From the NCBI GenBank assembly GCA_947039395.1, contig CAMQYS010000007.1, positions 971-64,970 on the forward strand: a stretch of 64,000 nt of DNA, given 5' to 3'. Shown here piece by piece: positions 1 to 64,000 of the stretch (positions are counted from its first letter, which is position 1; the number at the start of each line of letters is the position of its first letter). This DNA comes from an uncultured Deferribacteraceae bacterium. GTDB taxonomy: Bacteria; Chrysiogenota; Deferribacteres; Deferribacterales; Mucispirillaceae. A program made the position numbers and the translations under genes. The notes beneath the pieces are model-generated. The model was not told where the DNA came from, did not search any database, and saw only the letters and a program-made list of their open reading frames with translations.

Positions 1-312
1 TTGTGGATCAATAACAAGAAGAACATCTTTACCTGATTTAATCGAATCATCTATAAACTTGAAAGAAGTACCGTATAAATTTCCATGTATTGTAGCATAT
101 TCTAAAAAATCACCTGCTGATATCATCTCATTAAACTTATCAATACCCACAAAAAAATAATCCCTACCTTCTACCTCGATCCCTCTCCTAGCTCTTGTAG
201 TATAAGAAACAGAATCTTGAATATTAGGATATTTTTCCATAAACATTTTAGCTAATGTTGTCTTGCCAGCGCCACTTGGAGCTGAAAAAATTAATAGAGT
301 ACCTTCATTCAT
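1..312 (-). CDS. gmk: guanylate kinase, N-terminal part (gene runs off window start)
   Basis: Not in ORF track. Reverse-complement translation from ATG at 312 gives MNEGTLLIFSAPSGAGKTTLAKMF...SYTTRARRGIEVEGRDYFFV...EYATIHGNLYGT. P-loop and YTTR motif are typical of Gmk. Confidence 0.85.
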   Translation of the reverse strand, partial: MNEGTLLIFSAPSGAGKTTLAKMFMEKYPNIQDSVSYTTRARRGIEVEGRDYFFVGIDKFNEMISAGDFLEYATIHGNLYGTSFKFIDDSIKSGKDVLLVIDPQ

Positions 313-459
313 ATAATTCTACTCACAAATTAATCTTCTAGCAGTGTGAAACTATTATACTACAATATTTTGTATAAAATATCAAGGTATAACTTACCTA
401 AATAATAATTTATTAAAATAAAAACCGTAACATTTAATATAAAAAGTTCATAATATCTA

Positions 460-1167
460 CTATCTAATTGAAAGAAATTTATGTGTTTGAGCAATAACTC
501 GAATAACAATAGATGTTGTAGAAAATTTAGTAAACAGACTCTTAATAATATCCTCATCAACCTTATTGTCCAGTGGTTGGATAATAAGCTGTTTCACTCT
601 CTTAGATGTTAGTAATTTAATAAGATAATCCAAATCTTCCTCTTTATAATTGTATGCATCAAACGGAAGTTTTAGATAATAAAATGAATGTTCTAACTTA
701 TCTACTGCATCTAATAAACTAGGTAATGTGGATACAGACTCTTTATCGTGCATCTTTAAATCAATACTCATAACATTCATATACTCGTCTAATGCCATTA
801 AATTCTCTGGGATAGAGCCGTTAGTTTCTAAAAAGAATTGTATACCCTTATTAAGTTTTTTAATATCATCTACAGCTTTCTTTATAAAATTAGATTGTAA
901 TGAAGGTTCTCCCCCTGTAAAAGATATTGAATGATATAAACTTAAATCAAACTCTGATAATATTATATCTATTAAATCATTAACCGTAATAGGGTTTATA
1001 TATTTTTTATTATTTATTACAAAATATTTCTTACTACTATTATCTGTATCACAGTACGAACATGTTAAGTTACATCCTTCAAATCTAATAAAAAGTTGAT
1101 ACAAACCAATATACAACCCCTCTCCTTGAATTGAAGCAAATATCTCATTTACATATGCTTTTTCCAT
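460..1167 (-). CDS. queE: 7-carboxy-7-deazaguanine synthase-like radical SAM enzyme
   Basis: EIFASIQGEGLYIG...FIRFEGCNLTCSYCDT signature. Start moved to MEKAYVNE (1167), matching QueE N-termini. The track's TTG start at 1224 lies in a duplicated copy of the galE 3' end. Confidence 0.8.
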   Translation of the reverse strand: MEKAYVNEIFASIQGEGLYIGLYQLFIRFEGCNLTCSYCDTDNSSKKYFVINNKKYINPITVNDLIDIILSEFDLSLYHSISFTGGEPSLQSNFIKKAVDDIKKLNKGIQFFLETNGSIPENLMALDEYMNVMSIDLKMHDKESVSTLPSLLDAVDKLEHSFYYLKLPFDAYNYKEEDLDYLIKLLTSKRVKQLIIQPLDNKVDEDIIKSLFTKFSTTSIVIRVIAQTHKFLSIR

Positions 1168-1200
1168 CTCTATTTTTTTACTCTCTAATTTTAATTTATA

Positions 1201-1266
1201 AAACTTTACACTTACTACTTTCAAACTTACAAAACTTTACAGCTACTACTTACTACTTTCAAACTT
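1201..1266. repeat. imperfect tandem duplication (28 nt vs 35 nt) spanning the galE stop codon
   Basis: aaactttacacttactactttcaaactt (1201-1228) recurs at 1232-1266 with a 7-nt insertion (gctacta). Confidence 0.8.
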
Positions 1267-2226
1267 TTCTTTATGATACTTCCATGCACTTTCAATTATA
1301 GCATCAACTGTTAAATACTCTCTTCTCCAACCTAGAACAGCTTCTGCTGTATTTGATGATGCTATTAATGTTGAAGGATCGCCATCTCTACGCTCTCTTA
1401 TCTCAACTGGAATTTCAGCTCCAGTTACTTTTCTACAACTTTCAATTATATCAAGAATAGAGTACCCTTCGCCACTTCCTAAATTGACTTTTAACGATTG
1501 CTTATTATTAGATAAATAACGATATGCAAGTAGATGTGCTTTTGCTATATCATACACATGAATATAATCTCTAATACACGTTCCATCTACTGTATCGTAA
1601 TCATCTCCATTTATAAATATCTTATCTCTTAAACCTAAAGCTACCTCTAATATAATAGGTATTAGGTGAGTCTCTGGTTTATGATTTTCTCCAAAATTAT
1701 GATATGCACCCGATGCATTAAAGTATCTCAATGCAACATGGTAAACATCAGATGATCGTTCAACTGATTCTAAAAACCTCTCAACAAATAGTTTAGACAT
1801 ACCATACGGGTTTGTAGGATTTTTGATATGATTTTCATCAATAGGAATATATTGTGGTTCGCCGTAAACGGCTGCTGTTGATGAAAATATAATTTTTTTA
1901 ATACCTTTTTCTATAAAATAATTGAAGAACTTAATCGCTTTTGAAAAGTTGTTTTCATAATATCTATAAGGTTCAATAACCGATTCTCCAACTTCAATAA
2001 ATGCAGCGAAATGCATTATAGCATCAATTTTTTCTTCATTGTAAATTTTTTCAAGTAAAGAGATATCATCAATATCTCCTTCGTAAAACTTTATACCATT
2101 AGGCAGATACTCTTTTTTGGAACGTGTTAGATTATCTAAAATGATAACCTCTTCTCCTTCATCTTTAAGAATTGATGCAACAGTTGACCCTATATACCCT
2201 GCTCCACCTGTTAAAAGTATAGACAT
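1246..2226 (-). CDS. galE: UDP-glucose 4-epimerase
   Basis: MSILLTGGAGYIGS Rossmann motif, YGMSK catalytic motif, full-length GalE-like. GAGGT Shine-Dalgarno (SD) site lies 4-5 nt before the ATG at 2226. Confidence 0.9.
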   Translation of the reverse strand: MSILLTGGAGYIGSTVASILKDEGEEVIILDNLTRSKKEYLPNGIKFYEGDIDDISLLEKIYNEEKIDAIMHFAAFIEVGESVIEPYRYYENNFSKAIKFFNYFIEKGIKKIIFSSTAAVYGEPQYIPIDENHIKNPTNPYGMSKLFVERFLESVERSSDVYHVALRYFNASGAYHNFGENHKPETHLIPIILEVALGLRDKIFINGDDYDTVDGTCIRDYIHVYDIAKAHLLAYRYLSNNKQSLKVNLGSGEGYSILDIIESCRKVTGAEIPVEIRERRDGDPSTLIASSNTAEAVLGWRREYLTVDAIIESAWKYHKEKFESSK

Positions 2227-2334
2227 ATTTACCTCGTTATGATACAAATTAAAACTAAATAAAAACTGTTCAAAATTATATAATAAAATGAAATATAACA
2301 TATAATTTATTAAATATAAAGGTTGAAAATTATA

Positions 2335-3246
2335 ATGATAGATATACTACTTGCTACATATAACGCAGATAAATATATTACGCAACAAATTGATTCAATA
2401 TTAGCTCAGACATACAGAGATTTTAAAATAATAATATCTGATGATGGATCAACAGATAACACATTATCAATAATAAATGAATATGTAGCTAAATATCCAG
2501 ATAAAATAACTATACTACCTTTTAATAAAAATCTAGGCGTTAAAGAAAATTTTAACTACCTCTTACAAAACTCTAAGAGCGACTATATATCATTCTCTGA
2601 TCATGATGATATTTGGCTAGAAAATAAATTAGAAACATCTATTGAGCAATTAAAAAAACTAGAAAATAATTCGCCTGCACTTATCTACTCTGATAAATCA
2701 TTAGTTGATAAAGATATTAACCTCATCTCTCTATCATCAAATAAAATAGAAAACTTAAAAGCCGAAAATTTTAAATTAAATAAATTGTTAGTACAAAACA
2801 CCGCATCTGGTTGCACAATAATGATAAATAAAAAACTAAAAGATATTATAGGCAATATTCCAACAGAAGCCGTTATGCACGATCATTATATTATGCTTAT
2901 AGCATCAATATTTGGTAAGATAGAGTATATCGACAAACCATTAATATTATATCGTCAACATGGTGATAATGTTATAGGTGGACAAAAATATAATCTAGCA
3001 TATCTTATTAAGAAATTACTTAATGGAAGAAAAGTACTGAGTGACAAGTTTCAAGAGTATGTTAATCAATCTAAAAAAATTAAAGAGATTTATAGAGATA
3101 AAATAGATAGTCCAAAATTAGAAATAATAGAAAACTTCAACTCCTTAGATAATGTTGGCTACTTTAAGTTTAGATATATACTCATAAAATATAACTTTTT
3201 TAAAGCTGGTTTAATTAGAAAAATAGGAATGATAACTCTTCTATAA
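2335..3246 (+). CDS. family 2 glycosyltransferase (O-antigen/rhamnosyltransferase-like)
   Basis: DILLATYNADKYITQQIDSILAQTY...ISDDGSTDNT...FSDHDDIW GT-A/DXD-type motifs. ATG at 2335 preferred over TTG at 2323. Confidence 0.85.
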   Translation: MIDILLATYNADKYITQQIDSILAQTYRDFKIIISDDGSTDNTLSIINEYVAKYPDKITILPFNKNLGVKENFNYLLQNSKSDYISFSDHDDIWLENKLETSIEQLKKLENNSPALIYSDKSLVDKDINLISLSSNKIENLKAENFKLNKLLVQNTASGCTIMINKKLKDIIGNIPTEAVMHDHYIMLIASIFGKIEYIDKPLILYRQHGDNVIGGQKYNLAYLIKKLLNGRKVLSDKFQEYVNQSKKIKEIYRDKIDSPKLEIIENFNSLDNVGYFKFRYILIKYNFFKAGLIRKIGMITLL

Positions 3247-3368
3247 AAAATTCCTACTTCTAAAAAATATAGCAACACAATAAAACATACTTACTATAAT
3301 ACCACTCGTTTTTCGACGACTCACTCATATTTAAAGTAATATAAACTTATATAATAAAAAGTAAATAA

Positions 3369-4229
3369 TTACCATTTCTCAATATCAATAAATTCTTTTA
3401 ACGCATCTTCCCAGTTAGGCATAGGATCAAGATTATTTAATCTTAAATTCATTTTATCTAGTTGAGAGTTTTCAGGTCTTTTAGCTGGAGTTGGATACTC
3501 TGATGATGCACAAGGTGTAACTTTTTGATCAAGTCCTCTAAGCTTAAAAAAGTTTACTGCAAGATCGTACCATGAAGCTGAACCTTCGCAAGTTAAATGG
3601 AATATACCTCGTAGATCTTTATCTAAATTAATAAGTGATTTAAGTTTGCTGCTAACTGCAAGTGTTGATGTTGGATTACCTATCTGATCGTTAACAACTT
3701 TTAATTCATGCACACCTTCAACAGATAATCTATTCATCGTATGAAGAAATGATGGACCACCTAATCCGTATAACCAACTAATTCTAGCTATAATATAATC
3801 ACTTGAGTTCTCTCTTACAAAAACCTCGCCAGCATATTTTGATCTGCCATAAACTGATGATGGATTAGGAGTATCATACTCATTATACGGTTTATCAGAC
3901 ACACCATCAAAAACATAATCAGTAGATATGTATATAATTTTTGCCTTAACTTCCTCTGCTGCTATTGCAACATTTTTACTACCTAACGCATTTAATTTAT
4001 ATGCAAAATCTGAGTCTGTCTCTGCACCATCAACCCTTGTATAGGCTGCTGCATGAATTATAATATCTGGATTAATCTCTTTTGTGAACTTTAAAAATCT
4101 ATTAAAATCGGTTATATCTGTATCATCAATATCTGCTATATATATAGTGTGATCGCCTTTAAAGTCATCTGTAATCTGGCGACCTAACATACCTCTCCCA
4201 CCAGTTATCATAATTTTTTTATTACTCAT
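3369..4229 (-). CDS. rfbD: dTDP-4-dehydrorhamnose reductase
   Basis: ITGGRGMLG, YGRSKYAGE, full-length RmlD-like. GGGGAGAA SD. Confidence 0.93.
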   Translation of the reverse strand: MSNKKIMITGGRGMLGRQITDDFKGDHTIYIADIDDTDITDFNRFLKFTKEINPDIIIHAAAYTRVDGAETDSDFAYKLNALGSKNVAIAAEEVKAKIIYISTDYVFDGVSDKPYNEYDTPNPSSVYGRSKYAGEVFVRENSSDYIIARISWLYGLGGPSFLHTMNRLSVEGVHELKVVNDQIGNPTSTLAVSSKLKSLINLDKDLRGIFHLTCEGSASWYDLAVNFFKLRGLDQKVTPCASSEYPTPAKRPENSQLDKMNLRLNNLDPMPNWEDALKEFIDIEKW

Positions 4230-4278
4230 AAAATTCTCCCCACTTACTATATTTAAAATATATTATATAGAAGTCAAA

Positions 4279-4759
4279 CTATCCACTATTAGTTGTAGTC
4301 GCAGATCTCTCATAAAATATATACTCTTTAATTTCTATCTCTTGTGCTTGTGCTTGTGAATTTAGTTTTACCTCAAAATTAAAACTCTTTTTCCAATTAC
4401 CCTAAATACATTTAAGCACCTATTTTTATTTATAGTTCCCGTAAACTCTCTTATAGAGTTATTATCAATATAGTAAACTTCATTATAATAATTATCCGAA
4501 AATTCTTTTAAAGTAACTTGTGAGTTATTATCTAAAACACTCTTTTAAAAGTAAACGAACTCTCCGATATTATCATAATAATATTTACCATCATCTTTTT
4601 TTGTACTCTCTTCAATAGTTAAGTACATTGTAATAGGATATTTATTATAAATATATCCTTCTAAAATATGAAGAGTTTTTATAGAAGTTATTTCGGTGGA
4701 TATTTGAGCAAAAAGCTGTGTGCTTAACATTAAAAACAATAAACAAAATATTTTTTCAT
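4279..4759 (-). pseudogene. decayed gene for a small secreted protein (frameshift, nonsense codon, second frameshift)
   Basis: ATG at 4759 reads MKKYFVYCF*. One extra A in the A6 run would give MKKIFCLLFLMLSTQLFAQ..., joining the track ORF 4545-4739. An in-frame TAA at 4545-4547 is followed by 58 more open codons, then a further frame change continues to TAG at 4279. Confidence 0.5.
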
Positions 4760-4862
4760 AGTATGAAACCCATAATTCAACTTATTTTGTAAACTCTACT
4801 ACAAAAAGTTTTAATATTAAGTCTAGTTATTCTGCTAGATATAATAATATATAGATTAAATA

Positions 4863-5411
4863 TTACTCGTAAGGAGTAATGTTTGAAAAACTAGGTAGCT
4901 CACTATCTTTACTAGAAAGCAGTATATCTTTATGATCTATCTTCCAATCTATAGCTAAGTCTATATCTGAAAAACTCACTCCACCATCGTGAGTTGGAGC
5001 ATAAATATTATCACACTTATATGCAAATGTTGCATAATCTGATAGCACTACAAACCCGTGCAGAAAACCTCGTGGAAGATAAAATTGTTTCTTATTCTCA
5101 CCTGATAGCTCTACCGAATATGACTTACCGTATGTTGATGATCCCTTTCTAAAATCAACTGCAACATCTAAAACTAAGCCATCAATTACTCGAACAAGTT
5201 TACTCTGCGTATAAGGTGGTTTCTGATAATGTAGCCCTCTTAATGTTCCATATTTTGATCTTGATTCATTATCTTGAACAAAACTATCATTGATACCGTA
5301 TTCAGCTAATTTTGATGTGTTATAACTTTCAAAAAAGTATCCTCTATCATCGCTAAAAATTTTTGGTTCAATTACCACTAGTCCATCTATTCCTGTCTCT
5401 ATAATATTCAT
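4863..5411 (-). CDS. rfbC: dTDP-4-dehydrorhamnose 3,5-epimerase
   Basis: DDRGYFFES...RGLHYQ...KLVRV...DVAVD cupin motifs of RmlC. Confidence 0.95.
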   Translation of the reverse strand: MNIIETGIDGLVVIEPKIFSDDRGYFFESYNTSKLAEYGINDSFVQDNESRSKYGTLRGLHYQKPPYTQSKLVRVIDGLVLDVAVDFRKGSSTYGKSYSVELSGENKKQFYLPRGFLHGFVVLSDYATFAYKCDNIYAPTHDGGVSFSDIDLAIDWKIDHKDILLSSKDSELPSFSNITPYE

Positions 5412-5491
5412 TTAATATATCCTATCTCTTTCAATTCTGTTAATTATATTTCTATAATTTTGATTTAATCTATCTAATTTATTTTAATAAA

Positions 5492-6355
5492 TCACTTTAA
5501 TAGTTTATGAAGGTACTGTCCGTACCCATTCTTTTCAAACAGTTTTGCACGCTCTAAAAGTTGGTTCTCACTTATCCATTTATTCTCAAATGCGATCTCT
5601 TCTAAGCACGCAACTTTCAATCCTTGACGGTTCTCAATTGTATTAATAAATTGAGTCGCTTCCATCATACTCTCATGCGTACCTGTATCTAGCCATGCAT
5701 GTCCACGTCCTAAACGTTCAACTTTTAACTTGCCACGTTTTAGATACTCTTGATTAACAGATGTGATCTCAAGCTCACCCCTTGCTGAAGGTTTAATGTT
5801 TTTTGCTATATCAATCACATAGTTATCATAGAAATATAAACCAGTTACTGCATAGTTTGATTTTGCTATTTTAGGTTTCTCCTCAATAGATACAGCATTA
5901 AACTTATCATCAAACTCGACAACGCCAAAACGTTCTGGATCTGATACATAGTATCCAAAAACTGTCGCACCATCTTCTCTTTTTACAGCGTTAGAAAGTA
6001 GCTCCGATAACCCGTAACCGTAGAAAATATTATCTCCTAGAACAAGGGCTACATTATCATCTTTGATAAATGTTTCTCCTATTATAAAAGCCTGTGCTAG
6101 ACCATCTGGAGATGGTTGAACTCTATATTCAATATTCACTCCAAACGCACTACCATCTCCTAATGTTCTGACAAAACCTGCTTGATCTTCTGGGGTTGTG
6201 ATAATCAGTATATCTCTAATCTTTGCCAACATCAAAACTGATAACGGGTAATATATCATCGGTTTATCGTAGATCGGAAGCAACTGTTTTGATACCCCTA
6301 ATGTTACTGGATGCAACCTTGTTCCTGCACCACCTGCTAATACTATTCCTTTCAT
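5492..6355 (-). CDS. rfbA: glucose-1-phosphate thymidylyltransferase
   Basis: [18 protein letters not shown]...[18 protein letters not shown], RmlA signature. Confidence 0.95.
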
Positions 6356-6357
6356 AA

Positions 6358-7446
6358 CTATATCCCCAATCTCTCTAACTTATATGAGCCATCTAATATA
6401 TTTTTACACCAGCTGTCTTTATTCGCTAAATACCACTCTATAGTTTTTAATATACCTGTTTCAAAAGTTTCCTCTGGTAGCCAATTCAACTCTTTATGTA
6501 TCTTACTAGCATCAATTGCGTAACGACGATCATGTCCTGGACGATCTTTAACAAAAATTATCTGTTCTTTATAAGATTTTCCATCAACACGTTTTTTAAT
6601 CTCATCTAATATTTCACATATCTTATGAACAACATCAATATTTTTCTTCTCATTATGTCCACCGATATTATACGTCTCTCCAACTCTACCATCTACTGCA
6701 ACTTTATATAATGCTCTTGCATGGTCATCAACATATAACCAATCACGTATCTGATCTCCAGCACCATAAATAGGTAAATCCTTGCCGTTTAACGCTGATA
6801 AGATTATTAATGGAATTAATTTTTCTGGAAAATGATAAGGTCCATAATTATTCGAACAGTTAGTAACAACAATAGGTACTTTAAAAGTTCTATTCCAAGC
6901 TCTAACAATATGATCGCTTGATGCTTTACTTGCTGAATATGGAGAACTAGGAGAGTATTTTGTATCTTCAGTAAATAAAGATATATCATCATCTAAATCA
7001 CCGTAAACCTCATCTGTAGATACATGATGAAATATATGTCGTTTAGTAGCTCTCTCCTCTTCTGATAGATTAAAATATAGCTTTCTAAATGATTCTAAAA
7101 GAGTGTACGTACCGATAATATTTGTGTTTATAAAATCTGATGGAGAATCGATTGATCTATCAACGTGGGACTCTGCTGCAAGGTGCATAACTATATTTGG
7201 TTTATAATCAACAAAAATATCCTCAATAGCCTTTTTGTCACATATATCAGCCTTTTCAAATTTATATCGTTTATCGTTAGATATAGATTTTAAAGACTCT
7301 AAATTACCTGCATAAGTTAGTTTATCAACTATCAATATCTCATCTTTTCTCTCACCAATAATGTACCTTGATAAAGCTGATCCTATAAAACCTGCACCAC
7401 CAGTAATTAATATTCTGTTCATATTATGATCTAAACTATTTAACAT
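6358..7446 (-). CDS. rfbB: dTDP-glucose 4,6-dehydratase
   Basis: [31 protein letters not shown]. Track N-terminus is over-extended. AGGT SD favours the ATG at 7446 (7452 also possible). Confidence 0.94.
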
Positions 7447-7541
7447 ATTCATATACCTAAAAAACTTTATTTTTATATCTATTAGAAAAGATAATTTTAT
7501 AATAATTTCTAGGTAAATGCAAGGACACAAAAAATAAAAAC

Positions 7542-7577
7542 AAAAAAAAGATACTGAAATGATAGGTTTTCTATCAT
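7542..7577 (-). terminator. possible weak terminator after the YjfB-like gene
   Basis: 7-bp stem atgatag/ctatcat (7559-7577) with a T8 run on the minus strand 9 nt further on. Non-canonical spacing. Confidence 0.3.
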
Positions 7578-7623
7578 CTCAATATCAATTTAATAACTAC
7601 ATGAAATTTAAAATGTTCTTAAA

Positions 7624-7815
7624 CTAAGCCATAATATCAATCGTTGTTCCTTTTTGAGCACTAGAAGAAGAACCAGATGCTCCTGAAGCACTTGATACCG
7701 CCGCTGCTGAATCAATAAGTTGCAACATAGCTCCACCTTGAAGCTTAACGTAATCTTGAGCTTTCTTTGCAACATTTGTTGCGTATTCCATCTGTATAGT
7801 TGAGCTAACATTCAT
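7624..7815 (-). CDS. YjfB-family putative motility protein (63 aa, Ser/Ala-rich linker)
   Basis: MNVSSTIQMEYATNVAKKAQDYVKLQGGAMLQLID...AQKGTTIDIMA resembles the YjfB pattern (KKA.D...QG...L...G..IDI). AAGGAG SD lies 7 nt before the ATG at 7815. Confidence 0.6.
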   Translation of the reverse strand: MNVSSTIQMEYATNVAKKAQDYVKLQGGAMLQLIDSAAAVSSASGASGSSSSAQKGTTIDIMA

Positions 7816-7841
7816 AAGCACACTCCTTAAACATAACAAAA

Positions 7842-7869
7842 TTATCGGATATTTTGAATAGATACTTTA
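7842..7869 (-). promoter_or_regulatory. sigma-28 (FliA)-type promoter
   Basis: Minus strand reads TAAAG-N16-tCCGATAA (TAAAG = 7869-7865, CCGATAA = 7848-7842), against consensus TAAA-N15-GCCGATAA. It lies about 27 nt upstream of the YjfB-like start codon. Confidence 0.45.
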
Positions 7870-8024
7870 GTTATCAAAATGGAAAACTTAACATAGTATT
7901 AAATAAAACTTAACTAATTATCAAGAGTATAATTCAACATATACAATTAGTTCTTAAAAAAATGTTAATATTAAACTTTTAAACCTATAATAGAAACTCA
8001 CAATAAGTTCAACCAATACCTATA

Positions 8025-9578
8025 CTACTTATCAAACTTTAGCTCTCCAGCTAGAACCATTCTCTTTAATTCTCTCTTTAAAACTTTCCCTGTTGCAGTA
8101 AGTGGTAAAGCCTCTAAAATATTTACATATCTAGGGTTTTTAAATGTTGCCACACGCGTGCGTATATAATCTTTTATCTCTTTCTCTGTTAAACTCATAC
8201 CCTCAAATATTTGAGCATATGCAACAATAATCTCATCTTTGTTAGGAGTTGGTACACCTATTACAGCAGCAGCCTCTATTTGAGGAAGCTCTAACATAAT
8301 ATCCTCTATCTCACGAGGATAAATATTCATACCTTTAGATATAATAAGATCTTTCTTTCTATCAACTATAGTTACAAAATCTTCTTCATCCATCTTTGCA
8401 AAATCACCAGTAAACAGCCAACCATTCTTAATCGCATCATCAGTTGCCTTAGGCATCTTCCAGTAGCCTTTCATTACATTTTCGCCTTTAACAATCAACT
8501 CTCCAACTTCACCAAGAGGTACTTCTTTATCATTCTCATCAATAATCTTACCTCTAACACCAGGTATTAATTTTCCAACAGTTGATGCTTTATTATGTCT
8601 AACACTGTTAAATGATACTAGTGGCGATGCCTCTGATAATCCGTAACCCTCTAATATAGGAACACCAAATTTTGCTTTAAAAGCACTTAATGTCTCCTCT
8701 GATATAGGAGCTCCACCTGATATATGTAACTGTACAGGATAAAGAAACTTTATAAACCATTTAGGGAATTTAGCTTTTACCAACGCTTGGAATACTTGTG
8801 GAACGCCTAACATAACTCTTGGACGCTTAAATAGTAATATGTTTCTAAACTTTTTCGTTCTAAGCTCTGTAACGGATTCTAATAATACGATAGATGTTCC
8901 AACAGATATAGGATATAAAACTGATGTAGTAAGTGTGTATGAATGAAATAGAGGTAGAAAAACTAAAAATTTCTGATCTGGTCTTATCGCTATACATTTA
9001 TCTGCAGAGTCCATATTATGTATAAGGTTACCGTGACTTATCATAGCTCCTTTAGGAAACCCTGTTGTACCTGATGTATAGATAAAAAAAGCTAAATCAT
9101 CAAAATCTGCTTGAGATAAATATTCGCTATCTGAACAACTTACTAACTCTTTAAATATATTTTTTGCCTTAAAACTGTTCTCTCCCCATGATTGAATAGA
9201 TGTAAGCTTTTTACAATTTTCTTTAAAATATCCTATCATATCTGCAAACTTTTCTGATGTGATTAATATCTTTGAGTCACTATCATTGATAATATATGCA
9301 ACCTCAGAATCACGAAGCATATTGTTGATAGGGATAACTATTACACCTGCTTTTAATATAGAAAATATACTGATTAAATATTCAGGAGAGTTCTGCATAA
9401 GAATAGATACTTTATCTCCCTTCTTTACACCTAACTTTTCTAAATATCTCGCAAAACTATTTGTTGTTCTGTCTACTTCTGAATAAGAATATTTCTTATC
9501 ATTGAAATATATTAGAGGTTTCTTAGATAATCTTTGTGCTTGACTTGTTAGCATTAAACCTAAATTTTTAAATTTCAT
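8025..9578 (-). CDS. long-chain fatty acid-CoA ligase (AMP-binding family)
   Basis: YTSGTTGFPKGA AMP-binding motif, GYGLSE, TGDFAKMDEEDF...VDRKKD, C-terminal ATGKVLKRELK. Confidence 0.85.
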   Translation of the reverse strand: MKFKNLGLMLTSQAQRLSKKPLIYFNDKKYSYSEVDRTTNSFARYLEKLGVKKGDKVSILMQNSPEYLISIFSILKAGVIVIPINNMLRDSEVAYIINDSDSKILITSEKFADMIGYFKENCKKLTSIQSWGENSFKAKNIFKELVSCSDSEYLSQADFDDLAFFIYTSGTTGFPKGAMISHGNLIHNMDSADKCIAIRPDQKFLVFLPLFHSYTLTTSVLYPISVGTSIVLLESVTELRTKKFRNILLFKRPRVMLGVPQVFQALVKAKFPKWFIKFLYPVQLHISGGAPISEETLSAFKAKFGVPILEGYGLSEASPLVSFNSVRHNKASTVGKLIPGVRGKIIDENDKEVPLGEVGELIVKGENVMKGYWKMPKATDDAIKNGWLFTGDFAKMDEEDFVTIVDRKKDLIISKGMNIYPREIEDIMLELPQIEAAAVIGVPTPNKDEIIVAYAQIFEGMSLTEKEIKDYIRTRVATFKNPRYVNILEALPLTATGKVLKRELKRMVLAGELKFDK

Positions 9579-9690
9579 AAATAAACCCCTCTTAAACTTC
9601 TGATTTACTGTTACCTTTAAGAAAATATGCTATATTTATAGGTAGTATACCTACTATTATACACATTTTTACATAAATTAACATTATTTT

Positions 9691-10233
9691 TTACTTAGAT
9701 AAGAATATCCTTTTTATAGCAGGGATTAAAAGAATAGCGATCACCATCTTAACTATTTCTGGAATAATGAACGGCAAGATAGATACTTTAAATGCAGTAT
9801 CAATATCCATAGCCTTATTTTGGATATAATTTATATTCAAATAAAAATATACAAGACCGATTAGATAGATAATAGATAATGAAATAAGTATAGATAATGC
9901 ATAGCCATATATATTATCTATCTTCTTTGCGATAACTCCTGCTGGGATTACTGCAAATAAAAACCCTATTAAAAAACCAAATGATGGACGTAGGAAATAC
10001 GATATACCACCACCTGATGCAAAAATAGGCAAACCTATCAGCCCTAAAACAAGGTAGATCAAAACTCCATAGAACGATAATCTACTCCCAAAAACCACTG
10101 GAATAATAAATATTACCAACATCTGTAATGTGAATGGTAGGTATGGATTAGGTATACGAATAAACGTAGAAATTGTAACCATCGCTGTGATTAATCCTAT
10201 ATATACAGGATATTTATATCTATCATCTATCAT
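9691..10233 (-). CDS. bioY: biotin transporter BioY
   Basis: Polytopic membrane protein with PFTLQMLVIF...GLPIFASGGGISYFLRPSFGFLIGF, typical of BioY. GGAGAG SD before the ATG at 10233. Confidence 0.8.
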   Translation of the reverse strand: MIDDRYKYPVYIGLITAMVTISTFIRIPNPYLPFTLQMLVIFIIPVVFGSRLSFYGVLIYLVLGLIGLPIFASGGGISYFLRPSFGFLIGFLFAVIPAGVIAKKIDNIYGYALSILISLSIIYLIGLVYFYLNINYIQNKAMDIDTAFKVSILPFIIPEIVKMVIAILLIPAIKRIFLSK

Positions 10234-10306
10234 CGTGATACTCTCTCCAAAAATGATAATCATCAAAACTATCAACTAACTACCACACAATCATAAGTAG
10301 AAAACC

Positions 10307-11635
10307 TTACTCGATCTGTTCTCCTAATAAAGAGTTAGGTCTAGCTTCTAAAATTCTCACATTCACCATATCACCAAGTTTAAGCTCTTTAGTTGATGTA
10401 AATGCTACACCTCTATTTTGTTCAGTTAAGCCATGAAACTGGCTACTATCTTTACTTGATCTACCTGTAATTAATATCTCAAACTCTTCGCCTATAAGTT
10501 TCTCTAACTTACGTGTAACTATTTCATCTTTTAATACAAATAACTCTGCTAATCTTCTTGATTTTGTAGCCTTATCTAAACTATCACTAAAAGTTGCAGC
10601 TTTAGTCCCTGGACGTGATGAATATTTAAACGCAAATACATGATCGAACTCTGCATAAGAAATAAGATCTAACGATTGCTGAAACTCTTCCTCTGTTTCA
10701 TCTGGAAAACCTACTATAAAATCTGATGAAAAAGATATATTAGGAATAATTTTCTTTGCATAATCTATCTTTCTCTTATAGTCCTCTACTGTATAACACC
10801 TACTCATCTTCTCTAAAATATTATTAGAACCTGATTGTGCTGGTAGATGAATATATTTACAAACTTTATCTAATTTAGCGATAATATCTACTAACTCTTC
10901 ATCAAAATCTTTAGGGTGAGATGTTATAAATCTTATCCTCTTAACACCCTCAATATCATTCACATAACTTAATAGATCGCCAAAATCTGCAATGCTACCA
11001 TCAGTTAATTTACCTCTATATGAATTAACATTCTGTCCAAGCAACATAATCTCTTTACTGCCACCTGCAATAAGTGCTTTAACCTCATCAGTGATCTCTT
11101 TAACATCTCTTGATACTTCAACACCTCGTACATAAGGTACTATACAGTAAGTACAAAAATTTTCGCAACCTTTCATAATCGTAACTTGAGCTGATATTTT
11201 GCTCTTTCGTTTAAACTTCTCTATCACAAATGTTTCTGTCATTAAAGATGTATCAACAAACCTCTCTCCTGCTAATGCTCTATCTATTAGCTCATCAAAA
11301 TTTGCAACAGCATCTGTACCTATTACAAAATTTACTAACGGAAAAGCTTTTAAAAGTTTTTTGCCTTGATCTTGTGCAACACAACCTGTTAAACCGATAA
11401 TAACATCTCTATCATTTCTTTTAAGGTCTTTTGCGATTACACCTAAATAACTAGCAATCTTAATCTCTGGTTTTGCCCTAACGGAACAGGTGTTTAAAAT
11501 TATAACTGTTGCTTCTCTTGTATCTAATACTTGATAGTAACCTCTCATCTCTAACGATGATGATATCCTCTCTGAATCATACTCATTCATAGCACAACCG
11601 AACGTATATATATAATATCCTTTATTTAAATCCAT
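10307..11635 (-). CDS. miaB: tRNA-i6A37 methylthiotransferase
   Basis: FGCAMNEYDS (UPF0004 domain), GCENFCTYCIVPYVRG radical-SAM motif, C-terminal TRAM domain. Confidence 0.9.
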   Translation of the reverse strand: MDLNKGYYIYTFGCAMNEYDSERISSSLEMRGYYQVLDTREATVIILNTCSVRAKPEIKIASYLGVIAKDLKRNDRDVIIGLTGCVAQDQGKKLLKAFPLVNFVIGTDAVANFDELIDRALAGERFVDTSLMTETFVIEKFKRKSKISAQVTIMKGCENFCTYCIVPYVRGVEVSRDVKEITDEVKALIAGGSKEIMLLGQNVNSYRGKLTDGSIADFGDLLSYVNDIEGVKRIRFITSHPKDFDEELVDIIAKLDKVCKYIHLPAQSGSNNILEKMSRCYTVEDYKRKIDYAKKIIPNISFSSDFIVGFPDETEEEFQQSLDLISYAEFDHVFAFKYSSRPGTKAATFSDSLDKATKSRRLAELFVLKDEIVTRKLEKLIGEEFEILITGRSSKDSSQFHGLTEQNRGVAFTSTKELKLGDMVNVRILEARPNSLLGEQIE

Positions 11636-11639
11636 CTAA

Positions 11640-13073
11640 CTAATATGCACCTTTCCTTTTTATTACTACTGTTGGAGTTAAAAATAGTATCGTTAAATCC
11701 AACCAAACAGACCAGTTGAGAACGTACCATGTATCTCTTGAAATTCTATAATCGTAATCGGTATCACTTCTTCCAGATACCTGCCATAAACCAGTTATCC
11801 CAGGTCTTACGCATGTATAATATGTAGCGAACTCTTTATAATATTTATCTATCTCTTCTTTTATAACTGGACGTGGACCAACTAAACTCATATCTCCAAT
11901 TATAACATTAAGTATCTGAGGTAATTCATCTAATGATGTTTTACGTAAAAAATTACCCACTCTTGTAACCCTTGGATCATTCTTTAATTTATAAGAACTC
12001 TCCCACTCTGCCTTAGCTTCAAGATTGTTTTCTAAAATATCTTTTAACCGCTCTGTAGCATCAATATACATTGATCTAAACTTTATCACATTAATTGTTC
12101 TACCATTTCTACCTATCCTTGCATGAGTATAAAAAGGTTTGCCCTTTGATGTGATCATAATTACAGCAGCTATAATGGTAAAAAACGGAATAATAAAAGG
12201 TAGAGAAAGTATACATAAAAAAAGATCTATTGAACGTTTTAATACTCTATTGATATATGACTTAATATTATTATTTATCTCAAGATACGATAACTTATTC
12301 ATCAATGTTTCAACAGTTACAGCATTTGATAAAGCTAAACCCTCTGATGATGGAAGAAGAATAATTTTAGATAATGATATATGTAATCTACCCATTAACG
12401 AAGATAACATATCTCTCTCAATTGATGACTGTATAATAATAGCTACAGTTATATTATTCTCTTTTACAATCCTCTCTACATTATCAACTATACCTAAAAC
12501 ATCTTTATCAGAATTGTTACCCTCTTTCATCAAAACTTGTCCTTTGATATTAAGCGCTAAATTTTTCTCTTCATTAAACATTTTTAATATAGATTGATAC
12601 TCTGTACCACCACCTATAATGATAGTGCTATCGTTAAAATTACCCTCTTTATAGATAACCCTTTTAAATATATATCTAAAAGTTATCATCAAAATTACAG
12701 CGTATCCAAAAATCAATATTACCATTAATCTTGATATCTCGTCTGTTGATTTTGATATAGATACAAATGCAAAAACAAGTATAAAAGCGACTATATTTGA
12801 TTTAAATATATCTCGTGCTTCTAACCAAAAAGGCATTTTTTTTATATATAACCCATTAGATATAATGATAAGCATAAGAACAGCAAATACCCACCATAGA
12901 TTAAATATAAAATATCCAAAATTGAACTGTAATTCTATGATACCTATCATTTTTTCAGCCATTAAACGTGTAAAAAACGCAAGTACTACAGATACTATAT
13001 ATGCACTAAAATCAGTTAAAACAAGAGAAATAATATAGCCGATACGACTATAATTATTTAATGGTTTTCTCAT
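11640..13073 (-). CDS. polyprenyl-phosphate sugar phosphotransferase (WbaP/WcaJ-like initiating transferase)
   Basis: N-terminal TM helices plus C-terminal bacterial sugar-transferase motifs DELPQILNVIIGDMSLVGPRP and PGITGLWQV. Confidence 0.87.
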   Translation of the reverse strand: MRKPLNNYSRIGYIISLVLTDFSAYIVSVVLAFFTRLMAEKMIGIIELQFNFGYFIFNLWWVFAVLMLIIISNGLYIKKMPFWLEARDIFKSNIVAFILVFAFVSISKSTDEISRLMVILIFGYAVILMITFRYIFKRVIYKEGNFNDSTIIIGGGTEYQSILKMFNEEKNLALNIKGQVLMKEGNNSDKDVLGIVDNVERIVKENNITVAIIIQSSIERDMLSSLMGRLHISLSKIILLPSSEGLALSNAVTVETLMNKLSYLEINNNIKSYINRVLKRSIDLFLCILSLPFIIPFFTIIAAVIMITSKGKPFYTHARIGRNGRTINVIKFRSMYIDATERLKDILENNLEAKAEWESSYKLKNDPRVTRVGNFLRKTSLDELPQILNVIIGDMSLVGPRPVIKEEIDKYYKEFATYYTCVRPGITGLWQVSGRSDTDYDYRISRDTWYVLNWSVWLDLTILFLTPTVVIKRKGAY

Positions 13074-14008
13074 AATATATATCCGTTACTTTTCTCTAAA
13101 TTAACTATATATGACTTAATACCATCTTCTAGTGAGGTAAATGGTTTGCTATATCCTGTTGAAAGAAATCTACTCATATCCGCTTCTGTAAACTTTTGAT
13201 ACTTACCTTTTAAATCTTCTGGAAATGGAATATATTTTATCTTTTTATTACAGTAATCACTAACAACCTTCGCTATATCATAAAACGAACGTGCCTTACC
13301 TGTCCCTGTATTATATATCCCTGATATATTTCTATCCAATAAATACAAATTCATCTCAACTACATCTTTAACATATATAAAATCTCTTAAAAAGTTTTCA
13401 CTGCCCTCAAATATTTCAAGATCTTCTCCAGCTTTTGCTTGATGAAATAGTTTAAAAACCAGTGATGCCATTCTACCTTTATGATTCTCTTGTTCTCCAT
13501 AAACATTAAAATATCTTAGACCTGCAACTTGACTTTTAACACCTGATGCTAAAACTTTTCTAACATATTGATCAAATAAAAATTTTGAGTAAGCATAGAT
13601 ATTTAAAGGGTATTCATATTCGCTACTCTCTTTAAATCCATCTATTCCATTACCGTAAGTAGATGCACTTGATGCATATATAAATTTTACCTCATTATCA
13701 ACTGAAGCATCAAGAAGTTGTTTTGAATACTCATAATTATTTTTCATCATGTACCTACCGTTACTCTCAACCGTATCAGCACAAGCACCTTGATGAAAGA
13801 CAGCCTCTACTCTTTCATTCGATAGAAATGATGTAAAATCAAAATCTCGTTTATCTACAAAATCTAAAAATTTTAATCTATTTAAGTTAAGATGTTTATC
13901 TGCTTTTTCAAGGTTGTCTATTACTAATATATCTGATACGCCATGATCATTTAAACCCTTGATTATGTTTGAACCTATAAAGCCTGCACCACCTGTAACA
14001 ATTATCAT
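13070..14008 (-). CDS. hldD: ADP-L-glycero-D-manno-heptose 6-epimerase
   Basis: [18 protein letters not shown], full-length RfaD-like. 4-nt overlap with the downstream gene. Confidence 0.9.
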   Translation of the reverse strand: MIIVTGGAGFIGSNIIKGLNDHGVSDILVIDNLEKADKHLNLNRLKFLDFVDKRDFDFTSFLSNERVEAVFHQGACADTVESNGRYMMKNNYEYSKQLLDASVDNEVKFIYASSASTYGNGIDGFKESSEYEYPLNIYAYSKFLFDQYVRKVLASGVKSQVAGLRYFNVYGEQENHKGRMASLVFKLFHQAKAGEDLEIFEGSENFLRDFIYVKDVVEMNLYLLDRNISGIYNTGTGKARSFYDIAKVVSDYCNKKIKYIPFPEDLKGKYQKFTEADMSRFLSTGYSKPFTSLEDGIKSYIVNLEKSNGYIL

Positions 14009-14100
14009 AATTATACCCTCTATAAATTATATTATTACTCTGTCCTTATACTCTTAATATTTTATCAATAATATCTAATTATATTATCACTATAAATTTA

Positions 14101-15507
14101 CTAACTTGATATTTTATTAATTATATTTGTTGAGGAATACCCTTCTACAAAATCTATTAACTCAACTTTAGCTGCGTACTCTCTACCTACAACTTCTTCA
14201 AGTTTATAATCTCCACCCTTAACTAAAACATCAGGTTGAATCGTTTTGATCAACTCTATAGGTGTCTCATCATTAAAAATAATCACATGATCTATAAATG
14301 AAAATGCAGATAATAATGTGGCTCTGTCTGTTTGATTATTAATAGGTCTAGTATTACCTTTCAACACCTTGACAGACTTATCAGAATTAAGTCCAACGAT
14401 TAAAACATCACCAACTTCTTTTGCAGCTTGCAGATATTTTACATGTCCGATATGAAGAATATCAAAACAACCGTTAGTAAAAACAATCTTCTTGCCTCGA
14501 TCTCTATAATAAACTAAAACCTTATCTAAATTCTTTGTAGTAATCATTTTAGAGTGTTCGATAAGATTATAACTCTCTTTTAACTCATCAATCGTTATAG
14601 GCACAGTATGAGCTTTACCAACTACAATCCCTGCAGCTCTATTTGCAAGCTCGATAGTTTCTGTGATATCTTTATTTAATGCAAATGAAACAGCTAAAAT
14701 AGATACAACTGTGTCTCCTGCTCCTGAAACATCAAAAACCTCTTTCGACTCTGCTTTAAATGTTTTAGCGTAATCAGATGTTATAACAGTTATACCTTGA
14801 TCAGATCTTGTTACAATTAGATATTCAATATCATACCTATCTTTAATAAGTCTACCGTATTTATAAACATCTTCATCTGTATTTTTAATAGATATATTTG
14901 CAACCTCTGCCAACTCTTTAACATTAGGAGTTACAACTGTTGCTCCTTTATACTTTGTCCAATCATTACCTTTAGGATCAATAATTATTGGTTTTGAAAT
15001 CTTTTTTGCTTCTGATATAAGATACGTACATATCTCATCACAACAAAACCCTTTACCGTAGTCAGATATAATAATAACATCATTTAGTTTAAGATCGCTC
15101 TTAATAGTTTTTTTAATCTCTTTTATTGAAGTGCTATCAAGTACTATCTCATCTTCAAAATCTAGTCGTACTATCTGCTGTCTTGAACCGATAACTCTTA
15201 ATTTGCTTGTTGTGTTATGTTGAAAGTTATATAACTCATACGATACTTTTATATTATCAAGCATTTTTCTCAAAATCTTACCGTGAGCATCATCTCCTGC
15301 TAAGCCTAATAATCTAACATTCGCATTGATATGTGATAAGTTATTAGCAACATTACATGCACCACCTAATCTATTAGTGGTATCTCCAATCTTAACAACA
15401 GGTACAGGTGCTTCGGGAGATATCCTTGATACATCACCTGTATAATAAATATCTAACATCATATCACCAACAACTAATATATTTACAGTTGAAAAATTTA
15501 ATTTCAT
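14101..15507 (-). CDS. hldE: bifunctional D-beta-D-heptose 7-phosphate kinase / 1-phosphate adenylyltransferase
   Basis: N-terminal ribokinase-like domain (GAGDT) plus C-terminal cytidylyltransferase (TNGCFDILHIGH). Confidence 0.93.
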   Translation of the reverse strand: MKLNFSTVNILVVGDMMLDIYYTGDVSRISPEAPVPVVKIGDTTNRLGGACNVANNLSHINANVRLLGLAGDDAHGKILRKMLDNIKVSYELYNFQHNTTSKLRVIGSRQQIVRLDFEDEIVLDSTSIKEIKKTIKSDLKLNDVIIISDYGKGFCCDEICTYLISEAKKISKPIIIDPKGNDWTKYKGATVVTPNVKELAEVANISIKNTDEDVYKYGRLIKDRYDIEYLIVTRSDQGITVITSDYAKTFKAESKEVFDVSGAGDTVVSILAVSFALNKDITETIELANRAAGIVVGKAHTVPITIDELKESYNLIEHSKMITTKNLDKVLVYYRDRGKKIVFTNGCFDILHIGHVKYLQAAKEVGDVLIVGLNSDKSVKVLKGNTRPINNQTDRATLLSAFSFIDHVIIFNDETPIELIKTIQPDVLVKGGDYKLEEVVGREYAAKVELIDFVEGYSSTNIINKISS

Positions 15508-16256
15508 TGATTATTTCCATTATCTTTTAAAATATTCTTTAATTTATCTAATTTTATATTAGCATCTTTATAATCTATATAAGACTCATCAATCTTTGAG
15601 TACCAAAATATAGCATCACGTACTAAAAACAGATCTACTTCACTGATATTGTTAACAGTTTTTTCGTACTGTTTATTACCTAACTTATATGCTATATCAC
15701 TCTTTAATTGTATAACCTCTAAGCTAGGCTTACCTATGTATGTAAGTGAGTAATATGCTTTTTCAAACTCTCCTTCTTTTAGAAAGATAATACCTTTATC
15801 GTAATATCTTAAAGGGGCTTTCTCTATTATCTCATTTGCAACCGATACTACTTTTTTTTGTAACTCCATAGCTTCTTCATAATTTTCCGCTTTCTCAGAA
15901 ATACCATCAAGACTGATTAATGCTAGATCAACATATTCAGCAGCAGATATATAATCGTCTCTATCAGCTGCACCTAACGCTTTCTCATACGCTTCATTTG
16001 CCATAATAAGCAGTTCTTTATATCGTAAAAGTTGATAGACTATAGTTTTTAAGGCTAATACTTTTCTATTTGTTTTGCGTATATTATAAGCCTCAATTAA
16101 CTTATCATGAGCTCCTTCAATATCACCTTCATCGTATAGAATAACCGCCTCATCGTACAGTTTAAAATCCTCTCCATTAAAATATCTATATGTAAAATAT
16201 CCTACAGATAATAAAAAAACTGTTACGACTAATACAAATATAGATCTACCAATCAT
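15504..16256 (-). CDS. hypothetical membrane-anchored helical-repeat (TPR-like) protein
   Basis: N-terminal TM helix (IFVLVVTVFLLSVGYF), then repeated EA/Y-rich helical pairs. 4-nt overlap with hldE. Confidence 0.6.
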   Translation of the reverse strand: MIGRSIFVLVVTVFLLSVGYFTYRYFNGEDFKLYDEAVILYDEGDIEGAHDKLIEAYNIRKTNRKVLALKTIVYQLLRYKELLIMANEAYEKALGAADRDDYISAAEYVDLALISLDGISEKAENYEEAMELQKKVVSVANEIIEKAPLRYYDKGIIFLKEGEFEKAYYSLTYIGKPSLEVIQLKSDIAYKLGNKQYEKTVNNISEVDLFLVRDAIFWYSKIDESYIDYKDANIKLDKLKNILKDNGNNQ

Positions 16257-16285
16257 CTCTCTCTCACTTAGTTGTAAATAATCTC

Positions 16286-17581
16286 TTACTTAGCTGTTAA
16301 TCTCTCAATATATCCTTTAAGATTAATATCTTCAACTCGCTTTATATAGCTTTCATATTCAGCCATATTTCCTTGTTGTGCATACACATACGCCATAAAT
16401 GCAAAATCCATCTGATCTATACCTTTACCCGCAAGAGAGATTATTAAATTATAATCTTTCTTATCTACAAAATGTTTATAGATAGATAACTTATCCTCAC
16501 AAGTATTAAAACGTTTAGCTGATGATGTAGTAAACAGATCTTTCTCTATAAAGTTACCTGTATATTTACAAACTTCTCGCATATTCTTACTATCTAAAGT
16601 ATCTATGAATATAGCGAATTTATCCTTATCACCGTTCTTAATTAAACATGAAGTAACTGTCTTTACAAGTGTTGCATTCTCTTTTGTAAGACACTTTTCA
16701 ATCAGATCGCACTCATACTTAACATCTATTCGACTACTTGACTCTATCATTCTGCAATACGATGCTTTAGATAATTTATAATCAGCTTTTATATCTCTAT
16801 CAAATACAGTTATATACTCTTTATAATTACCAGCGTCCCAAGACATATTTAATGCTAACTCTAGCGATTCGCTTGTCTTATATTCATTATATAATTTAAA
16901 AAAATCTTCTTTCATCTTATTGATATAGAAATATTTTGAGTAATAATTTAATACCTCTTCAGATTTTTCTGTATCTGATAGATTATCATAGACTACTAAA
17001 ACATACTCTGGGTTATCTTTTATCTTATTGATAAAGAAAAGTAACTCTCTTGGATCGTAACTTCTTTGAGCTACAGCGTCAGTTAACGGTTTATCAACTA
17101 CACACTCCGATTTAGTATAAAGTAGTAGCCCTGCATTCTCATCATCAATCAAAAACTGTTTAGCAAGATTGCAATCTGTTTTAAGAAGTAGAGACATCTT
17201 ATCACTCATAAGTTTCTCTGTGTTAAATCTATAATTTTTACTATCTTGAATTTTAAGTAAAGTATCTTTTGCACTTTCAAGATTACCTTCAGCTTGATAT
17301 ATTTGATATAAAATATATCGTGCAAAATCAGCCTCATCCCCTTGTCTATTCTTTGAAAGAAAAACCTCAAACGCTATCTTTGTAACATCAGTAAGTCCAT
17401 CTTCATACGCCTTTAATCCGACAAAATAATCTTCATCGTAAAATGATTCAGTATCGGTTTTTATAATAGACTTATTATCTGATTGCACATCTCCACTATC
17501 TATCTTAATGCTCTGATTAGAGTATAGATTAGATATAGAACTTATAAAAAAAGTAGTAACAAAAACAATTATTTTAAACAT
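16286..17581 (-). CDS. hypothetical secreted helical-repeat protein
   Basis: Signal-peptide-like MFKIIVFVTTFFISSISNLYS. TPR-like segments (YILYQIYQAEGNLESAKDTLLKI). 13-nt overlap with the upstream oxidoreductase. Confidence 0.6.
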   Translation of the reverse strand: MFKIIVFVTTFFISSISNLYSNQSIKIDSGDVQSDNKSIIKTDTESFYDEDYFVGLKAYEDGLTDVTKIAFEVFLSKNRQGDEADFARYILYQIYQAEGNLESAKDTLLKIQDSKNYRFNTEKLMSDKMSLLLKTDCNLAKQFLIDDENAGLLLYTKSECVVDKPLTDAVAQRSYDPRELLFFINKIKDNPEYVLVVYDNLSDTEKSEEVLNYYSKYFYINKMKEDFFKLYNEYKTSESLELALNMSWDAGNYKEYITVFDRDIKADYKLSKASYCRMIESSSRIDVKYECDLIEKCLTKENATLVKTVTSCLIKNGDKDKFAIFIDTLDSKNMREVCKYTGNFIEKDLFTTSSAKRFNTCEDKLSIYKHFVDKKDYNLIISLAGKGIDQMDFAFMAYVYAQQGNMAEYESYIKRVEDINLKGYIERLTAK

Positions 17582-20391
17582 TTTTCAATAACCTGTATCG
17601 GATGAATAACTTCCTTATTTCCTAAATGAGTCATCTGCATAGCGCAAGTTGGACAATCAGTTGCAGCGTATGAAACACTAGATTTATTCAATTTATTTAT
17701 CATAGGAGACGCTATATCAAGTGATTGAGCGTAGTTCTCCTTATATAACCCCCAACTACCTGCCATTCCACAACAAGAACTATTTAAATCGGTACTCTCA
17801 ACTCCATCAAGCTGATTAAGTACATCTATAGTTGAACTAGGGTTAGGAAGTAACTTCATGTGACAAGACATATGATAAACTAAATCAATATCATCTCTCT
17901 TCTCTATTCTATGAATATTATTAAGATCATCTTTAATAAGATCTGTAATATATATTATTTTTGACTTCACTTTATCAATATTGCTACCATCAAGACAGTA
18001 ACTCCACTCTTTATATAACGATAAAGCACAAGATGAACATGATGTAACAATATAATCTGCTTGATCTATATAATTACCCCACAGATCAAGGTTTTTCTTA
18101 ATCTGATTTCTTGTTTTATCCGCCATACCTTTTGATATATGTGGTATACCGCAACATGTTTGTTTAGGAACAATCACCGTATAACCTAACTCTTTCAACA
18201 CATTAATAGTAGACTCTGTAATCTCTGGCTTAATATATGATGCGTAACAACCTGCAAAATATATAACTGTTTTACCAGAATATATATCTTTATTATATTG
18301 AATATAATCTTTGATCGTTCTCTTACTAAAAGTTACCATCTTTCTTTCATGTGCAAGTCCAGTAAAGCGTTCCATTAATTTACGAACTTTAAGTGGTGAT
18401 GTTATTTTAGTAATAAGAGAACCAAATCTATGAAACAGCTTACCCATTAACTCAAACTTAGTCACTAAATGACTAGTTAATGAGGCACCATGCTTTTTAA
18501 AATACCTAGCCTTAACCTCTAAGGCTAATTTAGGGATATTAACTTTAGATGGACACTCAATAGAACAACTACCACAGTTGACACAATGATTAATAACATT
18601 CATAAACGGTTCATCAAACATAGCCATTTCAGGGTCTAACCTTCCAGATAAGTACGCTCGTAAAATATTAGCTTTAGCTTTAGGTGTTGCATTCTCATCT
18701 TTAGTAGACTTATATACAGGACACATTCTTGTTGCATTCGTAATAGTTGTACATTTAGAACAACCATGACATAACTCAGCCTCTTGTATAAATGAATTAT
18801 CATTCCATATAAGTTCGTATGCAGAACTATCTTCTGCCTTATACTCAATCCCGTAACGAAGATTTTTTGCCATTAAAGAAGCATCATCATTCGTTTTTAT
18901 ATCTGGATTAAATATCTTTTTCGGATCAAAATTGTTTTTCACTTTCAAAAATATATCATATATATCTTTATACTGTCTTGGTATATAGCAACTTCTTAAT
19001 CTACCATCTCCATGCTCTCCAGATATTGTTCCATTCAATCTACTTACAAGTTCATATATCTCATCTGCTAACGGTTTTAATAGTAACACATCACTTTTTT
19101 CTTTAAGATTTAATAACGGACGGGTATGAAGTAGCCCTTTAGCTATATGCCCATATGATACATAATCTACCTCATATTTAGCAAATATCTTTGCTATTCC
19201 TTTAAAGTATGCAGTAAGGGTCTTAGTAGGTACTGCTGCATCTTCAACAAGTGCAATTATCTTTTTATCACCCTTTAATTGATATAAAATAGGTACAGCT
19301 GACTTACGTACAGCAGATAGCTGTGCAACCTCTTTCTTATCAACAGCAAAATTAATATTTTTTGATAATTTTTTAGCTTTTATCAACTGCATAGATTTTT
19401 TAGCTTTTTCAACTACTTCTTTATCAGTATCGCCATCAAACTCTATAAGAAGAAGATTATCTATATCTGATGGGATTTTATCTTTCAACTCTGGTCTATA
19501 AGTAGAAGCTAGCGTAAGAAGGGTTTTATCCATTATCTCTATTGCTGCTGGATCAAACTCTAAGGCTACTTGACTTGCCTCAGCCGATAACTCTTTATCT
19601 TTAAAATATCCAACTAGTAGAGATGAGAAAGGTTTCTTCTTTAATAAAGAAAATTTCAACTGTGTAACAATTCCAAATGTTCCTTCAGATCCACCTATTA
19701 ACTTATGAAGAAATAAACGGCTATCTCTAATTACATCTCTTAACTCGTAACCTGAAACATTACACTTGATCGGAGGATAAGATTTATTAATTAACTCTAT
19801 ATTTTTTGATATAGAAGAATACACATCTTTAAGTATTTTAGGAAGATCTTCAATATTCATATCTGCTACATCTGAAAATCTATGTATCGATCCATCTGAT
19901 AAAACTATCTCTGCATCCATCATATAATCTGATGTATTACCGTATTTAACAGAGTACTCTCCACCTGCATTAGTTGCATACATTCCACCAAATGTTGCAT
20001 ACTCTCCTGATGATGGAGCTGCTGGAAAAAATATACCTGTACCATTAAGCGCTATCTCTAACTCTCCATGTCTATATCCAGGCTCACAGGTGAAATGATT
20101 ACTGTTTAAATCTAAACTCAATAACCTATTCATATATTTCGTAAAATCTATTATAAGTCCACTACCAACAGCTGATCCACATAAACCAGAACCTGCTCCC
20201 CTTGGATGAACTGAGATTTTATTTTCTACTGCAAACTTTACAGCTTTAGCTACATCGTAAGCATCTTTAGGATATAAAACAGCTAAAGGTTTTACCATAA
20301 ATATAGACGCATCTGTAGAAAGTTCTACACGTTTAATCTCATCGGTGTGAAGGTCTCCCTTAATGCTCTCTTTTAATTTATCAAAATTCAT
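17569..20391 (-). CDS. FAD-linked oxidase fused to Fe-S/CCG domains (GlcD-GlcF fusion, YdiJ-like 2-hydroxyacid dehydrogenase)
   Basis: FAD_binding_4-type N-terminus (HPRGAGSGLCG). CHGCSKC...CPV and CVNCGSCSIECPS 4Fe-4S motifs. Two CCG motifs (CCGIPH, CCGMAGS). ATG at 20391 (MNFDKLKE) has an AGGTAG SD. Confidence 0.85.
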   Translation of the reverse strand: MNFDKLKESIKGDLHTDEIKRVELSTDASIFMVKPLAVLYPKDAYDVAKAVKFAVENKISVHPRGAGSGLCGSAVGSGLIIDFTKYMNRLLSLDLNSNHFTCEPGYRHGELEIALNGTGIFFPAAPSSGEYATFGGMYATNAGGEYSVKYGNTSDYMMDAEIVLSDGSIHRFSDVADMNIEDLPKILKDVYSSISKNIELINKSYPPIKCNVSGYELRDVIRDSRLFLHKLIGGSEGTFGIVTQLKFSLLKKKPFSSLLVGYFKDKELSAEASQVALEFDPAAIEIMDKTLLTLASTYRPELKDKIPSDIDNLLLIEFDGDTDKEVVEKAKKSMQLIKAKKLSKNINFAVDKKEVAQLSAVRKSAVPILYQLKGDKKIIALVEDAAVPTKTLTAYFKGIAKIFAKYEVDYVSYGHIAKGLLHTRPLLNLKEKSDVLLLKPLADEIYELVSRLNGTISGEHGDGRLRSCYIPRQYKDIYDIFLKVKNNFDPKKIFNPDIKTNDDASLMAKNLRYGIEYKAEDSSAYELIWNDNSFIQEAELCHGCSKCTTITNATRMCPVYKSTKDENATPKAKANILRAYLSGRLDPEMAMFDEPFMNVINHCVNCGSCSIECPSKVNIPKLALEVKARYFKKHGASLTSHLVTKFELMGKLFHRFGSLITKITSPLKVRKLMERFTGLAHERKMVTFSKRTIKDYIQYNKDIYSGKTVIYFAGCYASYIKPEITESTINVLKELGYTVIVPKQTCCGIPHISKGMADKTRNQIKKNLDLWGNYIDQADYIVTSCSSCALSLYKEWSYCLDGSNIDKVKSKIIYITDLIKDDLNNIHRIEKRDDIDLVYHMSCHMKLLPNPSSTIDVLNQLDGVESTDLNSSCCGMAGSWGLYKENYAQSLDIASPMINKLNKSSVSYAATDCPTCAMQMTHLGNKEVIHPIQVIEKCLK

Positions 20392-20578
20392 TATATATCT
20401 ACCTATTAAATAAAATATTCTTTCTAGTCTATAACTATCATCAATAATAATCAAGTACTTTCAACTATTAAAAACTTCTATAAATTAACGAATAAACACC
20501 AACCATTATAATTGTTTGTATATCGTGGATATATAATTTCTATTTTCATTTAATTGAAATTAGTTTATCTTAACAATT

Positions 20579-21565
20579 ATGAATAAAAGAATAAACATAG
20601 GTTTAACATTAGGCGATCCTGCTGGAATAGGTTATGAAGTCACTTTAAAGTTTCTTAGACAACTGTATTATACAGATATTTCAAATATAGATTATGATAT
20701 TACTCTGTTTTGCCATAGATTTATACTAGATAAAGTGGTAAGCGATATATTTAATAATAACTATCCTTCTGATCTTTTTAATCAGTTGAAGATTATAGAA
20801 CCTAATAACTTTAACGAATTTAATTTTACATATGGTGAGAACTCAATCGAATGTGGTGATGCTTCAATGCAGTATATTAAAAAAGCAGTTGAGTATGTAG
20901 AGAATGGTTATATTGATGCAATTGTTACTCTACCGATAAATAAATATTCTATCAGTCTTGCTGGATATGATTTTATTGGACATACAGAATATCTAGCTCA
21001 TCTTACCTGTTCTAAAGATATATCAATGATGATGATATCGAACAATTTTAAAATTGTACTTGTAACAACTCATCTACCACTAAAAGATGTTGCAAAAGCT
21101 ATCACAAAACAGAAAATAGTAACAGCTATTGAAAATGCTCATAAAGCTGGAAGGTATTTTAATATTAATAAACCAAAAATCGCTGTTTGTTCACTTAACC
21201 CTCATGCAGGCGATAATGGAGCAATAGGCGTTGAAGAAATTAATCTTATCAACCCTACGGTAAAGGAAACTTATGAAAACGGTATTGATGTATACGGCTC
21301 ATTCCCTGCTGATACTATCTATACAGATAAAGCCTACGATTTCTTTATAGCGATGTACCATGATCAAGCATTGATACCTATAAAAATAAACTCGTTCGGC
21401 GAAGCTGTAAATGTTACGCTTGGATTAAATATTATAAGAACATCTGTTGATCACGGAACTGCTTTTAATATTGCAGGTCAAGGAGTAGCATCTATATCTT
21501 CGCTTACAAAAGCTATAGATGTCGCAAAAATAATGATAATTAATAAAAAAGTAGATACTCAATAA
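20579..21565 (+). CDS. pdxA: 4-hydroxythreonine-4-phosphate dehydrogenase
   Basis: GDPAGIG, GHTEYLA, NPHAGDNG, HGTAF motifs. Confidence 0.9.
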   Translation: MNKRINIGLTLGDPAGIGYEVTLKFLRQLYYTDISNIDYDITLFCHRFILDKVVSDIFNNNYPSDLFNQLKIIEPNNFNEFNFTYGENSIECGDASMQYIKKAVEYVENGYIDAIVTLPINKYSISLAGYDFIGHTEYLAHLTCSKDISMMMISNNFKIVLVTTHLPLKDVAKAITKQKIVTAIENAHKAGRYFNINKPKIAVCSLNPHAGDNGAIGVEEINLINPTVKETYENGIDVYGSFPADTIYTDKAYDFFIAMYHDQALIPIKINSFGEAVNVTLGLNIIRTSVDHGTAFNIAGQGVASISSLTKAIDVAKIMIINKKVDTQ

Positions 21566-22384
21566 ATGATAAAAAGAAACTTAATTAAACTCTTTAAAGA
21601 AGAGAGTAAATATACTAAAAAATCGTTAGGACAACATTTTCTAACTAATCAACATATAATTGAACAGATCGTAGCATCAGCTGATATTGATGAAAACTGT
21701 AATATTATCGAAATAGGGCCTGGATGTGGAGTATTAACTGAATATCTAGTCGATACCCCTGCTCACTTAACAGCTGTTGAAATAGATACAGATCTTACAT
21801 ACTTTCTTATACGTCAGTTTGAAGATAAATCCAACTTTGATATAGTTAATGAAGATGCATCTAAATTAGATTTTTCAACTTTACTTAATAAAGATAGCAA
21901 GATCATATATGTTGGCAATCTACCATACAACCTATCTGTTAGGATATTAACACAGATAACATATGATATAGATAGAATTAAGTCTGTTGTCTTTATGTTC
22001 CAAAAAGAGGTTGCAAATAGAATTAACGCGAAACCTAATAGTAAAGAGTATTCATCTTTATCTGTTTTTGCATCGTACTACTACGATATTTCTAAAGTTA
22101 GGGATATCGGTGGTAATAACTTTATGCCTAATACTAAAGTACAATCTACTGTCTTAAAATTTATTCCACATAAAAACAGATTGCTTGAAAGCGATAAAGA
22201 AGAAGGTTTTTTTAAGTTTATAAATATAGCATTCACTCAAAAACGTAAAACACTTAAAAATAATTTGAGAATTATAACAGATGTAACAAATATATTAAAT
22301 GAACTAGATATAAAGCCATCTGTTAGAGCTGAAGAGTTATCAATTATAGATTTTGTTAAATTATTTAATAAAATATCATCTTAA
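21566..22384 (+). CDS. rsmA: 16S rRNA (A1518/A1519-N6)-dimethyltransferase
   Basis: KKSLGQHFL, EIGPGCGVLT SAM motif, GNLPYN. Confidence 0.93.
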   Translation: MIKRNLIKLFKEESKYTKKSLGQHFLTNQHIIEQIVASADIDENCNIIEIGPGCGVLTEYLVDTPAHLTAVEIDTDLTYFLIRQFEDKSNFDIVNEDASKLDFSTLLNKDSKIIYVGNLPYNLSVRILTQITYDIDRIKSVVFMFQKEVANRINAKPNSKEYSSLSVFASYYYDISKVRDIGGNNFMPNTKVQSTVLKFIPHKNRLLESDKEEGFFKFINIAFTQKRKTLKNNLRIITDVTNILNELDIKPSVRAEELSIIDFVKLFNKISS

Positions 22385-22496
22385 ATTTAATAAACACATA
22401 ATAATACTATCTAATTATATTATATGCTGTTGCTATTTTATATAGATATGAGTTATAATATTTCCTTGAAATATCCAGATAAATAGAGAAGAGATT

Positions 22497-23645
22497 TTGA
22501 CTAAATTTGAAAATAAGTTTAAAAATATTGATGAATACAGAAGCATGGAAATCGGTTTTAAAAGAATTGACTTAGCTTTAACATTAATTAATTTTGATGA
22601 AAGAAAACTAGGGAAAATTATACACATAGCTGGAACTAACGGTAAAGGATCAACTGCAACTTTTTTAAATCAAATTCTATCTGTAAATTATCTGCAAACA
22701 GCACTATTCACATCACCACATATTATGGATATAACAGAAAGAATATCTATAAACGGTAAGGATATTACAAAAAGTAAATTTAACTCTCTATTTGATGAAA
22801 ATATAGATATAATTAATAAATGTAAGCTTACTTACTTTGAAGCGATTTTTTTTCTTTTTATCGTTCATACAATTAAAAGTAACGTCGATATAACTATCTT
22901 AGAAACTGGAATAGGTGGAAGGTATGATGCAACAAATACATCTTTAATAACAGATAAAATTACAGTTTTCACCTCTTTTTCACTAGATCATACAGAGATT
23001 CTTGGAAATAATATATTCAGTATAATTGATGACAAACTATCTATCACAAGAGAGTCTAATAAAAGTTTTATCGGAATAAATCACGATCAGATCAGAAAAT
23101 ATATTAGAACGAGAATAAATGAAAATAATCTGCTTTTTATAGAAGATAAAGAAAGAGAGAATAATTTATACCCGTATCCATACAGTGAAAACTACGAACT
23201 TGCAAATAAAGTTGCCTCATATATATTAGGGGAAAATCTACCAACCGATAACTCTCTTTGCCTTCCTCAAGCAAGGCTTGAATATCATGACAATATCATA
23301 TTAGATGGAACTCATAATATAGATGGGTTAATAAAATTAATAAAATCTATCAATAAAAGTGAGATAGGATATATAATTTTCTCACTAACATCAAATAGGG
23401 ATATAAATAGTTTTTTAAACATATTAAAAACTATCTCTAATAATATTATCTTAACAACGATACCTGATAATCCACGATCTATTGATGAAGATCAATTGAA
23501 TGAGATTGATTGTAAAACATACCTATCCCCTATTGATGCATGGGAGTTTGTACAAAATAATAATGAAAATGGTAAGAGAATTCTTATTTTAGGATCGTTT
23601 TTTCTGATCGCTTACTATAAGAAAACTCTCGGTATAAGTGCATGA
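22497..23645 (+). CDS. folC: folylpolyglutamate/dihydrofolate synthase
   Basis: IHIAGTNGKGST P-loop, SPHI..ITERI, Mur-ligase layout. TTG start, uncertain. Confidence 0.85.
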   Translation: MTKFENKFKNIDEYRSMEIGFKRIDLALTLINFDERKLGKIIHIAGTNGKGSTATFLNQILSVNYLQTALFTSPHIMDITERISINGKDITKSKFNSLFDENIDIINKCKLTYFEAIFFLFIVHTIKSNVDITILETGIGGRYDATNTSLITDKITVFTSFSLDHTEILGNNIFSIIDDKLSITRESNKSFIGINHDQIRKYIRTRINENNLLFIEDKERENNLYPYPYSENYELANKVASYILGENLPTDNSLCLPQARLEYHDNIILDGTHNIDGLIKLIKSINKSEIGYIIFSLTSNRDINSFLNILKTISNNIILTTIPDNPRSIDEDQLNEIDCKTYLSPIDAWEFVQNNNENGKRILILGSFFLIAYYKKTLGISA

Positions 23646-25822
23646 TTAAAGCGTTTAAAAATATATTAAAGGTATCTGTTATGTTAATACTAACAACAAC
23701 AGGTGTCTACTCAATTGATAAAGACGAATATAAATTATCAGCTGATAACGCATCTCTTATAGATAATAACACTTACATTGCAACAGGAGATGTTTTCTTA
23801 GAGGCAAAAGAGGTTACAGTTAAAGCAGATTTAGTAAAATATTTTTTAGATAATAATACATTAAACGCAATCGGAAATGTCACACTAATATCTGGAACAA
23901 AAACAATTAATGCAGATGAAATTACATACAATATAGATAACGATACAGGAAGAGCATCAAATGTTACTGGATATTTAGATCCTGATTACTATATATGTGC
24001 AAAATCATTTGAACAAACCTCTGCTTCAACATTTAATCTTAAAGAGGCAAGAATATCTGCTTGTCCTGGGACTATTCCTGATTGGTCGTTCTATCTATAT
24101 TCAGGAAGTTTAGATCTTGAAGGATCAGCCGTTGCTAATCATATAACAATGGATATTTTAAATACCCCTATAATATACTCTCCTAGATTATCATACCCTC
24201 TAGCCTCTAAAAGAAAAACTGGACTTCTCATGCCTGATCTAGGAATATCTAGTACACATGGTACTTTCTTATTAGCTAGATTTTACATAGCTCCAGATAT
24301 AAATTATGATTTTACAATAGGGCTTAATATCTTTACATCAAGTGGATTTCAACCGTCTGCAGAGTTTAGATACTCTCTTACTGAAAAATCAAACTTTTAT
24401 GTAGCAGCAGAATGGATACATGATTTTACAGATGAAATAAGAAATAAAGAAAGATGGAGTTATATTTTAGTAAACTCATACTCTCCAATAGATGAAGTAA
24501 CAATATCGTTAAATGCGAACGAAGCATCAGATTATCTATATGCAAGAAGTTATAGCGAATATTCAATGTCAGAGTATTTTAAAAATAATAAAGAAAATTT
24601 CTATCATCTTGAAGTAGCTATAAATTACTTCTCAAGCTTTATTAATGTAAATGTTGAATATAATAAAAATACTCAATATAGAGATCAACTTGTTAGTTAT
24701 CAAAAAAACTATACAGAATTATTACCAACAATATCATTATATAAAACTATCCCAGTGCTACCTTTTCTTGTTCTATCTTATGATCTATCTTATGAGAGAG
24801 TAACATCACAAAATCAAGATCTTGGATACGACAACTCTTTGCTTTTAAATGATGTAGATAAATATAGTCGTTTTAATTCAACCCTCAACCTTAAAGCACC
24901 TATTGATTTGAAACTTGCTATCATTACTCCATCAATTGAAGTCGGATACTCATTATGGCACGATTACAATAAAGAGTTTGATAGTAGTCTCTCAAAAAAA
25001 GATGCTTTAGGCGGAATAGATATTCTTAAACCGAATATGGCTCAACGATATTACGCTTCATTTGGATTATCTTCTGCATTTAGAGAGCTGTATAGAGAAT
25101 ATAAATATTTTACTCACACAATATCTAATACGGTTTCACTAAACTATCTTCCAGAACTATCACATAATAATCAAGTTATAAACTCTTCATTTGATAATCT
25201 TATACCTAATGGCGGTATAACATATAAAATGATAAATTACCTTACTGCTAAAACATGGAATCATACAATAACATTATCTCAAGGTTTTAATTTTATTGAT
25301 ACTCTTGAATTTACTCCATTAACAATAAATATGATAACAAATGTAAACGATATTTTTATAAACATATTTGATATGGAGTTTAGTTATTCAGATAGTATAA
25401 ATAAAGGTCACTCAACGGTACAATTTCTATCTAATCAGTTACGCTTCTTTATTTTAAAATATTTATACGTTGACACTGTATATGTACACGATAATAGAGC
25501 AGAGAGTTTCTATAACACATCAGTAACAGTAAGTGGTGGGTTTAGGATATGGCGTATAGGTGGTAAAGCAAGCGCTACATGGCAAGGTGATAATAACAAC
25601 GGATTTAGTAATTTAAAATCAACATCGCAAGGTGTAGGATTAAGTTATAATGCAGATTGTTGGTCTATCGGAGTTGAGGTTGTACACGATCTCTATATCA
25701 CAAGTTTTGGATCAAATCAGAATTTAAGAGATGAGTATACTGTCTATTTAGCATTTTCTCTTAAAGGATTAGTAGAGACTACGTTACAGTTTGATACATC
25801 TACTTTCACTCCTGTAAATTAA
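23642..25822 (+). CDS. lptD: LPS-assembly outer-membrane protein LptD
   Basis: N-terminal OstA-like beta-jellyroll repeats. SACPG...W...PIIYSPRLSYPLASKRKTGLLMP aligns with the E. coli LptD core. ATGA overlap with folC. Confidence 0.9.
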   Translation: MIKAFKNILKVSVMLILTTTGVYSIDKDEYKLSADNASLIDNNTYIATGDVFLEAKEVTVKADLVKYFLDNNTLNAIGNVTLISGTKTINADEITYNIDNDTGRASNVTGYLDPDYYICAKSFEQTSASTFNLKEARISACPGTIPDWSFYLYSGSLDLEGSAVANHITMDILNTPIIYSPRLSYPLASKRKTGLLMPDLGISSTHGTFLLARFYIAPDINYDFTIGLNIFTSSGFQPSAEFRYSLTEKSNFYVAAEWIHDFTDEIRNKERWSYILVNSYSPIDEVTISLNANEASDYLYARSYSEYSMSEYFKNNKENFYHLEVAINYFSSFINVNVEYNKNTQYRDQLVSYQKNYTELLPTISLYKTIPVLPFLVLSYDLSYERVTSQNQDLGYDNSLLLNDVDKYSRFNSTLNLKAPIDLKLAIITPSIEVGYSLWHDYNKEFDSSLSKKDALGGIDILKPNMAQRYYASFGLSSAFRELYREYKYFTHTISNTVSLNYLPELSHNNQVINSSFDNLIPNGGITYKMINYLTAKTWNHTITLSQGFNFIDTLEFTPLTINMITNVNDIFINIFDMEFSYSDSINKGHSTVQFLSNQLRFFILKYLYVDTVYVHDNRAESFYNTSVTVSGGFRIWRIGGKASATWQGDNNNGFSNLKSTSQGVGLSYNADCWSIGVEVVHDLYITSFGSNQNLRDEYTVYLAFSLKGLVETTLQFDTSTFTPVN

Positions 25823-25886
25823 TTATGATGACTATCCTTGATATTATTATATATTTATATTATACTAGCTTTTATTTGTTTGAGAT

Positions 25887-26951
25887 ATGAGGTGTCGCAT
25901 ATATAAGTTTTTTTTCATTATTATGATAGGACTACTTTTCTGTTCAACTAATGTTTATTCATTTTCAACAGATGCAACTGGAGTCGCTCATATTAAAAAC
26001 AGAAATATAAAAGCAGCAAAAAAAGATGCAATTAATGATGCTCTGCTATCTGGAATTAGACAGTATTATTACTCTATTGCACCTGTTGAGAAAATTCAAA
26101 TACCTAAAATTACCAATAGTTATTTAAAATATGTGAAAAAATTTATTGTTCTATCAGATAAAGTAGATGAAACTAATAGAAAATACGTAGTTAATCTACA
26201 AGTGACAGTTGACACAATAGGGCTTAGTGATGCTTCTGAATATACTAGCCAACAAACTAATTCAGCTGTTTACTCAATTGAGGGTATAGATTATATGTTG
26301 ATAGGCAGAGAAGTATCAGAACAAATAATTACAGATGAACTTAAAAAGAAAAACTTTATACTATCAGATCAAGATTATTTTGAATATTCCATCCGTGATG
26401 ATAGTAATATAAAAAAAATACTTAAAAAATTTAACGATCATAATGCAAACTTTTATTTTAACCTAGTAGCTGATGTAAAATTTGATGATTTTACAAATAA
26501 AGATTCTAAGTGTGAATTAATCTTAACAACTACGGTATACAATAAAGTCTCTAATAAAACAACATTAAGAGTAAATACTGACTCTAAACTTAATGATACA
26601 GTTACTTGTCTTGAAGAAGTATTAGTTAAAAGTATGCAGAAGACTTTAGATTATATTAGAGGTCAAGTAGTAAGGCTTGATACTTTAGAAAATGTTTCAC
26701 ATAAATTAAATATTATTATAATAAATTTCACCAATATGGTAACCGTTAATAATCTACTAAACTCATTGAAAGATAGAAAATATATTAGTGACTTTAATAT
26801 CAAATCTTTTGCTCAAAAAGAAGTTACTATCGAAGTCACAGCTTTTATAAATGAAGCTGATATGGTAAAAAGATTATCATTGCTATTAGGTACTGATATG
26901 AATGTTTATATTAATGATAATGAAATTATCGTTAATTTCAATAATAATTAA
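25887..26951 (+). CDS. hypothetical secreted protein
   Basis: Signal peptide MRCRIYKFFFIIMIGLLFCSTNVYS. The N-terminal segment (AAKKDAINDALLSGIRQYY) is weakly reminiscent of LPP20/FlgT_N-type domains. Confidence 0.6.
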   Translation: MRCRIYKFFFIIMIGLLFCSTNVYSFSTDATGVAHIKNRNIKAAKKDAINDALLSGIRQYYYSIAPVEKIQIPKITNSYLKYVKKFIVLSDKVDETNRKYVVNLQVTVDTIGLSDASEYTSQQTNSAVYSIEGIDYMLIGREVSEQIITDELKKKNFILSDQDYFEYSIRDDSNIKKILKKFNDHNANFYFNLVADVKFDDFTNKDSKCELILTTTVYNKVSNKTTLRVNTDSKLNDTVTCLEEVLVKSMQKTLDYIRGQVVRLDTLENVSHKLNIIIINFTNMVTVNNLLNSLKDRKYISDFNIKSFAQKEVTIEVTAFINEADMVKRLSLLLGTDMNVYINDNEIIVNFNNN

Positions 26952-26971
26952 ACGAATATTTAGATAACGTA

Positions 26972-27973
26972 ATGATAAATAAACTTTTAGACTTACTTAA
27001 ATCAAAACGAAAAATTCTTATACAAACTCATAATAATCCTGATCCAGATGCGATTGCTGCTGCATTTGGATTAAAAAACATAATTACTAGATTACAAAAG
27101 AAACGTGTTACTATCGCATATATGGGGATAATCGGAAGGATAGAAAATAGAAAGCTAGTTAAGATATGTAATATTGATATGTATCGCTTAGACTCTATTG
27201 ATATATCTAGATACGATTATATAATAGTTGTTGATACACAGATAGGTGCTGGTAATAGTTATCAAATAGGTGATAGAACTCCTGACGCAGTAATAGATCA
27301 TCATAATCAGATTATGCTTGATAAATCTATACCGTTTATAGATATTAGAACTGAGTACGGATCTACATCTACAATTATCACCGAGTATTATAAACAGTTA
27401 GGTATCATTCCATCACAAAACACAGCGATCGCACTATATTATGGTATAAAAACAGATATCTTTGGTGTTGCTAGAAAAAGTATTCAAAAAGATGTTGATA
27501 TGTTAGGATTTATTTTTCCATCTATTTCTATATTAAAATTAAATAAAATTGAAACTCCAGATATGCCTAATTTTTACTTTAGAAATATAGGAAAAGCCAT
27601 TGATAGATCGGTAATTATAGGGGATCTTCTATTCTGTGATCTAGGTACTGTACGCAACCCTGATTTAATAGCAGAAATGAGTGACTTCCTTCTACGTATG
27701 CGTAAAATAACTACAGCATTTATAGTTGGTAAAATTAAAGATACCTGTTATTTTTCATTGCGATATAAGAAAAATGATATTAAAGTTGGTATAATGGCGA
27801 TATCGTTAGTAAAAGGTATCGGTTACGGTGGTGGACATATGAAGTCTGCTGGAGGACAAGTTCCTCTTAACGATCAATTAACATATAGTGATGCAGTAAA
27901 AATACTTAAAAAACGATTGATAGAAAAAATAAAAAATGTTGATCCTGAAAATTATGAGGAAAAACGTATCTAG
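26972..27973 (+). CDS. DHH/DHHA1 phosphoesterase (NrnA-like)
   Basis: HNNPDPDAIAAA, VIDHH, GYGGGHMKSAGG motifs. Confidence 0.85.
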   Translation: MINKLLDLLKSKRKILIQTHNNPDPDAIAAAFGLKNIITRLQKKRVTIAYMGIIGRIENRKLVKICNIDMYRLDSIDISRYDYIIVVDTQIGAGNSYQIGDRTPDAVIDHHNQIMLDKSIPFIDIRTEYGSTSTIITEYYKQLGIIPSQNTAIALYYGIKTDIFGVARKSIQKDVDMLGFIFPSISILKLNKIETPDMPNFYFRNIGKAIDRSVIIGDLLFCDLGTVRNPDLIAEMSDFLLRMRKITTAFIVGKIKDTCYFSLRYKKNDIKVGIMAISLVKGIGYGGGHMKSAGGQVPLNDQLTYSDAVKILKKRLIEKIKNVDPENYEEKRI

Positions 27974-27998
27974 TATTAATTAAAAGGAGAATATGTTT

Positions 27999-28163
27999 AT
28001 GAAAAAGTATGTTTGTTTAGTCTGTGCATGGGTATATGATGAAGCGATAGGTGATCCTGATTCTGGACTTGCTCCAGGCACTAAATTTGAAGATATCCCT
28101 GATGATTGGGAATGCCCATTATGCAAGGTAAGAAAAGATCAATTTAAATTGGTTGAAGATTAA
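27999..28163 (+). CDS. rubredoxin (54 aa)
   Basis: Below the ORF-track size cut-off. [15 protein letters not shown]...[15 protein letters not shown] has both CxxC pairs. AAGGAG SD lies 9 nt upstream (alternative ATG at 27993). Confidence 0.88.
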
Positions 28164-28203
28164 GAAGTTAAGTAATTAAAAAATTATAATATGTTTTAAA
28201 ATA

Positions 28204-28246
28204 AGCAGTGGAAGTTACGATAAATAGATACTTCTACTGCTTTTTT
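28204..28246. terminator. rho-independent terminator (usable in both directions)
   Basis: 12-bp stem agcagtggaagt/acttctactgct (one G-U pair), followed by T6. A/T runs flank it on both sides. It lies between convergent genes. Confidence 0.7.
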
Positions 28247-28368
28247 CATGTTTAAAATTAATAATTAGATATGGTATCTGCAAGAAAAATGGTAAAATGA
28301 TTTAAAATTAAAAATACATACCTAAATAAAATATAAGCAAATCCCTATCAACTTCTAGTTGGTAAAAC

Positions 28369-29565
28369 CTATCTTCTAAAAGTATTTATATCTATCACTT
28401 CTAGTTGATGCGGTTTTTTCTTCCACTCATAAATATCTACTTCAGCCTCATACTCAACATCAGGATCATCATTTGGTGATCTATCAGGAAGATTTAATAT
28501 CGCTAATGTATGTTTATCCTCACTCAATGCTAAACACTCATAATATGAAAACTCAAAAACTTCTAACTCACGACATGTAATATCAGTAATAACTGCTCTT
28601 TGTGTTTCAAGAAACATAATCTTATTGCCAGGTAATTCTAATATCTCTACACATTCATATGTTATCGGAGATGGTTGATAAGCTCTTATCTTATCTCCCT
28701 CTTCCTTATCTCTTAATATAGAATATTTTAAAACCGCTTCCTTATCAAAAATCATCATTCCATCTATTGTAGATTCCCTATTAGTTACAGTTGTCCACAC
28801 TCTACCACCGATTACAGCTATAGAGTAAATATCGTAGCGTTGCTTATGTGCATTTAATTGCTTTGTGTTTTTATCGTAAACATATACAGTTGTTGATTTA
28901 CCCCATGTTATCATTGCTATTGCTATTATATCTTTATGTTCCGATGCAGCAATTTCTATCCAATTAGGTCTCTCTTTAGATTCAAATATAGCTATTAACT
29001 CTAAATTATTATCATAAAGTTCACATCTATCATCTGTTGATACAGATAGTATATAACCTGCAGAAAGATACCACACACATGATATATTCTGAATAACATG
29101 TATCTCTTCTAGCTCATCTGTAACTAAATATTTATGAATACGGTTATGGCGAATAATCAGTAAGTAAAGTTGTGAATTAGATATATAGAAATTAAAGTAA
29201 TTCATATCATGTTGATGATAGCTTTCTCTAGGTAAAGACTCTATAAGTTCAACTTTCTCACCGTTAGAACGATAGATATCTAACGCTTCGTCCCACTCAT
29301 TTGTATAGTTGGAAAAATATAAATACATATAGCCATTTACATAATGATAATCAACAATATCTTTATGACCACTATCAATAAATATAAATTTCTGTGATGA
29401 GCCATCTTCCATATTGTAACGATATGCTATTATATCTTCATTACTATTTTCTAAGATGAGATAAGAGTTATCTGTTAGAAGTTTTATCCTCTTAAATCCA
29501 TGTAGGTATTTAAAGAAATACGCCTTTAAATTATCGTGCTTAATCGTTTTACTTTTCTCAAACAA
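28369..29565 (-). CDS. hypothetical 398-aa protein, no recognisable family (aromatic-rich, probably all-beta repeat)
   Basis: Long clean ORF. AAGGA SD lies 6 nt before the TTG start. No signal peptide or TM helix. Confidence 0.65.
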   Translation of the reverse strand: MFEKSKTIKHDNLKAYFFKYLHGFKRIKLLTDNSYLILENSNEDIIAYRYNMEDGSSQKFIFIDSGHKDIVDYHYVNGYMYLYFSNYTNEWDEALDIYRSNGEKVELIESLPRESYHQHDMNYFNFYISNSQLYLLIIRHNRIHKYLVTDELEEIHVIQNISCVWYLSAGYILSVSTDDRCELYDNNLELIAIFESKERPNWIEIAASEHKDIIAIAMITWGKSTTVYVYDKNTKQLNAHKQRYDIYSIAVIGGRVWTTVTNRESTIDGMMIFDKEAVLKYSILRDKEEGDKIRAYQPSPITYECVEILELPGNKIMFLETQRAVITDITCRELEVFEFSYYECLALSEDKHTLAILNLPDRSPNDDPDVEYEAEVDIYEWKKKPHQLEVIDINTFRR

Positions 29566-29763
29566 AACAGTTCCTTACTATATATAGTTCATTGTAAAAA
29601 TTTCAAATTAATGAATAACCATTTAATCATAATTATAAAAAAAATTCAAGTTAATATATTAATTTAACATGAACAAAAACTTTTATAGACAATTCTATAA
29701 ATTTATATAGAATGGTTAAAATTTATATAGAGTAATTTAGATTATTATATTATGGAGCAATCA

Positions 29764-30588
29764 ATGTCTTTTTTTGTATTAGATGAAAATAAGTGTAGAC
29801 GAGACAGTATCTGTGTAGATGTTTGTCCAACAAAGATAATAAAACAAGAGAAAGGTGAGCTACCTTATATCTCTGAAAAATCAGAAGCCTTTTGTATCGC
29901 CTGTGGATTATGTTATGCTTTTTGTCCACACGATGCGTGCTATGTTGAAAGTTTGAATAAAGAAGAGTTTATACCGATTGATAAAAACTTAAAAATATCA
30001 AATGACTCTGCTGTTCAATTTTTAAAATCACGAAGATCTGTTAGAAAGTTTAAAAATAGATCTATAGATCAAGAAGATCTTGCAATAATTTTAGATACAG
30101 CAAGATACGCCCCTTCTGCTAAAAATATGCAACCTGTACGATGGATTGCTGTTAGAGGGTTCGATAAAATGAAAGAGCTTGCAGGATTGTTATATACATA
30201 TTTCGATTCTGTAGCAAAAAGCAAAGATATTGATAAAGATGAAAAATTACATGCTAAACTGATATCATTAGCATATAAAAGTGGTAACGATGTATTTTTT
30301 AGAGGTGCACCCGATCTAATTATTGCTGTAATCCCTAAAAGCTATAAATGGCCTCAAGATGGAGCTATAGCTTTAACATATATTGAGCTTGCTGCATCTG
30401 GTATCGGTGCTGGTTGCTGTTGGGCAGGATATTTTACAACAGCTGTCAATTATGATGATACAATCAAACAGTTTGTTGGTATTACTGATGATGAAGTTGT
30501 TGTAGGTGCACAGATGATCGGATATCCAGTTTATAGACCTAAAGCTATTCCATCAAGAAAAAAACTGGATGTTAAATATATTGAATAA
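29764..30588 (+). CDS. nitroreductase-family protein with N-terminal 4Fe-4S ferredoxin domain
   Basis: CRRDSICVDVCP and CIACGLCYAFCP cluster motifs, then RRSVRKF...APSAKNMQP nitroreductase motifs. GGAG SD favours ATG at 29764 (track 29752). Confidence 0.87.
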   Translation: MSFFVLDENKCRRDSICVDVCPTKIIKQEKGELPYISEKSEAFCIACGLCYAFCPHDACYVESLNKEEFIPIDKNLKISNDSAVQFLKSRRSVRKFKNRSIDQEDLAIILDTARYAPSAKNMQPVRWIAVRGFDKMKELAGLLYTYFDSVAKSKDIDKDEKLHAKLISLAYKSGNDVFFRGAPDLIIAVIPKSYKWPQDGAIALTYIELAASGIGAGCCWAGYFTTAVNYDDTIKQFVGITDDEVVVGAQMIGYPVYRPKAIPSRKKLDVKYIE

Positions 30589-30618
30589 CTTTTTAGTAGA
30601 AAAATAGTGATGTGATAC

Positions 30619-30947
30619 TTTTTTGAAATATACATAAATATAAAGAACGCTGAATTTATCGGCGTTCTTTTTTGCACATAAATAAACTTAGATCATCTCT
30701 CATATTGTTCTTTTTTGTATAAAACTATCTTTCTACTTATTCCAACAACCCCATTATCGGCGTTCTTCTTATCACTATTTTTTCTATATGTTTTTAGTAA
30801 TATTTATGATAAAATAAATAATATATGTGAGTTTGATAGTTTTTAAAGTCTGTAGATATTTCTATTGTAATATTAATAATAGAAATAATAATAGTAATAA
30901 TTATTATAATAATACATTTATCACAGAACATGTATTACAATATCTAA
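30619..30947 (+). repeat. copy a of the duplicated terminator/promoter cassette (with about 100-nt insertion)
   Basis: ttttttgaaatatacataaatataaagaacgctgaatttatcggcgttctttttt, then cactatttt..tatatgtttt..atatttatgata..tttgatagtttttaaagtctgtagatatttctattg..(TAA/TAG-rich)..catttatcacagaacatgtattacaa. Matches 32184-32425. Confidence 0.85.
30645..30673 (+). terminator. rho-independent terminator after the nitroreductase gene
   Basis: gaacgc-tgaatttatcg-gcgttc followed by T6. Confidence 0.65.
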
Positions 30948-30962
30948 ATGGAGAATTATTTT

Positions 30963-32183
30963 ATGAAGTTCAACACGTCAAAATCATTATCAAGCACTAA
31001 TTGTGCAATAACAGGCACAGCTATTAAATGTACAAACACTTTAATAAATGATGATGTTGACTTTATTAAAAACAACGCATCAACTGTTACATCTCTTGAC
31101 TTAACAGCAACATTTGATGATAGTCTTGACTCTATATCAACGATAACACAGAAACAGTTAGATAATCTTACATCAACAGCTTTTCCTCTGTTAGATACTC
31201 TATCTATCTCTTACAACGAAATAACAAATTTAAACCTAGCTAAATTCCCTGCTCTTACAAAACTAACTGCAATGGGTGTAAATAATATTACTGGGTTTAA
31301 TGATATAAAAAATAATCTCACAACTGTAGAGATATCTAAGGAAAGTAGAATTGATCTTGCCGATATAATAGGTATAGCTGACAAAACCAAAGTAACAACA
31401 TTAGGGTTAGGAGATTATATAGAGACAAACCTTGATATATCAGGATTTACGAACCTTATGAACCTTTCGGTATCGGATATGGAGAACTTAACAACACTTG
31501 ATCTATCTAAACTTACGAATCTTACGAAACTTGATATATGGTATATAGAGAACTTAGCAACACTTGATCTATCTAAACTTACGAACCTTACGAACCTTCA
31601 GGTATCGGATATGGATAACTTAGTAACACTTACTCTACCAACTGAGGCAAAGAACCTTACGATACTTAAGGTATGGAGTCTACCTCAATTAAATAAACTT
31701 GATATATCTGAATTTACGAATCTTACGAACCTTAAGGTATGGGGTATAAATAACTTAACAGCACTTACTCTACCAACTGAGGCAAAGAATCTTACGATAC
31801 TTGAGGTATGTCAGCTAGCTATAACCGAGCTTGATATATCTGCACTCACGAACCTTACGAAACTTGAGGTATGTAATCTAGCTATAACAGAGTTTGATAT
31901 ATCTGCACTCACGAACCTTACGAAACTTGAGGTAAATAATCTACCTAAATTAACAGCACTTACTCTATCTGCACTCACTGCTAATTTAACATCTTTACTG
32001 TTAGGTTCTAACACTAGCCTTGCAACATTAAATCTAGGAACTACATCATTTATAAAAGGATTAGAAGTAACAGGACGTGGAAATACAGCGTTAAAAACAA
32101 TTAACAATATCATATTTGTAGAAAATGATAAAATAATGATCAATTTAACAAATCCAAAGATTGGTTATTCTCCTGCATCGTAA
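30963..32183 (+). CDS. leucine-rich-repeat protein, leaderless (LRR-1, about 406 aa)
   Basis: About nine 22-23-aa units of type LDLSKLTNLTNLQVSDMDNLVT. GGAG SD is 9 nt before the ATG at 30963 (track start 30948). No hydrophobic N-terminus. Confidence 0.85.
   Translation: MKFNTSKSLSSTNCAITGTAIKCTNTLINDDVDFIKNNASTVTSLDLTATFDDSLDSISTITQKQLDNLTSTAFPLLDTLSISYNEITNLNLAKFPALTKLTAMGVNNITGFNDIKNNLTTVEISKESRIDLADIIGIADKTKVTTLGLGDYIETNLDISGFTNLMNLSVSDMENLTTLDLSKLTNLTKLDIWYIENLATLDLSKLTNLTNLQVSDMDNLVTLTLPTEAKNLTILKVWSLPQLNKLDISEFTNLTNLKVWGINNLTALTLPTEAKNLTILEVCQLAITELDISALTNLTKLEVCNLAITEFDISALTNLTKLEVNNLPKLTALTLSALTANLTSLLLGSNTSLATLNLGTTSFIKGLEVTGRGNTALKTINNIIFVENDKIMINLTNPKIGYSPAS
31425..32033 (+). repeat. 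in-frame 66-69-nt tandem coding repeats (LRR units) in LRR-1
   Basis: Recurrent acgaaccttacgaacctt... units visible in the DNA. Confidence 0.85.
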
Positions 32184-32425
32184 TAAATAATTTTTTGAAA
32201 TATACATAAATATAATGAACGCTGAATTTATCGGCGTTCTTTTTTTATAACTTTTTTCACTATTTTTATCTATATGTTTTGAATAATATTTATGATATAA
32301 TTAAGAATATATATGCGTTTGATAGTTTTTAAAAGTCTGTAGATATTTCTATTGCAGTAGTAATAATAATAGTAATAATTATTATAATAATACATTTATC
32401 ACAGAACATGTATTACAACATCTAA
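32184..32425 (+). repeat. copy b of the duplicated terminator/promoter cassette
   Basis: Near-identical to the conserved parts of 30619-30947 and to 34652-about 34800. Confidence 0.85.
32217..32246 (+). terminator. rho-independent terminator after LRR-1
   Basis: gaacgc-tgaatttatcg-gcgttc followed by T7. Confidence 0.7.
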
Positions 32426-32440
32426 ATGGAGAATTATTTT

Positions 32441-34651
32441 ATGAAGTTCAACACGTCAAAATCATTATCAAGCGCTAATTGTGCAATAACAGGCACAGCT
32501 ATTAAATGTACAAACACTTTAATAGATGAAGATATTGACTTTATAAAACAATATGCATCAACTGTTACATCAATTGATTTTGATAACCGAATAATAACAC
32601 AGAAACAGTTAGATAATATTACTGAAACAGCTTTTCCTCTGTTAGATAACCTATCTATCTCTAACAACGAAATAACAAATTTAAACCTAGCTAAATTCCC
32701 TGCTCTTACAAAACTAACTGCAATGGGTGTAAATAATATTACTGGGTTTAATGATATTAAAAACAATCTCACAACTGTAGAGATATCTAAGGAAAGTGGA
32801 ATTGATCTTGCCGATATAATAGGTACAATAGGTGTAGCTGATAAAACCAAAGTAAGAACATTACGGTTAGAAGATTATACAGAGGCAAACCTTGATATAT
32901 CTGAATTTACGAACCTTACGAACCTTAAGATATATAATCTAGCTATAACCGAGCTTGATATATCTGCACTTACGAACCTTACGAGCCTTAAGGTAAGTCG
33001 TCTAGATAAATTAAATACACTTGATCTATCTCAACTCACGAACCTTACGAGCCTTGAGGTAGGTAATCTACCTAAATTATCAACACTTACTCTACCAATT
33101 GAGGCAAAGAATCTTACGAACCTTGATATAGGTAGTCTACCTAAATTAACAGCACTTACTCTATCTAGACTCACGAACCTTACAAAACTAAGAGTAATAC
33201 GTGTGAAGAATATTACTGGGTTTAATGATATTAAAAATAATCTCACAACTATAAAGATATCTAAGGAAAGTGGAATTGATCTTACCGATATAACTGGTAT
33301 AGAGGACAAAACTAAATTAACCACATTAGGGTTAGGAGATTATATAGAGGCAAACCTTGATATATCTGAATTTACGAACCTTACGAACCTTCAGGTATGG
33401 GATCTAGCTACAAATACACTTGATCTATCTGCACTCACGAACCTTACGAACCTTGATATATGGTATCTGGAGAACCTAGCAACACTTGATCTATCTAACC
33501 TTACGAACCTTACGAATCTTCAGGTATCTGATATAGATAACTTAGTAACACTTACTCTCTCTGAACTCAAGAACCTTACGAATCTTCAGGTATGGAATAT
33601 AGAAAACTTAGCAACACTTACTCTACCAACTGATGCAACGAACCTTACGAACCTTGAGGTAGGTAATCTACCTAAATTAACAGCACTTACTCTCTCTGAA
33701 CTCAAGAACCTTACGAATCTTCAGGTATCTGATATAGAGAACTTAGCAACACTTGATCTATCTAAACTTACGAACCTTACGAATCTTGATATATGGAATA
33801 TGGAGAACTTAGCAACACTTGATCTATCTAAACTTACGAACCTTACGAATCTTCAGGTATCTGATATAGATAACATAGTAACGCTTACTCTACCAACTGA
33901 TGTAAAGAACCTTACGAATCTTCAGGTATGGAGTCTACCTCAATTAAATAACCTTGATATATCTGAATTTACGAACCTTATGAGCCTTGAGGTAGGTAAT
34001 CTACCTAAATTAACAGCACTTACTCTATCTGAACTCACGAACCTTACGAGCCTTGAGGTAGAGAGTCTAAATCAACTAACAACGCTTACTCTACCAACTG
34101 ATGCAACGAACCTTACGAACCTTGTTGTATATAATCTAACTGGCTTAACAGGACTTGATCTATCTGCACTCACGAACCTTACAAAACTAAGCGTAATAAG
34201 TGTAAAGAATATTACTGGGTTTAATGATATTAAAAATAATCTCACAACTATAGAGGTATCTAAGGAAAGTGGAATTAATCTTACCGATATAATAGGTACA
34301 ACTGGTGTAACTGACAAAACCAAAGTAACCATATTACGGTTACAGGAGTACACAGATACAGAACTTAATATATCTGGATTTACGAACCTTACGGAACTTA
34401 CGGTATGGGTGCTACCTATAACCGAGCTTGATCTATCTGCACTCACTGCTAATTTAACATCTTTAAGTTTAGGTTCTAACACTAGCCTTGCAACATTAAA
34501 TCTAGGAACTACATCGTTTGTAAAAGGATTAGAAGTAACAGGAAACGGAAATACAGCGTTAGACAAAATTGAAAAAATCACATTTTTAAAAGATGATAAA
34601 ATAACGATCAATTTAACAGATCCAAATATTGTTTACCCTCCTGCACCGTAA
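32441..34651 (+). CDS. leucine-rich-repeat protein, leaderless (LRR-2, about 736 aa)
   Basis: About 20 LRR units in three blocks. 5' and 3' ends are near-identical to LRR-1. Same SD/ATG arrangement (track start 32426). Confidence 0.85.
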   Translation: MKFNTSKSLSSANCAITGTAIKCTNTLIDEDIDFIKQYASTVTSIDFDNRIITQKQLDNITETAFPLLDNLSISNNEITNLNLAKFPALTKLTAMGVNNITGFNDIKNNLTTVEISKESGIDLADIIGTIGVADKTKVRTLRLEDYTEANLDISEFTNLTNLKIYNLAITELDISALTNLTSLKVSRLDKLNTLDLSQLTNLTSLEVGNLPKLSTLTLPIEAKNLTNLDIGSLPKLTALTLSRLTNLTKLRVIRVKNITGFNDIKNNLTTIKISKESGIDLTDITGIEDKTKLTTLGLGDYIEANLDISEFTNLTNLQVWDLATNTLDLSALTNLTNLDIWYLENLATLDLSNLTNLTNLQVSDIDNLVTLTLSELKNLTNLQVWNIENLATLTLPTDATNLTNLEVGNLPKLTALTLSELKNLTNLQVSDIENLATLDLSKLTNLTNLDIWNMENLATLDLSKLTNLTNLQVSDIDNIVTLTLPTDVKNLTNLQVWSLPQLNNLDISEFTNLMSLEVGNLPKLTALTLSELTNLTSLEVESLNQLTTLTLPTDATNLTNLVVYNLTGLTGLDLSALTNLTKLSVISVKNITGFNDIKNNLTTIEVSKESGINLTDIIGTTGVTDKTKVTILRLQEYTDTELNISGFTNLTELTVWVLPITELDLSALTANLTSLSLGSNTSLATLNLGTTSFVKGLEVTGNGNTALDKIEKITFLKDDKITINLTDPNIVYPPAP
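32885..34501 (+). repeat. in-frame 66-69-nt tandem coding repeats (LRR units) in LRR-2
   Basis: As in LRR-1, interrupted by two internal copies of the NITGFNDIKNN cap module. Confidence 0.85.
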
Positions 34652-34800
34652 TAAATAATTTTTTGAAATATACATAAATATAATGAACGCTGAATTTATC
34701 GGTGTTCTTTTTTTATCTATTTTTGTATATAATTTTTATAACTTTTTTTCACTATTTTTTATCTATATGTTTTGAGTTATATTTATGATAACATTAACTG
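34652..34800 (+). repeat. copy c (partial) of the duplicated cassette
   Basis: Same taataaataattttttgaaatatacataaatataatgaacgctgaatttatcgg(t)gttc and cactatttttt..tatatgttttga..atatttatgata, then diverges. Confidence 0.8.
34685..34714 (+). terminator. rho-independent terminator after LRR-2
   Basis: gaacgc-loop-gtgttc (one G-U pair) followed by T7. Confidence 0.6.
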
Positions 34801-34985
34801 TCTGCGTATATTTATCATTCTAAATACAGTTATAATTTTATCTAAACGGAGAGTTATCTCATGAAATCTATCACCACTTAAATCACTTATGTTACTGCTT
34901 TTTTTCTGCTATAATTTTTAATACTTACGCAAATGATAAAACTGCTAACAGAAAAAATAAACACGTATCAAGTGCTAACTATACA

Positions 34986-35549
34986 ATGGTTTCAGCAACT
35001 ATTATATGTAAAAACTCATTGATAGATAACGATATAAATTTTATAAAAAAACATGCAAAAATTATTACATCGCTTGATCTGACTTCTCATGATTATGTTG
35101 ATGATATCGTAACACAATCACAGGTGGATAATATTATAAACGGAACTACAAAATTTCCTCGCTTAGATAGTTTATCTATCTCTAACAACAGAGATATCTC
35201 TTCTTTAAATTTAAAAAACTTGCCTAAACTTACAAAATTATACGCCTTACGAATCCATAATATTACTGGATTTAACCGTGTTAAAAATCAATTAACAGCT
35301 TTAGAAATATCTGAAGTAAGTCGTATATCTCCTAACGATATAAAATCTTTAAGTAAATTAACTGTATTAGCACTACATGAGTACAGTAACATTAATAGTA
35401 TTGATCTATCTAAACTTACCAATCTTACTGATCTTACTATAAATCAAATGTATAAAGTAACCACTCTTATAATGTCCGTAACAGCATGCAAAATTACCAA
35501 TATCACAGTAACAAATCTAAACACACTAACTAAAATATATAAACCGTAA
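34986..35549 (+). CDS. short LRR paralogue (LRR-3), probably a 5'-frameshifted remnant
   Basis: SATIICKNSLIDNDINFIKKHAKIITSLDLT aligns with the LRR-1/2 N-termini. It has one NITGFN cap plus about 3 LRR units. The reading frame is open upstream to 34860, but the SD-ATG (34861) is in another frame. Confidence 0.6.
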   Translation: MVSATIICKNSLIDNDINFIKKHAKIITSLDLTSHDYVDDIVTQSQVDNIINGTTKFPRLDSLSISNNRDISSLNLKNLPKLTKLYALRIHNITGFNRVKNQLTALEISEVSRISPNDIKSLSKLTVLALHEYSNINSIDLSKLTNLTDLTINQMYKVTTLIMSVTACKITNITVTNLNTLTKIYKP

Positions 35550-35560
35550 AATGACACAAC

Positions 35561-35591
35561 AAAAAAGGATAGATTTAACTCTATCCTTTTT
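35561..35591. terminator. bidirectional rho-independent terminator
   Basis: aaaaaggatag-atttaact-ctatccttttt. A-run and T-run flank an 11-bp stem, between convergent LRR-3 and trxA. Confidence 0.75.
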
Positions 35592-35621
35592 ATGTATAAT
35601 CAACAAATTAGTTGAAACTAA

Positions 35622-35939
35622 CTATAAATGTTTATTAATTGCATCAACGTAAGCAGCACGTGGTTGTACACCTATAAACTGCTCTACTACTTCACCATTT
35701 TTAAATAATAAAACAGTCGGAATACTCATAACATTATACTCAGAAGCTAACTCTTGGTTATCATCAACATTAATCTTTACAACACCAGCTTTGCCATCAA
35801 ACTCTTTCTGTAACTCATCAATAATTGGAGTTAACATCTTACATGGCATACACCAGTCTGCCCAAAAATCAACTAAAACAGGTACTGATGATTTCAGTAC
35901 TTCAGACTCAAAATTACTTGCGTTTATCTCTAATGCCAT
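35622..35939 (-). CDS. trxA: thioredoxin
   Basis: 105 aa, VLVDFWADWCMPCK active site, PTVLLFKNGE. AGGAG SD. Confidence 0.93.
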   Translation of the reverse strand: MALEINASNFESEVLKSSVPVLVDFWADWCMPCKMLTPIIDELQKEFDGKAGVVKINVDDNQELASEYNVMSIPTVLLFKNGEVVEQFIGVQPRAAYVDAINKHL

Positions 35940-35985
35940 ATCTAATCTCCTTTAATACTTTTGATTATTTAGTAAACTAATTCGC

Positions 35986-36014
35986 ATTATCCATGCATTT
36001 ATAATAATTGTCAA
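35986..36014 (-). promoter_or_regulatory. sigma-70-type promoter of trxA
   Basis: Minus strand reads TTGACA (36014-36009), 17 nt, GATAAT (35991-35986), about 45 nt upstream of the start codon. Confidence 0.5.
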
Positions 36015-36084
36015 TAAAAATTGATTGAGCATATTATTATCTCAATTTAATAGATATATGCAACTGTAAATATCTATTAAATAA

Positions 36085-36891
36085 CTAATTAATTATAAAA
36101 ATACATCTCTTCTTATATACACATTCAATACATGAATCAGAAAATGAGTACTTACACCCCATAGCTATACCTAGTCTTGATATAGCGAAATCATACTTCG
36201 CAGGGTCTTTAGGATTAAGCTTACTAAAATAGCTTGTTATCTTATCTAGAGAAGCCTTAGGAGAGGTATTACTAGACACTATACCCATATTAACAGATGC
36301 TCGCTTTATATGAGTATCAACTGGCATATATAACATACTCGGTTGAAAAATCTTACCCTTCCATAAACCAAGATCAATCACATCTTTACGGATCATCCAA
36401 CGCAGAAACATCATCAACCGTTTAGATGCAGATTTGCCCGGCATAGGAACTAAAAAATTCACACCATTTGTAATCGTTTTGAACTCCTTACGTATATCCT
36501 CTATAGATAACCGTAGGCACTCATCAATTCCATTATCAGCATGTCTTTCAAATATAGATCTTATAGATCCATACCTATCATACAACCTATTTATAACAAG
36601 AGAGTAACTAGAAATATCTGCTGCTGTTTGAAAACGATAATAAATATTTTCATTACTAAAGCTATTTATTTTTATAGGATCAGTACCTGCATATTCAAAA
36701 TAGTTTGTTAGAAAACCTTTAATAGCTTTAACATTACCATATGCAAAAATTGCAGACGTGAACGCTATAAACTCCGTATTGCCTTCAAGAACATGAGGAA
36801 AATATATCGGATCTGTCTCTATATAATCCTTAGAGTTATACCTTTGATACAACTCTTCAAAATATTCCTTTCGTTTATCTTCACTCATCAT
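36085..36891 (-). CDS. DUF2400/TIGR02757-like conserved protein of unknown function
   Basis: DPIYFPH...EFIAFTSAIFAYGNVKAIKGFL and C-terminal Cys-rich tail, recalled as the TIGR02757 pattern. 11-nt overlap with the radical-SAM gene. Confidence 0.55.
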   Translation of the reverse strand: MMSEDKRKEYFEELYQRYNSKDYIETDPIYFPHVLEGNTEFIAFTSAIFAYGNVKAIKGFLTNYFEYAGTDPIKINSFSNENIYYRFQTAADISSYSLVINRLYDRYGSIRSIFERHADNGIDECLRLSIEDIRKEFKTITNGVNFLVPMPGKSASKRLMMFLRWMIRKDVIDLGLWKGKIFQPSMLYMPVDTHIKRASVNMGIVSSNTSPKASLDKITSYFSKLNPKDPAKYDFAISRLGIAMGCKYSFSDSCIECVYKKRCIFIIN

Positions 36892-39325
36892 TTAGTTCTT
36901 CAATATTTAATCTTACGATCTCTATTTCACTACTTTGTAATCCAGCCGATTTAAAAAACTTAAGCATATTGAACGCACCTTGTGAAGTTACTTTCATCTC
37001 TAATATATTATCAGAGTGTGACAATAGATATTCATCAATATATACTTTCTTCAATCTTCCTTTTTTATCTTCAACTTCATAGAAGTTTGTTCCACCATTA
37101 AGCAGTTTAACAAATAGATCGTAATTACTATTTGATAATTTTAATTTAATTTTTAAAGAACTTTTTAATTTTAATGATTGTATCTTTTCAATGTTTTTAA
37201 GCTCTATTCCTTCAACCATATTTTTATTAACTTCTACAATAAAATCATCTATATTGTTAATTTCAGCCCTAATAAGTAATATCTCATTATCTCCTGTAAC
37301 ACCAACTTGTAACGGTTGGATTAATACAATTTTTGGCTGTGGATTAAATCCTTCTGTATATGCAATATTAACCTTACAGATATCTAGTGAGTGATTAATT
37401 AGTCGTACAGTATCAAGCGTTGATAAAAACTTTGCACCCTTATCTTTTCTATATCTTATTAGATAATTAAAATAATCTTTATCCTCTTTATCCTCTTTAT
37501 TCTCACTTTCATTTTTATCATCTAACTCATTTATAAATAAAGAATTATCTTCAACTGATTTAGCGTTAGTAACTTGTATCACTTTAAAATCACACACACC
37601 ACAAGCAAAACATTTACCTCTTCTACAATCATCTATCATAGCTTCATTTTTTGCAGCTTCAAACTCTTTCAGCTTAAACTTTTTAGTAACACCAGTGTCT
37701 ATATTATCCCATGGTAGCACATCATGTGCATCATAATTTTTTTCAGCAATATTAAGCATATCAATACCTATTTCATTAGCTGTTTCTACCCATATATTAT
37801 AATCGAAAAACTCATGCCATGGATCTAAATATCCACCCTTTTCAACCATTTTCTCAAGAAGATCACCTATTGATTTTCCCCCTCTTGATAGAACAGCTTC
37901 AATTTTAGATGTTTTAATATCATGATATTTAAGTTTAAATCTTGTAGGAGCAACTTCTCTTTTTAACAGCTGTATTTTTCTATGAAATTCATCTGCACTA
38001 TTCTGTCCTAAAAACTCAAAAATAGTATGCGCTTTAGGAACAAAATTTGATACCGATATAGTAACATTAAAAGATCGTTTATTAGCAGCATGATATATCT
38101 TTCTTGCAAGATCAATAATACCTTTTACATCATCATCTGTTTCAAAAGGTAGTCCTATCATAAAGTATAGCTTAACAGATGTGACGCCACACTCTGATGC
38201 TAATTTAATTGAATCAAGTATCTGCTCTTCTGAAAGATTTTTGTTTATAATCTTTCTCATTCTTTCAGATCCAGCCTCAGGTGCTATTGTGAAAGATGAA
38301 CGACGTACACCTGTAATCTCTTTAAACAACTCTTTGCTTACAGAGTCTGCTCTAAGCGAAGGTGTTGATAGCGATGTATGTTTAGAGTCTAATCCTCTAT
38401 GTAAATTTTTAATAAGTGGCGTTAGCTGTGAGTAATCTCCTGTTGACAACGACAATAAAGATACCTCTTTATATCCAGAGTTAGTAGCTTGATTTATAGC
38501 TTCTTGTGTGATTTTTTCAACCGATCTCTCTCTAACAGGACGGTATATCATCCCTGCTTGACAAAACCTACATCCTGCCGTGCAACCCCTTGCAATTTCA
38601 ACAGTTATTCTATCTTGAACAGCTTCAAGCGTTGTAATTAAAGGTTTTTGTACACCATCACTATCTGCAAATGTTTTTGATACATCTCTTAATGGTCTTT
38701 TATTCGGATCTATTAAAGGTATATAAAGAAATGGATACTTATTATTAAGATAAACTAGAATATCTTTTTTAGATGTAGACTTAGATTTTAAATCGCCTAT
38801 CTCTTCAACTATTTTAGTTATATGATCATCAGCTTCACCGATATAAAATATATCCATAAACATTGATATCGGTGCTGGATTAAATGTTGCACCACCACCT
38901 GCTATAACGATTGGAGTGCTATTATCATCTAATCTATCTTTTGATCGTAAACTAATATTTGAGTTTTTAAGAATAGCAAGGATCGTTGTATAACTTAATT
39001 CATAAGCTATCGAAAAACCTAACACATCAAAATCTCGTAAACTCTTTGAGTGCTCTATAGATCTAAAAATATCGCTTCCAAACATCTCTACTGCATCTAT
39101 CCACGGTGCAAAAAATCTTTCACAAGATATCTTGTCTGACCTATTTAAAATATCATACAGTAACCTATAACCTAAATGCGATGAACCTATCTCATATATA
39201 TCTGGGAAGATTAAACAAAATGATGTAAGCTCATTATGATTATCTTTTTTAATACTATTGATCTCACTACCAACATATCTTGCTGGTTTAGAGATATCTA
39301 ACAACCTATTATTTTTCTCTAACAT
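36881..39325 (-). CDS. B12-binding-like radical SAM protein fused to DUF2344 (TIGR03960 + TIGR03936 type)
   Basis: ARGCTAGCRFCQAGMIYRPVRERS CxxxCxxC motif. C-terminal FSTLDTVRLINHSL...YTEGFNPQPK is DUF2344-like. Confidence 0.85.
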   Translation of the reverse strand: MLEKNNRLLDISKPARYVGSEINSIKKDNHNELTSFCLIFPDIYEIGSSHLGYRLLYDILNRSDKISCERFFAPWIDAVEMFGSDIFRSIEHSKSLRDFDVLGFSIAYELSYTTILAILKNSNISLRSKDRLDDNSTPIVIAGGGATFNPAPISMFMDIFYIGEADDHITKIVEEIGDLKSKSTSKKDILVYLNNKYPFLYIPLIDPNKRPLRDVSKTFADSDGVQKPLITTLEAVQDRITVEIARGCTAGCRFCQAGMIYRPVRERSVEKITQEAINQATNSGYKEVSLLSLSTGDYSQLTPLIKNLHRGLDSKHTSLSTPSLRADSVSKELFKEITGVRRSSFTIAPEAGSERMRKIINKNLSEEQILDSIKLASECGVTSVKLYFMIGLPFETDDDVKGIIDLARKIYHAANKRSFNVTISVSNFVPKAHTIFEFLGQNSADEFHRKIQLLKREVAPTRFKLKYHDIKTSKIEAVLSRGGKSIGDLLEKMVEKGGYLDPWHEFFDYNIWVETANEIGIDMLNIAEKNYDAHDVLPWDNIDTGVTKKFKLKEFEAAKNEAMIDDCRRGKCFACGVCDFKVIQVTNAKSVEDNSLFINELDDKNESENKEDKEDKDYFNYLIRYRKDKGAKFLSTLDTVRLINHSLDICKVNIAYTEGFNPQPKIVLIQPLQVGVTGDNEILLIRAEINNIDDFIVEVNKNMVEGIELKNIEKIQSLKLKSSLKIKLKLSNSNYDLFVKLLNGGTNFYEVEDKKGRLKKVYIDEYLLSHSDNILEMKVTSQGAFNMLKFFKSAGLQSSEIEIVRLNIEELNDE

Positions 39326-39331
39326 ATTTCT

Positions 39332-40441
39332 TTAATCAATACCTCTCCATTTTCTTATATGAATGGAATTAACTATTCCAAGCATACAGTAAAATGATAG
39401 CAATGATGAACCTCCGTAACTTATAAATGGCATAGGAATACCTACTATTGGCATCATTCCAACTGTCATATATGAATTTATCATAAACTGAAAGAATATA
39501 TATGCAGCAACAGCAAATGCAATGATTTTACCACCTGCATCTTTCTGTTGGGACGATATACTCAAAATTCTAAATAGCAATAAAAAGAAAAGAATAACTA
39601 CACATAATCCACCGATCAATCCAAACTCTTCATTTATAACCGAATAAATAAAATCCGTATGTCTCTCTGGTATAAAACGTAAATGTGATTGAGTACCTTT
39701 TAAATATCCTTTACCGCTTATGCCACCTGAACCTATAGCGATTTTAGATTGGATAACATGATATCCTTTACCGAATGGATCGTTCTCTGGATTAAGAAAA
39801 GTTAATACTCTATCTTTCTGATAATCTCGTAAATTGCTCCACGCAATAGGCGCTATGAATAGTAGAGATATAAATATTGCTATAAATGTTTTTCTCTTTA
39901 CTCCAAAAAATAAAATTACCGACGACCAAATAATAAAATATGTCATCGCTGTTCCTAAATCTGGTTGTAAAAATACTAAGAAAAATGGAGGGATAAGCAA
40001 AAAAGATTTCTTTAAAATCTTTACAATACCAAATGGCTTGCCATCAAAATCCATAAATATCTTTCCTAATGTAATAACCCATATAGTTTTGAATACTTCT
40101 GATGGTTGTATCGTAAGCGGACCGATTGATAACCAACGCTGTGCACCCATACCAACAAATCCAGTGATCTCAACAATAATTAAAAGAAGTATTCCAAAAG
40201 AATATATATATATTGAATAAAGTACTAACTTACTATAATTTATTACTGAAAAAACAAAAAAACCGACTACACTTATAGCTAGCCACATCGTTTGTCTTTC
40301 ATAGTAAGGTTCAACCTCTCCTAAGGATGGATCGTAACCTGCTGAATAAATAGACAAAACTCCAACTGTAGACAATGCAAACATTATAAGAAAAAGTTTG
40401 TAATCTGTACGACTAAATATACTTTTAATTCTTTTTAACAT
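39332..40441 (-). CDS. rodA: rod-shape-determining peptidoglycan polymerase RodA (SEDS family)
   Basis: FtsW/RodA/SpoVE topology and motifs (QPSEVFK, LQPDLGTA, HTDFIYS, PFISYGGSS). Confidence 0.92.
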   Translation of the reverse strand: MLKRIKSIFSRTDYKLFLIMFALSTVGVLSIYSAGYDPSLGEVEPYYERQTMWLAISVVGFFVFSVINYSKLVLYSIYIYSFGILLLIIVEITGFVGMGAQRWLSIGPLTIQPSEVFKTIWVITLGKIFMDFDGKPFGIVKILKKSFLLIPPFFLVFLQPDLGTAMTYFIIWSSVILFFGVKRKTFIAIFISLLFIAPIAWSNLRDYQKDRVLTFLNPENDPFGKGYHVIQSKIAIGSGGISGKGYLKGTQSHLRFIPERHTDFIYSVINEEFGLIGGLCVVILFFLLLFRILSISSQQKDAGGKIIAFAVAAYIFFQFMINSYMTVGMMPIVGIPMPFISYGGSSLLSFYCMLGIVNSIHIRKWRGID

Positions 40442-42263
40442 AGCCTAATTCCTTCATTTTCTTAACGATCTGTCCACCAAGAGGAGCTGATGTTTTACCA
40501 CCTGAACCCCCATTCTCCACCATAACAACAATAACATATCTAGGAGAGTCTGCTGGAAAAACAGCCGTAAACCATGAGTGATCTCGCCATAACTCTGGTA
40601 TCTCATCTTCTTTCATACCCTCTATGCGTTTTAGAGATACTACCTGTGCTGTACTTGTTTTACCTGCTATATCTTTAGTTCTATAACTAATAGCTGCTCT
40701 TCTTGAAGTACCACCCGATTTATATACAGAGTCTAATAACCCTGCTGTAATTATTTTAATAAATTTATCTGGAATCTCTATAGAGTCTATCTCTTGAGGA
40801 GTTAAAAACATTGTTTTGTTATCAATATTTGATACTATTTTTTCAACGACTCTTGGTTTATAAACTTTACCACCATTAAAAATACTTCCCATCATAACAG
40901 CTACTTGCATAGGAGTAGTTATTGTATACCCTTGACCTATAGATGTAATTATCGTTTCACCTGGAAACCATACTTCATTTTTTCTCTTTTTCTTCCACTC
41001 TCTAGATGGGAAAAAACCTTGTTTTTCATTTGGTAAATCAATACCCGTTATCCTACCTAATGAAAATATATTAGAGTATTTCTGTATAATATCAATATCT
41101 AACAGTCTACCTAAATTATAGAAATATACATCACATGAAACAGCTAATGCTCTTTGTAGATCAATCTCACCATGTCCGCTACGCTTCCAACAATGGTAAT
41201 TAAAGTTTCTGTTTAATATATAATTACCAGTGCATTTAAATTTAGTATCTTCTGTTATAACCCCTTCCATTAATCCAGTTAATGCCATTAAAACTTTATA
41301 TATCGATCCAGGAGGATACGCTCCTGCAATTGCTCTATTTAAAAGTGGTTTATCTGGATTAGTTAATAGATTGTTCCAATCAGCTTTAAGAATATAGGGA
41401 GAGAAAAATCGTAGATCATACGATGGAGATGAAACTAATGATAATACAGAAAAATCATTCACGTCCATCACTACTACAGAAGCTCTTTTACCAACGATAC
41501 TATCTGCAATAAATTTCTGTAGTTCATAATCAATTGTTAAATATAAGTTACTACCAGGTATCGGATCTTTAGTTACTAAAATATCTGTGAGACGTCCAAA
41601 ACTATCCACTTGAACCTGTCTTGCGCCATCAAAACCTCTTAAATTATCCTCGTATAATTTCTCAATACCATTTTTACCGATCGTTTCGCCGTATCTTGCT
41701 TTATTATTACTATCAATATCTATATCTTCGTTTGTTACCTCACCTAGATAACCGATCAATTGAGATAAAGATACTCCATCGTAATACTCTCTCATAGATC
41801 TTAAATCTATACTTAGTCCGATAAAATCTGCCGAATGTTCTAAGAAATACGCTGTCTGTTCAAATGTTAAACCTCTACTGATAACTGTTGGCTGATAAAA
41901 ATAACTCTTACGTATAATCTCTTTTGTGTTTTCAACATCAAGATATACCTGCTTACTTATATTGTCTAACAAACTATCAAGATCAACAACATCCTCTTTA
42001 GTGATAACTAATTCGTAAGTTGGAGCATTTTTCACTAATATCTTTCCGTTTCTATCAAGTATAAAGCCTCTTTCTGCCAATATTTTAGAAATACGTATTC
42101 TATTTGTGTCTGATAACTCAAGAAATGAACTGTAACCTATAACTTGTAAATAAAATAACCTAGCAAGTAAGCCTACAAAAACTATAAAAATTACAATTAT
42201 TGATAAAGATATTTTTCTTTGAAAGTAATGTGATAACTCTTCTTTTACGGCTCTAAACGACAT
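40425..42263 (-). CDS. mrdA: penicillin-binding protein 2
   Basis: PBP dimerisation plus transpeptidase domains. PGSIYK (SxxK), SCDVYF, GKTSTAQ. Confidence 0.92.
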   Translation of the reverse strand: MSFRAVKEELSHYFQRKISLSIIVIFIVFVGLLARLFYLQVIGYSSFLELSDTNRIRISKILAERGFILDRNGKILVKNAPTYELVITKEDVVDLDSLLDNISKQVYLDVENTKEIIRKSYFYQPTVISRGLTFEQTAYFLEHSADFIGLSIDLRSMREYYDGVSLSQLIGYLGEVTNEDIDIDSNNKARYGETIGKNGIEKLYEDNLRGFDGARQVQVDSFGRLTDILVTKDPIPGSNLYLTIDYELQKFIADSIVGKRASVVVMDVNDFSVLSLVSSPSYDLRFFSPYILKADWNNLLTNPDKPLLNRAIAGAYPPGSIYKVLMALTGLMEGVITEDTKFKCTGNYILNRNFNYHCWKRSGHGEIDLQRALAVSCDVYFYNLGRLLDIDIIQKYSNIFSLGRITGIDLPNEKQGFFPSREWKKKRKNEVWFPGETIITSIGQGYTITTPMQVAVMMGSIFNGGKVYKPRVVEKIVSNIDNKTMFLTPQEIDSIEIPDKFIKIITAGLLDSVYKSGGTSRRAAISYRTKDIAGKTSTAQVVSLKRIEGMKEDEIPELWRDHSWFTAVFPADSPRYVIVVMVENGGSGGKTSAPLGGQIVKKMKELGYVKKN

Positions 42264-42732
42264 CCATTAACTCCGCAATATAATATATAATGAGATAAAT
42301 AATAAAATCTCTCATAATAAATGTAACAAGAACTAAAATATAATCATTTGATACAAGCCCCATCGCAAATATATTGTAAGCATTGAAAATAAATAACGCA
42401 CCTAACGCCCTAACGATCTTCAACAATATACTATTTGCAGATATAAGAATATCAAACCTAAACTTTATTAAACTTAGAAAAACAAAAAATAAGATATTAA
42501 TCCCTATCATAGAGTCAATAAGGAAATCATAGAAAAGTCCAAAAATTAGAGAATACTGTACTATCGTATCTTCATTTATCTTATCCATATAAAATAGATA
42601 CAGTACCATTATATAGTTAACTCTACTAATCGATGCAAATGTTGTATATGAAACAACATAACAAAGTGAAAGCAGAATTACTAGTGATATATAATCATTC
42701 TTTAAAATCTTTAATGATGAAAACGTTTTCAA
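42253..42732 (-). CDS. mreD: rod-shape-determining protein MreD
   Basis: Small polytopic membrane protein between mreC and mrdA. Only a TTG start is available (38-nt overlap with mreC). Confidence 0.75.
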   Translation of the reverse strand: MKTFSSLKILKNDYISLVILLSLCYVVSYTTFASISRVNYIMVLYLFYMDKINEDTIVQYSLIFGLFYDFLIDSMIGINILFFVFLSLIKFRFDILISANSILLKIVRALGALFIFNAYNIFAMGLVSNDYILVLVTFIMRDFIIYLIIYYIAELMDVV

Positions 42733-43492
42733 GTTTATAAAAGTCCTCGAACTGTTTTATAGTTACTTTTTTAAATAGACCCTTATTGCTGATCTCTATC
42801 TCCGATACCTGACCGATCGGTATACCTTTTGGAAAAAGCTTTCCAAGCCCTGATGTTATAAAGTTATCACCGATAGAAACATTATCTAATCTATCGTAAA
42901 AATCTACCCAAACTCCTCCAGCACCATCTCCACGCACAATACCAAAAGCTCTAGTTTTACTGTTTATTACTGAAACATTAGACGATGCTGCAAGAATTAA
43001 TTCAACCTTACTACTTTTAAGGTATACATCAGTTACCTTGCCAACAAGACCATTAAAACCTATCACTGGATCGTTCTTGACTACACCATCAATACTGCCT
43101 CTATCAATTATAATACTTTTAAGAAATCCATCACCAATTCCTATCACATTTGCAGGAACAGTTGAGAAATCAAAAACTTTATTAAACTTTAAAAATGACT
43201 CAAGATGTTCGGTAACGATAAGACGCTCCCTAAGTAAGGAGTTCTCAAGATTGATTCTATCTAACTCTTTCTTCATCTCTTCATTTTCTTCTTGTACTCC
43301 AATTAAATGAACGTACGAATCCCATATAGATGATGTAAAAGATATAATATTTGATGTAAAATACACCAACGGATTTAACACATTACCTACTAAACCCTTA
43401 AATGGAGTAGATAACTCTTTATTTCTCGATTGGAGAATTATTAGAAGTAAACAGAAAAAGATAACAAAAACTATTCTTTGCCATTTAAACAT
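42695..43492 (-). CDS. mreC: rod-shape-determining protein MreC
   Basis: N-terminal TM helix, coiled coil (EENEEMKKELDRINLENSLLRERL), beta domains (GLVGKV, TSGLGKLFPKGIPIG). Confidence 0.88.
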   Translation of the reverse strand: MFKWQRIVFVIFFCLLLIILQSRNKELSTPFKGLVGNVLNPLVYFTSNIISFTSSIWDSYVHLIGVQEENEEMKKELDRINLENSLLRERLIVTEHLESFLKFNKVFDFSTVPANVIGIGDGFLKSIIIDRGSIDGVVKNDPVIGFNGLVGKVTDVYLKSSKVELILAASSNVSVINSKTRAFGIVRGDGAGGVWVDFYDRLDNVSIGDNFITSGLGKLFPKGIPIGQVSEIEISNKGLFKKVTIKQFEDFYKLENVFIIKDFKE

Positions 43493-43504
43493 TTATCAGC
43501 AAAC

Positions 43505-44530
43505 TTATTCAATCGTAACTTTTTTTAATAATTCATGATCATCTAAAACATAGCCTGTTCCTAGCACAACAGCTTTTAGTGGGTCATCAGATACGATTAT
43601 CGGTAATCCTGTTTCGTGAGATAAACGTTTATCAAGATTTTTAAGTAAAGCACCACCACCTGTTAAAACTATTCCTCTATCAACGATATCCGCAGAAAGC
43701 TCTGGCGGAGTTTTCTCTAACGCTAAACACACAGCTTCAACTATTTTTGCTATAGAATCTTTTAACGACTCTCTTACCTCTTCTTCAGAAATATTAATCG
43801 TTTTAGGGATACCTGTTACAATATCTCTACCCTTTATCTCAACAGATCCACCTTCACTCGTTGGAAAAGCTGAACCTAATCTTATCTTAAGATCCTCTGC
43901 AACACTATAACCTACCAATAAGTTATATTGACGTTTAATATAACTTACAATACTCTCATCCATTTCATCGCCACCAACTCTTACTGAGTTTGCATAAACT
44001 ATACCAGATAAAGAGATAATCGCAACTTCTGTCGTTCCACCACCGATATCTACAACCATATTTCCTGATGGCTCTTGAATAGGCAACCCCGCACCGATAG
44101 CTGCAGCCATAGGTTCTTCAATTAGAAAAACCTCCCTCGCACCTGCTTGAATTGCAGAATCTTTTACCGCACGTTTCTCAACTTGAGTTACACCTGATGG
44201 GATACAAATAACCATTCTTGGACGGACTAAAGTTTTACGGTTATGAACTTTTAAAATAAAATGCCTAAGCATCTTCTCTGTTATATCGTAATCTGCTATA
44301 ACACCATCTTTCATCGGACGAATTGCAATAATATTTGCTGGCGTTCTACCCAACATACTTTTTGCTTCTTGTCCAACAGCTATTATCGCACCAGTATCTC
44401 TGTTAATTGCCACAACAGACGGCTCGCTCGCAACGACCCCTTTACCTCTGACATATATCAACGTGTTCGCAGTACCTAAATCTACTGCTATATCACTTGA
44501 AAAGTAGTTATAAAAATGACTCAAAAACAT
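43505..44530 (-). CDS. mreB: rod-shape-determining protein MreB
   Basis: DIAVDLGTANTLIYVRGKG, EPMAAAIGAGL, DIGGGTTE. GGAGGGG SD before the ATG at 44530 (track start over-extended). Confidence 0.95.
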   Translation of the reverse strand: MFLSHFYNYFSSDIAVDLGTANTLIYVRGKGVVASEPSVVAINRDTGAIIAVGQEAKSMLGRTPANIIAIRPMKDGVIADYDITEKMLRHFILKVHNRKTLVRPRMVICIPSGVTQVEKRAVKDSAIQAGAREVFLIEEPMAAAIGAGLPIQEPSGNMVVDIGGGTTEVAIISLSGIVYANSVRVGGDEMDESIVSYIKRQYNLLVGYSVAEDLKIRLGSAFPTSEGGSVEIKGRDIVTGIPKTINISEEEVRESLKDSIAKIVEAVCLALEKTPPELSADIVDRGIVLTGGGALLKNLDKRLSHETGLPIIVSDDPLKAVVLGTGYVLDDHELLKKVTIE

Positions 44531-44594
44531 GATGCTGACCCCTCCGACATATCGACTAAAGCTAACATACTTATAAAATATTTGCAATACTTAA

Positions 44595-44710
44595 AATATT
44601 TATAATATCTAGAATTTCTGTAAGATACATAATATCTATAACATTTAGATTATTTGCACTATATAAACAAATTAAATTATATAACAATATTTATAATATC
44701 TAGAATTTCT
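44595..44710. repeat. two perfect 25-nt direct repeats 91 nt apart in the rpoD-mreB spacer
   Basis: aatatttataatatctagaatttct at 44595-44619 and 44686-44710. Confidence 0.9.
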
Positions 44711-44771
44711 AAACACTTAAACAATTTAATATATAACTTTAGATAAATCAAATTTCAATTATTTCAAAACT

Positions 44772-46595
44772 TTAATCTGTAAATGTTTCCATTATTTTTC
44801 TTCTTATCGGATGACGTAATTTACGTAAAGCTTTCGCCTCTATCTGTCGTATACGTTCTCGTGTAACATTAAACTTTTTACCAACTTCTTCTAAGGTATG
44901 ATCAGACTCGCAATTTATACCAAAACGAAGCCTTAATACTGATGCTTCTCGTGGGCTTAATGTATCTAACAATACATGAGTATGCTCTCTTAATTTAAGA
45001 TATATAACTTCATCTGACGGATTTCTTGATGATTTATCCTCAATAAAGTTACCTAAACTAGAATCTTCATCTTCACCGATTGGAGTCTCTAATGAAACAG
45101 GTTCTTTTGCTATCTTCATTACTTTTTTGATCTTCTCAACAGGAATATCCATCTGTTTAGATATCTCTTCAGGGGTAGGCTCTCTACCTAAATCTTGATG
45201 AAGGTTACGTGTAACTTTCATCATCTTATTAATGGTTTCTATCATGTGAACTGGAATACGAATTGTTCTTGCTTGATCTGCAATAGCTCTTGTTATAGCT
45301 TGACGTATCCACCATGTTGCATAAGTAGAAAATTTATATCCTCTTCTATACTCAAACTTCTCAACAGCCTTCATTAAGCCGATGTTACCTTCTTGAATAA
45401 GATCTAAGAACTGCAATCCTCTATTAGTGTACTTCTTAGCAATAGATACAACTAAACGTAAGTTTGCTTCAATCAATTTTGATTTAGCATGCTCTGTTGC
45501 TCGCTCTCCTTCTGCTAAGTTTGCATAGATCACTTCAAACTCTTCTCTATCAATTCCTATTGATTTATAAACTTTTTCACAGTTAGATGTAGCTGTTATA
45601 TATTTTTTAACTATTAATTCTGACTCTTTTATATCAAACTTCGCTTTTTTACATATAATAATTACTTCATCTTTTACTAGAAAGTCGTTTTTTTCATCAT
45701 ACTTATATCTAATTAAGTTACATATCTTTTTGATATCTGCTCTTGCAGAATTGATAAATGTATAGATAGACTTAATATCTTCAGCTATCTGACAAATCTT
45801 ATTAAAGTTTAATTTTATCTCTAATAATCTATCAGTTGCTTCATTTATATTAGCTTTAATAGACTCTTTTATAGATTCCACTTTTGTTGCAGACATACTT
45901 TTACGTGGTGTACGAATTTTTTTATTTAATGCAATATCTGATCTTAATTTTTTAGTAATATCTTCAATTGTCTCAATAAATTGCATCTTTAAAGCATGTT
46001 CTTTATTTAATTTATGCTCATTTTCAAGATCTTCATCAACTTCATCTACATCTTGCTTCATATCATCATCCATATAGGTTTCTTCTTCTATATCAATTAT
46101 GTCTTTTAGCTTTATCTCTTCATTTTTAACATCTTCGCCCATTTTCATGATCTTCTCTGCCGTTGTTGGAAAAGATAGTACAGAACAGATAACTTTACGC
46201 TGTCCTTCTTCTATATTCTTAGCAACGGTGATCTCTTCCTCTCTTGAAAGAAGTGGAATATTGCCCATCTCTTTAAGATACAATCTAACAGGATCATCTG
46301 TTGGAAGACCTTCGTCAATCTCATCACTACTATAACCTGTATCAATAGATAAATCTTCATCTACTGGCTCTTCATCAATTACAATAGCCGTAGCAAACAA
46401 CGTGTCTTTCTTTGACTTACTATCAATAACATCAATCTTTAACTGTGAAAGAAGAACTAATATCTCATCCATTAGATCTACTGATTGCATCTCAACTGGC
46501 AATCCTTCATTGATTTCATCAAAAGACAAAAACCCTTTCTCTTTACCTAAAGCTACTAACTGTTTTACTTCTGCACTTTTAATTTTTTTAGACAT
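44772..46595 (-). CDS. rpoD: primary RNA polymerase sigma factor
   Basis: [54 protein letters not shown]. Regions 1.1-4.2 with an acidic spacer. Confidence 0.96.
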
Positions 46596-46769
46596 ACTCG
46601 CCCCAAACTTATTTATATCAGTACCTAAAAATCAACATCTATTAGAATGCACTATACAGTACAAAAACTACTTACTCACCAACATCTACCATGCAGTACT
46701 ATGCTGGATTACCTAATGTTGTATAAAATTGCACTTATTATTAAACTATAATATCATACTAAAAATTAT

Positions 46770-48497
46770 CTACTCATCTATATCTACTATACCATGTTGA
46801 ACATTCTTACTCTTTATGTTATCGAAAACTTTTATCAACGACTCTATAATCTCATCTTCATTTTTACTTTTTCTACTATTATCTAACTCTAACGACATCT
46901 GATAATCTGAAATAATTCGTTCTTTATTCTCAACTGCAACTCGATAAAAATCATCACTTATCTTTCTTGCTTTTAAATCATAGAAAAAGTTATTATCGTC
47001 CATATTGCTTAATACTAAATCATCAATCACAAATATATTTGACAATTCCTTATTTATTAATGTAAAAAACGATCTACAATCTTCATCTTGAAACATATTA
47101 GCTTCAATATCTATAAATAATGAGTCAATAACATCTATATCTAAACCGATTACTGCTGCTAAAAAATCTCTCTCACAAAGACGAACAGCATTACTATTAC
47201 TATCCTTTTTCTTATCCTTACTACTACTTCTACTTGATGATATAGCGTTCTGATTTAATTCAAGTTCAACTATCTCACGCACTCTATCTTTATCAAAACC
47301 AAATATATCCGCAGCGTGAGCGATGTAATGATCTCTCATCAATAGATCATTTATTCCTAATAACATCTTATGTATCGACTTAAATCGTCTAGACTTCACA
47401 GAAAAATCATCTTTACATCCAAAAAATGCACGTTTTATCATATAGATAAAAAGATCTTCACGCTTTTCATACATAGAATTAAAGTGATCAACGCCCTTAT
47501 TTAGTATCATAGAGTCTGGATCATCTTCTTTATTCAATAAAACAATTTTTGGAGAAACTGATGCCGAAATAAATAATGGTAACGATTTTTGTGCTGCCTT
47601 TAAACCTGCCTCATCTCCATCAAATATAACTACAACATCATCTGCATAACGCTTTACTAACGCTACCTGATTTTTTGTAAGTGCCGTACCCATCGGTGCT
47701 ACAACATTCCTATGTCCTGATAAATATAAACGCATAACATCAAAATAGCCTTCAACTAATATAGCAGTTTTACTACTTCTAATACTATCCTTCGCTTTAT
47801 CAATATTAAACAGTAACTCTCCCTTATGGAAAACTTCACTATCTGCTGAATTCAAATATTTAGGTTCAGCTCCATCTATTGAACGTCCTGCAAATGCTGA
47901 TATCGAACCTGTTACCGACCTTATAGGAAGAGATAATCTATTAAAAAATCTACTGTTAATATATTTACCATCTTTACTCTCTTTAAAGAAACCTGATGCT
48001 AATAATATCTCTTTCTCATACTTTTTAAAAATAGATGCAAAATTAAACCTAGGAGGAATATATCCTACTCCAAATAATTCTAAAGCAGACTCATTGAACG
48101 ATCTGTTTAAAATATAGTTTTTTGCATCAAGCCCACTCTCTTCATAAAGACTTGCTCTAAACCCTAACTGAAGATCGTTATGTAATGATAATATATCCTT
48201 TGTTGATTCAAAACCTTTACTATCATAAGATATATCAATATTATACTTCTCTGCTATAAAAAGAAGTGCATCCAAATATGCAAATCCTAAATATCTCATA
48301 ATAAAGGTTATTCCATCACCTTTAGCATCGCATCCAAAACATTTATAAAATCCACGATCTGGATCAACTTTAAATGATGGAGATTTTTCGCCATGAAATG
48401 GACATAGTCCCCAATAATCTCTACTACCACCCTTAGGTGCTAACTCAACATAATCACCGACAACTTTTAACACACCGATAGAGCGTATCTCACTCAT
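46770..48497 (-). CDS. dnaG: DNA primase
   Basis: Zinc finger CPFHGEKSPSFKV...CFGC. TOPRIM EGYFDV / DGDEAG. Confidence 0.93.
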   Translation of the reverse strand: MSEIRSIGVLKVVGDYVELAPKGGSRDYWGLCPFHGEKSPSFKVDPDRGFYKCFGCDAKGDGITFIMRYLGFAYLDALLFIAEKYNIDISYDSKGFESTKDILSLHNDLQLGFRASLYEESGLDAKNYILNRSFNESALELFGVGYIPPRFNFASIFKKYEKEILLASGFFKESKDGKYINSRFFNRLSLPIRSVTGSISAFAGRSIDGAEPKYLNSADSEVFHKGELLFNIDKAKDSIRSSKTAILVEGYFDVMRLYLSGHRNVVAPMGTALTKNQVALVKRYADDVVVIFDGDEAGLKAAQKSLPLFISASVSPKIVLLNKEDDPDSMILNKGVDHFNSMYEKREDLFIYMIKRAFFGCKDDFSVKSRRFKSIHKMLLGINDLLMRDHYIAHAADIFGFDKDRVREIVELELNQNAISSSRSSSKDKKKDSNSNAVRLCERDFLAAVIGLDIDVIDSLFIDIEANMFQDEDCRSFFTLINKELSNIFVIDDLVLSNMDDNNFFYDLKARKISDDFYRVAVENKERIISDYQMSLELDNSRKSKNEDEIIESLIKVFDNIKSKNVQHGIVDIDE

Positions 48498-48810
48498 ACT
48501 GTGTTCTGATATCTTATCTATAGTCGTAACCTACTTATTTAAGTGATAAATCAATCTATTATCCTATAACAATATATATCGCTTGTCAATATTCACAAGT
48601 AACAATTGTATAGCTTATTAAATAATTATTAGCTATAATATCTTGACATAGACCAAATTAAGCTACATTTAGAAAAATTATATATTATATTATACAGTTA
48701 AATAGTACTCGTAATAGCAGGGCAAATCTATTTATACGTTAAATAATACAATTAAATAGAATACTTACAATACAACAAAATATGAGGATATTGACATATT
48801 ACTTAAACGC

Positions 48811-49749
48811 ATGATTTTCTTTGCACTTCTCACTATAATATTAACAACTATATTTGCGCTCATATTTATGGATACTAAGTCTCCCTTTATAAATATTGAT
48901 AATATCTCGAAAAATTTCAACCCAAATAACCATGAAACATATAATCTAATAATAAAAAATGATAACTGGATTGTCAAAACTGCAATAGATGATATCGCAA
49001 ATAACTGTAATAATGATCTAGTTTGCGTAATATTTAATATAAATGATTTTCTTCAAACCGATATACTACTTGATAATAAACTTAAAACTACCTACTCCCC
49101 TGAAAGAACATTAAAAGCAAAAACAGCTGATAGCATAGATAAAAATCTATTAGCATCAAATCTATTAGCATCATTAGGAGTTGAGTCGTATCTTATATTT
49201 CTTAGAAAAAAAGATATACCGATACCTGTATTTTGTAATTTTGATACGATAGATATATATTCAAGGTTGAAAAAAAGAGCTGAAAAAAATCTTTTAGTGG
49301 AAAAAAAGGCAACATTAAGAAAAAATCAAACTTGGGCTGTTGATACTGGTGAAAACGCAGAATATCAAACTATTGTTGCTAATATAAATATAACAGCTAC
49401 ACAAAAAATAGATATGAGACTATTTCATAGTAGATATGAATTAGATAGATATGTAAATAACTTTAACGCAGTCTTCACCTCTGACTGTTACGCCGATGGA
49501 GTGAACTCTATTAACCAAAACTGTATTATCGCTAAAGGAGCTATACTTGCATTTTTCTCTAAGGGTGACAATAACATATTTAACGCTAAAATCAGCAAGG
49601 CTGGAACATTATTAAGCGATGTTCACCCTGTATATATTAATCATAAAACCTGCTTCGTACTTGATGCATCTGTTACTGACAATAACATCTATCCCGGATA
49701 TCTTAAAATAAATGAGAAAGATGTTAAAAGCATAATTAAAATAGATTAA
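48811..49749 (+). CDS. hypothetical membrane-anchored protein
   Basis: N-terminal TM helix (IFFALLTIILTTIFALIF). No confident family. Confidence 0.55.
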   Translation: MIFFALLTIILTTIFALIFMDTKSPFINIDNISKNFNPNNHETYNLIIKNDNWIVKTAIDDIANNCNNDLVCVIFNINDFLQTDILLDNKLKTTYSPERTLKAKTADSIDKNLLASNLLASLGVESYLIFLRKKDIPIPVFCNFDTIDIYSRLKKRAEKNLLVEKKATLRKNQTWAVDTGENAEYQTIVANINITATQKIDMRLFHSRYELDRYVNNFNAVFTSDCYADGVNSINQNCIIAKGAILAFFSKGDNNIFNAKISKAGTLLSDVHPVYINHKTCFVLDASVTDNNIYPGYLKINEKDVKSIIKID

Positions 49750-49789
49750 TCTAAATATAGATATAAAACTATTAATGAAAAACAATATG

Positions 49790-50476
49790 TTATAATCTAT
49801 TCCTACTTTCTGAAGTTGATTGAAGAAACGAATAGTAACTTTCACTTGTTATAATCAGATGATCAACAAGTTCAATCTCAACAGTGCTTAAACCGTGTGC
49901 GATTCTTTCTGTTAGTAACATATCTTCCTTAGATGGAGCTAATGTGCCTGATGGATGATTATGAGCTATTATAACTTTAGATGCCTCTGCATTCATAGCG
50001 TTTTTAACAACTTCTCTCACAAATACTTGTACCTTATCTACCGTTCCCTTAGATAATGTATCTATATTTTTAACTCCAAATTTCAGATCAAGCGATATTA
50101 CAATAAACATCTCCTTACTCTCCAAACCGATCTTCTTCTGCAAATATGAACATATCTTTTGTGGAGTATCAACAATCATCTTAATCGTAGCACTATGTTC
50201 TATCCTAATATTAAACTCATGGATTAGCTTAAAGAAAACCTCCGTCTCGTTACCTACTCCCTCAATATGCTTCAAACTACTGCTAAATATATTTTTAAGT
50301 GGTATAACATTATTTATCATATCCTTCGCCATAGGCTTTACATCTTTATATTTTATCACATAACAAAGCAGTAACTCTAAAATCTCATAATCTTGAAGCG
50401 ATTCAGGAGATTCTTGAAATCTCTTTTTAAGCCTTGATCTATGACCTAAATAATGCTTCTTTATATCAGAAGACAT
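49790..50476 (-). CDS. radC: RadC-family JAB/MPN domain protein
   Basis: LGHRSRLKKRF...ELLELLL N-terminus and the HNHPSG JAMM motif. Confidence 0.88.
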   Translation of the reverse strand: MSSDIKKHYLGHRSRLKKRFQESPESLQDYEILELLLCYVIKYKDVKPMAKDMINNVIPLKNIFSSSLKHIEGVGNETEVFFKLIHEFNIRIEHSATIKMIVDTPQKICSYLQKKIGLESKEMFIVISLDLKFGVKNIDTLSKGTVDKVQVFVREVVKNAMNAEASKVIIAHNHPSGTLAPSKEDMLLTERIAHGLSTVEIELVDHLIITSESYYSFLQSTSESRNRL

Positions 50477-50794
50477 CTTATTTCACCTCTCATAAAATCA
50501 TATACTATATCAAATATTATTTTAAGCATATAGTCTTATATATCAATAATCAGTTTTACTCAATAGCATTCTTAATAACTACTATAAATACTATAAAACA
50601 TTATAAAGCATAGTAACTACATATATATAGCTTTAACTATATAATAACACCCACTTTTCTAATAAATATTTCTAATAGTTTATATAAGCTTAATAAAACT
50701 ATATCTAGTATATATTTAATAAAATAGTTTCTTATGTATCAATAATTAACTTTATTTAACACGTAAATATAAGACTTGAAATTATTGTTATAAA

Positions 50795-51748
50795 ATGGTA
50801 GTGTATCAAACTATGTTTGATTATAAATGCGTATACAAGAGTATAATTTTGATGACAATTTTTGTGTTTATAATAAGTTGTAATACAAACAGCACTGCAA
50901 CAAAAAAACACAAAATAGCTGTAACTAATGATATAACAAAATCTATCGTTGTTAATATCGGTGGCGATTTTATAGATATCGCATCGACTATAGCTTCAGG
51001 ATACGATCCACATACTTATAAAACAAATGAAAATGATATTATAAGAATTGCAGGTTCATCTATCTTCTTCTACAATGGAAGTTTTCTTGAAGGGCAATTA
51101 GCCGAACTGCTTTATAACGGAAAGACAGCAGGATACCTAATATCCACTATGAATTCTATGGAAAATAAAGATCTTATAACATCTAACTATAAAAAAACTA
51201 CATATGATCCCCATTTTTGGCATGACATAAACTTATACATAATTGCAGTAAATCATATTACTAACAACATGATCGCTAAAGCACCGATTAATGAAAGGCT
51301 TTACGCTAAAAATGAAGATATATATATAACTAAATTAACAAAATTAACAAAAGATATCGATGCACTATATAATAGTATACCTATCCAGAAAAGAAAGCTT
51401 GCAACTATTCATAAAGGTTTTGAGTATTTAGCTAAGCAATACAACTTTCAAACACTATCTCTTCAAGATGTTACAACTGCTGATCTAGTTACTAGTGAGA
51501 GTATATTAAATTTTATAAATACTGTTAATGATAAAGAAATTAAATATATATTTATAGAAAATACAACAAGTGTTGAAATAAAAGAGAAACTACAAGATGT
51601 TATTGATCGACTAAGTTTCGATATTGAACTTATTGAGTCGATCTACTCTGATACACTTATAATAGATAAATACGATAACCCAGATTATAACGCTACTATG
51701 CTTCATAATGCAAATATGATAAGTAGCACATTAAACACAGTGGAATAA
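50795..51748 (+). CDS. metal (Zn/Mn/Fe) ABC transporter substrate-binding lipoprotein, TroA/ZnuA cluster
   Basis: Lipobox FIISC. DPHTYK and DPHFWHD motifs. Start ambiguous (50795 or 50813). Confidence 0.85.
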   Translation: MVVYQTMFDYKCVYKSIILMTIFVFIISCNTNSTATKKHKIAVTNDITKSIVVNIGGDFIDIASTIASGYDPHTYKTNENDIIRIAGSSIFFYNGSFLEGQLAELLYNGKTAGYLISTMNSMENKDLITSNYKKTTYDPHFWHDINLYIIAVNHITNNMIAKAPINERLYAKNEDIYITKLTKLTKDIDALYNSIPIQKRKLATIHKGFEYLAKQYNFQTLSLQDVTTADLVTSESILNFINTVNDKEIKYIFIENTTSVEIKEKLQDVIDRLSFDIELIESIYSDTLIIDKYDNPDYNATMLHNANMISSTLNTVE

Positions 51749-51751
51749 TAA

Positions 51752-52537
51752 ATGATTAAAAGAGCTAATACTCAAAAAGACCATATCGAACAACTTGGTA
51801 GAGCTATTCATCTTGAAAATGTAACTATAGCATACAATAATGACAATGTTATATTACAAAATGCTAGTCTCGAAGTCAGTGGTGGTGCAATGGTTGCAGT
51901 GATGTCTCCTATTGGAAGTGGTAAATCTACTCTACTTAAAACAATATTAGGATTGATAAAACCTATCTCTGGTTATGTGTATGTTTACTCAAGACCTGTT
52001 GATGTTATTGAAAATAATATTATTGCGATAGTACCTCTAAAAAAAGAGATCAGCTGGAACTTTCCTATTACTGTAAATGAACTTGTTCTACTTGGAAGAT
52101 ATGATTATCTAAAATATAAACTGTTTGTCTCTCAAAATGATAAAGATGTTGTAGCAGATATTTTGAAAAGAATGAATTTAACAAATAAAAAAAATACAAT
52201 CATATCTGAATTATCTGAAAATGATAAACAAAAAGTTATAATAGCTAGAGCGATCGTTCAAGATGCAAGAATTATATTACTAGATGAACCTTTAGCGATA
52301 AGTAGCATAGATGATAAAAAAATAATAATTGATGTCCTAAAAGAAGAGAATAAAAAAGGCAAAACTATAGTTCTTGCACATCATGATGTTATGAACATAC
52401 CTGATATGTTCTCTCAAATTATTGTTATAAAAGATAAGAAATTAGTAACAGCTAAAAGTAAAAACAGTTCAGCTTCAAAAAATATACCCTTTATAAGTGA
52501 TTCCATATCTCTAAAGGATGTAGATCTCGGTATATAA
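51752..52537 (+). CDS. metal ABC transporter ATP-binding protein
   Basis: Walker A SPIGSGKST, signature LSENDKQK (divergent), Walker B ILLDEP. Confidence 0.87.
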   Translation: MIKRANTQKDHIEQLGRAIHLENVTIAYNNDNVILQNASLEVSGGAMVAVMSPIGSGKSTLLKTILGLIKPISGYVYVYSRPVDVIENNIIAIVPLKKEISWNFPITVNELVLLGRYDYLKYKLFVSQNDKDVVADILKRMNLTNKKNTIISELSENDKQKVIIARAIVQDARIILLDEPLAISSIDDKKIIIDVLKEENKKGKTIVLAHHDVMNIPDMFSQIIVIKDKKLVTAKSKNSSASKNIPFISDSISLKDVDLGI

Positions 52538-52539
52538 CT

Positions 52540-53409
52540 ATGATAGATATTTTAAGTACATCAGATTTAATGTTAATTATCCAACTCTCCGTTGCCTTAG
52601 GAATTGCAACAGCTATTAATGGAGTAATATTCTCTCTTAGGGATGAAACAAGAATAATAACACTTGTGACTTATTCCTCATCAATTGGAAATGCATTAGC
52701 GTTATTCTTCGTGGGTGCGACTGCCTTCTATGTAAATATGTTATTAGCGATACCTGTAGTATTGTTCATACTAGCAATAAGTAAAGCGATTGAATATACT
52801 AATAAGGTTTCTAAAAATATTGTAACAACAACAATGACTACTGTATCGTTTGCAACAGTTATCGTACTTCTATCATATATTGATAGAAACTTTGAAACAC
52901 ATCAAATAAATTTCACTATGTATCTACTTGGAAATATTAGATTTTTTGAAAGTAAAGAGATCAATCTGATATTCTATATATCTATGTTTATTGCAATAAT
53001 ATCAGTTGTAAACATTAATAGAATTAAACAAAATATCTTCGATAAACATTATCTTATAACTAATAGCGTAAAATATAATATATTCAACCTTCTCGTTATC
53101 ATTCAGCTAATTATAACCGTTATTGCAAGCAGTCAGATCGTTGGGATAATATTTGCACCAGGTTTTATAATCTTACCAGTTGTTATAATTAAATACTTTG
53201 TTAAAAGCTTACTACAATTATTTATATTCTCATCGCTGCTATCATCAGTTTCTCTATTTGTAGGGATATATGGGTCATTACTTCTACCACTTTTCTCAAC
53301 AGGAGTTATTATTATATTAACTGTTACTTTTTTTGTTCTAATATTAATAGCTTGTAAATTTATTATTAATAAACAAGTGATAAAAAAAAATCGATTGAAG
53401 GTGACATAA
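52540..53409 (+). CDS. metal ABC transporter permease (ABC-3 family)
   Basis: Polytopic, about 289 aa, position and size typical of TroC/ZnuB. Confidence 0.83.
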   Translation: MIDILSTSDLMLIIQLSVALGIATAINGVIFSLRDETRIITLVTYSSSIGNALALFFVGATAFYVNMLLAIPVVLFILAISKAIEYTNKVSKNIVTTTMTTVSFATVIVLLSYIDRNFETHQINFTMYLLGNIRFFESKEINLIFYISMFIAIISVVNINRIKQNIFDKHYLITNSVKYNIFNLLVIIQLIITVIASSQIVGIIFAPGFIILPVVIIKYFVKSLLQLFIFSSLLSSVSLFVGIYGSLLLPLFSTGVIIILTVTFFVLILIACKFIINKQVIKKNRLKVT

Positions 53410-53410
53410 A

Positions 53411-54529
53411 ATGTTTTTACTAGGTCAGCTTGAAATAATATTAATAATAACATTAGCGTTATCAGCTTGCTCTATTGTTGGCTCTATACTTATTTTCCAA
53501 GGAGCACCCTACTCACCATCATCTATTGGTAGAATAGCTACTTTTGGATTTTCAATAGGGTTTCTATACTCATCAACATTATCATCTGTACCGATAATAT
53601 TCTTCTCTATAATAACGATCTTAATAGTTCAAAACTTAATTAAAAAATTGTGTATTAAAACAACCATATCTGAAGGGGTATTGTATATAGCAGTATCAAC
53701 TATATTATTTGCTATAGGTATTGTTATTATGCATATTCAAACTGTACATAATTTTATAACTACTGATAAAATATTCACAGGCGAACTTGTGTACACTATC
53801 ATAAATAGAATTACAGTTAATGGGTATGATTTCGGTTCAGTATCGTTATATTTATTTAGTATGCTACTTCTCACAAATATACTACTGTTTACAATTAATA
53901 GTAATGGTTTTAAAATATTTTTTATAGATAAAATATATTACCTAAGCTTAAATAAAAATACCGAACTATTAGAATTAATTATATCAGTAATGGTATCTAT
54001 AACTGTTGCATCTACAATACAAGTCACTGGATCGTTCATAGTATCATTATTTGTATTAGGTATACCAATGGTTACTGTTTATTTCGTTAAAAGAATATCA
54101 ACTCTTGCTATATCTGCAATAGCTATATCAACATCGGTTAGTTTTGCAGGGTATTCTATTGCAAAAACATTAAATATATCAATAGTTTCCGTAACAGCTG
54201 CGATCATATCATCACTATTAATCTTATCAGCTTTCCTAGCTCCAGAAAGAGGTGCTATAGCTTTATTTATAAACAATCGTAATGATAGAAAAAATGTGAT
54301 GCTTAATGACTTGTTAAATTATATTTATGAAGCTGGAAAAATAAATCAGCCAAATCAGTATCAATCAATCACTGAAGATATAGCTGATTATCTCAATTGG
54401 GATATAAAATACACATCAAAAATAATTAAACTAGCCTCAATAAGAGCGTTAGTTTTTAAAGATAGTTACGGAATTCTTCAATTAACAGACTTAGGAATAA
54501 AACAAGTTAAGCTTATTAATAATGTATAG
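53411..54529 (+). CDS. metal ABC transporter permease fused to a C-terminal DtxR-type winged-helix domain
   Basis: Residues 1-285 are a polytopic ABC-3-like permease. Residues about 291-372 (LLNYIYEAGK...ITEDIADYLNWDIKYTSKIIKLASIRALVFKDSYGILQLTDLGIKQV) align with the DtxR/MntR N-terminal HTH. Confidence 0.8.
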   Translation: MFLLGQLEIILIITLALSACSIVGSILIFQGAPYSPSSIGRIATFGFSIGFLYSSTLSSVPIIFFSIITILIVQNLIKKLCIKTTISEGVLYIAVSTILFAIGIVIMHIQTVHNFITTDKIFTGELVYTIINRITVNGYDFGSVSLYLFSMLLLTNILLFTINSNGFKIFFIDKIYYLSLNKNTELLELIISVMVSITVASTIQVTGSFIVSLFVLGIPMVTVYFVKRISTLAISAIAISTSVSFAGYSIAKTLNISIVSVTAAIISSLLILSAFLAPERGAIALFINNRNDRKNVMLNDLLNYIYEAGKINQPNQYQSITEDIADYLNWDIKYTSKIIKLASIRALVFKDSYGILQLTDLGIKQVKLINNV

Positions 54530-54537
54530 AGGATAAA

Positions 54538-54840
54538 ATGGATAATTTAAAGTTAGTTAAAATGGTATCAGGTGAGTTCATGTTAGGAGAGGAAGAAAAT
54601 GGCAATCTTAAAGATATAGCTGTATTGCAAGTTATACCTCAGCAAAACGGAGCAGTATCGCTTACACTAATACCGATAGGTTTCCCTTTTGAGCAACAAT
54701 TAACAGATACAACTGTGCCTTACAGCATGGTGATGTATGAAGTTAAAAATATCCCTGCTGAACTAAAAGATAGATATGTTGAGTTAAAATCAAATATTAA
54801 AATAGCAAGACCTGATCCAAGTGGTAAAGTAATATTGTGA
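54538..54840 (+). CDS. hypothetical 100-aa protein
   Basis: Clean ORF, 4-nt overlap (GTGA) with the next gene. No family recognised. Confidence 0.5.
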   Translation: MDNLKLVKMVSGEFMLGEEENGNLKDIAVLQVIPQQNGAVSLTLIPIGFPFEQQLTDTTVPYSMVMYEVKNIPAELKDRYVELKSNIKIARPDPSGKVIL

Positions 54841-55379
54841 AATCATTTTGGAAATTGATAGATAGTACTATAGCTTTTAACGATAGAATAATATCTATAC
54901 ATCATAATAAATATCATTACAGTAAAATTGATAAGTCGATGGTGTTTACTACTATAACTTTAAATGATTGGGTAATTATCGTACCTATTACTACAGATGG
55001 AAAATTTATAGTAGTTAAACAATTTAGAGCAGGGACAGATAAGGTAGTATTAGAGTTTCCAGGAGGTGCAGTAGATGCTGATGAACATTCAGATATTGCA
55101 GCAAAAAGAGAGCTTTTAGAAGAAACTGGAGCTACGTTTAAAGATATATTTAAAGCATCAACAATAACACCGAATCCAGCACTTATGAGTAATTATTGCC
55201 ATGTATATGTAGCAACTGATTGTGTTATTGATCAGAAACAGAATTTAGATCTATTTGAAGATATAGAGTTAGAGTTTTATAGTAGAAATGAATTAGAGGA
55301 TATGATTAGAAGTGGTGAGTTTAATCAAGGGATATCTTTAGCCGCATACTCATTATATTTACTAAACTCTTGTCGTTAA
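54837..55379 (+). CDS. NUDIX hydrolase (ADP-ribose pyrophosphatase-like)
   Basis: Nudix box GGAVDADEHSDIAAKRELLEETGA. GTG start. Confidence 0.85.
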   Translation: MKSFWKLIDSTIAFNDRIISIHHNKYHYSKIDKSMVFTTITLNDWVIIVPITTDGKFIVVKQFRAGTDKVVLEFPGGAVDADEHSDIAAKRELLEETGATFKDIFKASTITPNPALMSNYCHVYVATDCVIDQKQNLDLFEDIELEFYSRNELEDMIRSGEFNQGISLAAYSLYLLNSCR

Positions 55380-55393
55380 TAAGAGTGTAAGTT

Positions 55394-56491
55394 GTGCGTG
55401 GTTTATATATTCATATCCCATTTTGTAGATCAAAATGTCCCTATTGTAGTTTCTACTCATATATTGAAAAAGATGAAACTATTATTGAAAAATATTTTAA
55501 CACTTTAATAGAAGAGATAAAGAGTTACAATAACTTATCTTTTGATACAATCTATATAGGTGGAGGAACTCCTTCTTCTGTCAACCCTAAGATATTAGAT
55601 GTTTTTTTTAATTCACTTTTTAAATTAATTAAATATAGTGGAGAAGAGTTTACGATTGAGGTTAATCCAAATTCTTTCACTAAAGATTTTATAGAAGTAA
55701 TTAGTAGATATAGTATAGATAGAATTTCAATGGGTGTTCAATCACTTGATAATAATGTTTTAAAGTTATTAGGTAGAGATCATAATGCAGACGATATATA
55801 TAAAACATTAGAGCTGATTGATTTAGAAAAATTTAGATTAAATCTAGATATTATATACGATATTCCAACTGTAGATGATAAGATTATTTTTGATACTTTA
55901 ACTAATATTATAAATATTAACCCATCACATATTTCGGCATACTCATATCAACATGAAGATACTGGATATCTTGCAAACTGCATTGATTTAGATAAAACTA
56001 TCTTTTTAGATATAGAGAAACAAATGTGTGAAAATGGATATGAAAAATATGAAGTATCAAATTTTTCAAAAAAAGGAATGGAATCTAAACATAATATGAT
56101 ATACTGGAATATGAATGAATATATTGGAATTGGTAGTTCTGCATCATCTATGTATCATAACGATAAAGACATTCGTATCAGATATACAAATACAGCAGAT
56201 ATTAAAAAATATATAGAAGGTATTCAAAACCTTGAAAAAGTATTTGATGATTATGAAGAGTTAGATATTGATAAACAGATCTCAGAGTCTCTTATATTTG
56301 GTTTACGATTAAGAGATGGTATAGATATCTGTGAGATAGAGAAAAGATATGAAAAAAATATTTCCGATACTATTAAAAAAAATATAGATATACTTATATC
56401 TAAGGAATTGTTAAAATGTCAAAAGGAAAAACTGATTGCAACAGAAAGAGGAAGAGAAGTTTTGGATACTTTATCATTGTATCTGCTATGA
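55394..56491 (+). CDS. hemW: radical SAM haem chaperone HemW (HemN-like, oxygen-independent coproporphyrinogen oxidase family)
   Basis: LYIHIPFCRSKCPYCSF, GGGTPS, C-terminal HemN_C-like domain. GTG start with AAGAG SD. Confidence 0.88.
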   Translation: MRGLYIHIPFCRSKCPYCSFYSYIEKDETIIEKYFNTLIEEIKSYNNLSFDTIYIGGGTPSSVNPKILDVFFNSLFKLIKYSGEEFTIEVNPNSFTKDFIEVISRYSIDRISMGVQSLDNNVLKLLGRDHNADDIYKTLELIDLEKFRLNLDIIYDIPTVDDKIIFDTLTNIININPSHISAYSYQHEDTGYLANCIDLDKTIFLDIEKQMCENGYEKYEVSNFSKKGMESKHNMIYWNMNEYIGIGSSASSMYHNDKDIRIRYTNTADIKKYIEGIQNLEKVFDDYEELDIDKQISESLIFGLRLRDGIDICEIEKRYEKNISDTIKKNIDILISKELLKCQKEKLIATERGREVLDTLSLYLL

Positions 56492-56769
56492 CACTTATAT
56501 TTTTCAACTTAAGCACCACCACTGCGATATCTGGGTGTGAAGGCGATTGTATGACATGCCATATTGATCTATCAGATAGTAGTGATCATCAATCATTAAA
56601 AACTTGTGTGTCTTGTCACGCAGAAAGTAACGCTAAGTCGTTAAACTTATTTACAGGAGCATCGGTTGAGGGTGGCTGTGGTGCAAGATGTTTTACCTGC
56701 CATGTTGATTGGCCTCAAGACTCTGCACATATATCACTTGATACATGCTTAAACTGTCATGAAAAATAA
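56416..56769 (+). CDS. small tetrahaem c-type cytochrome (two doubled-CXXCH units), probable lipoprotein
   Basis: CMTCH, CVSCH, CFTCH, CLNCH. Leader MSKGKTDCNRKRKRSFGYFIIVSAMTLIFFNLSTTTAISGC. AAGGA SD 9 nt before the ATG at 56416. Alternative ATG at 56488 (ATGA overlap with the hemW stop). Confidence 0.8.
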   Translation: MSKGKTDCNRKRKRSFGYFIIVSAMTLIFFNLSTTTAISGCEGDCMTCHIDLSDSSDHQSLKTCVSCHAESNAKSLNLFTGASVEGGCGARCFTCHVDWPQDSAHISLDTCLNCHEK

Positions 56770-56790
56770 TATTAATTTGAAAGAGGTACT

Positions 56791-58515
56791 ATCATTCTTA
56801 AGCGATTATGGACATATTTTAGACGATATAAAAAGTTTCTAGCAGTTGCAGTAACTGCATCTCTAGCAACAGCTGGGACTGATGCTACATTAGCGTATTT
56901 AGTAAAGCCATTCATGGATGGAATATTTATTGATAAAAATATAACATTACTTAAAGTTATGCCTCTACTTATCGTAGTTGCCTACTTGTCAAAAGGTATT
57001 TTCAGATTTTTACAAGTATATTTTATGAGATATGTAGGACAAAAGGTAATTGAACAAATTAGAAATGAATTATTTGAAAAGATCGTCAACCTTCCTCTAA
57101 ACTTCTTTAACGTAACATCTACAGGTGTATTAATGTCAAGAATAACAAACGATGTTAATCTTGTTCAACAATCAATTCAGATAGTAATCTCTCTTATAAG
57201 AGAGATAGTAACTGTTATCGGTTTAATCGCAGTAATTATATATATGGATTGGAAGTTAGCATTAGCAACGATACTCTGTTACCCACTTCTTATTCATCCA
57301 CTTAGAATAATCAGTCGTAGACTTAGACGACTAAGTAGAAAAGATCAAGAGATGATGGGTGGACTATCATCTATGTTACAAGAAGCGTTTTCAGGTATAC
57401 GTATAGTTAAAGCGTTTACTTCTGAAAAAAAAGAAATAGCTAAATTTAATAAACTCAATGGAGTTGTAGTAGGATATGTAATAAAATCTATCAAAACAGC
57501 TGAACTATCATCACCTCTTATGGAGTTTATATCTTCATTAGGTTTCGCTGCAATCATTTATTTTGGAGGAATGCAAGTTATAAATGGAACAAGTACTCCA
57601 GGTACATTTTTCTCATTTTTAGCCGCAGCATTAATGGTTTACCGTCCTATTAAATCAATCGGAAACTCAAATAATGCTATACAACAAGCTATCGCTGCTG
57701 CAGAAAGAATATTTAGTATTCTTGATCTAGAAAATAATATCGTAGCTAATAATGGTAGCATTATATGTAATGCAAAAGAGAAGGATATTGAGTTTCGTAA
57801 TGTGTCATTCAAATATGAGGGTACTGAAAAATTAGTTTTAAATGATATCAACCTAAAAATTAAAGCAGGGCAACAGATAGCATTTGTAGGCTCATCAGGT
57901 GCAGGAAAAACAACAATTGCGAACCTTATACCAAGATTTTTTGAGATAACTTCTGGCTCATTAATGATCGGTGGAGTTGATATAAGAGATTTTGATTTAA
58001 AATCATTACGATCAGAGATAAGTATCGTATCACAAGAACCATTCTTATTTAACGATACTATTGCAAATAATATCGCATACGGTAGAAATGAAGACGTACC
58101 TAAAGAAGATATAGTAAGTGCTGCAAAGGCTGCATTTGCTGATGAATTTATTAGCCAAATCCCTACAGGTTACGATACAGAGATAGGTGAGAGAGGAATA
58201 ATCTTATCAGGAGGACAGAAACAGCGTTTAACAATAGCTAGAGCATTACTTAAAAACTCTCCTATACTTATCCTTGATGAAGCTACAAGCTCCCTTGATA
58301 CTGAAAGTGAACGCTTAGTACAAAAAGCGTTGGATAATCTTATGAAAGGAAGAACAGCTCTTATCATAGCTCATAGATTATCAACTATTCTTGAGGCTGA
58401 TATGATCGTTGTCTTAAATGAAAATAAAGTCGAAGCAACTGGTAGACATGAAGAGTTACTAAAAATATCTCCAACTTATAGTAGATTATATAAGATGCAA
58501 TTTAATATGGAGTAA
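56791..58515 (+). CDS. msbA: lipid A/LPS flippase-type ABC exporter
   Basis: TMD plus NBD (GSSGAGKTT, LSGGQKQR, ILILDEATS). The conserved N-terminus LKRLWTYFRRYKKFLAVAVTASL... lies upstream of the track's ATG (56914). The frame opens at 56776, and the only candidate starts are ATC 56791 and ATT 56794, after an AAGAGG SD. Confidence 0.85.
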   Translation: MILKRLWTYFRRYKKFLAVAVTASLATAGTDATLAYLVKPFMDGIFIDKNITLLKVMPLLIVVAYLSKGIFRFLQVYFMRYVGQKVIEQIRNELFEKIVNLPLNFFNVTSTGVLMSRITNDVNLVQQSIQIVISLIREIVTVIGLIAVIIYMDWKLALATILCYPLLIHPLRIISRRLRRLSRKDQEMMGGLSSMLQEAFSGIRIVKAFTSEKKEIAKFNKLNGVVVGYVIKSIKTAELSSPLMEFISSLGFAAIIYFGGMQVINGTSTPGTFFSFLAAALMVYRPIKSIGNSNNAIQQAIAAAERIFSILDLENNIVANNGSIICNAKEKDIEFRNVSFKYEGTEKLVLNDINLKIKAGQQIAFVGSSGAGKTTIANLIPRFFEITSGSLMIGGVDIRDFDLKSLRSEISIVSQEPFLFNDTIANNIAYGRNEDVPKEDIVSAAKAAFADEFISQIPTGYDTEIGERGIILSGGQKQRLTIARALLKNSPILILDEATSSLDTESERLVQKALDNLMKGRTALIIAHRLSTILEADMIVVLNENKVEATGRHEELLKISPTYSRLYKMQFNME

Positions 58516-58520
58516 TAACT

Positions 58521-59540
58521 ATGATACCTAACTCAATTGCGATATCACGAACAGATAAAATTGGCGATCTAATACTCTCTATCCCATCAATTCTTATGAC
58601 AAGAGTTCTATACCCTGATGCGTATATTATTCTACTTGTAAACTCATATAATTATCAAATAGTGAAATATCTTGATATAGTAAACGAAATAATAAAAATT
58701 GATGAGATGAATGAAAAAGAAGTAATTAAAAGATTACAAATTAATCAAACAGATATATTCATAGCTCTATACACTGATAGTAAAATAGGACGAATAGCTA
58801 AAAAGTCAGGTATCAAAAAACGTGTTGCACCATTATCAAAACTTCACTCATACCTTGCATATAATTATGGAGTAAAACAATCTCGTTCTGAGTCTATCAA
58901 AAACGAAGCAGAGTATAATCTTGATCTTATAATGAGTTTAAATAAAGCAGAGTTTAAAGATAGATATACAATAGATAAAAAAATTAAATACTCTGATAGC
59001 AATAAAAAAAATATAGAAGAGTTTCTAATTAAAGCAGATATACGTAACGACTTTATAATCATATCTCCATTTACAGGAGGCAGCTGTAAAAACTTATCTA
59101 TTGAAGAGTATGCTAAACTCATAAATAAGATATCTGTTAATTTAAAAAATAATGTTAAAATTGTTATAGCTGCGTCTCAAGATAATAAACAATATCTAAA
59201 TAATTTCGACCAAAGAAAAGTAACTACTTTTATTAACGATGACGATATATTAAATCTAGCAGCATTAATTGATAAGTCATCATTATTCATCGGTGCTTCA
59301 ACAGGCACTACACATATTGCTGGCAACCTTAGAAAAAGATGTGTTGCGATTTATCCAGCTAAACCTACTCAATCTAAAACAAGATGGGGATTGTTTGGAA
59401 ATGATAATAATACTTTATATATCGTACCCGATGAGTTTAAAAAAAATGAGGATTACTCTAAAATCTTATTTCAAAATATTACAGAAGAGGATATAAATAA
59501 ATACGCTAAAGAAATTACGGACTACTATAATGAAAAATAA
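58521..59540 (+). CDS. family 9 glycosyltransferase (LPS heptosyltransferase-like)
   Basis: ISRTDKIGDLILSIPS N-terminus and GASTGTTHIAG C-terminal motif, typical of GT9. Confidence 0.83.
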   Translation: MIPNSIAISRTDKIGDLILSIPSILMTRVLYPDAYIILLVNSYNYQIVKYLDIVNEIIKIDEMNEKEVIKRLQINQTDIFIALYTDSKIGRIAKKSGIKKRVAPLSKLHSYLAYNYGVKQSRSESIKNEAEYNLDLIMSLNKAEFKDRYTIDKKIKYSDSNKKNIEEFLIKADIRNDFIIISPFTGGSCKNLSIEEYAKLINKISVNLKNNVKIVIAASQDNKQYLNNFDQRKVTTFINDDDILNLAALIDKSSLFIGASTGTTHIAGNLRKRCVAIYPAKPTQSKTRWGLFGNDNNTLYIVPDEFKKNEDYSKILFQNITEEDINKYAKEITDYYNEK

Positions 59541-60312
59541 AAAAACTTTATCAGTATGTATTATAACCTTTAATGAAGAAGATAATATAGGAAATACATT
59601 AGCACATATACAACATATCGCAGATGAAATAGTAATAGTCGATAGCTACTCTACAGATAAAACAGTTGAAATATGTAAAAAATATACATCTAAAATATTC
59701 TCACATAAATGGGAAGGTTTTATCAAACAAAAAAATATAGCCTTAAATAAATGTAAATCTGATTTTATATTATCAATCGATGCTGATGAAGAGATCACTA
59801 AAAAATTAGCTGATGAAATCGTAGATAAAATTAATAACTTACATCACGATGGATATATAATAAATAGAAAAACAAAATATCTTGGCAAAATATTAAAACA
59901 CTCTTGGCAACCAGATAATAAATTACGTCTTGTAAAAAAAGATGCATTTCCAAAGTGGCATGGAGAAATCGTGCATGAGAGCTTGAAAATTCAAAGCTCA
60001 ATGATTGTAAATTTAGATAACTATCTTATCCACCATTCATATAAAAATATAGAAGATCATAACTCTAAAACATTAAAGTATGCGATGTTATCAGCACTTA
60101 GCTATCATAAAATAGGCAAACAATCTTCTATATTAAAACTACTCTTCTCCCCTACTTTCAATTTTATAAAAATGTACTTTTTTAGATTAGGTTTTTTAGA
60201 TGGAATAGAAGGGCTTATCGCTGCAAGAAGCGGATATATATATACATATCTAAAATATCTATATTTATATGAGCTTAATAAAAAACCTATAAACAATGAG
60301 GATACAAAATAA
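59530..60312 (+). CDS. family 2 glycosyltransferase (LPS core, WaaE/KdtX-like)
   Basis: LSVCIITFNEEDNI...VDSYSTDKT...SIDADE motifs. Confidence 0.83.
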   Translation: MKNKKTLSVCIITFNEEDNIGNTLAHIQHIADEIVIVDSYSTDKTVEICKKYTSKIFSHKWEGFIKQKNIALNKCKSDFILSIDADEEITKKLADEIVDKINNLHHDGYIINRKTKYLGKILKHSWQPDNKLRLVKKDAFPKWHGEIVHESLKIQSSMIVNLDNYLIHHSYKNIEDHNSKTLKYAMLSALSYHKIGKQSSILKLLFSPTFNFIKMYFFRLGFLDGIEGLIAARSGYIYTYLKYLYLYELNKKPINNEDTK

Positions 60313-61220
60313 TGAAAGTTATATCAATCGGTAATTTAAGTATGGGTGGTACTGGTAAAACACCTCACACCATACATTTAGCAAAAATCTTCAACTCTTA
60401 TGGAAGAGTTGTAACTATTTTATCAAGAGGATATAAAGGATTGCTAGGTAACTTATTAAATGTTATATCTGATGGACATCAAATATTCTACTCACCACCT
60501 CAAGCAAGTGACGAAGCTTTTATGATGGCACGCAACTGCGATGGTGTATCCATTATCACAGGAGTTGATAGAAACGCTTCACTCAAATATGCAGTTAAAA
60601 ATTTTAACTCCGATCTAGCTATTTTAGATGATGCTTATCAATATAAAAAGATAGATAAAAATATTGAAATACTTCTACTTGATGCAAAAAATCCTATCTC
60701 AACAGGTTTTATATTTCCATTTGGTTATCTAAGAGAGATGCCTTCAAATATGAATAGAGCAGATATAATTATTTTTACTAACTCTAATGATAATACTATT
60801 CCAGAGAAGGTAAAGAAATATATTAAACCTCATCAGAAAGTATTCTTCTCTCGCTACACTAAACCTGTTCTAATTAAAGATGGTGAAGAGCATGATATAT
60901 CTAATCTAAAAGATAAAAAAGTGACTGCATACTCTGCACTCGCAAATAATCGTTCGTTTTACGATCTCTTAATAGCAAACTCTATTGATGTTATATCTTT
61001 TAAAACATTTATTGATCACAAAAAATTATCTAACTCAACACTAGATAAAATAATTGATAATGGATTAGAAAAATTAACCACAGAGTTTATCACAACAGAG
61101 AAAGATTATGTTAAATTAGAAGGTACTTATGCTCGTATCTTCTCATATATAAAAGTAGATCTAGAGATTGATAATGAAGAAGAGTTGATCTCATTAATAA
61201 AAGACAGAATAAAAGAATAA
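60312..61220 (+). CDS. lpxK: tetraacyldisaccharide 4'-kinase
   Basis: ISIGNLSMGGTGKTP P-loop, SRGYKG, DDAYQ. TAATG overlap with the upstream gene. Confidence 0.9.
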   Translation: MKVISIGNLSMGGTGKTPHTIHLAKIFNSYGRVVTILSRGYKGLLGNLLNVISDGHQIFYSPPQASDEAFMMARNCDGVSIITGVDRNASLKYAVKNFNSDLAILDDAYQYKKIDKNIEILLLDAKNPISTGFIFPFGYLREMPSNMNRADIIIFTNSNDNTIPEKVKKYIKPHQKVFFSRYTKPVLIKDGEEHDISNLKDKKVTAYSALANNRSFYDLLIANSIDVISFKTFIDHKKLSNSTLDKIIDNGLEKLTTEFITTEKDYVKLEGTYARIFSYIKVDLEIDNEEELISLIKDRIKE

Positions 61221-61321
61221 ATACAACTATATTATTATAAAGTAAATTAAGTATATAAAAAAACTTGATATTTTACAGATATTCATGTAAAAGTAGAAGA
61301 TCAATTTATTGGGGAAAAGTA

Positions 61322-62632
61322 ATGCACGAAATAGCTAAGAGACTAAATGATAATATTCAAAAAGTAAATCCATCGGTTTACGATATGCTTTCAGAGATCG
61401 GTAGAGATATTTATATGCCTGAAGGGATTGTTACACAAGGTAATGAAGCGAAACAGAAAGCAACAAAATTTAATGCAACGATAGGTATTGCGACAGCAAA
61501 TAAACGTCCTATGTATCTTAAGTCTATATATAGTAACTTTGCTGGATTTACTCCTGAAGAGGTTTTTCCTTATGCAAACACTCCAGGTGTTGCAGACCTT
61601 AGAACTTTATGGAAAGAGAAAATATATAAAGAAGGTCCAACATTAAATGGTGCACAACTATCAAATCCGATAGTTACATCTGCATTAACACATGGGATAT
61701 CATTGTTATCAGAGATGTTCTGTGATAGAGGAGATTATGTTGTTCTACCTGATATGTTTTGGGAGAACTATACATTAACTTTTGCAGTAAAACTGAAAGC
61801 TAATCTTGTTACATATAAAACGTTTGATGAAGATAATAAATTATTTAATGTTAAAGGTTTACTAGAGGAAACAACAAAAGCAGTTGCAAGTAAAGGTAAA
61901 GCGATTGTGATTTTAAACTTTCCTAATAATCCATCTGGTTATACTCCATCGGTAAAAGAGATGCAAGAAATTTCAGATGGTTTAGCAGAAATCGCAAACG
62001 GTGGCGGAAAAATTTTAGTTATAATTGATGATGCTTATTTCGGATTATTTTTTACAGATCACTGTGCAAAAGAATCAATGTTTTCATACTTGGCGAAAAG
62101 ATCTCCGAACCTACTTGCCGTAAAATTAGATGGTATAACTAAAGAAGGGTTTGCATGGGGACTGCGTGTTGGATTTATGACATTTGCACAAACTTGTGAT
62201 AACGATGAACAAATGCTCCTGTCAACACTTGAGGCAAAAGTTACTGGATTAATTAGAGCCACAGTATCTAACTCTCCACACCCATCACAGTCGGCTGTTC
62301 TGCACGCACTTAAATCACCTGATTTTGAAAAAGAGCGTGAGGCGTGTAATCAGATAATAAAAGAACGTGCGTTAATGATAGATAATATGTTTAAAGCAGG
62401 GAAATACGATGATGAGTTTATACCTTATCCATTTAATTCTGGTTATTTTATGTGTGTTAAACTTAAAAATTGTAACTCTGAAGAGCTTAGAACACTCCTA
62501 TTAAACAACTATCAAATAGGTGTGATAAGTACCTCTACAACAGATATTCGTGTAGCATTTTCATCTGTTGATATTGAACATATCGAAGAACTTTATGACA
62601 CAATTTATAAAGCGTGTAAAGAGATCAAATAG
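61322..62632 (+). CDS. class I/II PLP-dependent aminotransferase (aspartate aminotransferase-like)
   Basis: NATIGIA, NFPNNPSGYTP, DDAYFGL, GITKEGFAWGLRVGF (Lys for PLP). ATG at 61322 (MHEIAKRL) rather than TTG at 61265. Confidence 0.85.
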   Translation: MHEIAKRLNDNIQKVNPSVYDMLSEIGRDIYMPEGIVTQGNEAKQKATKFNATIGIATANKRPMYLKSIYSNFAGFTPEEVFPYANTPGVADLRTLWKEKIYKEGPTLNGAQLSNPIVTSALTHGISLLSEMFCDRGDYVVLPDMFWENYTLTFAVKLKANLVTYKTFDEDNKLFNVKGLLEETTKAVASKGKAIVILNFPNNPSGYTPSVKEMQEISDGLAEIANGGGKILVIIDDAYFGLFFTDHCAKESMFSYLAKRSPNLLAVKLDGITKEGFAWGLRVGFMTFAQTCDNDEQMLLSTLEAKVTGLIRATVSNSPHPSQSAVLHALKSPDFEKEREACNQIIKERALMIDNMFKAGKYDDEFIPYPFNSGYFMCVKLKNCNSEELRTLLLNNYQIGVISTSTTDIRVAFSSVDIEHIEELYDTIYKACKEIK

Positions 62633-62648
62633 ATAAATCATACTTTTA

Positions 62649-62698
62649 TATGATTGGTTGATATTGATTATTTCTTTGAACAATTTCAACCAATCATA
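62649..62698 (+). terminator. perfect 13-bp inverted repeat (possible terminator or operator) after the aminotransferase gene
   Basis: tatgattggttga - 24 nt - tcaaccaatcata. No clean T-run follows. Confidence 0.4.
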
Positions 62699-62803
62699 AC
62701 TTTCAACTTTATGATACTGTATATATCATCTAATTAACGCTAAAAGTATTGAAGTGATATAAAACTATATTGTTCTTTTTTATTTTTATGATATAATTAT
62801 TTA

Positions 62804-63853
62804 ATGTTAGAGCTATCAAATATATCTGATTTAAGTTTAAATATAAATTTTCCGATATTTCTTTACAATAAAGATTTTAGTAACTTATTTATATACACAT
62901 CAGGAAGCAATAAAGAGATTGAAATACCTCCTGTTATTACTAAAATGATAAGTGAGGATTTGTTAAAATTTATTACTGGAAAAAATAATAACCAAAAAAT
63001 TTTTAGATCAATAAAATTAACTCAATCATACATAATCTTCTTTCAAGATCTTCAAGATGAAAGTAGATTGAATATACTATTAGATAAAATATTTCAAAAT
63101 AATAGTTTAAATCTAATAGATAATACTACAATAAATCAAGAAAAAAATAATTCCGATGAACAACTAAATAGTAAAATTAAAAAACAAAATATTCAAATAT
63201 TAACATTAAACACTAAAGTAGATTATCTGAAAAACGATATCGCATCACTTAAAACAGAGATAGAAAAGAAAAATAAAACTATATCTATATTAAATCAAAC
63301 TATTGAAAAATATGATAAAGAACTAATTAAAATACAATCTCTAACAGAAACTTTAAATTTTAATAAATTACAAAAAATTAATAAAGAGTTGAGAGAAGAA
63401 TCTACTTTAGCTAAATATTCCTTAACTAAAACTGAAGATAATCTTAAAAAAAGTAGAGATAAAGCAACGCAAGCGATATTAAAATGTAATCTGATGTTAA
63501 AAAGAAATCCATCAAATATGGATGACATAACAGATGTTATTAATATATTAACAGTACAAGAATCATCAACAAAATCTCAATTTACAACAACTTCAAAAGG
63601 TAAAGTTAATAATCCAGATATAACAACAATTGTTGATAAATTAAACTATGTGATAAAAAGAAACGATTTTAAAAATATTGATGTAACTAAAGTATACTCA
63701 ATAGCTGGAATGAGTAATATAGCATCAATGATGGATAAACCAGCAGTACACTTTAAAACAGCTATACCTAAATTGATAGGCATGGCTAGATCAAACAATA
63801 TTAGTTATAGAGATCTGCTATCATTATATAGTGCATTAAATATAAAAGTATAG
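62804..63853 (+). CDS. hypothetical coiled-coil protein
   Basis: Central heptad-like K/E/L/N-rich segment (about residues 120-240). No TM helix or signal peptide. Confidence 0.55.
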   Translation: MLELSNISDLSLNINFPIFLYNKDFSNLFIYTSGSNKEIEIPPVITKMISEDLLKFITGKNNNQKIFRSIKLTQSYIIFFQDLQDESRLNILLDKIFQNNSLNLIDNTTINQEKNNSDEQLNSKIKKQNIQILTLNTKVDYLKNDIASLKTEIEKKNKTISILNQTIEKYDKELIKIQSLTETLNFNKLQKINKELREESTLAKYSLTKTEDNLKKSRDKATQAILKCNLMLKRNPSNMDDITDVINILTVQESSTKSQFTTTSKGKVNNPDITTIVDKLNYVIKRNDFKNIDVTKVYSIAGMSNIASMMDKPAVHFKTAIPKLIGMARSNNISYRDLLSLYSALNIKV

Positions 63854-64000
63854 TTTGATAACAACTATCAATCTATCTTCCACTATAATCAAAATTTAAT
63901 AAGAAACATGCCAATATTAGAATAACCAATAATCATCAATTACAGTAAACTAACTTATTTTTTAAAGGATATCAATAAACCCATTTCTTGATAATAGATG

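Follow-up and report, generated by a model that had tools for sequence, protein, structure and literature searches.

Genes and features of the locus

Two same-strand genes for leucine-rich repeat (LRR) proteins, LRR-A and LRR-B (A and B below), are followed by a decayed third copy, C (Table 1). The window is the whole 64-kb stretch of DNA that was analysed. The open reading frames extend over 30948..32183 (411 aa) and 32426..34651 (741 aa) on the + strand. From the SD-supported ATG codons (30963 in A, 32441 in B), each 9 nt 3' of GGAG, the products are 406 and 736 aa long and begin with MKFNTSKSLSS(T/A)NCAITGTAIKC. A longer N-terminus is impossible, because an in-frame TAA directly precedes each upstream ATG; a hidden upstream start supplying a leader, which the initial annotation had named as a possible refutation, is thereby ruled out. 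The C-termini are ...GYSPAS in A and ...VYPPAP in B, with LPXTG in neither.

Table 1. Coordinates of features at the LRR locus (positions in the window)
Feature	Position	Strand	Description
Terminator hairpin GAACGCTGAATTTATCGGCGTTC + T-run	30645..30673	+	3' of nitroreductase gene; sequence, aligned copies
5' region of A	30776..30962	+	Common to gene B; AT-rich palindrome 30888-30913; in-frame TAA 30945-30947; SD GGAG 30950-30953
LRR-A	30963..32183	+	406 aa; leaderless derivative of LRR lipoprotein family
Deletion junction in A	30981..30995	+	AAATCATT joined to ATCAAGC, break between 30988 and 30989; DNA and protein alignments, L002 gene 4 sequence
N-cap C-x8-C of LRR-A	31002-04, 31029-31	+	Cys codons
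Further parts of LRR-A	from 31287		One ITGFNDIK module (start given); ~9 LRR units of 22 aa; conserved C-cap and tail
Intrinsic terminator after A	32217..32246	+	Terminator scan (copy 32217-32239)
5' region of B	32251..32440	+	Palindrome 32366-32391; in-frame TAA 32423-32425; SD 32428-32431
LRR-B	32441..34651	+	736 aa; same deletion junction as A (between 32466 and 32467)
Modules of LRR-B	from 32738, 33212, 34211		Three ITGFNDIK modules; ~20 LRR units of 22 aa
Intrinsic terminator after B	34685..34714	+	Terminator scan (copy 34685-34707)
LRR-C pseudogene	34861..35549	+	ATG 34861; premature TAA 34879-81; residual ORF 34986-35549
Hairpin between C remnant and convergent thioredoxin gene	35562..35591	.	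Right edge of variable island

The ends of A and B are similar, as the initial annotation held: 94% identity at the 5' end (30880-31102 vs 32358-32580), 89% at the 3' end (31951-32250 vs 34419-34718) and 98% from -80 to +70 around the start. Along the genes identity is patchy, 50 to 100%. The repeat period is 66 nt (22 aa) by TRF. Canonical 22-aa units, by motif counting, number about 9 in A and about 20 in B; the ~65-aa module ITGFNDIKNNLTT...DKTK is present once in A and three times in B. The earlier statement that the two genes differ by whole-module expansion is correct. The LRR solenoid proposed from the sequence was predicted by AF2 with a pLDDT of 87, with internalins as the nearest structures (Foldseek matches to 3bz5 and 2omz, E about 5e-9). 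The best Pfam match of A and B is LRR_EndoS, PF23952. PF13306 (LRR_5; TpLRR/BspA-like), NEL, the internalin IR domain and NTPase domains are without Pfam matches in A and B. PADLOC gives no match, and the two proteins are not placed in LRR-sensor anti-phage systems (NLR-like/Avs; STAND/NACHT). No effector domain, secretion-system gene, chaperone gene or PAAR/VgrG/Hcp gene was detected at or near the locus in the 64-kb window, and no RNA element of the window is matched in Rfam.

Copy C carries a +1 C insertion, which leads to a TAA after MKSITT, an extra T in a T-run, and Tyr in place of the first N-cap Cys; ~1.7 kb of the 3' part are absent in comparison with an intact 773-aa orthologue. It had been described as a decayed paralogue that still encodes a Sec-type leader. 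Decay and retention of the leader-coding sequence hold; the leader itself is of the lipoprotein type, with its lipobox Cys now Tyr (FNTYAN), a replacement found in the C copy of two species. The element GAACGCTGAATTTATCGGCGTTC recurs after A and after B and so marks the boundary of the duplicated unit. Inverted repeats suitable for an invertible promoter or shufflon, recombinases and invertible elements were not found at the locus. The TAA-rich promoter tract was rejected as a phase-variable tract: it varies between copies by one 9-nt indel only.

Relatives, loss of the leader and exchange between species

Relatives occur at the same syntenic site in three other species-level lineages of uncultured Deferribacteraceae, and at a second locus in a related species (L001/L003), where three leader-bearing paralogues are ~33-40% identical. 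Genes are arranged in tandem arrays, each gene with its own promoter region and terminator. The proteins consist of a lipoprotein signal peptide MKFHxxKS-LLLSxxIF(T/S)AC, a short tether of Pro/Thr/Gly, an N-cap formed by a C-x8-C beta-hairpin, 22-aa LRRs and ~65-aa ITGFNDIK modules in varying number, and a C-cap and tail (...YPxAP) that are conserved. Every relative found other than A and B has a hydrophobic N-terminal leader, in most cases a lipoprotein signal peptide MKFHxxKSxxLLLSxxIFTAC, as called from hydropathy (11-residue Kyte-Doolittle) and the lipobox motif. The lipobox FTAC, FSAC or ISAC occupies residues 19-22 in L002 genes 1-4, L007 genes 1-3, P0003, P0005-7 and P0123, each of which has exactly three Cys: that of the lipobox and the two of the N-cap. 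Exceptions among leader-bearing relatives are the C copies, in which Tyr replaces the lipobox Cys, and P0127, whose N-terminus is hydrophobic but has no lipobox.

A and B share with these proteins the C-x8-C N-cap followed by the conserved ~140-aa N-domain (ITQKQL..FPLLDNLSIS..FPALTKL..ITGFNDIK..DKTK), the C-cap and tail (LNLGTxxFxxxLxVTGxGNxxL...I.L..P.I.YPxxP; translations, alignment) and the position in a tandem array between the nitroreductase and thioredoxin/DUF2400/radical-SAM genes. They lack the F(T/S)AC or ISAC lipobox signal peptide, which is deleted. By phmmer the N-domain is confined to ~9 clusters among 1.84 billion, all of the same family. A word-indexed protein search with the N-domain alone gave no matches, a limit of sensitivity, since exhaustive phmmer finds the family; a scan of JGI metagenomes gave no relatives. 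A and B are thus placed in a small, lineage-restricted, undescribed family of internalin-like LRR lipoproteins of uncultured gut Deferribacteraceae related to Mucispirillum, presumably located at the cell surface and represented so far by few metagenome-assembled genomes.

In comparison with the leader-bearing paralogues, 93-99 nt (31-33 codons) are absent from A and B, in frame. The alignments contain a single clean gap in both window genes and in both genes of L001 (winA, winB, L001A, L001B). The junction lies in unique, non-repetitive sequence and recurs unchanged in both genes of two species, which come from different samples. What the deletion takes out is the h-region together with the lipobox Cys and the Pro/Thr tether; it leaves the N-cap and both its cysteines intact. 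Averaged over 11 residues, Kyte-Doolittle hydropathy peaks at 1.0 in A and B and at 2.5-3.0 in all other family members, and no lipoprotein n-/h-region with lipobox Cys was detected in either by hydropathy and motif. LSSTNC was discarded as a cryptic lipobox, having no hydrophobic segment. No leader-bearing A-type allele was found among 5.8 billion proteins.

Both the lack of a hydrophobic leader and its loss, as first proposed, are supported by these data. Since nearly all relatives keeping the N-terminus have a lipoprotein signal peptide, A and B are deletion derivatives; as judged from the alignments, the loss of the leader is secondary and the two genes are derived members of the family. 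By one in-frame deletion of 93-99 nt, codon 9 was fused to the residues immediately N-terminal to the N-cap, and both genes contain this same deleted allele. The view that A and B fit no known class for want of a lipobox element is not upheld, as they derive from LRR lipoproteins, a known kind. Close homologues with an export signal, set beforehand by the initial annotation as evidence against its reading, exist in the lipobox-bearing relatives.

The A+B block, which has the 5' region of A as its left edge, matches its counterpart in another species at ~99.4% identity, while dS in the flanking genes of that species is 0.6-1.0, a sign that this DNA was recently exchanged between species. A of the window and A of L001 are separated by 0 synonymous and 7 nonsynonymous changes, and the last 250 codons of B by 1 and 4, so that of only 12 changes after transfer 11 are nonsynonymous and 1 is synonymous. 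For the flanking genes omega is 0.05-0.12. Within the family, omega lies at 0.5-1 for the N-domain and exceeds 1 over the C-terminal 75 aa, leader-bearing paralogues included; a high dN/dS is hence no proof of decay. As a test of function dN/dS was discarded as uninformative, being high family-wide, with too few changes after transfer. Neutral decay and diversifying selection cannot be told apart from the substitution patterns. Excess interspecies identity is seen also in a leader-bearing gene (L002 gene 4 vs L006, 95.6% vs 88%).

Tandem arrays are present at the same site in L001, L002, L004/5 and L009/10, and repeat numbers differ between genomes; B has 736 aa here and 492 aa in another species. 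A variable stretch amid conserved housekeeping genes, with variation in size, was therefore correctly recognized at the outset. L001B is mosaic, A-type over the first ~600 nt and B-type over the last 760 nt. Gene 1 of L009/L010, from a sister species, has ATA in place of the start codon ATG. Turnover of the locus is, on this comparative record, by gene birth and death.

Interpretation of the leaderless genes

A and B are probably export-disabled alleles of the variable LRR lipoprotein family. Their products, if made, would be kept out of the Sec/SPase II/Lol route, remain in the cytoplasm and be unable to perform the presumed ligand binding of the family at the cell envelope. They would represent export-null ('off') alleles in a lipoprotein family that varies by recombination and by birth and death, and may still donate sequence for recombination with leader-bearing paralogues. 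The reading frames would still be intact because the deletion was recent and repeat indels are in frame by construction. Independent lesions that abolish lipidation, export or expression in sister copies point to inactivation: Cys→Tyr in the lipobox of C, frameshifts, N-cap Cys→Tyr and truncation of C in the window, ATG→ATA in L009/L010. Neither A nor B shows signs of purifying selection, in contrast to the flanking genes.

That A and B are functional without a leader, as cytoplasmic binders or as non-classical cargo of a T6SS or the flagellar type III apparatus, with a useful allele spreading, is unlikely, although several observations agree with it. The ORFs run uninterrupted for 406 and 736 codons, with SD, ATG, promoter-like region and terminators kept; the in-frame deletion cuts out exactly the signal peptide and tether and leaves the N-cap with its cysteines in place; the leaderless allele recently crossed a species boundary and was kept (dS about 0 between species), for which usefulness would be the easier explanation; and the leader-bearing A-type allele is missing from the proteins searched. 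Polar and with many Ser/Thr/Asn residues, the new N-terminus MKFNTSKSLSSTN has a composition frequent among type III signals. The relative Mucispirillum schaedleri encodes a T6SS (PMC5285517). Against these stand the lack of secretion, chaperone and effector genes at or near the locus, the 11:1 ratio, which implies no purifying selection, the two conserved N-cap cysteines, which suggest a fold evolved for an oxidising compartment, the plain inactivating lesions in sister copies, and interspecies exchange as a general property of the island. For the non-classical export or intracellular role suggested initially, no support was obtained from window genes, domains or selection. The fuller scenario, in which a lipoprotein became a functional leaderless LRR protein in one step (cytoplasmic binder or T6SS/flagellar cargo), was duplicated or converted into two genes and swept across the species boundary in a shared gut habitat, is slightly less likely still.

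Silent or archival cassettes, donating LRR modules by gene conversion to expressed leader-bearing paralogues (C or the second locus) for antigenic or size variation, are improbable. The mosaic L001B, the patchy A-B identity, the variable repeat and module numbers and the three leader-bearing paralogues of the second locus would suit such a role; yet A and B have their own start codon, SD, promoter-like region and terminator, in which classic silent cassettes differ, C as the only leader-bearing copy at the locus in the window is dead, the second-locus paralogues are too diverged to be a good conversion substrate, and no recombinase or invertible element accompanies the genes.

An artefact, either misassembly of repetitive DNA producing the leaderless state or the tandem arrangement, or an unnoticed upstream start, is very improbable: the assemblies are short-read metagenome assemblies, L011 has a scaffold gap inside a paralogue, and the left edge of the high-identity block adjoins a repeated ~60-nt terminator element at which assembly graphs could cross, but the shared junction in non-repetitive sequence, identical A on four contigs, agreement of L008 with the window over 17 kb, same-site arrays reproduced in independent assemblies (an assembly artefact had been named by the initial annotation as grounds for refutation) and the TAA immediately 5' of the ORFs oppose it.

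If A and B are export-disabled alleles and not exported, the locus is a clear, if ordinary, case of birth-and-death evolution; if they are exported, it would be a record of an effector arising from an adhesin family. Tandem arrays, size variation and interspecies exchange make members of the family candidate adhesins, antigens or phage receptors. Leader-deleted, Cys→Tyr and ATG→ATA copies suggest repeated loss of lipidation, export or expression, a pattern that would resemble loci under immune or phage pressure. Relatives of Mucispirillum inhabit the mucus layer of the gut and have been linked to inflammation, yet hardly anything is known of their surface proteins. 'Leaderless' is not to be read as 'novel class' before orthologues are checked.

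Comparison with known systems

The genome paper of M. schaedleri mentions T6SS, ANK and TPR proteins, but not LRR proteins (PMC5285517). Like A and B, the Gram-negative proteins YopM, IpaH, SspH, SlrP and EspK/GogB combine LRRs with a polar N-terminus and have no leader. These type III effectors have 20-aa LPX repeats, a helical N-cap, often a NEL E3-ligase, and occur in injectisome-bearing genomes, whereas A and B have 22-aa repeats without NEL, and their leaderless state is due to a recent deletion; the EspK/GogB model gives 16-38 bits vs a cut-off of 872.

Mycoplasma Vlp, Vsa and Vsp arrays resemble the locus in tandem paralogues, in-frame expansion and contraction of repeats, frequent recombination, and copies that are individually on or off. 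They differ in having repeats other than LRRs and in switching via homopolymers in promoters or via site-specific inversion; the present locus yielded no switch element, and 'off' corresponds to irreversible mutations.

Paralogous LRR families of diderms, those of Leptospira, other spirochaetes and Bacteroidota (Treponema denticola LrrA, BspA-type), include many lipoproteins; members are presumed or shown adhesins. The Leptospira proteins LIC10831, LIC11098 and LIC12759 (PDB 4U06, 4U08, 4U09) are structural matches with TM 0.45-0.56, but no sequence-level family relationship exists between this group and A or B, and the repeats are 23-aa or TpLRR PF13306.

Listeria internalins (InlA, InlJ, InlF; PDB 1O6V, 3BZ5, 4FMZ) are the best sequence and fold matches, with 21-22-aa LRR units in a curved solenoid, as in A and B, and likewise belong to multigene families of binding proteins at the cell surface that differ in repeat number. 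NCBIfam scores remain far below cut-off (internalin_J 37-54 bits vs 1700; internalin_A 21-34 vs 1600); of the class 1 internalin characters A and B have the 22-aa LRR solenoid, without IR domain or LPXTG. Internalins have a Sec signal peptide, a helical N-cap, an Ig-like inter-repeat domain, an LPXTG or GW anchor and a Gram-positive wall; the Deferribacteraceae family has a lipoprotein leader and tether (lost in A and B), a C-x8-C hairpin cap and its own C-cap, and both its caps are unique to the ~9 protein clusters.

Leader deletion in genes A and B

The ancestors of genes A and B were lipoproteins, and both genes have lost every element for Sec/SPase II processing. Members of the family that keep their N-terminus all carry a textbook lipoprotein leader (such as MKFHTLKSFMLLLLSVMIFTAC followed by ANKK...TPP, and MKFHALKSLCTVLISALLFSAC followed by ADE...), except the C copies, with lipobox Cys→Tyr, and the related protein P0127, with a hydrophobic N-terminus without lipobox. 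Leader-bearing members contain exactly three Cys: that of the lipobox and two of the N-cap. In protein and DNA alignments one clean gap is common to A and B of the window and A and B of the related contig L001. At the gap, codon 9 (...KSL) runs straight into SSTNC, and the junction reads AAATCATT followed by ATCAAGC. Missing are 93 nt relative to gene 4 of the contig L002, and up to 99 nt relative to other paralogues. The deletion is in frame and removes the h-region, lipobox Cys and Pro/Thr tether. AATCAT is present at both edges in L002 gene 4, taken as a proxy for the ancestral gene; the deletion may have arisen by slippage or illegitimate recombination, with which these repeats would be consistent.

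The initial annotation took A and B for proteins that had lost a leader and that fit none of the usual bacterial LRR classes. The loss of the leader is borne out by this shared deletion; the place outside known classes is not, as the kin are lipoproteins. An upstream in-frame start supplying a signal peptide is excluded: the first ATG of A and of B overlaps the SD and is preceded by an in-frame TAA, so a longer N-terminus is impossible. Of the two ATGs, the second is the true start, with GGAG 9 nt before it. Products are 406 aa (A) and 736 aa (B), both starting MKFNTSKSLSS(T/A)NCAITGTAIKC.

Positions of features (in the window unless a related contig is named)
Feature	Position	Remarks
398-aa protein gene	28369-29565	minus strand; between rubredoxin and nitroreductase genes
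Nitroreductase gene	29752-30588	left neighbour of LRR array
Extra DNA upstream of A	30674-30775	about 80-100 nt; missing from L001
A+B block	30776-34716	corresponds to L001 9822-13022
Palindrome ATAATAGTAATAATTATTATAATAAT	30888-30913; 32366-32391	26 nt, AT-rich; 50-75 nt upstream of A, B
Gene A	ORF 30948-32183	same strand as B, C
Gene B	ORF 32426-34651	same strand as A, C
Start codon (second ATG)	30963 (A); 32441 (B)	
Deletion junction	30988/30989 (A); 32466/32467 (B)	
Conserved C-terminal tail	32100-32180 (A); 34570-34648 (B)	about 28 aa
Gene C, broken third LRR copy	34861-35549	same strand as A, B
Thioredoxin gene	35622-35939	convergent to LRR genes; right neighbour of array
L002 gene 4	L002 17696-18979	leader-bearing; stretch compared with L006 1-1284
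ATG→ATA, first LRR lipoprotein gene	L009 5875-5877	same position in L010
Two extra genes	L009 1633-3123	minus strand; between rubredoxin gene and conserved 397-aa gene
Second tandem array	L007 5164-13078; L011 9001-17081	three LRR lipoproteins

The LRR proteins and their array

The tandem LRR paralogues with similar ends were described correctly, in all material points, by the initial annotation. By motif counting, A has about 9 canonical 22-aa units and B about 20, figures that are provisional as they come from short-read assemblies (compare the scaffold gap within the repeats of the second array in L011). The period is 66 nt (Tandem Repeats Finder), and A has one copy, B three copies, of a module of about 65 aa, ITGFNDIKNNLTT...DKTK. 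A and B are 94% identical at their 5' ends and 89% at their 3' ends. An identical hairpin terminator closes each gene and is also found after the nitroreductase gene. The extra DNA upstream of A includes a partial second terminator-arm copy (ATTATCGGCGTTCTTC) and was probably left behind when recombination or duplication gave rise to the array. The palindrome ATAATAGTAATAATTATTATAATAAT, not present upstream of copy C, could be an operator.

Pfam yields generic LRR families only, with LRR_EndoS at the top; NCBIfam internalin and EspK/GogB models match far under their cut-offs, and PADLOC gives no match for the LRR proteins. In the AlphaFold2 model an LRR solenoid is predicted with confidence (pLDDT 87); Cys14 and Cys23 flank its beta-hairpin N-cap, and the final 28 residues are disordered. 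Nearest in the PDB by Foldseek and phmmer are the Listeria internalins InlJ and InlA, followed by the C. tepidum Roco LRR and Leptospira LRR proteins. Likeness to internalin-type and spirochaete-type LRR adhesins would be one of mode of working. Defining features of the internalin, TpLRR/BspA and T3SS LPX-effector families were looked for and are lacking; membership in these families is rejected. From its lipid anchor, tether, disulfide-type cap and internalin-like solenoid, the family presumably works at the envelope.

Among 5.8 billion proteins, those most similar are encoded on a few metagenome contigs, assigned by genome scan to uncultured Deferribacteraceae assemblies (G+C about 30%); the organisms are probably relatives of Mucispirillum. 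Related genome assemblies derive from the runs ERR3139990, ERR3140002 and ERR3140042. Exhaustive phmmer searching of 1.84 billion representatives with the N-domain, the conserved part of about 140 aa after the N-cap, recovers only about nine clusters. The family appears undescribed and of very narrow distribution; the M. schaedleri genome paper names T6SS, ANK and TPR proteins, and not LRR proteins (PMC5285517). The array occupies one syntenic slot and differs in composition between genomes: 406, 492 and 773 aa in L001; 469, 603, 1083 and 672 aa in L002 (likewise L004, L005); 427, 603, 1082, ... aa in L009 and L010, where the second gene is 603 and 581 aa, respectively. A second locus in the species of L001 and L003 holds three further genes (690, 652, 1109 aa). 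This second array adjoins an encapsulin-like (Linocin_M18) gene, and its third protein has a Gly/Asp/Asn-rich tether of about 55 aa behind the lipobox.

All four species-level lineages conserve the 398-aa protein (omega about 0.05), for which Pfam, NCBIfam and PADLOC give no match. The two extra genes of L009 (181 and 304 aa) have no Pfam match and are missing from the 97%-identical L002.

Turnover and exchange between species

The array evolves by gene birth and death and by recombination. Copy C of L001 is intact (773 aa) with Tyr for the lipobox Cys (FNTYA/ND), so its leader is plain Sec-type. In copy C of the window a +1 insertion stops the reading frame after six codons; a T-run is one T longer, an N-cap Cys has become Tyr, and about 1.7 kb of the 3' part is lost. 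L009 and L010 belong to the same species as L002, and to a strain 97% identical to it. Their first LRR lipoprotein gene has ATG→ATA with the leader otherwise intact, for which reason the gene caller yielded a "leaderless" protein (P0004); judged from sequence, the change is an independent lesion with predicted loss of expression. L001 B is a mosaic: its first 600 nt or so are 98-100% identical to window A, its last 760 nt 98-100% to window B. Between A and B of the window, identity is 98% in the stretch from -80 to +70 about the junction and then falls to 50-85%; gene conversion may thus have carried the deletion from one of the two genes into the other.

An ENA scaffold of sample SAMEA5316509 matches the window at 100% identity across 17 kb, and an identical A is encoded on four contigs. 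L001 (sample SAMEA5316503) belongs to a different species. Flanking genes of window and L001 are 83-91% identical, with dS 0.34-1.0 (0.6-1.0 except thioredoxin) and omega 0.05-0.12. Identity is 99.4% for A (0 synonymous, 7 nonsynonymous changes), 98.8% for the A-B spacer and 99.3% for the last 700 nt of B, whose last 250 codons have dS 0.005 (1 synonymous, 4 nonsynonymous); dS of copy C is 0.15. An LRR block so much more alike than its flanks indicates that A and B were exchanged between the species recently, by recombination confined to the LRR island. The A+B block as a whole is about 99% identical, with dS about 0, and its left edge adjoins the repeated terminator element. Leader-bearing L002 gene 4 is 95.6% identical to its L006 counterpart, with flanks at about 88%; exchange is therefore a property of the island, not peculiar to the leaderless allele.

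Function of A and B

If translated, A and B would stay cytoplasmic and could not act at the envelope. The balance tips modestly towards export-null alleles in a fast-turning-over family of variable lipoproteins; in its behaviour the array resembles loci of variable surface lipoproteins. This is favoured because sister copies bear independent inactivating or de-lipidating lesions, because no effector domain is found in A and B and no secretion genes are linked to them, and because changes in A and B since transfer (11 nonsynonymous, 1 synonymous) indicate no purifying selection. Omega is about 0.5 to above 1 across the whole LRR family, so dN/dS cannot tell the readings apart.

A functional leaderless derivative, the main rival, has an appreciable minority chance: ORFs are intact, translation signals retained, the excision precise and in frame, the spread across species recent, and no leader-bearing A-type allele is found. 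Silent donor cassettes would fit the mosaicism; they do not fit the retained expression signals and are improbable. An artefact of assembly or annotation is very unlikely. The leaderless state of A and B is a curious derived condition, probably degenerative.

The tail of A and B is conserved family-wide (...KITI.LT.P.I.YP.AP) and predicted disordered (pLDDT below 50); the last 75 codons have dN/dS above 1 across paralogues. It may act as a motif for sorting or for interaction.
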